This document shows positions 1-64,000 of a DNA stretch of 64,000 bases, piece by piece; the stretch's first letter is position 1, and the number at the start of each line of letters is the position of its first letter. The DNA is from Eledone cirrhosa (Eukaryota), in NCBI GenBank assembly GCA_964016885.1, contig OZ024743.1:158100001-158164000 (forward strand). Reading direction: 5' to 3'. Position numbers and translations under genes: made by a program. The notes beneath the pieces were generated by a model. That model was not told where the DNA came from. It saw nothing but the letters and a program-made list of their open reading frames with translations, and searched no databases.

Positions 1-511
1 ATGCGTTGGTATGGACATGTGATGCATATGAAGGATGACAGCTGCATAAAAAGGTGCAGAGCACTAGAAGTCGATGGAAGCCATGAAGTGGGAAGACCCA
101 AGAAGACCTGGGATGAGGTGATAAAAGCCGACCTTACCCAATTGCACCTCCCAAAGGTGATGACACAGGACCATGACCTCTGGCGTCAAGCAGTAATACA
201 GAAACCCGACTTCTCACGGGTACATGCCGAAGCTGAAGCACATAGACCATATGCCCCCATCCCCTCCCACTGTGAAGTGGTCGTGGAGGTGCCACGGCAT
301 AAAAGCACCCAGACCACACTGTAAAGTGGACGTGTAGGTGCCATGAAAAAAAAGCTCCCAGCACTCACTGTAAATGAGGTTGGTGTTAGGAAGGGTATCC
401 AGCTGTAGAAATCAAACCGGACAAGGTCAGCCGACCGGACACTGCCCACAACAGGACAACCCATCTAACCCATGCTAGCGTGGAAGAACGGACGTAAAAC
501 GGTGATGATGA

Positions 512-514
<3 letters not shown>
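1..514 (+). mobile_element. RTE-clade LINE, 3' end
   Basis: ORF RWYGHVMHMKDD...GRPKKTWDEVIKADL is a typical RTE C-terminus. The 3' UTR ends in AACCCATGCTAGCGTGGAAGAACGGACGTAAAACGG(TGA)n. Same family as 41747-42345 and 62123-63180. Confidence 0.85.
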
Positions 515-557
<43 letters not shown>

Positions 558-559
<2 letters not shown>

Positions 560-3120
560 TTCTCTATTAGCCACAGGGGCACAAGAGAAGGGGACAAATA
601 CAAAGGGGGAAGTTTACATACAATAAAACGTGTAAAATGTTATCACAAATGCAATTTAAAAAGTTAGTCGATTTTCCCCAATAGGGGGAGACATTTCATA
701 TGGGTAACACATACGCCCGAAAAAAATGTGCAACCCTCATCTCCAGGAGTACGAAGAGTTTGTACCCCCTTCCTCTCTTCCTCCTTCTCAACTGACAGGC
801 CAGGGACTTTTGGAAGTTGTCCATCGGTCCCGGGCCAGTTCGTCTTCCTCTACGCCTAGAGTTTCTCCGAGCGCGTCGTCGCACTTGCTGCAGATCAACC
901 TTCTATAGAATGACGAAGTGGAATCTCCACTGATCGCCGGGTCCGCCTGCCAAAGGGCTGTGAGCGCCTGAGCACATTCGATGTGCAAGTCGCCCATTTT
1001 CCTCGGTCTTTGCTTGACCCAGGACTGCAGCTCGGTCAGCGAGACTAGTCGTGGGAATGCCTGCCTCACGAACGGGACCCACACCGGTTTTCCGGTGAGG
1101 AATACGTGGAGGTCCCGCAGCCTGAGCGCGTGTTTGCGCATCGTCAGCCACGGCATCCCCAGCCCTCCGTTGGAAGGGTGTTGGCAGCAGATGGATCTTC
1201 TCACCGAAGGAGCCCGCCTCTTCCAAAGGAATTAGAAGAGCGCGCGCTCCATTTTGGTGAGCGTTTTGGCTGGACAAGGCACGACAGTCAAGCGGTAGTA
1301 GATGGCAGATGCTATAAAAGTGTTTGCCACCTCCGCTCGACCTTTCAAGGATAGTTTGCACTCGGCCCACTTCTGGGTGAGTGCAAACACCTTGGCCGTC
1401 CCCTCGTTCCAGTTCTTTTCCACCTGGAGGTCCGGACCAAACCAGACCCCGAGCAGCTTTACCGGTCATTCCGTCCAGCGTCCGACGACGCCATCTGAAG
1501 GCATCGGTCTGCCTCTCCACGATCCGAGTTGCAAACCAATGGACTTGTCCCGGTTCAGCTTCGCTCCTGTGAACCTTTTGTATTCCTTCAGTAAGGTGCC
1601 GACTTCCTCGATTTGCGAGGTGCTCGACAAAATTACTGTCACCTCGTCGGCGTAGGCCGACGCCGCTTTCCGCAGTCCCGGTTCCAGAGGGGTGCCCTGC
1701 AATAGCTCTAACATCCGCAGTAGTGGCTCGAGAATAAATACGCACAGAAGGGAGGAGAGAGGGCATCCCTGTCGAATGGATCGCGTGATATGGAACGGCT
1801 CCGAGAGGTAGCCCTTCACCTTGACCCTTGAGCAGATGTTGCTGTTGTGCATTGCAGCAATCCAGCCCCTGAACACGGGTCCGAAGCCTGCCGCCTCGAG
1901 CACCGCATCCAGGTAACGATGGTCAACCCTATCGAAAGCCTTAGACTGATCCAAATTGATTAGGGCCCCACCGAAGCCGGGTTTACACCCTACCCTCTAT
2001 ATGATGTATCGCATGAGGTGGAGGTTGTCGTGTATGGACCTGGTCGGGATTGCGCATGTCTGCGCTTCTCCCACCAGGTTCCCGACGACAAGCGCCAGCC
2101 TCTTTGCCAACACCTTGGCCAAAATCTGTAACTCTGTGTTTAGCAGAGTTATGGGCCGGAAGTCGCCTATGTCATCCCCCTTATTCTCGTCCTTCCTGAC
2201 TAGTGAGACTATTCCCCCGGTCACAGAACTGGGAATTCGCCCGTTCTGCTGCCAGTTGCAGTAGACCGCTTCCAGGAGACTGGAGAATAAGTCCAGCATT
2301 GCTACGTAAAATTCGTAGGGTAGACCGTCGAGACCTGGAGATTTGCGTTTGCCGCATTGGCTCAGCGCGTCCCCATCTCAGCGGCTGAAATCGGCTTTTC
2401 GCAGAACTTCGCCTCGCTGTCCGAGAGTCGCGGTAGGCCGTCGAGGTATGGACCGAAATCCATAGCCCCTCCCGGCGCGCCGCTATGTCTGAACAGTTGA
2501 GCAAAGTGCCGCTGAAAGGCCGCACACATCTGCTTCGGCTCACGTATCACACGTCCATCTTTGTCCTTCAAAGACCGAATCGTGGACTTGTTGCCACTTT
2601 TTGCCTCCGTCACTCGGACCCAGCTAACAGCTTTGGCTCCCTCGTTTCCCAGAGCACGTATTTTGCTCCTGACAACGCAGCCCTCGTGCTTTGCGTCGAA
2701 GAACTGGTCCATGGCCGTTCTCATTGCTAGCACGCTGGCTAGGTTGCCACTTCTAATTGCCTCTTCTATTTTATCTACCAGTTCCTTCTCCGTCCTATTT
2801 CTATTTAACGCTAATTCTTTACTAAAAACTAACGAGTCTAATCTAACTGCCCCCTTGGGAGAGTACCACCATCTGTTGTTGACAATGGCCCCTGTCAAGT
2901 GCTGTTTAACTAAAGTGCTAATCCGTCTACTGTACGCTTTGCATGTCGGTAACGAAAAGTTCAGCTTCCAGTAGCCGGGTCCTTGTCTATGGGTTCTATC
3001 AAGTTTGACCATGCAGGTCACTAGTTTGTGATCTGAATAGGTAACCATGAACATTTGTGGACAGCTTAACATGTCCCTATCCTTATTTCTAACTAGAACC
3101 CTATCTAGGTACGATCTAGA
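558..3120 (-). mobile_element. Tx1/L1-clade LINE, 5'-truncated copy 1
   Basis: APE end (SYLDRVLV, YSDHKLV, GPGYWKLN), RT (DFRPITLLN, DQSKAFDRVDH, RQGCPLS, YADE) and GGLGMP. Frameshifted. Confidence 0.88.
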
Positions 3121-3125
3121 TAGAG

Positions 3126-3186
<61 letters not shown>

Positions 3187-3187
3187 T
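3121..3187. repeat. (GATA)n microsatellite between the two Tx1 copies
   Basis: Directly visible. Confidence 0.95.
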
Positions 3188-4662
3188 GTTTCTTTATTAG
3201 CCACAGGGGCACAAAAGAAGGGGACAAATACAAAGGGGGAAGTTTACATACAATAAAAACGTGTAAAATATTATCACAAATACAATTTTAAAATTAGTCG
3301 ATTTTCCCCAATAGGGGGATACATTACATATGGGTAACAAATACTCCCGAAAAAAATGTGCAAACCTCATCTCCAGGAGTACGAAGAGTTTGTACTCCTT
3401 TCCTCTCCTCCTCTTTTTCCTCAACCTACAGGCTGATATAGAGAGAAGGCCCATTCACTCGGGCCATTCTCGCCACTTTCACCCACCTTTTATAAAACTT
3501 GCTGGGGTACAGCACCTCTCTCTCCATCCTGATTCTTCTTCCAAAGTGGTATTTGAAAAAAAGAATCAGTTGTTGGCCGGAGAGAAAGGTGTCTGACCTC
3601 AGCCCTTTCAACCTTGTCCACCATACAACCTCTTTCGCCATAGCTATCACACAAAGGAAAACCGCCTCTCCTTCGTTTTTGAAGGTGGGTGGCGGTTTGA
3701 TCATGACAATGGACTCAGTGATCAACCGGATTGGTCCCACCCGCAACTATAGTCGTTCTACATAGCCCCACAGGTCGGTTACGCCCGGGCAGTGTATGAA
3801 TGCGTGCGTGACGGTTTCTTCGTCTCGCACGCACCTCGGACAGACTTTTTTGCAGGGTTCCTGCCCAGTCACCCATGTCTGTAGAGCTTGTCTCGAACTG
3901 GTAGAGCTCCTCGGTAGCACTGCCAGGCCAGGGACTTTTGGAAGTTGTCTATCGGTCCCGGGCAGAAGGTCCTACCGAACAGACTGGCCAGTTTGTCTTC
4001 CTCTACGCCAGAGTTCAGCGAGCGCGTCGTCGCACTTGCTGCGGATCAACACTCTATAGAATGACGAAGTGGAGTCTCCACTGATCGCCGGGTCCGCCTG
4101 CCAGAGGGCTGTGAGTGCCTGAGCACATTCGATGTGCCAGTCGCCCATTTTCCTCGGTCTTAGCTTGACCCAGGACTGCAGCTCGGTCAGCGAGACGAGT
4201 CGTGGGAAGGCTCGCCTCACGAACGGGGCCCATACCGGTTGTCCGGTAAGGAATACGTAGAGATACCGCAGCCTGAGCGCATGTTTGCGCATTGTTAGCC
4301 ATGGCATTCCCAGCCCTCCGTTGGAAGGGTGTTGGCAGCAGATGGATCTTCTCACCAAAGGAGCCCGCCTCTTCCAAAGGAATTAGAAGAGCGCGCACTC
4401 CATTTTGGTGAGCGTTTTGGCTGGACAAGGCACGACGGTTAAGCGGTAGTAGATGGCAGACGCTATAAAAGTGTTCGCCACCTCCGCTCGACCTTTCAAG
4501 GATAGTTTGCACTCGGCCCACTTCTGGGTGAGAGCAAACACCTTGGCCGACACCTCGTTCCAGTTTTTCTCCACCTGGAGGTCTGGATCAAACCAGACCC
4601 CGAGCAGCTTTACCGGTCCTTCCGTCCAGCGTCCGACGACGCCATCAGAAGGCATCGGTTTG
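3188..4662 (-). mobile_element. Tx1/L1-clade LINE, 5'-truncated copy 2
   Basis: Close paralogue of 558-1510. Retains the C-terminal CCHC knuckle CPRCVRDEETVTHAFIHC (about 3790-3845). Flanked by (GATA)n on both sides. Confidence 0.88.
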
Positions 4663-4720
<58 letters not shown>

Positions 4721-5104
4721 CATATATACATACGTGTGTATGTATATATATATATATATTACATCCTACCACTAAAATATTGATCTGAATAGAGGTGAGA
4801 TAACTGAGTGCATAATATTTTAAACTATTATTTCAAGTTAAAACCTTTAACAAGCAAGCATTAAATTATAAATTCATCAGTTCAATCATCTGTCAAGAAT
4901 AGATGTCTGATCTCACAATATTTTTAGATTTCCTACTTATCTGGAGAAACTACTCTAACAAGGTAAATTGATAAAAACAAGCATATCTAATGTTTGGAGC
5001 ACAGGATTGATATGTCATCTATACCAGGATTACTGGGTATATGAACAATCATATAAACTGGAGGAATTTCCAATTTGTTAAATTTATTGTTTGCATGTTG
5101 GTAT

Positions 5105-5389
5105 CACAAAAAAAGCACCCAGCCCACACTATAAAGTGGTTGTGTAATGCCACGACAGAAAGCACCCAGCCCACCCTGTAAAGTGGTTGTGTAGGTCTCA
5201 TGACAAAAAGCACCCAGCACACACTGTATATGTGGTTGACATTAGGAAGGGCATCCAGCTGTAGAAATCTAGCCAGAAACAGTCCAATATGAGCAAGACA
5301 CGGTCTTCTGCCCAACTTGCCTCTAATGGGACAACCTGTCTAACCCATGCTAGCATAGAAAGTGGATGTTAAATGGTGATGATGACGAT
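5105..5389 (+). mobile_element. Non-autonomous RTE-related tail (bipartite RTE/SINE body)
   Basis: Three AAAAGCACCCAG..CACTGTAAAGTGG units, then TAGGAAGGGCATCCAGCTGTAGAAA, then AACCCATGCTAGCAT..GTTAAATGGTGATGATG. Confidence 0.75.
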
Positions 5390-5427
5390 CCCACTACAAG
5401 ACTGCTGAGCCAACGGATCTTCTAAAT

Positions 5428-5708
5428 CAGTGATGGGCAACCTGCGGCCCGCGAAGCTGTCTGAATGGCTCACCTAAGTCACCTAAGTAAAATCTTTCTG
5501 ATTTTTTTACCCAAACTTTTCAGTCGTAATTTATCTTTCTATCATTTTTACAATCGAGGGAAATAACATGTACTAATTCTGAAGAAACAAATCAAAACAA
5601 CCTCAGTTACCGGCCTTTTTTTTTAATGTGGGCATGAATGTAAATTAGCGCCTGATGATGAGCCATATCTCATGTAGCCCGCTTCTCGAAAAACGTTCCC
5701 CATGCCTG
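5428..5708. mobile_element. hAT-type MITE
   Basis: 8-bp TSD TTCTAAAT (5420-5427 and 5709-5716). Imperfect TIRs CAGTGATGGGCAACCT / CAGGCATGGGGAACGT (12 of 16 match). Confidence 0.8.
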
Positions 5709-6099
5709 TTCTAAATGGTCATTCAAACATCCTTAATACCTCATCTATATTATCCTCCCCCAATCCATTCTTCCCAGAGCGACTACACACTTATCCCCAC
5801 TTTTTCCTAACCTTATTGTCCCTTCCATCGATTTTTGCATGAGCTACTTCACTAAACTCCAAGTCCTCTTCCCATATTGCTCCCACCATCACTCTATTCT
5901 CCTCAGAGCTACTTGCACTCTAAAATTCAATTCCCCGCCCATATTTCAATCCACCACCACCACCACCACCACCATTAATATCAACTTACAAACTATCAAT
6001 CTCAATAACAACCAGATCAATTGCACCAGTTTGTGGGGGAGTACAAAGGTTATTTGGGGCTATCTCTTCTCCCCTGACAAATTCCTCAATAAAGAACTA

Positions 6100-6127
6100 T
6101 TATATGTATGTATAAATGTATATATAA

Positions 6128-6217
<90 letters not shown>

Positions 6218-6220
6218 TTA

Positions 6221-6294
<74 letters not shown>

Positions 6295-6298
6295 ATAC

Positions 6299-6330
<32 letters not shown>

Positions 6331-6582
6331 TTATGCATATCTCTATATATATACACATATGTGTGAATGCGCATGTGAGTGGTGTGTAATATATATACAT
6401 ATGCAGTCATACACATAGATATATCTATATGTTTATGTATGGTTGTGTGTGTATGTATATATATGTGTGTGTGTATGTATACAATATACGTTTATATGAA
6501 CACACACACATGTATGTGTGTATGTGTTTATTTACTTATATGTGTACATATGCATATATATCTGTAAGTTTATATATATATA
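6100..6582. repeat. (TA)n/(CA)n/(TG)n compound microsatellite
   Basis: Directly visible. Confidence 0.95.
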
Positions 6583-8632
6583 GTTATATTTGGGGAGGGT
6601 CATATTTGCGTAATATTGCCAGAATTAATAACAGAACACACTCACTGTTTGGTTGGTTTTCGCTTCTCGCTGTCTTTTATATATATATATCTGCGATCTA
6701 ACTTACTCGGTCCTCAATGTTGCCATTGACTGACCGGCGGTCAAAAATAATACAGATACAATATAGACAAACACATATATATATAGTTTACATAAATCTT
6801 TCGTTGCACATCTGCAACATCGTCAGTGGTGTTATATTCATTGTTCCTCCTGTTGTGTTGTATGTCTACGCCATTTTTTTTGTTCAGTCTGTCTATATAT
6901 TTATTTATTTATTTGCTTGTTTGTTTATCTTATTTTATTTTGTCTTCTTTGCGCATGCGTTTGCGTGTGTGTATAGTGTTATGTGTGATGTGTGACTAGT
7001 GTGTATAGTGTTGTCTGCTGGGTGACTAGTGTGTGTTTATGTGCTTGTGTATGTATTTATTTATCTTATTTTATTTAATTTAATTTACTTATTTATTTAT
7101 ACTTCTCTTAGGTCAGTGTTGTTTGTTTGGGTGTTGTTGTTGTTCCACTCATTCTTTCTGTTTAGCTTTGGTCTTCTAATTTCTATTTCACTGGCCTCTC
7201 TGATTTGCCTATCTGCTGGGTCATTCCTATGTTTAGATATTATTCTAATTTCTATGTTGTCTATGTTACCGTCATGATGTTGTCTAGCATGTTCGTATAG
7301 TACTGACCCGTTTTTTCGTCCTTTTAGTTCCCCCCAGTGTTGGTCTATCCTTTCACCTATGCTACGAGCTGTCTCACCTATGTATGTTGTTGTCGTGTTT
7401 CTGCAAGTACCCTCTGTACATCTTATGCTATAGACTACGTTTCTAGTTTTACAGTTTATCCGGGGGTTCACCTTACATATGATACATTTCCTATTGGTAC
7501 AGTGGGTTTTCTTAAAAGGGTAGGTTTTGCTGATCAGGGATTTTATGGTGGTTCCTGGCTTTTCTACCACCTTTATTTTTAAGTGGGTCTTTCTCAGGGC
7601 CTTTCTACACTGGTTAGCTAATTTCCCTCCAGGGGTGGCGTCCACAAACATGACACTCTGATATCTCTGGTTGTCGTACCATGATGTGGCCTTCCCTATC
7701 TTATGTCTAGCCCTATCTAAGCTATTCCATGATTTGCTCCTGTATAGTGGGCAAATTCCTTTCATGTCCAGTTCTATGAGGGTCTTATACTTTTCCATGG
7801 CTCCTTCGTATACTCTGACTCTGTCTCTTTGGTTGTAGCCAGAGAACTGCATGCGGTTGATGAAGTGTTGGATGTGTCCTTCCATTTCTGTTGGGTCGCA
7901 CATGCTGGACACATTCTTCATCACTCGTACCAAATCTGCGATCAGAATATTAAACTTAGCACTACTGGACATTGCTGAGTTTTTGAGTATCAGGTATTTG
8001 GAGGCCATGGGTTTAGCATAGTGTGAGTGGAGAATTTGGGCTCTCTCGTCTATAGTGTTAATCCAGAGTTCTGTGTCTAATACAGGTAGTCTATTGTTAG
8101 GGTGTTTGGAAGGGAAGTCTATAGTTACAGTTATACTCTGGTGTATGGAATTAGCTATCTGCTGGATGCTTTCCATCGTGCTACGTTCTAAATCAAACTT
8201 GTTAGTGCTCTCTAGTGGGGGTGTTCTTATAACTATATTGATATCGTCTACATAACGAGAGTACATGATGAGGTCTATGGAGCTTTCATTAAGGAGATCT
8301 TTAAGTCTCCTTTCCCACCATACCATGAAAAGGTTGGCAACATCGCCAGCTATGCTGACGCCGATGGCTGCTCCCTCATTTTGGGTGTAGATTTTCTCAT
8401 TGAACTTAAATATGTGGCCCTTTAGGGTAGTTTTGATACTAGCCCCTATTGCATGTGCGACCATTTTTCTTACCTGATCAGTGTTTTGGGGGGTCCGTAT
8501 AGCTTTGGTCCACCCAATCCACCTTCCTATGTGTGTTCTGTTATTAATTCTGGCAATATTACGCAAATATGACCCTCCCCAAATATAACAATATCTGTTT
8601 CGACACACGATTTCATATAAAAAACCTCGCAA

Positions 8633-8635
<3 letters not shown>
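6583..8635 (-). mobile_element. Penelope-like element (RT + GIY-YIG), 5'-truncated, with inverted terminal segment; Naiad-like
   Basis: Uninterrupted frame from about 8530 to 7097: GAAIG, RYVDD, PVLDTELW, then VVYSIRC...YIGETARSIGERIDQH and REASEI...LNRK. 59-bp inverted repeat at 6583-6641 / 8531-8589. (TA)n flanks. The subclade is inferred. Confidence 0.9.
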
Positions 8636-8671
<36 letters not shown>

Positions 8672-8797
8672 GTAGGAGGTGAGTTTTATTGTAGTACAAT
8701 AAAGCAATGCAGATATCGGATAAGAAGCACTCTACAGTTTGTAGGACTGGAGTATGCATAATATAAGATCAAAAGATGGTTAAAGGAGTTCCATATA

Positions 8798-8863
8798 TTT
8801 TATTATGCGCATTTCAAAAACAAACATCATCATGCAATAATATTTGTGTTTTCATCAGATAAA
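8798..8863 (-). ncRNA. Type I hammerhead ribozyme (inverted copy)
   Basis: Reverse complement of the 8909-8975 fold. Confidence 0.75.
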
Positions 8864-8908
8864 GCACTATCCACAAGTGTTTTTTAGCCTTCATATCATG
8901 TTCTCCTG

Positions 8909-8975
8909 TTTTATCTGATGAAAACACAAATATTATTGCATGATGATGTTTGTTTTTGAAATGCGCATAATAAAA
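8909..8975 (+). ncRNA. Type I hammerhead ribozyme, palindromic stem III
   Basis: UUUUAU-CUGAUGA-stem II-GAAA-UGCGCA-UA-AUAAAA. Stem I UUUUAU/AUAAAA; stem III AUGCGCAU. Confidence 0.8.
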
Positions 8976-9031
8976 TATATGGAACTCCTTTAACCATCTT
9001 TTGATCTTATATTATATATATATATATATAT

Positions 9032-9640
<609 letters not shown>

Positions 9641-10070
9641 CACACTGACATAGAGAGAGAGAGAGTTAAAAGAGAGTAAAAATAGATATTTATAAGTTTA
9701 AATAAGTGAGGGCATGTATGAATATGGGCTGTGCATGAGTACACCTCTGTTCATGCATGTATTAAAGTTCTGTTTTTATTCCTCATGTTCTGATTGATAT
9801 GTAAAACCAGAAATTCAAGAAGGCAACCACACATACACACACATCATTTCCCAATCTGGAAAGTCTCTTCTATAATAATATACATATTTTCCCAAAATGG
9901 AAACAAATTCAATATGACGAAACTAAATTCATATGTGTCTAAAAATAGATTATCTTAGATTTCATTTTCATTTTAAATACGAATATTTTTAGAAACTATA
10001 CATTGACACATACACACACTGACACACATGCATGAACAGCATTTATGTATATATGTGTGTGTGGTGTATA

Positions 10071-10160
<90 letters not shown>

Positions 10161-10162
<2 letters not shown>

Positions 10163-10264
10163 CAAAGTGTCCTCAAAAAATGTATAGATCCTTCAACAGC
10201 ATTCTAATAAATATTGCCTGTACAGGTAATCAAAGTGTGTATACATTTTTGGGGAAACCCTGTA
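10161..10264. mobile_element. Tiny Tc1/mariner-type MITE
   Basis: TIRs TACAAAGTGTCCTCAAAAAATGTATA / TACAGGGTTTCCCCAAAAAATGTATA with TA flanks. Confidence 0.6.
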
Positions 10265-10279
10265 TATATCTATCTATCT

Positions 10280-10357
<78 letters not shown>

Positions 10358-10964
10358 ATCGGAGAAAGCTAATAGCGATACTCCGGTCAAATTCCAACTC
10401 ACTCAACAAACATTAGGAAATACCTAAACGTTCGGGGTACTAACTAAATGTATTGTGTGGAAAATTGGCTGTATCATTTCATATGAGATATATCAAATAT
10501 ATCTCTTCCCAGACGGACGTCTCGTTTCACTATAAGATTTCTACAATTTGGGTGAAATTATACCAATTTATGTAGAAGCTTGTATAAGATCAACAGATAC
10601 CTATTCAAGTGGGCTCTTATAATTCTTCAGTGGGTGCCCAATAATATTAATATTGATAACCAAATCAACATCAATATTTAGCGAGAATCACCATCAGTGC
10701 TTGAGGGAGCTGCTAGGTTGTTAGTCCAGCAGTTCTAAAGATAATCTCACACTGTCTCGAAAATAGGAGGAAGGAGATTACCGCCAAAAAACAATACATG
10801 CGCAGGTCAATGAATTCTGAAAAGAATTCAAGCCACGTGCTAGAACTCAATTGGATTTGAAAAAACAATCATATGTGCGCATCGCTTGATGACACACAGA
10901 TATTTTCTAGGGCAAAATAACAGAATGAGATACAAGAACAAACAATCAATATTCATATAAAAAA

Positions 10965-10969
<5 letters not shown>
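10358..10969 (-). mobile_element. Partial copy of the 683-nt HHR-bearing non-coding element
   Basis: Reverse-complement paralogue of about 21270-21886. (TA)n on both sides. Confidence 0.8.
10508..10634 (-). ncRNA. Type I hammerhead ribozyme with extended stem II
   Basis: CCCA-CUGAAGA-AUUAUAAGA...UCUUAUAGU-GAAA-CGAGACGUCCG-UC-UGGG. Confidence 0.8.
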
Positions 10970-11040
<71 letters not shown>

Positions 11041-11041
<1 letters not shown>

Positions 11042-11470
11042 TAGAAGGATTTAAATGGATACAGTTTAGTTAAAAGGAATTTATTGACACGTGTTTCAAT
11101 AACAGTTACATAACCTGAAAACAGCTGCTATCTACAAAGTATTAGTTATGCAGACATTCAATATTTCAATGTTATTATCAACTGTCATTTCATCAGAATA
11201 ATTTTACTGAGGACCTGTTTGGTTTTTATAGAGAATATTAGGAGGGAGGGGTGAAGTTGTTAGAAGAATAGTTGAGGGAGTGGTTTTTTGATAGCAGTGA
11301 GAATTTTTGGTGGCAGTGAGTAATTAGATTCCCATCTGTTGTTTTGACATTTTTATAGAATATATTATTGGTTATTTTTCTAAATCTATAGAAGGATTAG
11401 AGATAGTATAGATATGCATGGTTGGTTTTGTGTTTGCACTTAATTAACATTCAGACTTAAATTTTTCTTT
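11041..11470 (-). mobile_element. PLE-like 3' terminal fragment
   Basis: Carries a hammerhead and ends in (TA)n. The right end reads CKHKTN, resembling a PLE GIY-YIG ORF end. Confidence 0.55.
11081..11201 (-). ncRNA. Type I hammerhead ribozyme with extended stem II
   Basis: UUAUU-CUGAUGA-AAUGACAGUU...AACUGUUAUU-GAAA-CACGUG-UC-AAUAA. All three stems pair. Confidence 0.85.
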
Positions 11471-11714
11471 CAAGTGTACGTATCCTTTCGCCCACGCATT
11501 CACACACAAACATATATGCACACCTCTACAAAATACATATACTCACATACACATACTTACATGCTCATACTTACATACATATACACATGCACATATATAT
11601 ATATACATATATATACATATATACATGTACATACATACGCATTCATGTGTATACATTTTCATACTCAACTTATCGACGTATCGACACACACATATATACA
11701 TACATACTCCAGTC

Positions 11715-11791
<77 letters not shown>

Positions 11792-11949
11792 ACTTTAATA
11801 CATGAATACACTTACATCTAACTATACACATCAAACATATATATATATTTACTTATATATATACATTTTCACATATATATACATACATATGGTCGCTTTT
11901 AGACACATTCATTATACCATATTCGCACCTATTCTCATCAGCATATCTT

Positions 11950-12915
11950 TCCATTATTAGTGTGGTAATTTAAGGTTATTAATATACATATATATGTTGA
12001 GAAGTGATTGTTTTTATATTTTTCTAACTAGATTGAGGTTTATATAGTTGGGGGGATGTCCCTCTTTTATGTAATATTCAGCTTGTAGTGGGAAAAAAGG
12101 GTTTTAGTTCGGTGACGGCAGAATAATGTTCGTTCAATTCTGTTATTAAGCAATTTCTTCTTGTGTGTGATTATGTAATAAATCTCAAGATTACACAATT
12201 TGCAGAAATTTTGGCTCCTGGAAAAGCTTTGGGTTTTAGCTAATTTCTCCCATTTTAGGGTAAACTTTTGATCGCTATCCCTGAGCGTCCAAGCTTTTTC
12301 TGCTAAAGTTGTTACATTTCTTTGGCTCTGGTGTTTTATTGAGTAAGAATGCCTATATAATCGAGATTTAAACGATGTTGCCGTTGATCCCACGTAATAC
12401 CACTCGTTGCCTCCGGATTTAATAGTACACTTATAAATGATATTTTTTTCCAGGGAGTTATTGCTGAGGGGGAAGTTGTCAGGATAGGTGCAGTTACAGT
12501 TGTGTACGTTGGGTTTTCTCTGGAGTAGTATTGCGGACGAACTTAGGTGTGGTTTATTTATGTTCTGTAGTGTATTGTCTACTGTTTTTTTTTGTTCTTT
12601 GTACTTAAGTTTTTAGTGTTTTCGTTTAAACTTCTAGTATTGATCTTTTTTATGTGTTGTTCAAGGTTTAACGCTGTAGAGTATGACAGTCTTATAGTGG
12701 TAGGGTTTAGGATTTTGTGGTATTTGTGTGATGTAGGAAAATGTCTCTTAATTATTTTAAAGAAGAGTACTGGTAAATTTGTACTAATGGAACTATTGTA
12801 TTCAGGGTTATACCATAAGTACTCTTTGCATCGCTTTCTATTAGTTTTGTTTGTTGGTTTACTGGTGTGTATATTATGGTAGTAAGTGTGGTTTGGTGTT
12901 GTGGTTTGGTGTTAT
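11950..12915 (-). mobile_element. Penelope-like element 3' fragment (GIY-YIG)
   Basis: IIYKC...YYVGSTATSFKSRLYRH...CKLCNLEIYYI...LLNNR...CRHR. Upstream linker WYNPEYN. Confidence 0.8.
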
Positions 12916-12967
12916 AGAATCTTATAAGAATTCAACATTCATAATTTTCAACAGACAAGGGGAGTAC

Positions 12968-13015
12968 TAAACTCTGAGGAATACCAACAGTATGAAACAG
13001 AGATCTGTCAGCTTA
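12968..13015 (+). ncRNA. Type I hammerhead ribozyme in a probable inverted pLTR
   Basis: UAAACU-CUGAGGA-AUAC(CAACA)GUAU-GAAA-CAGAGAUCUG-UC-AGCUUA. Confidence 0.75.
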
Positions 13016-13182
13016 TCTCCCTTTTTTTGTTGAAAAAAGAAGTAAGTGACATAGTCACTACTTTAAAACAATAGCGTAAGGTCTTCAAAATGCTTTTAAT
13101 TAAGCATACAATGTATTACCAAATACACTATATATACATTAATATATACATCGCTATTTCAGAGCACCAATTCTAATATCAG

Positions 13183-16100
13183 CATCATCATCATCATCAT
13201 TTTACGTCTGCTTTTCCCTGCTTGCAAGGGTGGGACGGGTCTTATTCAGCACAGCATCTCTCCACTTGTCATGGTCCTTCGTCATCTCTACCGTGAGCTT
13301 CAGCGATCTGTGGTCTGTTCTCACCACCTCTGCCCATGTTTTTCGTGGTCTACCTCTACCACATCTTCCTTCAACTGGCATTTCCTGGCACTTCTTCACC
13401 CATCGGTCATCCTCCATGCGCATCACATGTCCATACCACTTCAGTCTCCTCTCTCGCACACTACATTCTATCTCTCCCAGACACAGTTTCTCTCTCAACA
13501 CATTCATGCTGGGTCGTTAACGCACATTGACATTGCACATCCAACGGAGCATGCTTGCCTCATTTCTCTCCAGCCGTCGCATATCCTCTGCAGTTACTGC
13601 CCATGTCTCACTACCATGCAGCATCGTACTCCTCACACAGGTATCATATAACCGGCCTTTCGTATGCAGGGAGAAACCCTTCTTCGTCAGCAGAGGAAGC
13701 AGCTCCCTAAACTTCTTCCAACCCGTCCTTATTCTAGATACTATGGCCTCGGAACACCCCCCCCCCTCCCATGGTACCGGAAGCTATCTACCACTTCTAT
13801 AGCACCCACCTGCATTTGAAAAATGTGTCTATCAATGCGACTTCTACTGTCTAATTTTCTTGTACATCTACTGCATACGTATTTCTCCCTATCGGTTAGT
13901 TTGCCTGCTATCCCACTACATCTCTTGTGTACCCAGGATCTGCATTGTGTGCATTTTATAGAATTTATGCCAGTTCCTTTTCTGCATATCAAACATGGCC
14001 ATTTCCCAGACGGAATCAGAGTTTTGTCCTCTTTTCTACTCATCAACACTTTTGTCTTAGCTAGGTTCACTCTCAGTCCTCTTGATTCCAACTGCTGTTT
14101 CCATAGCCAGAATTTATTCTCTAGCTCCTCTACTGATTCTGCTATAAGAACCAGATCGTCAGCATAGAGAAGTTCCCATGGACAGCCAGTCTTAAACTCC
14201 TCTGTTATGGGTTGGAGGACTATAATGAACAAGAGCGGGCTGAGGTCCGAACCTTGATGTACTCCTACTTGTATCTGGAATTCCTCACTAAACTCCATTC
14301 CTACCCTGACTTTACTGACAGCACCTCTGTACAAAGTTTTCGCTGTCCTCACAAGCCATTCCCCAACACCTAGTTTCCTTAGGGATCACCAGATGACAGA
14401 TCGTGGTACCCTATCAAAGGCCTTCTCTAGGTCAACAAAGGCTAAGTATAGTGGCTTATTCTTCTCTAAGAACCTCTCTTGCAATTGTCTCACCAAGAAG
14501 AGGACATCTGTTGTACTTTTACCAGGCACAAAACCAAACTGCATCTCATCTAGTTTGACCCTTTCTCTAATTAGTTGTGCTAATATCCTTTCTGCCATTT
14601 TCATAACCTGATCCATCAGTTTTATACCCCTATAATTGCTCCTATCCAGAGCATCCTCTTTACCTTTGTAGCAATATATGAGAATACTGCTGCACCAGTC
14701 TTTAGGTATGACACCACTATATATAGCCTGATTAATGATGCGTGCAACTACCCCCGACGGTCCAGCAGCCTTACCATTTTTCATTTCCTTAATCGCCTCT
14801 TGTACCCTATATTCGTCAATCTCAATAGCTGGTCCCTCTGTCGGATCTACTGAGGGTAATTTCTCTCTCTCCCATTCGTTCTCCACATTCATCAGTCTCT
14901 CATAATGACATTTCCAGGCCTCCTTTTTCTGATCATTCGTGACACTATGTACACCGGCATCATTCCGGACACATTTATCTCCAACAACATCCTGATTTGC
15001 ATTGACACACTGCCTTGCAATGTGGAACACCGCACGCCTCTGATCTTCCCGTCACAGAACATTGGCAAACCTCCTACTCTCAGCCTCCCTGTATGCTAAG
15101 TACACCTGACATCTAGCTTCTCTCTTAGCGGCTGTATATCCTTCTCTACTCCCACCCTTTTTTCCAAGCCTTCCATGCTAGTCTTTTGTCTCTAATGGCC
15201 CTATCTACTGTGCTGTTCCACCACCAGGTCACTCTCTGTCTGGTTGGAGCTCTGCTCCAGCCACAAGTTTCATCAGTAGCCTGCAGTAAGTTGTCACGTA
15301 AGAAATTCCAGTTATCATCTATGTCATACGACTCTAAATCGTCTTCTTTTTCGTCATACACATCTTGAAGGGCTTTCCTAAATTTGTATTTTAGTGAAAG
15401 GTCTTTTAGCTTCCAGACCTTTCTTTTCCACACCTCCCTGTATGTCTCATTCCATCTCTTGCTTACTGAGATATCACTAACGACTAATCTATGATGTGGG
15501 GGTACATTCTTCCCCAGGGTATGCCTTGGTATTTGACACTATCTGCCTGTCCCGCTGCCTAACTAGTAAGAAGTCAATCTGGCTTATGTGCTCACCTGAT
15601 TTGTAGGTTATTAGGTGGTTGGCAGGTTTCTGGAGGTTAGTGTTGCAAATAGTCAGTGTACTTGCATCACAAAATTCAAAAAGTTTCACTCCTTTGTCAT
15701 TTCTTGAGCCGTAACTGTGCCCACCATGTACCCCAGTATAACCATCCTGGAGCTGTCCAACATGACCATTGAAGTCCCCTGCTAGCATAACGATGTCTCC
15801 GTCCTCTGTCATTGTGGCTGTTTGTAAAAGTTGCTCATAAAAGCAGTCTTTCTCTTCTTTGCCTAGGCCTGCTTGGGGAGCATAGGTAGAGATGATTGTC
15901 AGTAGTCTCCTGCTTACAACTAATCTAAGCTTAATTATTCGATTATTAACTCAAACTACCTCTATTGTTTTATTGATCCATCTCTCAGCCAGGAAAATGC
16001 CTACTCCCCCTAACCCATCATCCTTACCTACCCAGAAAAGCTTATAACTAAGATGTGTGCCTGCGATTAGTCTCGCAGAGGCACCTCTCCATCTCACCTC

Positions 16101-16490
16101 TTGCACGCAGCACGCATCCACATGCCTTCTCTCCAACATCTCCGCTATTTCACCAGATCTACCTGTAAGAGTGCCAACATTAAGTGTTGCAACACTGAGA
16201 TGCGACGTCTTCATATTTTTCTTGTTCCTTTTCCTGTAGTGCAATTGGTTGAAGACAGTCGGGGGGTTCTCGCACATGACTGCACCAGCTACCCCACTAC
16301 CATGCGCATCCCTAATATGGTATATATTTGTTCCTGTGCTCATAATTGTTTTGGCATTGATACACTGGTTGGATAACCTTCCTAACACCAGTGCCACTTT
16401 ACAGCATTGACTGGGTGCTTTTATTCGTGCCACCAGCACTAGAGAGGATGTCTTACTGGACTCATGGGCCCTCTCTACCCCTCCATTTTA
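13183..16490 (-). mobile_element. Near full-length RTE LINE (APE + RT + PHD-like finger), frameshifted
   Basis: TLNVGTL, VQEVRW, AGDFNGHVG, QIDFLL, NYRGIKL, FVDLEKAFDRVPR, GVHQGS, LLYADDL, WYGHV. (ATG)n tail at 13183-13200. Confidence 0.93.
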
Positions 16491-16894
16491 CAGCATGGTC
16501 ATAACAAAAAAAAAAAAAAAAAAACCACTTAGTGACACTCACGGCACACACACACACTCACTCACACACCGACACTCATGCATACAAACATACATGCCAC
16601 TCACACACCAATACTCATGCATACAAACACTCACACCCCACTCACACACACACACATACATACATATATTACCGTCAGTACTGATACAAGATCATGTCAA
16701 CTGTTGACTTTTACAGTTCAGTATTTTTATAATAATAATTGTTTGCTTTACAGCATAGAGCAACGGCCCTCCACGCTCTGGGCCCAAAACAAGGCACCAC
16801 CAATGCATTGGGACAATCGCTGCCCCGTGCCAAGAAGAGAATAGTTATTATTATTATTATAGTTATTTTATTCTTCTTAAGGCCTGGTCGCTGG

Positions 16895-17307
16895 TTATGG
16901 TGATGGTGGTGGTGGTGGATGATGTCAGTGATGGTGATGGCAGTTGTTGTTGTCGTTGTTGTTCTTGTTGTTGTTCTTGTTGTTGTTGCTGCTGTTGTTG
17001 TTCATTTCACTGATGATGCTGCTGCAGACAATGGTGTTGTTGCTGTTGTTGTTGTTGTTGTTGCTGGTGTTGTTGCTGCTGTTGTTGTTGTTTCTGTTGT
17101 TGTTGTTGCAGTTGCTGTTGTTGTTGTAGTTGCTGTTGTTGCTGTGTTGAAATCTGGTCGCATCGACTGAGATATATATATATACACACACATATATATA
17201 TATATATATACATACACACACACATTCAACACAGACAATGGTGTTGTTGTTGCAGTTGCTGCTGTTGTAGTTGTTGTTGTTGCTGTGTTGAAATCTGGTC
17301 GCATTGA

Positions 17308-17310
<3 letters not shown>
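16895..17310. repeat. (GTT/GCT)n trinucleotide region with a local duplication
   Basis: CAGACAATGGTG...GAAATCTGGTCGCAT occurs twice (about 17024-17170 and 17231-17311). Confidence 0.85.
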
Positions 17311-17345
<35 letters not shown>

Positions 17346-17404
17346 GCATTCCGTTAAGGCATGACACCCACAATTTCGATTTAGATTGAATTCATTTAAT
17401 TTAT

Positions 17405-17860
17405 CTTAATTTTGGATATAGATATATAAATACGGCTCCTTAATTGTAGAATTGTAGAGCTAACTCTGTTGAAGGGAATTGACTGCTATTTCTAGTTGTC
17501 GAATACCTATTCACGCCACTGAGACGAAGCCGCTGTGATGTGTAAAAACAACACGTGGTAGCGGCCAGTTATAGATTTTGATTCGAAGTGTAAACATGGA
17601 TTGCTGAAATATTGTTCTTCCTTGTTGATAATCCAATAATATCCACTTTCTGTGACTTACCATCTAATTAATTGGTGAAATATATTTCTTTAATGAAATA
17701 TATTCAGGGAAGATTAATCATTAAAAGGTATCTATTTTTGAAGTTCTAGTTAACTTTATTTATTTGTTACCTACTAGCCATGCGTGGTTACACGCTTGTA
17801 AAAATTATCTCCTGTGATTATTCATGTTTATATTTATTTATATATATGTTGATCAATTCC
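17405..17860 (+). repeat. Unclassified interspersed repeat
   Basis: Reverse-complement paralogue of about 61730-62122 plus 63176-63220. Confidence 0.7.
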
Positions 17861-17951
17861 TAGTTATTATATATATATATACACATACATACATATATAA
17901 ATATATACACACACACATTCAACACAGATAAAGGAGTTTAGCAACAGATCA

Positions 17952-17999
<48 letters not shown>

Positions 18000-18370
18000 T
18001 TCAACACAGAGAAAGGAGTTTGGCAACAGGTCAGACACCTTAGTGTAGATAGGGTAATGACTTATGTGGTGGTGGTGGTTGGGGGACGAGTGTACACGTT
18101 ATTGTGGTGGCGGGGGGGGGGGGGGGGCAGTGAGATGTATCAAGTTCATAGTTCACTTGTCCCTTTTCCTCTCTTTTCAAAATGTGAATTTCTAGCCATT
18201 TTGCAATGAGTGGACAAGTAAACGTAAAATGTAAAATTTAAATAGAGATTGCTCTGGAAAAATATATGGAATATTTCTGTATTTTCCACAGCTTTTGTCA
18301 GAACATTTCCCCGGAGTCCAATGAACAAAAATGTTGTTGTATTTTGATCTTTCAATTTGTTGTATTTTGA

Positions 18371-21026
18371 TCTCTCTATATATATAATAGGAGGCACGTG
18401 GCTTAGTGGTTAGAGCATTGGCTTTGCAATCGAAAGGTTGTGAGTTCAATTCTCAGACCGGGTGATGTGTTGTTTCCTTGAGCAAGACACTTTATTTCAC
18501 ATTGCTCCAGTTTATTCAGCTGTAGAAATGAGATGATAGGGACTGGGGTCCCTATCATTCCACTGTAAAGTGGACGTGCAGGCGCCACGGAAAAAAAGCA
18601 CCCGGCACTCACTGTAAATGAGGTTGCTGTTAGGAAGGGCATCCAGCTGTAGAAATCAGTTCCCGTCCCACCCTTGCAAGCAGGGAAAAGCGGACGTAAA
18701 ATGATGATGATGATGATGATAATAGCTCATTTGTTTGTCTGTTTGTCTCCAATGCACTTACAAACCAGTGGACCAATTATGTTCAAACATGGCATGTGAA
18801 TTCTTTAGACTCAGGAATAGGTTTTCTTCACGCTTGAACCTATATTCATTTCTTTTTGTTTGTCAATCTGTGGACGCCATGAGTTATGATCTTCACTACA
18901 ATGGAATGTGATGGAAAATAGAGAACTGAAGAAGTGAAATATGAAATTAAATAGAGTGCTGAAAGCCAAAGATGGAACTAAGCAAATAAGTTGACAATGC
19001 ATGAACGAAAAGTGAAAGAAATAGAGATAAAGAAAATTAAGAAAGTGAGCGACACGCATTCAACATAGTAGCTAACACTAAAGCAACAAACATACCCTTG
19101 CTTAAGTATTGCATGAGAGGAGGTACAACTAAAACAAGTGAGCGACACATGTTCAATCAACTGCTTTAATATCAAAATCTGTTCTCTTCTCTACTGGTTG
19201 CAGCATATTTTGTCATACATTCTTTATATTTCTTCTGTGTGTGTATATATGTCATATCTACTTAATATTTGACCTGTGAACAAAAAGACTTCCATACAGT
19301 TTGAGGGCATTGTGTTTGTATTTTAATGCACGTTTGTAGTTGGTGGTGGCACTGACACTATTGACATTTCACTGTTACCATGACTACCAATGTTATTTTT
19401 CCAAACTCAAGAAAGCTTCTAGATATAAGTTCGAAAGCAGAAATAATGAAGCGGAGTTACAGCTAGATCCTGTCAAAATCTCCATGTGGTTTAATTGACC
19501 TGGATGTGGCCCGGCACCCATAGAGTGTAAAAAGTTAAGGGCTGAAATACGTGTGTGAGGGGGGGGGGGCTTCTTCTCTGAAGACCTTCTGCTTTCCAGC
19601 TTTCCCAAGAGTTTCTTACCATTATCTTCCCATGCGTGTGTATATATGCCACATTTTCTTATATAGCTCTGTGTATATATGTGTGTTGTGTGTCAGCCTC
19701 TCATTCAATTTTGGCTTCTTTATTTGATTTATGGAAACACTACTAAAAATAACACATATGAAGCCTTTTGCATATTCTTTCCATTAGTTTTTGGTTGTTG
19801 TTTCTGAAAAATCACTGAAAGTTAATGCAATGGGTCCACGTCCAACAGAATTTGATGACTTAGATCCCTCATTAACAGAAAAATTAAAAATCTTTAGATA
19901 AATAATAGTGGCATTTGAAGTTGCAAATAAAAAGTGCCTTTGGAAGAAAATCTCATAAAACTATGGCAAAGCAGTGACAAAGGCAGAATGAAAGTGAAGA
20001 GCAGCGACAAGAACGACTCTAAAAACAAAGTAAAGCAACAGCGATATATATAAGCAAAATGAATCAGGACAAAGATCAAAAAGGTTTGCTAATGGTAGAA
20101 CACAGAAAGCAACTTTTCATCAAGAGGAATTAGATTATGGAACTACAGCTCAAAACAGACAGGATGAATCAGATGCACAAAGATCATCAAGACTTCAACA
20201 ACAAAGAATAAGAAGTGCACAGAATAGACAGGGTGAATCAGAGGAACACAGATCAAAAAGGCTTGCTGAAAATATGACAATGGAAGCAACTATTCAACAA
20301 GAGGATTCAGATGTACGAAAATTATTAAGACAGCAAATGGAGAGAAATAGAACAGATTAAAGGTGGCGTGAAGAAACTGAAGCTCAAACAACTCAAAGGC
20401 TATGTGAACAGAGAGCAAGAACAGAAGATTTATGATTTTAAAAGGTTGTTGAGTGGAACTTTGCTGCTTTTAGTTACAATTCACATCAAGACTATGCCTC
20501 AGAACTTTTAATTTGAATTTCCTCAATTAACAAAATTTGTCCTAATTGTAGTTCTAAAAAATCGAATGGTCAGTCAACTGGATTGTGCTGTTTAAATGGA
20601 AAGATTAAATTTTGATTATTACCTGAACCACCAGAACACTTGAGGGGACTGCTGATTCGTACAACTACTGAATCAAGACACTTTCTTCAAAATGTCCAGA
20701 AGTAGAATAATGCATTCCAAATGACATCATTTGGTGCAAATGTCATACATGAAGGTGGCTTTATGCCCACAGCATTGGACTACTTTAGTCACTTTCAGAA
20801 GAAAACCAAAATATTTACAACTGTATTTTATCAGTGATATGAAAACCCAAGTACAGACAAGATATGAAAGGAATAAAGAAACTAAGTATGAAATCACATT
20901 GCAACTAAAAGATATGTTACATAAAAGAAACAGCTATATTATAAGTTTCAAATATACTATAGAAAAAGCTTTGAATGAAATTTCATTAATTTCTTCAACC
21001 CGAGCAATGCCGGATACTTCTTCTAG
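18371..21026 (+). mobile_element. Internally deleted Helitron
   Basis: A|TC 5' end; 3' hairpin CCGAGCAATGCCGG followed by CTAG|T. Decayed RepHel N-terminus CPNC...CCLNGKI..PEPPEHL...HFLQN...FQMTSFGA and KYLQLYF. Confidence 0.8.
18391..18720 (+). mobile_element. tRNA-derived SINE with RTE 3' tail
   Basis: A box TGGCTTAGTGG, B box GAGTTCAATTC, (ATG)n tail. TSD ATAATAG at 18384-18390 / 18719-18725. Confidence 0.88.
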
Positions 21027-21067
<41 letters not shown>

Positions 21068-21107
21068 CTCTCTCTCTCTATCTCTCTCTCTCTCTCTCTT
21101 TCTATAT

Positions 21108-21889
21108 CCCGAACGTTTAATTAGGAATATACTCACTTATTTCCTAATGTTTGTTGAGTGAGTTGGGATCTGGCCGGAGTATCGCTAAAAGCTTTCTCTG
21201 ATAATGTATTTATTTATTTACTCTTGGTGCAACGGATATGAACTTCCCGATATAAGGTTTGACTCTCTTTGTTTATTTTTTTTATATATGAATATTGATT
21301 GTTTCTTGTATCTCATTCTGTTATTTTGCCCGAGAAAATATCTGTGTGTCATCAAACAATGTACACACATGGATATTTGTTCAAATTCGAATTGAGTTCT
21401 AGCACGTAGCCTGAATTCCTTTTAGAATTCATTGTCCTGCGCATGTATTGTTTTTTTTGCGGTAATATACTTCCTCATTTTTGAATCAGTTTGAGTATTT
21501 CTTTAAAACTGCTAGAGTAGCAACCTAGCAGATACCTCAGACACTGATGGTGATTATCGCTAAATACCGATATTAATTTGATTATCAATATTAGTATTAT
21601 TGGGCACCCACTGATGAATTATAAGAGCCCACTTGAATATGTATCTGTTGATCTTATACAAGCTTCTACATAAATTGGTATAATTTCACCCAAATAATGA
21701 AACGAGACGTCCGTCTGGGAAGAGATATATCCGATATGTCTCATATGAAATAATATAGCCAATTTTCCACACAATACAATTAGTTAGCACCCCGAACGTT
21801 TAATTAGGAATATACTCACTTATTTCCTAATGTTTGTTGAGTGAGTTGGGATGTGGCTGGAGTATCGCTAAAAGCTTTCTCCGATAATG

Positions 21890-21896
<7 letters not shown>
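21108..21896 (+). mobile_element. Non-coding HHR element, about 1.15 copies of a 683-nt unit (retrozyme-like)
   Basis: 106-bp direct repeat at 21108-21213 / 21791-21896. One hammerhead and no long ORF. (TC)n and (TA)n flanks. Confidence 0.75.
21607..21719 (+). ncRNA. Type I hammerhead ribozyme with extended stem II
   Basis: CCCA-CUGAUGA-AUUAU...AUAAU-GAAA-CGAGACGUCCG-UC-UGGG. Confidence 0.8.
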
Positions 21897-21960
<64 letters not shown>

Positions 21961-21966
<6 letters not shown>

Positions 21967-22305
21967 GTGAGGTTTTTTTTTACAAAATGAAAAATAACCA
22001 AGGTGTCCTACACGAGTGAAAGTATAAATGAAAAAAGATGAAATCGAAAATGCAACTGGAGTCTTATTTTTTTTAAAAATATATATATTTATTTGGTTCC
22101 TTTACCGGTTTCGCAGTTCTTCTGCTTTTCAAAAGTAGAGTTGAGATGGAGGGTCTGTGGTTTTTCGAGAAAAACCACAGACCCTCCATCTCAACTCTAC
22201 TTTTGAAAAGCAGAAGAACTGCGAAACCGGTAAAGGAACCAAATAAATATATATATTTTTTTTAAAAATAAGACTCCAGTTGCATTTTCGATTTCATCTT
22301 TTTTT
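21961..22305. mobile_element. Fold-back PLE-like terminal fragment
   Basis: Arms of about 136 bp (22031-22305) with a 2-nt loop. Decayed HHR UUGAAAA-GCAG..CUGC-GAAA-CCGG-UA. Confidence 0.65.
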
Positions 22306-22308
22306 CTT

Positions 22309-22400
<92 letters not shown>

Positions 22401-22401
<1 letters not shown>

Positions 22402-22545
22402 CGTTGGTATGGACACGTGATGCGTATGAAGGATGAGAGCTGTATAAAAAGGTACAGTGTGCTCAAAGTCGATGGTAGCCTTGGAGTTGAAAGACCCAGG
22501 AAGACTTTGGATGAGGTGATAAAAGCTAACCTTGATCAACTGCAT
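22401..22545 (+). mobile_element. RTE LINE fragment
   Basis: RWYGHVMRMKDE...RPRKTLDEVIKA. Confidence 0.8.
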
Positions 22546-22800
22546 CTCTCATTTTTTCATCTTTAAATAGAATGGGGAGGTTTTTGAGTAGGTGGTCAAA
22601 CATTTCGGTGTTTCTGGGGTTGAAGGTGGGTACATATGGTAACGTATTGTTTGTGGTTCTGCGCTTTCGATTGTTAAGTTCATGGAAATTTACATGTATT
22701 GTTCCATCTATCAAGTTATTAATTATGTCAAATGGGAAGGCTCTTAAGGTAAGTGTGTTTTTTTAGTTCATTTAGTCTTTGTTCCCGTTTAGTTGGGTCT
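22546..22800 (-). mobile_element. PLE linker-region fragment
   Basis: LPYVPTFNPRNTEMF..LLKNLPILFKD resembles the PLE post-RT linker. Confidence 0.5.
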
Positions 22801-23050
22801 AATCAGATGAGATTTTGGTTTTGCTTAATTAACAGGACTAATAAAAGAACTTGAAATAGCAGGCAGACTGTCTTAACGTTTCAGACGCTAGTGCTTCACC
22901 ATCAAAAGAAGAAAGAATCAGAAATTAGAATGATTGAAGTGACGGGCAGGGCAGGATAGGAAAAAATATTTTTAGAAAAAAATAAGAGGTCCATTCATGT
23001 TGCCATCTCTTGGAAATATATATATATAGTAATATATGAGGTAATAGCGT

Positions 23051-23150
<100 letters not shown>

Positions 23151-23151
23151 G

Positions 23152-23214
<63 letters not shown>

Positions 23215-23239
23215 ATGTATATATATATATATATATATG

Positions 23240-23270
<31 letters not shown>

Positions 23271-23276
<6 letters not shown>

Positions 23277-24120
23277 GGAAAAAATGAAACGAAATTTCAT
23301 TTCCCACTCTTAGTACGGCTGTTACTTAAATATAAGTATGTACACGTACATACATATATGTATACAGACGTACAGTAGTATGTATATATATATATATACA
23401 TGCACACATATATATATGTACGTATGGATTCACCGAACATTTATTATAATGCTCGGTGTGTTTGTAAACAAACATCCCATATTAAGCCGTAGTGTCCAGC
23501 AACCATCGTTGCTTGTTTGTTCAACACTGAGAAAGGAACGCTGTACTAGTTTCAAGCTTATTAGCTATCATCAGCAACATATACCTTCCTGCCAGATTGT
23601 TGAACGTATGTACTTACCTTATGCATATTAACGGCTGAGTAGCCCAATTTGCATATCGAGTGGGTTAATCGGCCGGGTGCACCGAAAACGATAAACGGAA
23701 AAAATGAAACGAAATTTCATTTCCCACTCTTAGTACGGCTGTTACTTAAATATAAGTATGTACAAGTACATACATATATGTATACAGACGTACAGTAGTA
23801 TGTATATATATATATACATACATGCACACATATATATATGAATCACCGAACATTTGTTATAATGCTCGGTGTGTTTGTAAACAAACATCCCGTATTAAGC
23901 CGTAGTGTCCAGCAACCATCGTTGCTCGTTTGTTCAACCCTGACAAAGGAACGCTGTACTTTATATGTATGTACGTGTACATACTTATATTTTAAGTAAC
24001 AGCCGTACTAAGAGTGGGAAATGAAATTTCGTTTCATTTTTTCCGTTTATCGTTTTCGATGCACCCGGCCGATTAACCCACTCGATATGCAAATTGGGCT
24101 ACTCAACCGTTAATATGCAT
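23271..24120 (-). mobile_element. Non-coding HHR element, about 1.6 copies of a 420-nt unit plus an inverted segment
   Basis: Units start at 23271 and 23691. 23961-24120 is an inverted copy of about 23621-23780. Confidence 0.75.
23538..23580 (-). ncRNA. Minimal type I hammerhead ribozyme
   Basis: AUGUUG-CUGAUGA-UAGCU(AAUA)AGCUU-GAAA-CUAG-UA-CAGCGU. Confidence 0.8.
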
Positions 24121-24545
24121 ACAGGACAACCCGTCTAACCCATGCTAACGTGGAAGAATGGACGTAAAATTGTGATGATGATGATTATGATGATATATAT
24201 ATATTTCATCTCCCCTTCTATACACCTCCACATCTTACCCCCCTCGTCCATGTCCCTCTCCTCTCTTGCACCTCCCGCATCATAATATGTCATACCCCCC
24301 CCCCCCTTGCCAATCCCCACTCAATACCCCAGCTCACACTAAAGTGGTCATGTGGGTGTCACATCAAAAAGCATCCAGTACTCACTGTAAATGTGGTTGG
24401 AGTTAGGAAGGCCATCCAGCCATAAAAACTAAGCCAAAACCAGTTCTGTATGAGTGAGACTTGGCCATCTGGCTTGTCTCACAATGGGGCAACCTGTCTA
24501 ACTCATGCCAGCTGGAAAAATAGCCGTTAGATGGTGATGGTGGTA
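24121..24545 (+). mobile_element. Two RTE-related 3' tails
   Basis: AACCCATGCTAACGTGGAAGAATGGACGTAAAA(TGA)n, followed by a diverged TAGGAAGGCCATCCAGC tail. Confidence 0.65.
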
Positions 24546-25375
24546 ACACTGGTCAACAAAATTTTGCTTTTTTTTCTGCTGACCTAAGTTTGAGACCTGT
24601 TCTTGAGTAATTTGGGGCCACTGAGTTTTAAAATGACTACTTTTTTTCTATAATGTCAAATTTTATATATTTTTGTTGCTTTGTTTGACATGCGACTCAG
24701 AGCTCTTTATAAGTTTTATATAATAGATTTTTAAATTTTCTATTGATGGATTATTCCTTTTGAGAAGGGAGGCTTTCTTCAGCTGTTTAACAATGATAGG
24801 GTTAGATTCCCAATGGACTCTCTGCTATGCTTTCAGATTAATTAGGAGACAATTTTCAAATATCTCTTGGTGAGCTTTTACGAATTATTCATTATCTGGT
24901 CAGGAGGTTTCCTATCTGTTTTCCTTTTGCACGGCGTAAAATCTGTTTTAAAATGTGGTCGAATAATGTTCAAAAACCTCAGGTACTGACTGCCTGAAGC
25001 AATCAAATGATTTTCTTTTTGCAGATTTTTGTTCGTTGCTTTGTTAGCTTAGATCAACTTTTGCTGGGACTATTCTGTTGTCAAAGCAGACACTTTCAAA
25101 AGAGTTGAATGATTCACAGTTAAGCGCAAAATGTTTCTACTTAATATATATATATACACACATAAATATATAAACACACACATATACATACATGTATATA
25201 TACACATACGCATACACACACACACACTCATTTGTGTACGGTACATGCACAGACATGCACCCAAGTAGTCATATAGTGTTGTGCGGTGTTGATGTCAAGT
25301 AGGGGTTAGCCAAATCCCAGAGATAACACCATCCCCACTGACCATGACTGCAGCCACACCAACACCACCACCATC

Positions 25376-25406
<31 letters not shown>

Positions 25407-25548
25407 GTAGCAGCCCAACCTTAAACATTGGTAAATGATCATCATTGTCATTTTAACATCAGCTTTCCCCTGCTAGCAAGGGTTGCTAAATATATATATA
25501 TATCGAATTAAAAAATGGAGTTAAAGACTCACATTAATCGCCTATAAT

Positions 25549-28500
25549 TTAATAATAATAATGAAAATATTGTGTACAGTGCTCAGGTGCACTACAACTC
25601 ATCAAAAGTGTATGCATAGTACATAGGGTAATGTACAACGTCAGGAAAATGAACAGTGCACGAGTCATGATACACACATGTGTGCATGTGTATGGAAAGG
25701 GTACATCAGGTGTAGTTTGGGCGAATTTCGGGGAGCATGAGAGTTTTAAAGGATGCAGTGTCTCGGCAGCTAACAACTGACACAGGCAGTTTTTTCCATG
25801 CTTCAGCAACTATAAGCGTGAAAAAATGTTTCCGAAAGTCATGGGAGCTGCGCTGTAGGCATGTCCACGTGTGTTAGACACATGGAGATCAAAAAGGTGC
25901 TCAGGGTTGTTGTTGGCGAGATAGTTAATAACTTTGTGGGTGTTTACCAAGTCCATTGCCAGATGTCGGAGCTTCAATGAATCTATGCCCAGGAAGCAAG
26001 GCGTTCAGAGTATGGTAGGTGTCTGATGGAGGGTATGCGCTTAGTTGCACGTCTCTGAACAGTTTCCAGTAGGTCAATGTTCTGAGCAAGATAGGGGTTC
26101 CAGTCTGATGATGCGAATTTCAAGTGTGGTCGTACCATAGCTGTATACAGCTTTAAATAGATGGCCGGAGAGCGGCTAACAAAGGTCTTGCTGAGTGATT
26201 CCAAGACACCCTCGGCCTTCTTGACAATCTTAGAGACATGTTTTGTCCAACGCAAATCTCTGCTGACAGTAATGCCCAGGTCACGTTCACAAGAGGACTT
26301 CTTGATATCAGTGTTGTGGAGGGAGTATGTGAACGCTGGATTTTTCCTCCCAAAATCCATGGTGGCACACTTGTCCACAGCCAGCTTCAGTTGCCAGTCT
26401 GTGATCCATTGCTGCATTGTATCCAGGTCTGATTGTAGGAAAGAGTTGTAGATTTCAGGATCAGTCCTTTTGATTTCAAGGTACAGCTTGATGTCATCTG
26501 CATATTTCAGTACCGTGGCATTCTTTAAGTTGGCATCTATGTCATTAATATATGCCACAAACAAAAGGGGACCAAGAACAGATCCCTGTGGTACACCAGA
26601 TGACATCTCATATGGTGAAGAATGCTGTCCTAGAACCGTGACTACCTCTTTTCGGCTGAGAATGAAGGATTTCAACCAGTTAAAAAGATCATCCTTCACC
26701 TTCACACCCATTGCAGAGAGTTTCGCCATAAGTCTTTTGTGTGGCACAGAATTAAAAGCCTTATCGAAGTCAAAGTAAACAACATCCACCCATGTGATCC
26801 GGGTAATGTCTTCAAGGAACTCGATAAGCTGATCACAGCAGCTGGAGTTAGGGATAAATCCAAATTGCGATGGCCGGATGAGGCTGTGAGAGCTCCAGAA
26901 GTTCCAAAGTGTTTCTCTGACACAGGATTCTATCAGTTTGGCAATACAGCTAGTAAGACTGACTGGACAATAGTTGACAGGTGACGTGCAGTCGCCCTTT
27001 TTGAACAGGGGAATGACACTGGCAGTTTTCCACTGCTCCGGAGTAGCACCGTTGTTGAGACAGTATTGAAAGAAGAAGGAAAGCTGGTGCAAAAGGAAGT
27101 ACCCGCCATGTTTGAGAAGCAGGTATGTAACACCATCAAGACCAGGGGAGGCATAGTTGCGCTTATTCTTAAGGTGGCGTCGCAGCATTGCAGGTGTAAA
27201 TTCCATAGTTGTTATGGAATTTGATGTTAGAGATGGTGGAGATGGTACATTCTGGTTTTCAACAGTAAAAATGCTTGCAAAGCACTCAGCAATGAGTTCT
27301 GTGAATTCTTTGGGATCATCAGTGATCTGGCTTGTGTGGGGATTGCAAAGAGTACCAACTGGAGAGTGAGGTCTCTGCTTTGAATGTACATATTTCCAGA
27401 ACACCTTACTGTCAGGGTTGGTTGTTATGCATTGTTCAAATTCAAGCACTGCCTTTTTTGTCACTTGCTTGAGATGGTTGGAAGATTTATTCCGCTTTTT
27501 TCTGTTGGCATCTGATTTATACAGTTTATATTCCCGTTCAGCGTTCCGACATTCTTTCCTGGCAAGTCGGACCGCTAAAGTTTCCCAAATTGCACTTTTC
27601 GGGTTGTTTTTTTTCTGCTTACGTGGCACTGATGCTGCACACGCTATCCACATTGAGTCCAGGATGCTCTGGAGTATAGTGTTCACATCTCCAGAGTTAT
27701 AGAACTCATGCCAGTTTGGGCGGTGTAGCTCAGTGCAGTACAAGTTCCAATCTGCTTTCTTCCAATCAAAGCAAGCAGATTGGAGATGGTTCAGGTTTTT
27801 GTTGCTGCCCGCAAGAGCCAGATTGGCAATGATCATAGCATGATCAGAGTCGCCTAGAGGTTCCTCAGTAGTACGACTGATAACCACTTCAGGAGTAGTG
27901 GTGAAGATCAGGTCCAAAGTGTTGTCACCTCTTGATGGAGAGGTGGCTACTTGTGACCAGTTTGAGTCAAGCACTAGCTCAAGGAAATCGTTTGCACTTT
28001 GTGGCCAACAAAAGGTTTCCCAATCGATCTCAGGATGATTGAAGTCACCTACAATAAACACATAAGTGGCTGTTCTCCTGACAGCAGCTCTGAGGATATC
28101 GCAAAGCTGTGTGTCCTGATGGTAGTTGGGAGGAGGGGGGGGGGGCGATAAACAACACCAAGCAGAAATGTTGACATGGTCATACGTATGTCACAGAAAA
28201 AAAACTTCTTGTGATTCGTTCAAATCAATGCAAGGAATTACCGAATAGTTTGAACGAACGTAGACCATCACACCACCACCACGGCGATTAATGCGGGCCT
28301 TGCGGAAAAGGTTGTACCCAGTAATGCTGAAAACCCCATCACAGAGTAAGGAATGTGCCCATGTTTCTGTGACTGTGATGAAGTCAGGGTCGATGCTTCT
28401 GACGTAGGAGTTAAACAGATGTATCTTGTTGCATAAACTGCGAGCATTTAAGGACAACAATTTGTACTCTGCTTGCAGTTTATGATGGCGTGTAGAGGAT

Positions 28501-28740
28501 GGCAGGTTGTTCTGGTTTAGTTTCCCAGAGTTGTTGCAGTTTTTTCATTGCCAGTTATTGTGGGTAGAGCGCACTCAGACTAGCTGGTATCTCTCTTCCA
28601 CGTTTCACCAGCCTTAACAAACCTCCAGATTTGCCCATCATCACGCAGACTAAAACTTTCATCTTGTGCTGAGTTCCGATTCAAGGAAGCTGCAGCACGT
28701 AGCTTTGGACGTACATGAGCTCAAGGAATAGATTCCGGGT
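25549..28740 (-). mobile_element. CR1-clade LINE (ORF2 APE + RT)
   Basis: LNARSL, VTETW, RRGGGV, GDFNHPEIDW, SDHAMI, DFDKAF, SGVPQGSVLGPLLF, YADD, QRRATK. (ATT)n tail. Confidence 0.92.
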
Positions 28741-29050
28741 TCTTTTATAAATCTATATATAGAGAGAAGTACACATAGAGCTATGTGTTTAATCATAGGG
28801 GATAGAAAACCACCAGAGCGATAAACATACTGTCTATGAAAGGAAATGCAAATACAGATCAATTAAAAGAATAAATTAAAGTGTAGAAACCATCCAATAA
28901 CTATTACACCTGGACATTCTCAAATTAAAGTATGTTTCATGTGTAACTTCTCTCTACACCATGTGTGTTTTTTTTTAGTTTGATATATTTTTAGAAGTGC
29001 AGACCATATTGTAGTCTACCAGTTGACAAGCCCTCTACAATCTAGAATCT

Positions 29051-29750
29051 TCACTTTTTCGATCCACCTGACAGAAACCTGCAATTGATGTAGTCCCAGT
29101 TACGTTGGACCGTAGTATACTGGGGGACAGAGAGGTCTTTGCAGAAAGAGGTGACATTGCCCTTGAGCCTCGAAGCCAAGGAGGTGCCAGATCTGTCTGT
29201 CACTATTGGGTTCCCCACCAACAGGATCCTGAATATGAGAGTCGCTAAACTGAACAGTCTGGTCCAGTCCCGTGGATCGCTCGAGTCAAGCGCTCGGTCG
29301 ATTGAGGTTGCTAGAGCTTCAGCCACGGGAGTATGGACAGACCTGCCGATCCTGGTGATGACTCTCCTCGACTGCCTGAGGCGGGAGATCGCCACCAGAC
29401 ACTTGCCTGAGTCAAGCGGGTTTAGTCCCCATTGGGCCAAGTGCCCATGACCACCTGTGGTGTTGGGGTGGATAGGCCTGGTAGGCAGTGCCATTGGTGC
29501 AAGGAATCCGATGCGCGTCCTGTGAGTTTGATGCAAGAGAGGTGGAAGAAGCTGATGCAGTTGGAGCAGTTCCTTCCTCACTTGCACCTGTTGCACGTGG
29601 CGCACGAGTGGCACTGGTCAACCTTCTGTTGGGTGGAAGGTTGAGGAGAGAGGCAAGCATTGAATCAGGGTTGCAGGAGGTTAAATCTTCTGTCAAATAG
29701 GAATGTAAAAGAGATACCTGGACCGTATGGGATAGGAGGTTGGGGGCGAG
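29051..29750 (-). mobile_element. CRE-like non-LTR element, N-terminal fragment
   Basis: RVITRI...VAEALATSIDRAL....WTRLF...SLASRLKGN resembles the pre-RT region of CRE elements. Confidence 0.5.
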
Positions 29751-31022
29751 CTAGAACTGAGAATTGTAATCTATGTTTGTGGGTAAATGTATGCATGATG
29801 TTGAGATGAATGTTGGGTGTGTCCAAGCACCCAAAGCAGCAAGTTCAATAACAGCGCAAAAATAGAACAGCGAGTCACTAAAACGAAGGAGAGAGGAAGT
29901 CAAAAACTGAAAAATGAGCCCTGAGATACACCAAAATGAAAAAGTGCCGAGATGGGTGCCATTCAAAATGGCAAATTCAACAAAAGGGCAAAATTGGAGC
30001 CAAAAGATGCTAAAGGGACCGAAGAGAGGAAGCTGAACCTGAAGAATTCTTAGAAGTATCAGAGACAGTGGCAGAAAATACATGTATGTGATGCATTCAC
30101 AAAACATGTGTCATGCACTATCACAAACAAAATGTCAAACATAAAGTTCATTCACTAAATCCAGCCACATATTTCCCCCCAGAACCTGCCCCTGTTTAGT
30201 ACAGGATTGGCACCAAATTGAGGCCTGAAGCAATCGACAAAAGAGTCCTTCTTCAATTCAGGATCTTGGATTTACTGCACTCATGCCAGCAAAACATAGG
30301 AAAAAGCTAGACAGAATGAAACCTCAGAGGAAGTGGGTGACTAAACCTGTTGACCTGAATATGTTAAGCCTGCTAGTAGAGCACTAACACATTAAAGAAA
30401 TAATTCTACCTTATCATAAATATTTATAGCAAATCTGTAAAAATGACATTGTACTTAGCTACATTAGGTTAAAAAAATAAAACGAGAGAAATTTTAATTT
30501 CGGTGTATCTAAGTCAAATGAATTAGCATAGTGTATTTATTTGTTTGATTATTTGCTTTTATTTACAATTTGCTAAATGGTTAAGAAGTTATAATTTATT
30601 ACTGTATCCCATCTTCATAGAAATTTCTAGTTATCAATTGCTCTATGGCCCAGGAAAGGCACCTTGTTCACTTATTTACTTATATCAAACACCAATAAAT
30701 CTACTATTAATGTTTAAGATAGTTTTTGTTATCTTGGTTGCTAAGAATCTAGAGTATTATAAATTTCTATTTTATATAGGAAAAAATGCCTCAATAAAAT
30801 CTTGAAGTGTGTTTGTATCGGGTTTATCATGCCCTTGCAATACCTTAGCAATAGAAAGTATTAGAATTGAGTGCTAACTAGTAGCGTTCTTTAACAAGGC
30901 TAACGGTATAGTTTTTATGATAATGCTTACATACAGACCTGATAAATGTGTGTATGTGTGAATTTTGTGTATCTAATGATATAGGGTATGTTTACAAATA
31001 AACACTTTGAAAGCTCTTTAGC

Positions 31023-31368
31023 TATGAATTTTGAAAGCTGACAGCTAGTGCCATCTAGCTGATTCCAGCAAAAGTAGTAGAGGATAGCTATTAACGCATT
31101 TCTGGCCTATTGCCATAATCAGGACACTACTATCCCCACCCTGCTCTCTGCTGGAATTTGAAACAGGCGAAAATATATAGTTTTTTGCCTATGTACATGG
31201 GTTGATTAGTCTCATTTGCATATGGAGCTGTCAGGCTGGCTCAGCCTGAAAATAGGATTAAAGTTTTCGCTGATGATGGCCATAAGCCAGAAATGTGTTG
31301 ACAGTTATCCTCTATTGCTTCTACTGGAATCTGCTAGATGGCTCCAGCTGTCAGCTTCCAAAATTCAT
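31023..31368. repeat. Diverged inverted repeat (about 105-bp arms) with decayed hammerhead cores
   Basis: 31023-31131 versus 31270-31368. Right arm reads CTGATGA-TGGC(CATAA)GCCA-GAAA-TGTG-TT. Confidence 0.7.
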
Positions 31369-31427
31369 ATACTTATATTATACACCTATGTTGGAGTGAA
31401 AACTTTAATCATATATATATATATATA

Positions 31428-32130
31428 TACTATATTTAGGTTTAATCAATACATATAAAATATATATAAATTATGTTTCTCAATAAAAAAGCTCCATGAA
31501 CATTAGTTAAGAGCATCAATTATACAATAAGTTTAAATTATATATATAAAAAGGGTATATATCAATTGAGAAACTACTAGTATTTTGTATATATGCACAA
31601 AAACTTTAATGCGTAAGTAAATATACTTACTTGAAGATGGTAACATACCCTATAATTCCTTATACAGATCTGTTTCACAAAACCCCAAGAAAAGATGCAA
31701 CCCATCAATCATAGTAATTAGTATCAATCACCAATTATCGATTTTGGTAATAAGTATCTTCAGATCAAGATCTCATTCACTAGTAAGGTCAGGTCTTCTA
31801 TATATATCTCACACTGAGCAAAATTGCTAGTTAGCTGCCCAGGGAAAAAATTTGAAATGTTCTCCACATGGTGTAAAATTAACATTTAACAGGAGGACAG
31901 ATATTACAAGACAGGCCATAATAAATGTTAAACATAGCTCTGAACAGGTCCCATTAAGACAACTCAACTAATTAAAAAAATTGAATAGAACTATACTATA
32001 TTTAGGTTTAATTGATACATCTAAAATATAAATGAATTATGTTTTTCAATAAAAAAGCTCCATAAACATTAGTTCAGAGCATCAATTATACAATAAGTTT
32101 AAACGGTATATAAACAAGGTATATATCAAT
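31428..32130 (-). mobile_element. Non-coding HHR element, about 1.25 copies of a roughly 565-nt unit
   Basis: Direct repeat at 31428-31566 / 31994-32130, (TA)n on both sides, hammerhead core inside. Confidence 0.7.
31659..31769 (-). ncRNA. Hammerhead ribozyme candidate, extended stem II, imperfect stem I
   Basis: CUUGAU-CUGAAGA-(about 80 nt)-GAAA-CAGAUCUG-UA-UAAG. Palindromic stem III ACAGAUCUGU. Confidence 0.6.
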
Positions 32131-32144
32131 ATATATATATATAT

Positions 32145-33700
32145 ATTAGGTTGGATACAAAGTCCTGTTGCATTTTGGATAAGGAAAGGAAAAGATGTGT
32201 ATTTTGTTATATTTCCCCTAATTTTTTATATCGTAAACCCATCTGGCTGGGAAGTTGTTGATCCCTCTAGCACACAATTTTCAGGTTATGAAGTAAAGAA
32301 AGATTCAAAGTTCATTTTTACCTCTTCCCAATTGGTAAACTATTTTCCATTTAGAGTGACTAAGACCGATGGAAGAGGCAAACCCAGAAAGATATGGGAT
32401 GAGGTTGGGAAGACTGACCTTAAAAGACTAAACCTCACAACAGAAATGGCTAAATACCATGTGGGCTGGTGGTATGCATGCTAAGGAAAACCTGGCCTGC
32501 AGCATACACTGTGACCTACCACATTCCCCACTCCACTAGCACTCCCCAGAAATGGCTAAAGACCATGAGGGCTGGTGGTATGCATGCTAAGTAAAACCTG
32601 GCCTGCAGCATACAATGTGACCTACCACATTCCCCACTCCACTAGCACTCCCCAACAGTTAACCTCAATATCATTACTTCACCCACACCCCCTCTCCCCT
32701 ATTCTTAGCAGCTACTTCCCCTGTGAGGTGGTTGGTGATGGGAAGGGCATTGCCAAACAATGGATTGGGAGGAGCCTTCAGCTGTGTCAAAGACCTGACA
32801 ACCTCTCCTGTGCACTTGATGGAACATTGACTGTACATAAAGTAAGATACAGATCCCTGGCTTACCTGGGAGATCAGTGGCTCCACTTCAGTACTGACTT
32901 GGTCTATGTAGACCTGCCCAACACTTGCTAGCAGAGAAAGAGGATGTTAAAATGACAATGATGATACTGATGATGATGAAAATGTTGCCATGATCTGAAA
33001 AGATGATAATCCATTGGAGAAAGATCAGGTGAATAAGGATGGGGCAAAACTTCCATATTAAGTGTAAGAATTTTGTTCTGTGTAATTCAGGCAACATGGG
33101 ATCTTGCATTATCATATAAGAGCAACATACTTTTATGATTTGCTATGCTGGTTGCGATTTCTGTAAATTATGATGTAATTGATTCCAGTTGGTGACAATA
33201 CTTTTAAACATTAATTGTCACGCCTGAGTTCAAAACTTCATAATAGATGACACCCTTCATATCCTACCAAACCCAGAATATAAACATGTTCTGTGTGTAG
33301 TCTTGCTTTGGATGTGGTTTTTCCCTTTCCATTGAGTGATAACCATTGTCATTTTCTTTGGATATTATTGTACAGTACCCACTTTTTATCATTGGTTATT
33401 ATTCTACCATGCAAGTCTACTCATTAATGAAGAGCAAAGGACAAATCCTTGATCGAGATGAATAGCAGTTTGTGTAGGTGCTTTACGAATGTCCTGTGAA
33501 ATATATTGAATATTTTTGCCAGTTCTCGTGCAGTTTGCTAAGGATTAGTTGGAGCTTCATCATTATAGGCAGAACAAATATTCCTTGCTGCATCAATTAC
33601 TACGAACTCTTTTTCATACAATTCACAATGTCTTATATGCATCAGATCAGCACTCATTCTAGAGGGGACAAATTGCATTATATTAAGCACTATAATATTA
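32145..33700 (-). mobile_element. Decayed mariner transposon, split by an RTE insertion
   Basis: ITNDKKWVLY, DMKGVIYYE, DNARSHVA, PHPYSPDLSPMDYHLFRS, LNGK..ARW. TIR-like ATTAGGTTGGATACAAAGT at the left end. Confidence 0.8.
32359..32979 (+). mobile_element. RTE LINE 3' fragment with a roughly 105-bp tandem duplication
   Basis: GRGKPRKIWDEVGKTDL and a (TGA)n tail. Same family as 58262-59805. Confidence 0.8.
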
Positions 33701-34027
33701 AATTAATCTGAAAAAACAACCCAAACAAGCGTTAGAACAAAAAAATGAAAAGCTTATATTTCAGTCAATATTGAAAAACTGTCTTTAAAGTCATTATATC
33801 TAAAATATGACATGACTTTGTATTTAAGATTATATAAAAATATATAATCCGGCCTATGAATTTAGGACGAATGTTTACCGTGAACTACTTTTTACGGTTA
33901 TCCGTTTAAAAAAAGCAATTAGAGTTATCTCCCTTTGGACAATCAGCCTAGTTTTGTATTTTTATGCTGACCAATTAGTATTTACGTTTAGTTTATACTT
34001 TACTGGCAATAGTTATAATTTGACATT

Positions 34028-35044
34028 ATGTTTAATTATTCAGACGATGAAGACTATCTGGATTTGGATTTCGATGATAACAGTGAAGGGAATTCTTCTG
34101 AAAGTTCTGATGATGATATCAGTATTGTTGCAAAACAAGCAGATAATCGCTGTAAGATAACAACTTTTTCCAAAGTAAAACCTAAAACAACTTTGAAACA
34201 AGACAGTAGCGATTTCGAAGATGAAATGGAACATGAGCTTTCACAAAATATTGAATCATTGAAAAGACACTTCAAATCGTCTCAACAACAACGGCACCCA
34301 ATTGCCGCTAGTAGCGAATCTACCACAACTGCAACTACATCAATAGCTTCTACGAGTGATAATTGTGATGGTGAAAATAATAACAAGTTCTACAACGATA
34401 TTTATTTTGATTCCGATGAAGAAGATGCTGAAGATTCTGCTAATAAGGATAGTAGTAGCAAACATCATAGAGTCATGTCTAACGATGAACTCTTCTATGA
34501 CCCAACTATGGACGCGAAAGACCAATTATGGATGGACGAACGGAGACGAAATCCACACAAAAGAAATGTCAAATTCATGCCTCCTCCAGGTTCCAAAATA
34601 AAAACTACAAAGACGGACAGAACAAAACTTACGCCCAAAAGTAAAAAAGGAACGGGTGATAAATCTCAGAAAACTGTTCGGTTCAATTTATCCGATGGCA
34701 TTGAAAACCCCACAAAGAACAAGTCTTCCAAGATACCTAAAAGACCATCTTCCGATGCTTTGTTAGACTGTCCAGCATGTATGACAACAATTTGTGTCGA
34801 TTGTCAAAGACACGACAGATACCCTAACCAATACCGTGCCATGTTTGTTATGAACTGCTCCGTAGATTATTCTGAAAATTTATCTTACCCAAATTCCAGT
34901 AAAGACTCTAAGAAAATGAAAATATCTGATAAAACGAATGAAGTGTATCACCCAGTTTATTGTAACGAATGTAAAACCCAAGTTGCTGTTTATGATGAGG
35001 ATGAAATTTATCATTTCTTTAATGTAATAAGTAGTTACGGTTGA
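34028..35044 (+). CDS. EAPP: E2F-associated phosphoprotein homolog, single coding exon
   Basis: 338 aa, acidic N-terminus, YNDIYFDSDEE, NDELFYDP. C-terminal SDALLDCPACMTTICVDCQRH...QYRAMFVMNC...YHPVYCNECKTQVAVYDEDEIYHFFNV. Confidence 0.93.
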   Translation: MFNYSDDEDYLDLDFDDNSEGNSSESSDDDISIVAKQADNRCKITTFSKVKPKTTLKQDSSDFEDEMEHELSQNIESLKRHFKSSQQQRHPIAASSESTTTATTSIASTSDNCDGENNNKFYNDIYFDSDEEDAEDSANKDSSSKHHRVMSNDELFYDPTMDAKDQLWMDERRRNPHKRNVKFMPPPGSKIKTTKTDRTKLTPKSKKGTGDKSQKTVRFNLSDGIENPTKNKSSKIPKRPSSDALLDCPACMTTICVDCQRHDRYPNQYRAMFVMNCSVDYSENLSYPNSSKDSKKMKISDKTNEVYHPVYCNECKTQVAVYDEDEIYHFFNVISSYG

Positions 35045-37494
35045 TAAATTATTCTATATTCATTTTGTTATATTAATATTTTTAATTTTTTACTAATCTT
35101 TCGTATTGCTGATGTAAACTGAAAACGAAATACAGGTACCAGAATACAACACAAGACAGATATTATTACATTTTCTAAAGAAACAACAATGCTACAAATT
35201 TGTATATTTAATATTTTTTAGCATACATGTAATTGTATAAAATATATATTTGGCAAGGATAGTATTGTTTGTTCCAATATAGTAGTGACTCCACCAGATG
35301 GTTATTGTATAGGAGACGAGGGAATCCTGCATGAAATTCTTAGAATGAATCGGTACACACACGAGTATACTGGACTATATATATAAAAAATACAATTACA
35401 TATTTCATGTTTAAAAATCATATATCTGTATTTGAAGTAGTATTGTTTGTTCAGAAAATTGAATGACGATCGTGTTTGTATTTTATTCTGGTTTCTTTTT
35501 GTAATGAACCTAGCTGTGGTACAAAGGATCGATTTACAAACTAACATATTTTCTTTGTTTTGTTTATTATACTTTAATCATGTCGAACCAACGAGGGGGA
35601 CTATTTGGTCGCTCCAACAAATAGAATCTCTTAAATCAGTCGTTGCTTTCTTTAAAATATAAGACACGTTAGATACTACATGGGATATACGTACTCTGCT
35701 TAAGATACGACCGATACCCTAGTCAATGATGTGCCATGTTCGTTATGAACTGCAATTCCATGGTATGGTCACGATAGCTCTGTTGGACAAGAGTGACCCC
35801 TGGTTAAACAAAAATGTTAACCCTATTTAGAGTTATCGACTTTAGGTTGACATAAAATAAACCCCAGTAAACATATTATTGTCAATTTACTCCAATATAT
35901 TTGTCACCAATAATACAGTTATTTCGTTTACCTATTCCTGGGTGTCACGTTCGTCGGTAGTTCACATTCACACCAACTTAACATTTCGCAATTCCTTTTT
36001 TATACTTCCGACTTTTTTACGCCTGTCTACAATAGCTACATCACCTCTATGTAGTTTCTTGGCTTCCTCGAAATAGCAGTCATATCTCTCAAATTACATC
36101 CCACTGTATTAAAAACGAAAGGACGCACAGAATAACGTGGCCCTATATGTTTGAAGAAAAAGAAAGAATAGGCATTACTGGAAAGCGTGACTTAAGTTAA
36201 ACTACAAAAGCTAAAACAAAACATGAGAGCTGAAAACGAATAAAATAGTAAAATAAATTATGAACATTTATAAGAAAAATTTAAGCCAATCTAAAGAGAA
36301 AGTTTAAAAAGAATTGTTTAGCAAAACTTAGGTAAGACCGCCACAACTAAACGCGTTATCATCCTTTCAATGTTGAGTTATGTCCCTTCATGTTAATTCA
36401 ACTCGAGACGCGGTTTACTTTCCTTTTCAATTTTAAGGGCTAGTCACTAAAGTGATTACCAGTCGTGTACAATGATCGAGCTAATCGAATATACCAAATT
36501 TGGGTACTTTCTGCCTATATTAGAAATGCTTACTCTATTTGCCACTATCAGCATAAAAAGAAGTACTTTTGTTATCAAGTCATTTATTTTTTTTGTCATG
36601 TCATATGACGGTCCCATCGTTCATCATCATCATTTGTTTAAATGGAGGTAGAGTATGATTTAAGGGAGACATTGGTTGATATTTATGGGGCCCATGTAGA
36701 CGCACCCTTGAAAGTTACCTTCATTAAGAGTTTTGGAATTATGAAATTCATTAAGAGTTATTACTGTATATGTATGTATTTTTGTATTGCTAACATACTG
36801 CACTTGTATAACTCTCCACATATATCCTGTTACCACTTGTAATCCCATTTACTATCTCACCAACAAGAAATCCTCTGTTATCCAACCTGCAGAAATAGCC
36901 AAATCACACCATTCCATCTGAAAAAAAAAAATGCCACATTAAAAGATATAGTTCTGGATATACAAATAAAAAAAATGATGCTGATTATAACTGGAATTAT
37001 TTGCTCTCACTAAATGATGCCATCTACAAAAACGTAACTCACTAAATGTGATCACATTAAATAATGAAGTCTTGAGTTCACTGTGCCTAAGAAAAAGACA
37101 GGATGGTCACAGCTAGAGTGAATTCAATCATAGATCTGTTCAATCAGATTTAAATGATAAGGTATTTCTAATATACAAATGTTCAACTATGTCAGCATGG
37201 AAAAAAGTGTAAAATTAAGTACATATATATGTATATATGTGTGTGATGAAAATCAGTAAAGGATGGCCAAACACAAATTGGTACATTGTGCAAAATATAT
37301 CCTGTGCTATTGAGTTCCTTCCAAGTTACATCTCTTTACAGCAAGCCCAACTTTCCTATCAGTCCCTTATAAAATCGATAAAATAAGTACAAGACTAAGT
37401 ACTGGATCAATCTAATAGACTAAAACCTTTAAAGGTGATGGCCGTGGTCTTAAGACTAAAACCAGTAAAACAATTTATTGATGAATCATTATAT

Positions 37495-37725
37495 AATTGT
37501 TTCTATTTTATGCACAAGGCCAGCAATTACCCAGTACATTACTGGTACTTTATTTTATCGACCCCGTAAGGATGAAAGGCAAAGTTAACCTCGGCAGGAT
37601 TTGAACTCAGATCATAAGAGTTATGAAATAATTGTTTCTACTTTAAGCACAAGGCCAGCAATTACCCAGAGCATTACTGGTACTTTATTTTATCGACCCC
37701 GTAAGGATGAAAGGCAAAGTCAACA
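37495..37725 (-). mobile_element. Two tandem 5'-truncated SINE copies
   Basis: GCACAAGGCCAGC...ATCGACCCCGTAAGGATGAAAGGCAAAGT occurs twice. Same family as 40780-40972. Confidence 0.8.
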
Positions 37726-37752
37726 TTATATAATGTATGATAAATATAGTCA

Positions 37753-37958
37753 TTAACCCTTTAGCATTTAAACCAGCTGTATCCAGCCAGAATTCTCACA
37801 CCTCTTTCTGTTCAAACTGGCTGAAACATACTGATGTTAAGGTATTGTTCTCAAAATAATGTTCATCAAAACCTCATAGATTTGATATTATGTGAGATAA
37901 AGCTTTTACCACGAAAATACAATAGTATATATAGAGTAATGTAAATGATAAAGGGATA
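37753..37958. mobile_element. Possible piggyBac-type MITE
   Basis: TTAACCCTTTAGCATT at the left end and AATGATAAAGGGATAA at the right end. Confidence 0.45.
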
Positions 37959-38186
37959 AAATTTGTTAGCCCCATAACAAGCTTCATCATATACTCATCA
38001 TGGGATCTTTTACAGGACGTTTTATGCCAAGATGTCTTTCAAGGCACCAACCCTTTTTATTTTATTTTACAACATGCAACAATAAGGTGTACCTATTTTA
38101 AGCTGGAGGCACACTACAAGTCATTGATAATAACAGAAGTGTTAAAATTTATCTGATGTCACCTCCCACTCATATCCAAGCTCTGG

Positions 38187-39855
38187 GATCATCATCCTCC
38201 CTCCTTATTCCTTTTTCCTCCCCTGGTGGCAGTGGCGAACATGACTGTGGAAGCCCAGTCTACTGCTGAAGAGTTGTGAGCAGGAGTCACAGGGGAGTGT
38301 TGGTGGTGGATGTGGTTGGGCTAGTTGGGCCTTCCTTGCAGCATATCACAGATCTTCATGTCGATGGTTGGATTCAAAGTCTTGGTCCTCTCTCGGATGG
38401 TCCTATGCCAGGAAGGCCGATTTGCAGCAATGGTTTTCCTTATCTCAGGGTTGATGTGGAGGATTCTTCGGAACTTTGTTTGCTGGAACTGCTCTAGATG
38501 TTTGATATCCCGATGATACAAGGTCCACATCTCACAGGTGTACAGGAGGGTGGAGAAGACCAAGGCTCGAAAGACCATGATTTTGGTTCTTATGGTGAGG
38601 CCGTGATTGCTGAAGACTTGGTGCAACAGTCCTCCGTATGCAGTACAAGCCACTTTGATCCTATTGTCTTTCTTGCAGGTGATGCTGTCAAGGTTGGCAA
38701 ATTCGTTGACAAGACAATTTCTACCAGCTGCCTGTCGATGTTGATGCTGATGTTCAGTGTTACTTGTCCGGGAACTAGTTGGATGAAGATTTTCATTTTT
38801 TTGACATTGACCTGCATCCTGAAATGTCTGTGAACCTTGTTGTACAGGTTTGCTGATCTCTGGAGGCTGATAGTAGTCTGGTCCGCGGTTGCATTGTTGA
38901 CAGTGTGCTGAAGTTATCGTACACAAGTGATGGTACTCTTTGTATGAGAGATAAGTTGTGCAAGGTTGAATAGTCTGCCATCAAGTCTATATCGGATGTC
39001 AATGCCAGTGCTGTCAGGGGTCATCTCATTAATGTTGGCAGTGAGATATAGGGAGTGGCGGAGCCAACACAGCCTTGCTTGAGATCACCAGTGATTGGAA
39101 AAGGGTCTGAGAGGGTATCCTGATGGTTCACCCGACCTTCCATTTTGTCATGGCGTATACGGATCAGAGACACGAAGTGGTCCAGGCAGCCAAAGCAGGT
39201 AAAAGTGGCCCACATTGCTGGTCTTGGGACTTTGTTGAAGGTCTTCTGCAGATACCAAAACATGAACACCAGTGGTTTCTGTTGCTCACAGTCTTCTCCT
39301 GGAGCTATCTTGCACCGAAGACTATATCGACAGTGCCCCTTGATGATCAGGAACCACATTGGGATTCTGGAAGGCACTCTTCTGCTATGGGAAGGAGTCA
39401 ATTCAGGAGGATTCGCACAAAGACCTTGCCAGCAATGCCTAGGAGGAAGATGCCACAATAGTTTCCGCAGCGTGATTGGTAACCTTTCTTTAAAATTGAC
39501 ACAATGTTGGCATTTTTGAAATCCTCAGGGACAGTTTTAACTTCCCAGATTTTCAGTATCAGGAGCATTAGCTAGGTCTTCAGTCCGATGGTCGTTTTCT
39601 TTGTGTTGGAGGGTTTGCTTGTCCCAGTGATCCCAAGAGCAAAGCTGTCTGGAGTTTCCAACTCCTAAAGGGCCACCCATGGCAGTATGGTCAAGAAGGA
39701 GGGACCAGACAGAAAGCGACTGACCCCAAAAAACCCCAACAATGGAAAGGGCGGAAGAAAATCTACACGATATCAATGGCCTAACCAGCAGAAGAGGGCA
39801 GCGCCCATCTAGCTGGCATAAGTAACCAAGGCAGCCCTTCACAGACCAATCAATC
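38187..39855 (-). mobile_element. Decayed BovB-like RTE LINE with internal deletions
   Basis: KTFNKVPR, FPITGDLKQGCV, TKIMVFRALVFSTLLYTCEMW. Confidence 0.8.
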
Positions 39856-40779
39856 AGCAACCAGTGCTAAAATAAATGGCATCTGTATGTACAAACCAAT
39901 GAGGCATCTTGTTAGAATAGCAGCCAAATCCTCCAAAGTATGCATACATTGAATAATAGTCTGAGAAAAGGATGTGATGGTCATGGCTAAAAGGTAAATC
40001 AGGTAAATCAATGTTTCAGAACTCAAATATATGAGGCCTACCGTATTTGTATATATACTATATATTTCTTATCTTAATAATTTTAAGAGAGCAATTTTAT
40101 AACTTGGAATTCCTGTATATAATAGGCCAAGTAGTAATCCTTATTAAAATGAAGCTTATGTAAATATATCTATATCTGTAATCAAAACACTGCCAGCCCT
40201 TCTATCTATATTTCTATATAGAGAGAAAGAGAGATTCTCATTTTATCTTGGTGTAGGCATGGCTGTGTGTAAAACCATGTGGTTTCAGATTCAATCTCAC
40301 TGTATGGTACTTTTGGCAAATGACATTTTCAATAGCCTCATGCCAATCAATACCTTGTGAGCAATGAGCATTTTTACATCTGCTTTTCCATGAGTGAGAC
40401 TTCTTTGGGGCTGTTTTCCTATGGCTAGATGCTCCACTTGATGCCACGTGTGTCTGTATCTATCTCCTTTCATGTATCTTCTTAGACACCATTTAACATA
40501 AACAGTGATGTTTAATTATATCTCACATAAACAATACATCCTGCATTGCATTAGTTCAACAAAGGTCAACAGTATATACCATAACTAAGTCAATTTTTTG
40601 CTAAAATGTCTAAAAGTTTAGGAAAGTTTAAAATGGTCTAGAAATGGCATAAAAAAATTATTTTGATCAAAAATAGCAAATTAAAAAATTAGGACTAAAA
40701 TGTCTAAAATTTATGATAAAGTCTAAAAAAATGTTAGAATCCAAGCTGAATTTTATTCACTGTTGTATAAAAAGAGATA

Positions 40780-40972
40780 TAATAATTGTTTCTACTTCTG
40801 GCACAAGGCCAGCAAATACCCAGTACATTACTGGTACTTTATTTTATCGACTTCCTAAGGAAGAAAGGCAAAGTTAACCTCGGCGGGTTTTGAACTCAGA
40901 TCATAAAGGGACGTAACTCTTTGCTGCAAAGCATGGCGTCCGACACTCTACCGATACTGCCAATCCACCGCA
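40780..40972 (-). mobile_element. tRNA-derived SINE with Nin/Deu-like central domain
   Basis: A box TGGCAGTATCGG, B box GAGTTCAAACCC, GCCTTTC..GTCGATAAAATAAAGTACCAG, (ATT)n tail. Confidence 0.85.
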
Positions 40973-41129
40973 AAAGAGATATAAGAAAGCAGAACGAAAG
41001 CACAAACAAATATAATATAAAGGAAAGGAAAAGGGAAAACAGAATGAAAAACAAAAAACATCTGGAACCTCATAGAACAAAAGGCAGGCGAAAGGGGTGG
41101 TCAACCGAGCCGCTACCAGAGTAAAAGAT

Positions 41130-41445
41130 AACAATATCACGAGGAGCACTAGGAAACCTCTCTAAGGATTTTTGGGGGCAAGCCAGCACGCTCGCAGCAT
41201 TACCTCGGGTAATGGCGAGGCTGATGTGCTGGAACAACCAAGCACCCTCACAAACTTCACCAGTTACCTCTGTTAGGCGAGCCGCCAGTGAAGATAGGAA
41301 TCTCGCAGTCAGTAGCCCGACTCCCCCAAACGTCTTAAACGCCACAGGCTGGAAAATGTAGTTGGCTGACAGATCACAGTATTTTAGGATTTTGTTCTGT
41401 TCGACTGTGAAAGCTGTGGCTCTCATCCTAACCGCAGCATCCAAA
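41130..41445 (-). mobile_element. CRE-like non-LTR element, restriction-like endonuclease end
   Basis: EQNKILKY.DL..NYIFQPVAF.TFG..G...FL..LAARL..VTG....WLFQHISLAITRGNAASV. Confidence 0.75.
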
Positions 41446-41746
41446 TTTTCAAAACTTTGCTTTCAAAGTAAATATCTGAAGTGCTAGGGAAAGAAAAAAA
41501 AGCAATTAACAAAAGCAGTTGGTCAAACAATTCACTAGAAAATTAATAGACGTCAAAAGAAATGAAACTGGTGAAAACTAGAATCAGTGGTGATAGAGTG
41601 TAACTAAATTTATATACATATCACACATAACTCATGAATACTGCCACCAGTTCAGTTCCCCAGGGGACTTTGGCTAGCATTGGGCAGAATTTACAAGCAA
41701 TAAAACCAGAAGCAATAGTAATATTTATACATGCACATATATATAT

Positions 41747-42345
41747 ATCATCATCATTATCATCACCATTTTACGTCCATTCTTCCGTGCTAGCATGGGT
41801 TAGGCGGGTTGTCCTGTCGTGAGCAGTGTCCGGTCGGCTGACCTCATCTTGTTCATATGAGAACTGATTCTGGCTTGATTTCTACAGCTGGATGCCCTTC
41901 CTAACACCAACCTTATTTACAGTGAGTGCTAGGTGCTTTTTTTCCATGGCGCCTACACAACCATTTACAGTGTGGGCTTGGTGCTTTTTTGCCATGGGAC
42001 CTCCACGACCATTTTACAGTGGGATGGGGTGGGGGCATATTGTATATATGCTTCAGCTTGTACCTGTGGGAAGTCGGACGGGGCTTCTGTATTACACCAG
42101 AGGTCATGGTCCTGTGTCATCGCCTTTGAGAGGTGCAATTGGGTAAGGTCGGCTTTTATTACCTCGTTCCAGGTCTTCTTGGGTTTTCCCACTCCACGGC
42201 TTCCATTGACTTCTAGTGCTCTGTACCTTTTTATGCAGCTGTCATCCTTCATATGCATCACATCTCCCTACCAACGCAACCTCCTCTCCTGCACACAGCA
42301 TTTGATTCCTCTTATGCTCAGTCCTTCTCTCAATTCATGCTTTGC
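41747..42345 (-). mobile_element. RTE LINE 3' fragment
   Basis: Paralogue of 1-514 with an (ATG)n tail. Confidence 0.88.
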
Positions 42346-42915
42346 CATTCACGTATATTACTATTACACATACTGGGATCTATATGATTGACTAAATTCC
42401 TTCAACGCCAGTATTGGCCAGAGTCTAAAGACTGAAATATGTCATATAATAAAAGAATATATATATATATATATATGTGCTTTTACAAAGCTCTGCGTCA
42501 TTCACAAAGTTGGTGCAGAACAAAATACCTGTTGATAACGTGATATTCCTTGCTCGATCATTATACCAAAAGCTTATAGTTTTAAGCAGACAGTATTATT
42601 GATTTAGGGGTCATAGAAACCCTGCATTTGGATTTTACCATCAATTCCAATGGGTCCAGGTCGGTTATATATGTGTATATGTATATATTTATATATGATT
42701 TTATCATTTATTTTGTTTGACCTGTTTAGCTTGACTTGTTTTTTGGCTTAGGTGGTTAATGCCTTCTTGACCACTTTTTCAGTTTGTATGGCGTTTTAAC
42801 ATATATGTTTAGCTCTGGTTTTTTAACTATAGAGCGCTTGCCAGCATAACTCTGATTTTGCGTTTGGTTTCGCTTTTTCTACCCGCCGAAATGCGATTCT
42901 CGCTGAATTTATATT

Positions 42916-42954
<39 letters not shown>

Positions 42955-42968
42955 ATATATACATACAC

Positions 42969-43490
42969 ACACAGGCTGTGTGGTGGGTGGAAAGAAACAC
43001 TGTATTGAAAATTACTTATAACTACTGTGACCACTTTGGACAACATCAATAACCTCATATGTAAGATGGGGCACCTTCTCATTTTGCATGCACTGTACAT
43101 GAGTAGCCTGATGTACAATTTCCCAACATTGACTAAGTCATTGAGGTCCACATGAATAGCCAGCAAGAAGCCTTGATTTAATGCCATGTTATTTTTTCCT
43201 ATGGGGGTTGTTGAAGGAAGAAGTTTATAGCTCAAAACCAAAAACTCTGACTCAGTTGGAGGAATGCATTTGTCATGCACAGACCAACATACTGCCTGAG
43301 TTCCTGATGAAGTCAGTTGAGGACATATCCAGACGATTACAAACACAGGTGGACAATGCTGATGCCTATGTAGAATTTTAACACTACTGTACTCTACCAT
43401 TATACTTTTCAAAATAAAACATGATTTATGAAAATCGACCAATAATTAATAAACTTATTAAATAGAGTTTCTTTCCACCCATCCTGTGTA
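42969..43490 (+). mobile_element. Tc1/mariner deletion derivative
   Basis: TIR core TGGGTGGAAAGAAAC at both ends. DLMPCYFFLWGLLKEEVY..KPKTL. Confidence 0.8.
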
Positions 43491-43724
43491 TAGTTTTTAA
43501 AACATCAAACATAGAGATATACAGCAACAATAGTCTTAGGTTATTTGTGTGTGTGACTATATATGTGTTTCTACATGTGTGTTTATTAGCAAGTGTATTA
43601 AAGATTTTATTGTATGCATAATGTATTTAAGTATGTGTCTATTTCCATGTGATGCAGGAATGGTGCATGTGTGTCAGTGTACACACAGAGGGGACATGGT
43701 GGTGGGGTAAAGTGTGGAGATAAG

Positions 43725-44190
43725 ATTAGAGGAAGAAGGGTGAAGCATTCAGGCCATAGGTATTAAAAGTATGTAGAAAAAAAAAGCTGCTGCTCCCTCT
43801 GGTGGCGTAAGTCAGCTGGTTTTGTGCAGGATGCAAAGCCAAAGACAGTGAAGGAGCAAGTAGAATGGCTGGCAAAGTGGAAATATTGAGAGACTCTAGG
43901 CAGACTACTGAGCCAGCTATCCTGAAGATGCTCCACGAATATCTTGGCCAGTCAACGGCCTGTTTTAACAATGTAGATAGCCTTGCATAGAGTGCAACAG
44001 AGTCCATAGATGAGGCTTGTGGAAGTACTGCTGAAAGGGTCCCTAAAAATAAAAGAGCAGATGCTGCATCCAATGAGGGTGGTGGTGTAGGTGATGAAGC
44101 TGCATGTGTGGCAGAGAGGTTGAGACCAGAGAAGGAGTTGGGGGAGAAATGGAACTGTGGATGAGGAGATTCCTCTGATTGCATGCTTAA
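43725..44190 (-). mobile_element. Decayed PLE GIY-YIG fragment
   Basis: CTLCKAIYIVKTGR*LA.IF.EHL...VSQYF...REQQL...YGLN. Confidence 0.65.
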
Positions 44191-44618
44191 AAGAAGGGAG
44201 GAGTGGATATATATAAATATGTATATATATACAGAGAAAGAGAGAGGATGCAAAACCATCCGTGATATATAATTATATAAACAATTAGAAATATTACTTG
44301 CTTGCATATTTGTAAGTATGAATATAAATACATCGACACATTCATGTAAACAAACATAAGGAAAACAGCTTCAGAGCCGAAAATTCCAGAGATCATTGGT
44401 TGCTCAGAGATATGTCAGTGAAAATTAACTTTAACACTTTCATTCATTCATAGTTTCCACCTTTGTTCATACAACATGCATACACAACAACAAGTGCTGA
44501 TATACAAGAATATCATAATTTTAGAATGTTCCATTGGGAATGTGTCATAGTTAACTTTTTCTAGTATTCTGCATTATACACACACACACACACGCGTATG
44601 TGTGTGTGTAATTAAATA

Positions 44619-45110
44619 TAAGAGGTGTGTCAGAAAAGTAACAGGATTTAGTGTGCTGTGTGAGCTATAAGAGATATCATATCTGGGAAGTATATAACTG
44701 CGATCACAGGTCTCTGCTGCTATTGTTTGTTAACAGATCCTCAATTTTAGGCCATCGGGTCATGGGCACTGAGCATTGAACTAGCCTGAAGTTTCTGGCC
44801 CGGCTGGGAAAAATTCCATTAGATGCACTCAGAATACTGCAGCAAGTGTATGGAGATAAGACAATGTCACGCTTATTGGTTTTCGAGTGGCACGAAAGGT
44901 TCAAAGAGGGATGTGAAGACGTGGAAAACTCTAGGAGTGGAAGGCCTTCAATGAGCAAGACTGGGGGCATGAGGCAACAAGATTATCACCAAATATTTGA
45001 GAATGCGGAAAACTTGCATGACGATGGTACCGAAGCTATTGAATGATGACCAGAAGGAGCAGCGCATGCAGGTGTGTCAGGACATCCACAAACATCTTGA
45101 AACCAAACCA
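44619..45110 (+). mobile_element. Mariner 5' fragment
   Basis: LQQVYGDKTMSR..VFEWHERFKEG.EDVE..RSGRP, VPKLL.DDQKEQR. Confidence 0.8.
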
Positions 45111-46578
45111 AACAACAAAGTTTATTAAATAGAGGGAAAGATCTGTTTTATTATGAAATATCAAGCTGTATAAATGAAAAATATATACAGCAAAACCACG
45201 GCACATTTTTCCCATGCCTTAGCCTGCCACACACAACTACCAAAAGATTGACCAGTGACTCCAGAGCACAAAACTTAGATAATGTGCTCTTGTAGGAAAC
45301 TCACAATGCCAGTGTGTCCAAAAAGAGGACAGCTGAAAAGCCCATCTGTTCAATGTTTCTAGACAACCTATATCTCATATATATACAAAAGATCTTGACC
45401 TCCAAGGACACATACTGTTTTTTGACTTAGCAAAATAGTCTGCCTCCCAACTCTGCAACAGATAGTTTATTTGGCCAACATAACAATGTAGACACACACA
45501 CACTAGCCAGCTCTGCTGGAATTGGCACAAGCTGAGTTTGCTATCAGATTAGTAAAATTTATTTTTAAGTATTCGACATTGCACACATAACATATGGCAA
45601 TCGTTATTTGCATCTTTTTCCTTTGTTCATTGCTGTACAAGATTTCGAAGTTACAAATAAAAACATTTAAATTAGCAGTGTTTTGTTCATTTTTTAATTC
45701 TTATACATGTGATTTGGGAAAATCATTTTCCAAACAGTAATGTCACTTCACACCACAACAAGCAAGTACAACTACTTGTTTCCTCAAACATGGCAAAACT
45801 TCTCTTGACTTGCAGAAATATACTTCACTTACTCATTTGCCATTACTCAACCAACAAGCTACTCACTCATTCAACTTCTTTAACAACATCATCTTTGCAC
45901 TTCATGACTACTACCACAAATGAACAAATTCATGGCAACAACACAATCACCCAAACCAAATATTTATCATTACTCCTGCTATATATATATATATATATAT
46001 ATTTATTTATTTAGGGATTGTAACGTCCAGTTACTGTAGGTTCACCAGAGTGAGCACTTGATGTGTAGTTTCCAGTAGGTATATTGCTGTTGTACTAAGC
46101 AGACTGTAATAGTAATAACAATATGGAAACAAAAATCCGACATAATTTTGATTCCAGTGTTGGGCCAGATCAATACAGATCAAGTCTTGAGCTGATCAAT
46201 CGTTGAAACGCACGTCATACCTGTTTTATCATTACTATATATATATCATTTAGGTGGATAGTTTAGGGGTTTAAAGTTGAGAGACAATGGGAAAAGGAGC
46301 ATGGCCTATTACATAATGGAGTTGAAGTTGCTGGAGATAATGATAGCTTTATTATATAGAAAATAAATAATATGACAGCTGCAGCTTTATAACCTCTATC
46401 TACCCCATTTGTTTGCTGTTGCAATCCATGTTCTGTTTGCTGAGTTTTGGAAGGTGGGTGGTTTGCCGTATTGGAGGGTGAGGTGCAGGCTCGTTAGCAG
46501 GAGTCACAAGTGCAGGTTGACGTTTGGCTTAGGGTGTTTTCTCAGTGTTTTGTAGACATATTGGAGTAATAACAGTCT

Positions 46579-46604
<26 letters not shown>

Positions 46605-46611
<7 letters not shown>

Positions 46612-48770
46612 AGATCAAAAGATGGTTAAAAGAGTTCCAAGTATTTTATTATGCGCATTTCAAAAACAAATATCATCATGGGATGATATCTGCGTTCTAA
46701 TCAGATAAAATAGGGAGACATGATATGAAGCTTAAAAAACACTTGTGACCAGTGAAGTTTTAAATCAACATATGAAAAATAAATTAAGATAGATATATGA
46801 GATTGGGAAAAAATGGGGGTGGGGGGTAGGAAAAGGTAAGGAAGAGGAAGAAATAAGAGTAAAGGATAGTGGGCGAGGAGTATAAGAAGGAATGATGAGA
46901 GAGGAGGAGAAATGGGTGATAGAGAGAGAGAGATAGCCTTTACAACTGAGAAAATATTGTCTCACGGAGAGAAATAAAAAAAACCGTTGGTTTTGAAATT
47001 AAAAGTTAATGAGGTTTATGCATGAAGAAAAAGGAATTAAGAATAGTATTAAATTAAGGTTTGTATATTGAAGGGTTTAATAATATGTGCGAAAAAAATG
47101 TATTAATATGTATTATTAAAATAAAAATATTAATGATATTAAGGATATAGTGTGAAAGAAGGAGAAGAATAAATGAGTTATGAACTTAGAGGAATTAGTT
47201 AGGGTTTAAGTTTGTTTTTATGTATTGTAATATGTAAACGTAAATAGTAGGTTTAAAATGAGCACGGAAGTAGAGAAGAAAAAAGAAAGTTTAAGGAATA
47301 AAATATCTAACGTCAAAAAGTATATATGATTACGAAAATTGTTCTAATGGTAATATTATAATATATTAAAAAAAGAAATTAGTTAGGGTTTAAGTTTGTT
47401 TTTATGTATTGTAATATGTAAAAGTAAAAGTAAATAGTAGGTTTAAAACGAGCATGGAAGGAGAGAAGAAAGAAGAAAAATTTAAGGAAAAAAAAAATAT
47501 CTAACGTCAAAAAGTTTATGTGTTTACGAAAATCTTCTAATGGTAATATTATAATGTATTAAAAAAAATAGTTTTAATGGCCAATAATATGAGGAAAGAT
47601 GGAAAAATGGATAATGCTGTAGTGAGTAATAATATGAATTGAGAAGTAATTGGGAAGAAAAAGTACAGATTGGAGATTAGAAATTAAAAAAGAAAAAAGG
47701 AAGAAAGGAAAATGATAAAGAAGAAAGATAGGGGATTATGACACAGAATGAGTAAATTGTATTATATAATATATAATACTGAAATAAGGTAGAAAGATGG
47801 GTATATTTGTAAAAGATATATAAGCCTTTGAGAAAAGAGGATTTTAAACTAATAAGGTATTGAGATATTAGCTGTATACTTTATGGAATGTTCTATGGGA
47901 TTTATGCAAGCAGAGCGAAAATAAATCTGTGCGTCTATTTATTATAGAATTGAAATTAGATATAATGGTAAATTTCTCGGCTAGGCAGAGATTACATGTT
48001 ATGGATAGGGAAGAATTCAAGTAGGGAAAGGCGGAGCAAACCTTCCTCCTTATAGTTAATATTTTTGTCTTTTAAGGACCATATGAGTTCCGAGAGTGCC
48101 GTGTTAGTTCTTTTAAGTTGGTATTTAAAAGACGATTTGTGATTATAAAATCTAGCTTTGAAGGAAGTGGCAGTGGAACAGAAATAGGTAAAAGAATTAG
48201 TATCAGTTATAACCTTACATTCATAGACTAAGTTTTTATCAAGACAATGGTTATTAAGAGGACATTTAGTTTAATAGGGCAATTACAATTACGATTAGAG
48301 AAATTAACAGAATTATTAACAAGTGACCTAGTATTATTTATAGAAGGAATTGGATTGGAGAAGTTATTTACGATAGGAACAATAGTTTCCTGATTTTGAT
48401 TGGTATTATGAACATTCAACGAAGTTACGTTTGACGTCGTATTTAAATTTACAGAATCTAGCCTAGAGTTAACAATGACGTCGGGTATACTACTGCTATT
48501 ATTATGACGCTCAGTGTTGGAAGGATGTAATTTATTATTTAATATTTTATTGTTGTGTTTAGAGATAATGTTAGAGATGTTGGAAGTGGTGGAATAAGAA
48601 AATTTGATTGTATGTTTGTTAAAGATTTTACTATAGATATGTGAGGGAGGGAAGCATTTATCTAAGAATAGTTTAGGAATATTATTATTAATAGATAGAG
48701 AAAACGGAGCATTATACCAAATTATATTTTTGTATCTAGGTCTTTTATTTAAGTTATTGGAATGTTCATA
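46605..48770 (-). mobile_element. Inverted 3' copy of the adjacent PLE (GIY-YIG + 3' UTR + terminal repeat)
   Basis: Reverse complement of 54426-56320, extended by a terminus that matches 8863-9015. Its HHR core is mutated to CUGAUUA. Confidence 0.9.
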
Positions 48771-49807
48771 TTAACTGTTTGAGCGCTAACCCTCATATCG
48801 GATACCTTTGATGGTCTCTAATTCTTCTTCTACAACATGGATTATTACAACATAACAACTTCAACTAAAGACATTTCTATACCTGGTAAATCTGAATTCA
48901 CTAAACTTCTGATTGAAAAAACTGACTCTCTTGTGAGAAGGCTTAGATGGATCGCTTTTTTCCACGACCAGCGCCAAAAAGGAAATTTCTATACTAAGGA
49001 ACATAACTTTTTTGATCATTTATTTAACTCTAGAGGAAATCCTCCTTCCAACAAAAATCTAGTGTAGTTTGTTGACGAATTAACTAATATTATAAGAAGT
49101 CTTAAATTCAAGAGAAACCCTTATAGAGGACAGTAGCACCTTGTAAATCTCAGGAATACGATTGTAAACCTTAATTCCGCTAAAAATGTCTTAGTCTACT
49201 CCGACAAAACTAATAATTTATATGGCGTATCTAAGGATAAGTATAATAACCTTATCCTTAAGGAACTAAGGAAGAATTATCGTAAAACCAACCATGACAA
49301 TTTGGAATCTATAAACTTGGAAGCTTCTGAGATTATGTCTAAACTTGGCATTGAGAAAAAGACCGAACCATTCCTCCCAGGAACTCCGAGGATAAATCTC
49401 AAGGATCATAAAAGTAACTTTCGAACGGAATTGACTGTTAGACTAATCGCCCCCTCTAAATCAGATCTGGGGGTTGTTAGTAAAGCCATCTTGGATAGAA
49501 TTATCCCACAGGTTCGTTCTAATTGCTCTATTTCTAACTTAAATTTATGGATTGGTACATCTGAAGTAATTGGCTGGTTCAACAACCTGAATAAGAAAAA
49601 CAAACAAAAATGTATTCAATTTGATATTGCCAGCTACTATTCTTCTATTTCGCCTTCACTCCTCAACAACGCTCTATCTTTCGCATTTAAATATTCTGAC
49701 ATTACCACAGATGAACTTTACATCATTCTCACCGCAAGAAAAACTATCTTGGAATTCAACAATGAATATTGGACTAGAGCCGATACTTCCAACAATTTTG
49801 ATATCAC

Positions 49808-50080
49808 TGTGGGTATGGTGTGCGGTGCGGTGGCCGGAAGCTGGGGAGTGCTCGACTGGAAGAGTGCTTGACCGGAAGGGTGCTTGGCCGGAAGGGTGCT
49901 CGACCGGAAGGGCCAGCAGGTCGGCCTATCTCTAGCGGTGATCAGGAACATGGTGGACGTGAGTTTTGCAGCTCCCGGTTTTAACGAGTTGGATTGTACG
50001 CACGTGGAAGAGGAGAAACCAGCCATGGGATCTAGCGGCGCCTGTGAAAGCGGTAAGTGAGGTAGCTTTTTCTAACCACA
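49808..50080 (+). repeat. 5' LTR
   Basis: TGTGGGTA...TAACCACA with internal 16-bp tandem repeats. Confidence 0.88.
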
Positions 50081-53000
50081 AGCTATTTCGGCACTGGAAA
50101 CTGAGATCTGATTGAGAAAAAGAAAAAAAAAAACTTTCTCGAAAACAAAGCTACTGGGAAAGCAGAGAGGAATCTGTTTTTTTTTATTACGTACCGCAAG
50201 ACAAATTAGGATATGGCGACGAGACTACGAACGAGCGAAGCGATTAGGGCATTTTCCGGTGAAGGCGATGTTGTCGCTTGGCTGCGAAAAGTCCGGCTGG
50301 TCGCAAGCTTACAGAAGATAGAAGATGTGGCTGGCCTCATGGCACTGTACCTCGAGGGGGACGCGTTGGTACTCTTCCTTGAGATGGATGAAAACAGCCA
50401 AAGGGATACGCAAAAGATTGAGAGGCGCATGATGGAAGCGTTCGCGGAGGGACCGTTAACCGCTTTTGCTAAGCTGGCAAGAATTAGATGGAACGGTGAA
50501 CGCGTTGACATTTTCGCAGCGGAAATACGGCGATTGGCCATGTTGGCTGGATATCAGGTGGAATGCGAACGCACGGTGCGGTTGCCGTTCATAAATGGAT
50601 TTCCAGACGACATAGCGGTGAAATTGCAACAAGTCCCGGGTTACAAAGAAATGGAGATGCGTACACTGGTGGAGCAAACCCGCATCATAGCAGAAGATGC
50701 CAAGAAGAGTGTCGCGGCGATAACAACTACAGAGGCCCAAGGCAGCTGGCAGCGAAATCGTGAAAGGGAGGCAACCACGGCACGCGGTCGCCCGCGAACG
50801 TTTAGAGGTCGCTATTTTAGGTGCCAGGGCCCGCACATGTCGATAGACTGTAGAGAGTCAAGGCCGGAAATAATATGCTGCCGATGTAAGCGACCAGGCC
50901 ACATCGCTACTAAATGCGACCAGGGAAACGATCCAAGGGGAACTACTGAGCCGGTAGTTGCCCCTTACGAATAGAGGCGCTGCCCGTGGTGGATGTCTTC
51001 GTGAGGGGAAAGCCACAGCGAGCCCTCGTGGACACGGGCTGTACGACGACACTGGTGACCGCGGGGGTGGCGCAGAGGTGGAGAGGGAAGATCAGCGTAA
51101 GGGCAGTCGACGGTAGGAAAATTGAATGCCGAGGTCGCAGCGAGGTGGAGATGGCGGTACGGGGAAGGAAAATAAGGCTTTCTGCCATCGTAGTCGACAA
51201 AGTGGTGGATGGGATCGGCGTGGTTATGGGCATGGACGCAATTGGCCGTCTAGGAGGCGTCACAGTGAACAACGTCGGTGTGTCGTTTGGCGGCCCCGCA
51301 TCGGTATGCGCTGTGAGTACGCGACAGGAGAACCAGAAGGCCCACGAGGAAAAATACCCCGCTTACACCGTGCAGGACAAAGACTTCAAGGCCGTGTTCG
51401 ATGGGCAGCGATGGGTTGTTGAGCGGTACTGGAAGGGAGAACCACCAACACTGAAGACCAAGGTGGGATGCTATCAACACACATTGAAGGGAGACATTAG
51501 GAGCAAGTTCGAGCGAGAGGTAGAGAGATGGATTGAGGAGGGCATACTGCTTCCCTGGAAAGAGGAGGTGAAGTACGGAGTATTGCCGTTAATGGCGGTG
51601 GCGCAACCCACGAAGAACAAGGCGAGGCCAGTACTGGACTTTCGGTAGCTGAACGAGCACTGTCATGCCACACGGGTGGCGAGGTCACGGATGTCTGTGG
51701 GGAAACCCTTCGTGAGTGGAGACGCATGACGGGGGTTTCCGCAATCGTAGATCTAAAGTCGGCATACTTGCAATTGTATATAGATGAGCAGCTCTGGCAG
51801 TATCAGCTGGTCAGGTATAAGGGCCGGACATATTGCCTGGCCAGGCTCGGTTCGGGACTGAGCTCCGCACCGAAGATCATGGCGGCGGTCCTCAAGACCA
51901 TTCTGGGAAAGGCCGACAAGATGAAGAGGGCCACTAATTCCTACATTGACAACATCCTAGTGCACGAGTCTGTAATGTCGGCGACGGAGGTCACGAGCCA
52001 TTTACAGGGGTATGGACTGGCTGCGAAGCCGTCAGAAGCGTTGTAGGGAGGAGCCGCGCTGGGACTTAGGCTACGGCGAGACAGGACGGATGTCTTAGTA
52101 TTCCAGAGGGGAAATGAAGTTCCAGAACTGGGCCCAAGTATGAATTGGGGGGAGCTTTTCTCGGTGTGGGGAAAGTTGGTGGGTCACTACCCGATTGCTG
52201 GGTGGCTCCGGACGGCATGCAGCTATGTCAAAAGACGAGCGGGAGGGGTGACTTGGAGTGAGAGAGAGGACGGTGGCCATGATGCAGGAGATCGTGGAGA
52301 GTGAAGGCCGACGACCCAGTGCGGGGACGCTGGTATGTTCCCAAAGCGCAGAGCGGGACCGTATGGTGCGATGCCAGCAGCATAGCGCTGGGTGTCACGT
52401 TGGAGATAGGAGGTGTTGAGGTCGAGGATGCAGCCTGGCTTAGGAAGAAGAACGACTGAAACCACATCAATGTGGCCGAACTGGACGCGGTGTTGAGAGG
52501 GGTGAACCTCGCCCTGAGGTGGGGGACTGCGCACCATCGAGATACGCACCGACTCGGCTACTGTACTCGGATGGGTGAGATCAGTGCTCACCAGTGAAAA
52601 GAGAGTGCGAACGAGAGGGGCGGCGGAGATGCTGATAAATCGCCGCCTGGGAACTTTAGGAGAGCTGGCCACCGAGTTCAGCCTGAGGCTGAGCGTAGTT
52701 TTCGTGCCCTCAGAGAAAAATAGGGCGGACGTCTTAACCAGGGTGAAGAAATCCTGCATGGAAGCGCCGGAGGAGGTAGAAGAGGAGACAGTTACCGTGT
52801 GTCGGCTGACCGAGTCGGATCTGAAAGGGTTGCATGGGAGTGGATAGGACTCTGTTCCTAGCCAGGAGAATCGACTCGGACGTTAACAGACACAGTGTTC
52901 AAAGAGTGGTTAGAGGCTGCGTCCGATGTCAGTCCATTGATCCCGCCCCGGGTGCGCACGAAACGGGAAGCCTCCCGGTGGATCGCGACTGGAAGCGATT

Positions 53001-53680
53001 GGCGGTGGATGTAACACACTACTGATAGGGAATGTACCTCTCGATGGTCAACTGTGGACCGGGGCGGATGCCGATATGAAGACTGGAACGGCCGAGGAAA
53101 TCATGCGGCGCTGAGGGAGATGCTCGATGGATGGAAGGTGGACCGTTTCTTCAGAGCAGCGTACAGGCCGAGCGGAAATGGAATCGTGGAGTGACACCAC
53201 CGGACGATCAAAGCAATGTCGGAGCGGGGCCACATCTCACCAATGGAGGCAGTGTTCTGGTACAACATGTCCCCTCGGGTGGGACAGGTTGAGGAATCGG
53301 TGCCACACAGAGCAGTATTCAAATACGAGTGGCGGCACCCGTGCACGCCACCACAACGGCCAGTGGAGAGAGAGAATGCGTTCATGCAGGTGGGCGAAGA
53401 AGTCTGGGTTAAGGCCCCAGATGCACGTTGCACATCTCAATGGGGAAGGGGAACGGTGACGGCCGTAAATTCCCAGAACAATGTGTCCGAGGACGGAGTA
53501 CCACGTCATGTCATAGATGTCCGTAGAATTACTGTGTCAACGGACTCCGAGGAAGAGGAAACCCAAAGTGCTGCCCAACACTGCGGAGATCGCAAAGAAG
53601 TCGCAAACCACCAACCTGGACAGCAGACTTTCATATGCAGAAGGACGAGGGGGAAATTGATCGTTGAGATCAAGGGGGCG

Positions 53681-53937
53681 TGTGGTTATGGTGTGGTGTG
53701 CGGTGGCCAGAAGCTGGGGAGTGCTCAACCGGAAGAGTGCTTGACCGGAAGGGTGCTTGGCCGGAAGGGTGCTCGACCGGAAGGGCCAGCAGTTCCGCCC
53801 CTCTCTGGCGGTGATCAGGAACGTGGTGGACGCGAGTATTGCAGCTCCCGGTTTTAACGAGTTGGATTGTACGCACGTGGAAGAAGAGAAACCAGCCATT
53901 GGATCTAGCTATGCCTGTGGAAAGCGGTAAGTGAGGT
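53681..53937 (+). repeat. 3' LTR missing its last 17 bp or so
   Basis: Starts TGTGGTTA and matches the 5' LTR up to GTGAGGT. Confidence 0.88.
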
Positions 53938-56324
53938 TCCGATTAATCGCATATGACTGATTTGATTGGTATCTTTATTTTGAATTCTTTAAATCGGAAA
54001 ATTCCTCAACTTCGCGGTGGAATTTATCGTGACGATGGCCTTTTTACTATCTTAAACTGCAACTTAGTTAACGTTAATATTATTAAGAACAATATACGTG
54101 ATCTCTTTAAGCACCATAACCTTAAAATTGAATTTGATAACAACGTCAAACTAGCTAACTTCTTGAAACTGGCCTATATTACACTTACCATAAAAACAAT
54201 GAGAATCTAAATTATGTTAATTTTAAATCTAACCACCCCACTAACATTAAAAATGCTATAGTCAGTAATATTGAAAAAAGAATCTCAAATCTATCCTCTA
54301 ATAAAGATATCTTCGACGCTAATGCCAATTACTATAATAATGCGCTTTCTAAAGCCGGTTATCCTGATAAAATTAAATACAGTAAGGAAACCAATCATCG
54401 AAGGTCTTATAGTAAAATAATTAATTATGAACATTCCAATAACTTAAATAAAAGACCTAGATACAAAAATATAATTTGGTATAATGCTCCTTTTTCTCTA
54501 TCTATTAATAATAATATTCCTAAACTATTCTTTAGAGCCTTCGATAAATGCTTCCCTCCCTCACATATCTATAGTAAAATCTTTAACAAACATACAATTA
54601 AATTTTCTTATTCCACCACTTCCAACATCTCTAACATTATCTCTAAACACAACAATAAAATATTAAATAATAAATTACATCCTTCCAACACTGAGCGTCA
54701 TAATAATAGTAGTAGTATACCCGACGTCATTGTTAACTCTAGGCTAGATTCTGTAGATTTAAATACGACGTCAAACGTAACTTCGTTGAATGTTCATAAT
54801 ACCAATCAAAATCAGGAAACTATTGTTCCTATCGTAAATAATTTCTCCAATCCAATTCCTTCTATAAATAATACTAGGTCACTTGTTAATAATTCTGTTA
54901 ATTTCTCTAATCGTAATTGTAATTGCCCTATTAGAACTAAATGTCCTCTTAATAACCATTGTCTTGATAAAAACTTAGTCTATGAATATAAGGTTATAAC
55001 TGATACTAATTCTTTTACCTATTTCTGTTCCACTTCCACTTCCTTCAAAGCTAGATTTTATAATCACAAATCGTCTTTTAAATACCAACTTAAAAGAACT
55101 AACACGGCACTCTCGGAACTCATATGGTCCTTAAAAGACAAAAATATTAACTATAAGGAGGAAGGTTTGCTCCGCCTTTCCCTACTTGAATTCTTCCCTA
55201 TCCATAACATGTAATCTCTGCCTAGCCGAGAAATTTACCATTATATCTAATTTCAATTCTATAATAAATAGACGCACAGATTTATTTTCGCTCTGCTTGC
55301 ATAAATCCCATAGAACATTCCATAAAGTATACAGCTAATATCTCAATACCTTATTAGTTTAAAATCCTCTTTTCTCAAAGCCTTATATATCTTTTACAAA
55401 TATACCCATCTTTCTACCTTATTTCAGTATTATATATTATATAATACAATTTACTCATTCTGTGTCATAATCCCCTATCTTTCTTCTTTATCATTTTCCT
55501 TTCTTCCTTTTTTCTTTTTTAATTTCTAATCTCTAATCTGTACTTTTTCTTCCCAATTACTTCTCAATTCATATTATTACTCACTACAGTATTATCCATT
55601 TTTCCATCTTTCCTCATATTATTGGCCATTAAAACTATTTTTTTTAATACATTATAATATTACCATTAGAAGATTTTCGTAAACACATAAACTTTTTGAC
55701 GTTAGATATTTTTTTTTCCTTAAATTTTTCTTCTTTCTTCTCTCCTTCCATGCTCGTGTTAAACCTACTATTTACTTTTACTTTTACATATTACAATACA
55801 TAAAAACAAACTTAAACCCTAACTAATTTCTTTTTTAATATATTATAATATTACCATTAGAACAATTTTCGTAATCATATATACTTTTTGACGTTAGATA
55901 TTTTATTCCTTAAACTTTCTTTTTTCTTCTCTACTTCCGTGCTCATTTTAAACCTACTATTTACGTTTACATATTACAATACATAAAAACAAACTTAAAC
56001 CCTAACTAATTCCTCTAAGTTCATAACTCATTTATTCTTCTCCTTCTTTCACACTATATCCTTAATATCATTAATATTTTTATTTTAATAATACATATTA
56101 ATACATTTTTTTCGCACATATTATTAAACCCTTCAATATACAAACCTTAATTTAATACTATTCTTAATTCCTTTTTCTTCATGCATAAACCTCATTAACT
56201 TTTAATTTCAAAATCTTTTAAATTATCTATTATCTTCCAACGGTTTTTTAATTTCTCACTGTGAGACAATATCACCCATTTCTCCTCCTCTTTCATCCTT
56301 CCTTCTTATACTCCTCCCCCACCA

Positions 56325-56537
56325 GTGGTCATGTATGAGACATTGCAAAAGGCACCCAGCACATACTGTAAATGTGGTTGGTGCTAGGAAGGGCATCCAG
56401 CCATTGAAAACCATTTAGAAACAGTCCTATCGAGCGAGACACAGTCACCCGACCAAACTTGCTTCAAATGGGACAAACCCATCTAACCCATCCTAGTGTG
56501 GACGATGGACGTTAAATGATGATGATGATGATGATGA
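56325..56537 (+). mobile_element. RTE-related tail
   Basis: GCACCCAGC..TAGGAAGGGCATCCAGC..GGACGTTAAA(TGA)n. Confidence 0.75.
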
Positions 56538-56561
56538 TATATATATAAACAAAATATAAAC

Positions 56562-56597
<36 letters not shown>

Positions 56598-56614
56598 CAA
56601 AAAATATATACATA

Positions 56615-56685
<71 letters not shown>

Positions 56686-58261
56686 ATAAGAAGATATTAT
56701 ACTCTGCTCTGTAAGAGCATCGAGTGCTCAAACGGCCTATGGCATACGGACGCTTTAAGCATCCCACACCAATTATATATATATAATATATAGAGAAGGA
56801 GAGAAATAAGAAAAAATGTGATTGCCCCACCATCACATCTAAAAAAGAAACACAAAAAAGCTACATTAAAGTGAAATTTTGAAAATATTGATGTTAAGTT
56901 AATTAAAATCTCTATTTCTTTTTTTTCGTAAAAGGTCAAATTATGTATGAACACTTTAATGGTGCCATTGGAATTGTTTGTCTTCAGTAGCAAATTTATA
57001 ACATATGTGGTAAATATTATATTACTTAAATTCTTTTAACATTGTTGTTTCTTGTTATTATTTAGTCTTTGTTATATTTGATGTTTAGATACATAGTTTT
57101 ATCAGTTAGGTCATAGTTTGTTTTGCATTGTGCAGATTCCTTGAAACCAAAATATTCTTTTTTAAAGATATATATATGTAGATTTATGTGTATGTGGTCA
57201 TGTGTACATACATGCATACATATATGTATTTACACACACACACATGCATACATACATACATGGTGGCTGCCAACTCGTCTTCGAGTACGGCCACTACTTT
57301 ATATCCATGTAGGAGAACCCCTACCGATTCGCTGAACGAGTGTGACTTCTTAGTCCAGCCAGCGACTTGAAAACTCTGGTACAAACACTACACCTGTGAC
57401 AATTATTGACACACACTGCTGGGCCCATGGTACCATGTGACGACAAGTGCAGAGAGATCTCCAGATATAAAGCAATGCCTGTGCCATGAAGCTTTTATAG
57501 TGAGCAAAGGCACTGCACAAAGCCAGTCCCACTCTCTTAACCAAGATGATATTTACCAAAAAGAAGAACAAGTCAATATCATTGGGTACCATAAGAGTTG
57601 CAGGTGTTATATCAGAGTTTTCCTTCTCCTAGAATTCTGCCTTGACAAAGACTAAGGGGTCATCTCTCCCGGTGATTTTGGACGGCCATTGACTCTTAAG
57701 AGCTCCTTTGCCCTTTGACAGGTTTTGTTTTTAGTCCTGCAGGATGTCCCAAGTCACCCTCCTCACCAAGAAACCTTGGTGGGGTTGCCAGTTTAGTCGC
57801 CAACGGCCCGACCATGAGACAGGTTGTACTGGGATACATGTTGCCAGTAGCACCAATTGGTGACCTGACATACATGTGCACACAAATATCATACAAGATG
57901 TATTGCAGGCTACCCATCTAGAAGGAAAGTAACTCAAATTAACTGCTACTAAGTAGCAAGGACTATTTGGTCTTCCTTGTATGAGACAACCTCTTTAATG
58001 AGATGGCATAGTAAAATGTACCCAGTACACTCTGTAGAGTTATGTTGCCAACATAAAATCACAATTTTATGCTAAATTTCATAAGGAAAAATGCCAAAAA
58101 ATGCCAAAAGATCCAGAGAGGAAAAAGAATGCTAAAGTCCAATTATATTAAAAAACAATTTTTATTTAGTCTTTAATTACATTCAGCATTGAGAAATAAT
58201 TTCTTCAACTTCACTAATTTGTTTGCTTTTAGCTGCAGTCTCTGGGTCTTGACTTTTGTAT

Positions 58262-59805
58262 ACAGTTTAAAACTGGCACTCCATGGGAGCTCCTTTATGC
58301 TGACGACCTAGTCCTCATAGCTGAGTCTGTAGGAGAGTTAGAAGCAAAGTTTCAAGCTTGGAAGAGCTGAAAGGCCTAAAAGTAAATTTAGCAAAGACGA
58401 AAGTCTTAATAAGTAGGAAAGAAGACAGGAGAGTGGCTGTGCTCGATATACCAGAAAGGTGTGGTTAGAATTTCCATAAGATACACACAAGAGATGTAGT
58501 TGGATTGCAGGTAGACTAACGGAAAAGATAGACTCTATATGTGGCAGATGCACAGGGGAAGTAAGCACAAAAAACACACATGAAATAAATTCCCTCGGCT
58601 GCCAGGGGAGCTCTCTAGAAGTTGTTGACAGCTTTTACTACCTAGGTGATCAAATTAGTAGTGGGGAAGGATACACTGGAAGTGTGATAGCTAGGATAAA
58701 ACAGGCTGGAAGAAATTCAGATATCTATTATCACTGCTAACAACAAAATGCCTTTCTCTCAGAATGAAGGGTAAACTGTATGATACCTATGTATGAACAG
58801 CAATGTTACATGGCAGTGAAACATGAAGAAGACCAGCTGAGGCTAGAATGAAATGAGTCAAGTATGCTCTGATGGATGTGTAATGTTAGTGTGCATGAGT
58901 GACAAACTGAGGGACTAACTTGGCATAAGAGGAATTGGATGCAGTGTGCAAGAGAGAAGACTGAGTTGGTATGGCCATGTGATACACATGTAACATTGTA
59001 GCTGCATAAAGAAATGTAGAGAAACTCCTGTGGCTAGGACACATAGAAGTGGCATACCCAGGAAGACATGGGTTATATGGACTGACCTTAGAAAGCTAGA
59101 CCTTACATGAGAAATGACTAAAGACCACGAGGGCTGGCACTGTGTAGTGCTGAAGAAGACCTGGCCTGCAGCTTACAATGGGATCTGACCTCCCCTACCC
59201 CTTCCTCTACCACTCCCGAACAGTTATTTTCAACTCACTACTTCACCCCCCCTCACTCACACACATGCATTCCTGGGACCCCCCATGAAGTGGTTGGTGA
59301 TAGGAAGGGCTCTCGGCTCTGGAGAGCCTGCCAGGCAAACAAACAAAGAGTTGGGAGGACCTTTCAGTCATATAAGGAACAGCCTCCATAGTGTTGGTGA
59401 TTTACATGATAAACATACCCGATACACACTGTAATGTGGTTGGTGATAGGAAAGGCATTCAGCCATAGAAAACTCACCAGATAAAAGGTCGAGAGCACCC
59501 TCCAGTTGTGTCAAGGGCATGACAACCTCCCTAGTGTTGGTTATTTACATGATAAACGTACCCAGTACACACTGTAAAATAGTTGGTGAGAGGAAGGGTG
59601 TCCAGCCATAGAAATATTACCACACAAAGAGCATGACAACCTCTCCTGAACACTCAGTGGAACATGTGACCATACATAAGCAAAACACAGATCCCTGGCT
59701 TGCTTGGGAGATCAGTGGCTCTGCTACAGTTTGGACTTGGTCTATATAGACCCACCCAGCCCTTGCTAGCTGAGAAAGCAGATGTTAAAATGACAATGAT
59801 GATGA
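58262..59805 (+). mobile_element. Decayed RTE LINE 3' half
   Basis: PWELLYADDLVL, LHGSET, WYGHV and a (TGA)n tail. Confidence 0.85.
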
Positions 59806-60214
59806 TATATATATATAGATAGATAGATATAGATATATATTGACAGTGGTAGAAAAAAAGAGAGAAAAAGAAAGACAGAAATATAGAGAGATGAATCTGT
59901 CCGTTTTGTAAGTGGCAAATTCTCTGCTAACAGGAAAACACACACATACACAAATACACATAAATACACACACACAATTCCACAACCATCTGGTGTCTCT
60001 AAAGTTGAAAAAATTTGATGGATTTTGCTACCATTAGGACATTAAATACTTTTTGTTAAAAATATAGTTCTCATTGTGAAAGGAATAAAACTAAAAATCC
60101 CAGCAGAGGCACAAAAAAATTGTATGGCTGTCGCTGGTGCACCTGAACCATGGGGCTACAGAGCAATTGCCCCCTTTGCCCCCTCCCCCCCCCCATTAAA
60201 TCCAGCCCTGCATT

Positions 60215-61350
60215 GAAGGTCCCAATTTTGTTAAATATAGGTTTTGAAATGTCAAAGTTTTTTGCAGCATTAGCCATATCTTTTCAAGCATTATTTTACA
60301 GAAAATATTGAAGTTGCATTTTGTTTTTCAGTTTTGATTTGCTTCTACTCATACTGCTGAATAACCATTTGACTTCAGCATTTGATTTGGACAATATTAA
60401 TAAGTTAATGGCAAATTCTACTACATCTCTAAAGAGATTTCCTCCAGTGGCATCTTTACAATTTAATCGGAATGCCTCAATATTAGGAAACAAATTTTTC
60501 TACATTTAAATGCATTGCTTCTAAGACAGGAAAATTTGGCTCTTTTAAACATCTCAAAATATTATCTACTGAAAAACATTTGATATTCCTCAGTATATTA
60601 AAGCTTTATGGCAAAAGTTGCTTGAGCTCTTTATAAAAGCAGAGTAAAAAATGTTGTGTCCTTTCACACATATTATTTTCTTCAGTAGCCATTATAGTCT
60701 TCCTGATCATCTCCTCTGCTATCTTTCTCTTGAAAGAAGACATTCTTCGATATAAGCATCAGGATCAAGAGGATCAATTCTACTTGTTAGAAATAGATTT
60801 TAATTAAATTTGAAATATCTTCAAGTAATTTTGTTTTGTCAACAGTTTTTTTATTCAAGCAGTTTATTCACTTCCTGAACATGATTTAGAATTGGATGCA
60901 AAAATAAAAGGAAAAGTTCATTCCTAGAATCACAAAACATTTTGTGTAGTTTGGAAGTGAGTTTATAATTCAAATTATTGGCTAAGAGCTGATTCCATTG
61001 ACAGCCACCCAGTTGCACAAGAATTCACAATCTTTAAGGGTTCCTTATCATTGACAGCAAGGTAAAGCTGCTTGCAGACACTTTGTCTAGTTGAAGAGTG
61101 AGAAAACCATTATAGATTTTGGATACTAAAAATTCTAAGTTTCTGAGCATGCATTTAGCACAAGTGTAGGATACTGCCAACTGTAAAGAATAACATATAC
61201 ATCTAAACAGAAGTAATGAAAGAACTTCCTCTTTTAATTTCTAAAAACACCATTCTTGACACCTATCATTACACTGGCATTGTCTGTTCCTATGGCCAGC
61301 AGATTTTTAGGTCTAATATCCTTTTTACTAACTCAATTTTTAAGTCATCT
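60215..61350 (-). mobile_element. Decayed hAT transposase
   Basis: PLKI..SCATGWLSME and a dimerisation-like motif LSKSNAEVKWLFS.M.RSKSKLKNKM. CAGGGCTGGATT TIR-like sequence near 60210. Confidence 0.65.
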
Positions 61351-61441
61351 ACAATACAATCGGCATCACATGTTTTTAAAGATACTATACTTATCCTTTT
61401 TCATATTCCACAATGCTTCAAGCAAACTTAAACACGCTTAT

Positions 61442-61478
<37 letters not shown>

Positions 61479-62122
61479 CTTGTCTCACTCGCTTTACGCG
61501 TTTCACTTGTCCCAATAGCTTATTTTAGTTATTGCTCGCACCAACCTGAGGTATATGATTTTTAATGCGATGAAATACCAATGATCGTTGGCAAATCACT
61601 GATGAGGGACTAATTTTATAATATGTAATTCATGTGCAACCATGCAGTATTCTTCTCCCCTTGTTTTTCATATATATATATATATATATGTATTATATAA
61701 GTATATATATATAAGTATATCAACTAGAAATTGATTGACATATATATATATCTAAAATAAACATATGAAACAATCACAAGGAATAATTTGTAAAGTATGT
61801 AAGCACACACAGCTAGGTAGGTAACTAATTAAAGTTTAACTAGAACTTCAAATATAGATACCTTTTAAAATGATTAATCTTCCTTGTATATATTTCATTA
61901 AAGAAATATATTTCACCATCAATCGATCGGTAAATCACAGTAGTCAAATCCTGGATTTTCAACAAGGGAGAAGTTTTAACTATCTGTGTTTACACAGCAA
62001 ATGCAAATCTGCGAATGACTAGCATTTTTTTTAAAATACACACATCGCACCAGCGTCATCCCAGTGGTGTGAATAGGATTATCGACAACTAGAAATAGCA
62101 GCCAAGTCCTTTCAACTGAGTT

Positions 62123-63180
62123 CATCATCACCGTTTTACGTCCGTTCTTCCACGCTAGCATGGGTTAGACGGGTTGTCCTGTTGTGGGCAGTGTCTGGTC
62201 GGCTGACCATGCCTTGCTCATACAGGAACTGATCTGGCTTGATTTCTACAGCTGGATGCCCTTCCTAACACCAACCTCATTTACAGTGAGTGTTGGGTGG
62301 TTTTTCGTGGCGCCTACACGTCCACTTTACAGTGTGGGCTGGGTGCTTTTTTGCCGTGGCACCTCCACGACCACCTTGCGGTGGGGGGGGGGGGGGGGGG
62401 GCATATTGTTTATATGCTTCAGCATGTACCCATGGGAGGTCGGGTACCCTGTATTACTGCGTGACGCCAGAAGTCACGGTCGTGTGTCATTGACTTTGAG
62501 AGGTGTAGTTGGGTAAGGTCGGCTTTTATCACCTCATCCCAAGTCATCTTGGGTCTCCCCACTCCGCGGTTTCCATCAACTTCTAGTGCTCTGCACCTTT
62601 TTATGCAGCTGTCATCCTTCATACGCATCACATGTCCATACCAGCGTAACCGCCTCTCCTGCACGCAGCATTTGATTCCTCTTATGCTCAGTCTCTCTCT
62701 CAATTCATTTATGCTTTGTCGTTCACGTATATTACTGTTACACATCCATCGGAGCATGCAGGCTTCGTTTCTCTCTAATCTACGTAAGTCTTCCACCTTC
62801 AGCGCCCAGGTCTCACTACCATGCAACATCGCTGTTCGGATACACGCATCATACAGTCTGCCTTTCATTCTGAGGGAGAAGCCTTTTGCAGCTAGCAGTG
62901 GTAGTAGTTCCCTAAACTTCTTCCATCCCGTTCTTACCCTAGTTATTGTACTTTCTGAGCACCCACCTCCGTTGCTAATTCGGTCACCTAGGTAGCAGAA
63001 GCTGTCTACTGTTTCTACAGGGCCCTCCCAGAGATTGGTGGTACTTGTTTCCTGTGGCTGTTTGCTTGCTGTTTCAGCACAGCTGCTGCATGTGAATCCT
63101 ACATTCTTAATTAAGCTTCCTGAGATCCCGCTACATCTCTTGTGTACCCATTGTTTGCATTTGGGGCAAAGAATGGAGTT
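62123..63180 (-). mobile_element. RTE LINE 3' fragment inserted in an older repeat
   Basis: KGRLYDACIRTAMLHGSETW, RWYGHV and PHD-like C..C..WVHKRC. GAGTT at both junctions. Confidence 0.9.
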
Positions 63181-63318
63181 AGCTCTACAATTAAGGAGCC
63201 GTATATATATCCAAAATTAAATATATATATAAATATATAAGTATATATATAAGTATATATAAGTATATATATATACATATATATATTTAATTACATAATA
63301 AACAACACAATATAATTA

Positions 63319-63388
63319 TTCCATTACCAAAGGTTTCGGTAAACTAGACGATCCTTACAGACACGTCCAGCTCATTCATCAGATGAAA
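63319..63388 (-). ncRNA. Type I hammerhead ribozyme
   Basis: UUUCAU-CUGAUGA-AUGAGCUGGACG..CGUCUAGUUUACC-GAAA-CCUUUGG-UA-AUGGAA. Confidence 0.75.
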
Positions 63389-63828
63389 TAGTTATGTTTT
63401 GAATATAAGTTTTGAAATTTATATCTATTAAAAATGAATGTGGAGCTAGGTTAAATAACACCTTATAACAGAAAAAAAATATATATATACGTATACACAC
63501 ACACACTTAAATATACATACATGCACACACATATAAACTTCCATCTATATGTACATCCATATACACTCTTACGTAGATATATAAGTGCATCAACCTCATA
63601 TACACACACATACACATACACATACGTCGACATATATATATATATAGAGAGAGACAAATGCACACGCATACATACACACAATATACATACACACACACTG
63701 CCAATAAAAGAGCAAGAATGACGGTGTCATTCTACTGATATGGCTTAAAGAGGCTGTGCAAACGAATCGAATATTATCATCAATTTTCGAAAAAATCAGA
63801 TTACATTTATTATATATATATGTATATA

Positions 63829-64000
63829 TCATCATCATCATTATAATCACCGTTTTACATCCATTCTTCCACGATAGCATGGGTTAGATGGGTTGTCTAT
63901 TGTGGGCAATGTTTGGTCAGCTGACCTTGTCTTGCTCATACAGGAACTGATTTTGGCTTGATTTCTACAGCTGGATGCCCTTTCTAACACCAACCTCATT
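63829..64000 (-). mobile_element. RTE 3' tail running off the window
   Basis: Paralogue of 62123-62280. Confidence 0.85.

What the first reader, a model, noticed from the sequence alone, without database searches (positions are those of the whole stretch)
23271..24120. 420-nt HHR unit whose second copy stops at the ribozyme cleavage site and then inverts
Seen: a tandem 1.6-mer with a minimal HHR on the minus strand (23538-23580). The upstream copy breaks off at 23960, within 4 nt of the predicted GUA cleavage site, and is followed by a 160-bp inverted segment. Inference: the template 5' end was defined by self-cleavage, and the inversion is a PLE-type integration signature.
Basis: partly seen in the sequence, partly recalled or inferred. 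Interest (0 to 1): 0.75.

Follow-up and report, generated by a model that had tools for sequence, protein, structure and literature searches.

The report
Two-armed hammerhead retrozyme; break is chance
A 420-base non-coding repeat with a predicted self-cutting hammerhead RNA occurs about 10,000 times in this animal genome; its copies do not pile up at the predicted cut site, so the break seen here is likely chance, but its back-to-back insertions nearly always pair two fixed end points, which likely records a Penelope-type jumping-gene enzyme copying one RNA from both cut DNA ends.

Summary
The anatomy is real: a 420-nt unit in 1.66 tandem copies (minus strand, ending in (TA)n), a type I hammerhead at 23538-23580, a break 4 nt from the predicted cut, and a 160-bp inverted arm. 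The inference is not supported. The family has 9,617 exact core matches. 0 of 98 arms in 60 unselected loci start within 4 nt of the cut site; genome-wide, breaks there (41 of 9,285, 0.44%) are no commoner than at two control sites (about 1.0% and 0.37%). What is non-random is the other end: arms end at two fixed points 59 nt apart, both in (TA)n, and head-to-head pairs use one of each in 46 of 49 cases. Both arms share rare variants, and neither is a fold-back copy of the other. An intact hammerhead-bearing Penelope-like element (PLE) family here shows the same pairing (12 of 13). Verdict: a new non-LTR retrozyme family, likely copied by a PLE enzyme from an uncleaved or circular RNA at both ends of a cut. 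Driver PLE, expression and cleavage are unshown. The scan has noted this two-arm pattern before in other families and genomes.

The parts
23050..23270 (.). (TA)n-rich microsatellite: target into which the 3' end of the sense arm runs
   Evidence: sequence; long-end arms are followed by (TA)n-like DNA in 80 of 88 cases
23271..23690 (-). complete 420-nt retrozyme unit (ref 420 to 1), no ORF
   Evidence: no ORF of 120 aa or more inside the unit; 97-98% identical genomic copies
23271..23329 (-). 59-nt 'tail' (ref 362-420) between the short and the long 3' end point; predicted hairpin
   Evidence: 3' ends cluster at ref 418-420 and 356-361; hairpin predicted but weak, z -0.8 to -1.8
23330..23334 (-). 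short 3' end point (S), UAUAU with microhomology to (TA)n; not used as an end in this locus
   Evidence: loose end into (TA)n at 23330 in public contigs
23538..23580 (-). type I hammerhead; predicted cut between 23544 and 23543; palindromic ACUAGU helix III
   Evidence: sequence; cleavage not tested
23691..23960 (-). 5'-truncated second unit (ref 420 to 144); break 4 nt upstream of the predicted cut (23957/23956)
23962..24121 (+). inverted (head-to-head) arm, ref 333-420 + 1-71; ends at a non-standard point
   Evidence: non-standard ends occur in 21 of 70 junction pairs
24121..24206 (+). 5'-truncated 3' end of another abundant repeat with a (TGA)n tail and then (AT)n; abuts the inverted arm
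   Evidence: 20 hits in 19 fetched loci; high depth in public contigs

Best explanation
This locus is one insertion of a young, roughly 10,000-copy, non-coding 420-nt repeat with a type I hammerhead motif (a non-LTR retrozyme) that sits in (TA)n as tandem and head-to-head arms, and it was likely made by a Penelope-type enzyme working in trans on an uncleaved multimer or circular RNA. Steps: (1) inferred: tandem copies are transcribed, and the hammerhead, as a dimer through ACUAGU, releases monomers that are circularised; (2) inferred from the footprint: a PLE protein cuts both strands of (TA)n, and the two 3' ends prime reverse transcription at two fixed RNA sites 59 nt apart, one end at each; (3) shown: the arms run through the cut site and the unit junction and stop at scattered points; (4) inferred: the two cDNA ends are joined by short microhomology or a few extra bases, giving a head-to-head insert with the tail on one arm only. 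The stop at -4 in this locus is one such scattered stop. The short right arm (ending at ref 71) is likely a later deletion or an off-site priming.
For: Copy number and dispersal: 9,617 exact core matches, 0 for the reversed control; 2,735 candidates, 40 scored, top ones 97-98% identical. No pile-up at the cut: 0 of 98 arms within 4 nt (2.1 expected), 2 within 7 (3.5); 41 of 9,285 vs about 82 of 8,274 and 19 of 5,144 at controls (hand tallies). Two fixed 3' ends: 81 of 98 arms in the unselected set, followed by (TA)n-like DNA in 80 of 88 and 61 of 81 cases against 7 of 30 for other ends. Pairing: long+short 46, long+long 3, short+short 0 of 49 pairs with two standard ends, p 7e-11. Shared template: rare variants shared between opposite arms 50 of 334, within an arm 95 of 612, between loci 1,050 of 102,781. 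Not fold-back: 28 of 46 short-end arms reach further upstream than their partner, 7 of 46 pairs are mutually non-nested, and 6 of 49 pairs have breaks within 20 nt of each other (about 4.8 expected). Junctions: 36 of 70 overlap by 1-10 nt, 3 blunt, 21 with a gap. An intact 809-aa RT/GIY-YIG-type PLE family with its own hammerhead shows the same one-of-each pairing in 12 of 13 scorable loci. The two common variants inside the hammerhead fall at the free core position 7 and in loop II. Literature: a purified PLE cuts and extends both strands, starts at two internal RNA sites that bound the tail, and does not need hammerhead cleavage (PMC11167929).
Against: No driver was found: neither PLE family examined shares sequence with the unit, their tails differ in length (about 90 and about 43 nt against 59), and the 22 copies whose long end runs into other DNA show 22 different sequences. 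Circle versus multimer is not decided: in-register and out-of-register units are equally alike (27 loci, p 0.39), which fits a circle but has little power; locus L081 alternates two haplotypes, which a pure monomer circle does not give (dimer template or later duplication). 21 of 70 pairs, including this locus, have a non-standard end. In vitro, PMC11167929 saw no difference in start-site use between strands, so strict one-of-each pairing is not reproduced there. 5' breaks are not perfectly uniform (chi-square p 0.03; few in the microsatellite-like part, where mapping is poor, and the sample is anchored on +1..+19).
Confidence: 0.72

Rival explanations
1. One reading: the template was a linear RNA whose 5' end was made by hammerhead cleavage, so the reverse transcriptase ran off at the cut and the inversion followed.
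For: This locus breaks 4 nt from the cut; 55 genomic copies break within about 6 nt upstream of it.
Against: The 55 are spread flat over offsets 0 to 6 (8, 9, 5, 6, 3, 10, 14, with 7 of the 14 one repeated sequence on contig C27; hand tally) and are no more than at control sites. 0 of 98 unselected arms start within 4 nt. This copy keeps 4 nt that a cleaved 3' product would lack. 52 of 102 arms exceed one unit.
Confidence: 0.05
2. One target-primed cDNA is made, then folds back or self-primes on an antisense template to give the inverted arm (as proposed for rotifer Penelope in PMC3846280); the tail difference comes from endonuclease resolution of the intermediate (PMC8557442).
For: Explains shared rare variants between arms; 10 of 70 junctions overlap by more than 10 nt; 18 of 46 short arms are nested in the long arm.
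Against: 28 of 46 short arms hold sequence beyond the long arm's start, 7 of 46 pairs are mutually non-nested, palindromic junctions are at chance level.
Confidence: 0.12
3. Both DNA ends are primed, but on two separate RNA molecules (or two independent RNPs) from the same source locus; the template is a linear uncleaved multimer and the hammerhead plays no part in mobility.
For: PMC11167929: hammerhead mutants do not change insertion in vitro; sharing of rare variants would also follow from one dominant source in a cell; L081 shows a two-unit period.
Against: Independent molecules do not by themselves explain why short+short never and long+long rarely occurs; the hammerhead core is kept, with variation at tolerated positions; L069 has 8 near-identical units carrying the same three locus variants in nearly all units.
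Confidence: 0.25
4. DNA-level satellite processes (unequal crossover, palindrome formation at microsatellite breaks) or assembly errors made the tandem and inverted copies.
For: Some long arrays exist (one search lists one with more than 20 matches within 16 kb); no contig bridging this junction was listed.
Against: Thousands of dispersed loci, fixed 3' ends, scattered 5' ends and one-of-each pairing are retrotransposition footprints; adjacent copies differ in sequence.
Confidence: 0.04

Closest known systems
Metazoan non-LTR retrozymes (Cervera & de la Pena 2020, PMC7229834, passages; Li, Clavereau & Pollet 2026, bioRxiv 10.64898/2026.07.22.740005, parts 1-3 of 5)
   Same: Non-coding, low-GC tandem units of a few hundred bases, each with a type I hammerhead; thousands of copies; proposed PLE dependence.
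   Different: Those texts, as far as read, describe head-to-tail arrays; 'inverted' occurs 0 times in PMC7229834 and 'head-to-head' 0 times in the preprint. Here fixed double 3' ends, (TA)n targeting and head-to-head arms are measured. Their RNAs were shown to be expressed, cleaved and circular; here none of this is tested. No sequence link to a PLE pLTR was found here.
EN+ Penelope-like elements (Craig et al. 2021, PMC8557442, passages; Arkhipova et al. 2013, PMC3846280, passages)
   Same: [quoted passage not shown]
   Different: No ORF; tail 59 nt rather than 30-40 bp; the whole unit, not only a pLTR, is the repeat.
Poseidon of Anolis carolinensis, PAc (Frangieh et al. 2024, PMC11167929, parts 1-2 of 4)
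   Same: Both strands cut and extended, two internal start sites bounding the tail, hammerhead cleavage not needed, no reads ending at the cut site.
   Different: PAc is autonomous; the paper reports no strand difference in start sites and does not score pairing of ends within an insertion.
Dimeric metazoan type I hammerheads (Cervera & de la Pena 2014, PMC4209133, passages)
   Same: Helix I 6 bp, helix II 4 bp, 2-bp helix III with palindromic loop, expected to cleave as a dimer; the paper proposes circles as templates for more-than-unit copies.
   Different: Activity of this motif is untested; it is not the 'min-HHR' with long helix II.

Membership tests
non-LTR retrozyme | tandem units of about 150-450 bp, low GC, no ORF, no LTR | tested here: met
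   420-nt unit, arrays of up to 8 units in one arm among fetched loci; no ORF of 120 aa in the unit
non-LTR retrozyme | type I hammerhead in each unit | tested here: met
   core, helices I-III and GUA present and conserved over about 190 units; Rfam match below gathering score
non-LTR retrozyme | dispersed high copy number | tested here: met
   9,617 exact core matches
non-LTR retrozyme | self-cleavage of the RNA | not testable with these tools
   needs a transcription assay; in the 2026 preprint only 1 of 9 predicted elements cleaved
non-LTR retrozyme | expression as linear and circular monomer RNA | not testable with these tools
   no RNA holder was listed; no evidence either way
non-LTR retrozyme | target-site duplication longer than 4 bp when present | tested here: inconclusive
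   both ends lie in (TA)n, where a duplication cannot be read
PLE-mobilised non-autonomous element | partial tandem plus inverted 5'-truncated copy | tested here: met
   33 of 60 unselected loci two-armed; 52 of 102 arms longer than one unit
PLE-mobilised non-autonomous element | tail on one end only / two fixed 3' ends | tested here: met
   46 of 49 pairs with standard ends
PLE-mobilised non-autonomous element | microsatellite target | tested here: met
   141 of 169 standard ends followed by (TA)n-like DNA
PLE-mobilised non-autonomous element | sequence shared with the pLTR of an autonomous PLE in the same genome | tested here: inconclusive
   no homology to two intact PLE families (83 loci); no shared continuation after the long end; other PLE families were not surveyed
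autonomous PLE | RT plus GIY-YIG ORF | tested here: not met
   units join directly head-to-tail in all fetched loci
cleavage-defined 5' end (R2-like ribozyme processing; recalled, not from a call) | genomic 5' ends cluster at the ribozyme cut | tested here: not met

The most novel reading that the evidence does not exclude
One PLE dimer engages one small circular ribozyme RNA and its two active sites start at two different, fixed positions flanking a 59-nt hairpin, one from each end of the cut (TA)n; rolling copying through the re-ligated hammerhead site gives more-than-unit arms. The PLE 'tail' and the inverted repeat would then be a single, obligatory outcome of coordinated two-ended priming on one RNA, and this is how animal retrozymes enter the genome.
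Probability: 0.4. Interest if true: 0.68.

Novelty: new member of a known kind. Interest (0 to 1): 0.45.

Why it matters
How retrozymes get back into DNA, and how PLEs make their tandem/inverted/tailed inserts, are both stated as open in the papers read (preprint discussion; PMC8557442; PMC11167929). This family gives a clean negative (the ribozyme cut does not set genomic 5' ends) and a clean positive (one-of-each use of two start points, arms from one template lineage, no fold-back) on thousands of natural events, and a 420-nt RNA small enough for the existing in vitro PLE assay. The locus itself is ordinary for its family.

Tried and rejected
Self-cleavage-defined 5' end: rejected. The excluded triplet in both control patterns was off by one base (allowed the family base at its third place, at its first), so only matches with 0-5 family bases before the 19-mer were counted, by eye, in all three sets; one search listed 100 of 110 rows, and 75 of 100 was scaled to about 82. 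Rows dropped: L111 (same place as L031); the duplicated second pair of L084; arms cut by a locus edge; L031-L060 were selected for breaks near the cut and were left out of the histograms but kept in the pairing counts. Of 61 clusters in the first 100 rows, 60 were fetched. Two of the three long+long pairs are doubtful (L023 is a 41-nt piece inside a long+short locus; one arm of L045 ends in non-TA DNA). Driver search: junction pattern (22 hits, all different); two PLE families found from window ORFs (150 scored of 24,340 and of 15,523 candidates), no homology beyond a 19-nt match inside an ORF at E 0.24, judged chance; a shared 8-nt AT-rich word at the short end of the 809-aa family is too weak to count. 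Pfam did not recognise either PLE protein; their PLE identity rests on RT and GIY-YIG-like motifs read by eye, tandem/inverted layout and the hammerhead. Register test for circle versus multimer: inconclusive. Expression: no RNA holder listed. Junction check in public contigs: no bridging record listed; no proof either way. Single-strand folding does not give the hammerhead fold as the minimum (z -1.4 to 0.2), as expected when helix III needs a dimer; the whole-unit z of -9 is inflated by the AT-palindromic middle. Literature searches; none listed a paper on this family or scoring end pairing in retrozymes; subscription papers and bioRxiv supplements were not visible and may bear on this.

Full report
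Observation. The window holds, on the minus strand, a complete 420-nt unit (23271-23690) that runs into a (TA)n tract, a second copy cut short at 23960, one unmatched base, and an inverted 160-bp piece at 23962-24121. Numbering the unit in its own sense (ref 1 = 23690), copy 2 is ref 144-420 and the inverted piece is ref 333-420 plus 1-71. Rfam finds only a sub-threshold HH9 match. The layout is the common metazoan type I form that PMC4209133 (passages) says cleaves poorly alone and well as a dimer.

Family. The window's genome (3.0 Gb, unnamed; it looks cephalopod-like to me, an impression and not a result) has 9,617 exact matches to a 19-base stretch across the core and 0 to the reversed control. 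The best DNA hits are 97-98% identical. Units join head-to-tail with no ORF between them in all loci fetched. Across about 190 aligned units the core shows 60 of 3,139 mismatches against 1,970 of 61,109 elsewhere, and the two common variants inside the motif sit at core position 7 and in loop II, where a hammerhead tolerates change (tolerance from established knowledge).

(a) I took the first 100 matches on contig C1 to the 19 bases just downstream of the cut, grouped them into 61 loci and fetched 60. Of 98 arms not cut by a locus edge, 0 start within 4 nt of the cut (2.1 expected if uniform), 2 within 7 nt (3.5) and 3 within 10 nt (4.9). The distribution is not perfectly flat (p 0.03), with a trough in the microsatellite-like part, not a peak at the cut. 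In the 29 top BLAST loci the figure is 1 of 46. (b) Genome-wide, 55 of 9,285 copies of that 19-mer lack the family sequence 7-9 bases upstream. By eye, their apparent breaks lie at offsets 0-6 with counts 8, 9, 5, 6, 3, 10, 14. Counting offsets 0-5: 41 of 9,285 (0.44%) at the cut, about 82 of 8,274 (1.0%) at a site 14-20 nt downstream, 19 of 5,144 (0.37%) at a site 100 nt upstream (see Tried and rejected for the correction). So more than 99% of copies that hold the first bases after the cut run straight through it. The break at -4 here has a 2-4% chance per locus. It also keeps four bases that a cleaved product would not have.

What is non-random. The 3' ends. In the unselected set 42 arms end at ref 418-420 (long end), 39 at ref 356-361 (short end) and 17 elsewhere. 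Over all sets, long ends are followed by (TA)n-like DNA in 80 of 88 cases, short ends in 61 of 81, other ends in 7 of 30. Both points end in UAU/UAUAU, matching the target. 33 of 60 loci have two arms head-to-head. Among 70 head-to-head junctions in 119 loci, 49 have two standard ends: 46 long+short, 3 long+long (two doubtful), 0 short+short, p 7e-11 against independent choice; 21, including this locus, have a non-standard end. The 59 nt between the two points are the PLE 'tail', which PMC8557442 (passages) describes as often present at one end only and PMC11167929 equates with the stretch between two reverse-transcription start sites.

How the arms relate. Rare variants are shared between opposite arms (50 of 334) as often as between units of one arm (95 of 612) and far more than between loci (1,050 of 102,781); variants private to one locus are shared in register 20 of 78, out of register 16 of 90, within an arm 48 of 113. 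So both arms descend from one template or one source. They are not fold-back copies: the two 5' breaks are within 20 nt in 6 of 49 pairs (about 4.8 expected), 28 of 46 short arms reach further upstream than their partner, and in 7 of 46 pairs each arm holds sequence the other lacks. Junctions overlap by 1-10 nt in 36 of 70, are blunt in 3, have a gap in 21 and overlap by more in 10. In-register units are no more alike than out-of-register units (27 loci, p 0.39): this fits a monomer circle or a homogeneous multimer and does not decide between them. L069 (8 units, same few variants) fits rolling copying; L081 (two alternating haplotypes) needs a dimer template or a later duplication.

Possible drivers. 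Two PLE-type families with many open full-length frames exist in the genome, both with pieces in the window. The 809-aa family has a 3.9-kb unit, its own hammerhead, two 3' ends about 90 nt apart in (TA)n, and one-of-each pairing in 12 of 13 scorable loci out of 20 fetched. The 1,210-aa family has ends about 43 nt apart inside the ORF start (pairing not scored). Neither shares sequence with the 420-nt unit, and no common continuation follows the long end (22 of 22 different). The driver is therefore unidentified; PLE dependence rests on the footprint.

This locus. The sense arm is a normal long-end arm of 1.66 units. The inverted arm should end at the short point but stops at ref 71 and abuts the truncated 3' end of another repeat that itself ends in (AT)n. 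A later deletion, or priming at the AUA at ref 69-71 from the edge of the microsatellite, would both explain it; I could not tell them apart. Public contigs neither confirmed nor denied the junction.

Comparison and verdict. It works like, and by every testable feature is, a metazoan non-LTR retrozyme (PMC7229834, passages; bioRxiv 10.64898/2026.07.22.740005, parts 1-3 of 5), with cleavage and circular RNA untested. Its insertion form is the known PLE form. I found no paper on this family or one that scores end pairing in retrozymes (searches). After these results were in hand I found that earlier AI notes of this scan report the same two-arm, two-end pattern in other families, including a 310-nt family of this genome; they are not independent support. 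The headline claim of the finding is refuted; what remains is a new family member whose footprint makes the retrozyme-PLE mechanism testable. Interest 0.45.

Noticed in passing
window about 8670-9015: Head-to-head mini-insertion of the 809-aa PLE family's end, with its hammerhead on both strands (8863 -, 8910 +), one arm ending at the short and one at the long point, set in (TA)n beside another PLE ORF.
   Followed up: partly
window 7097-8731 (-); G000 copies such as L207: 3' half of a very young PLE-type ORF (1,210 aa full length, long Asn-rich insert, 4.1-kb tandem unit); the 150 scored hits are 99-100% identical over 144 aa. No Pfam match.
   Followed up: partly
window 48228-49871 and 54159-55214; L171-L190: Pieces of an 809-aa PLE family with many open full-length frames (24,340 candidates), own hammerhead and a tail of about 90 nt.
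   Followed up: partly
window 21108-21903 (+): Another partial tandem (683-nt period, 113-nt direct repeat) ending in (TA)n, with CTGATGA and GAAAC..GTC hammerhead-like words; diverged relatives in 3 other fetched loci. It may belong to the rearranged-hammerhead families named in earlier notes; not tested.
   Followed up: partly
window 22023-22312: Near-perfect 144-bp palindrome in (TA)n; other copies (L120, L052) have about 830 or 160 bp between the arms, so this looks like an internally deleted inverted-repeat (MITE-like) element; 47 hits in 19 loci.
   Followed up: partly
   Followed up: partly
window 34019-35044 (+): Intronless 341-codon open frame for an E2F-associated phosphoprotein (Pfam Eapp_C, E 1e-40): single-exon gene or retrocopy.
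   Followed up: no
window 18397-18460 (+): Weak tRNA match (29.4 bits), likely the head of a tRNA-derived SINE.
   Followed up: no
G000:C1:53355000-53369000 and C1:49584000-49589000: Long arrays of the 420-nt unit (more than 20 and about 10 matches in a row), candidates for source loci.
   Followed up: no
G000:C27 13.0-15.0 Mb: Seven copies with the same junction upstream of the cut site: one insertion carried along in a local duplication.
   Followed up: no
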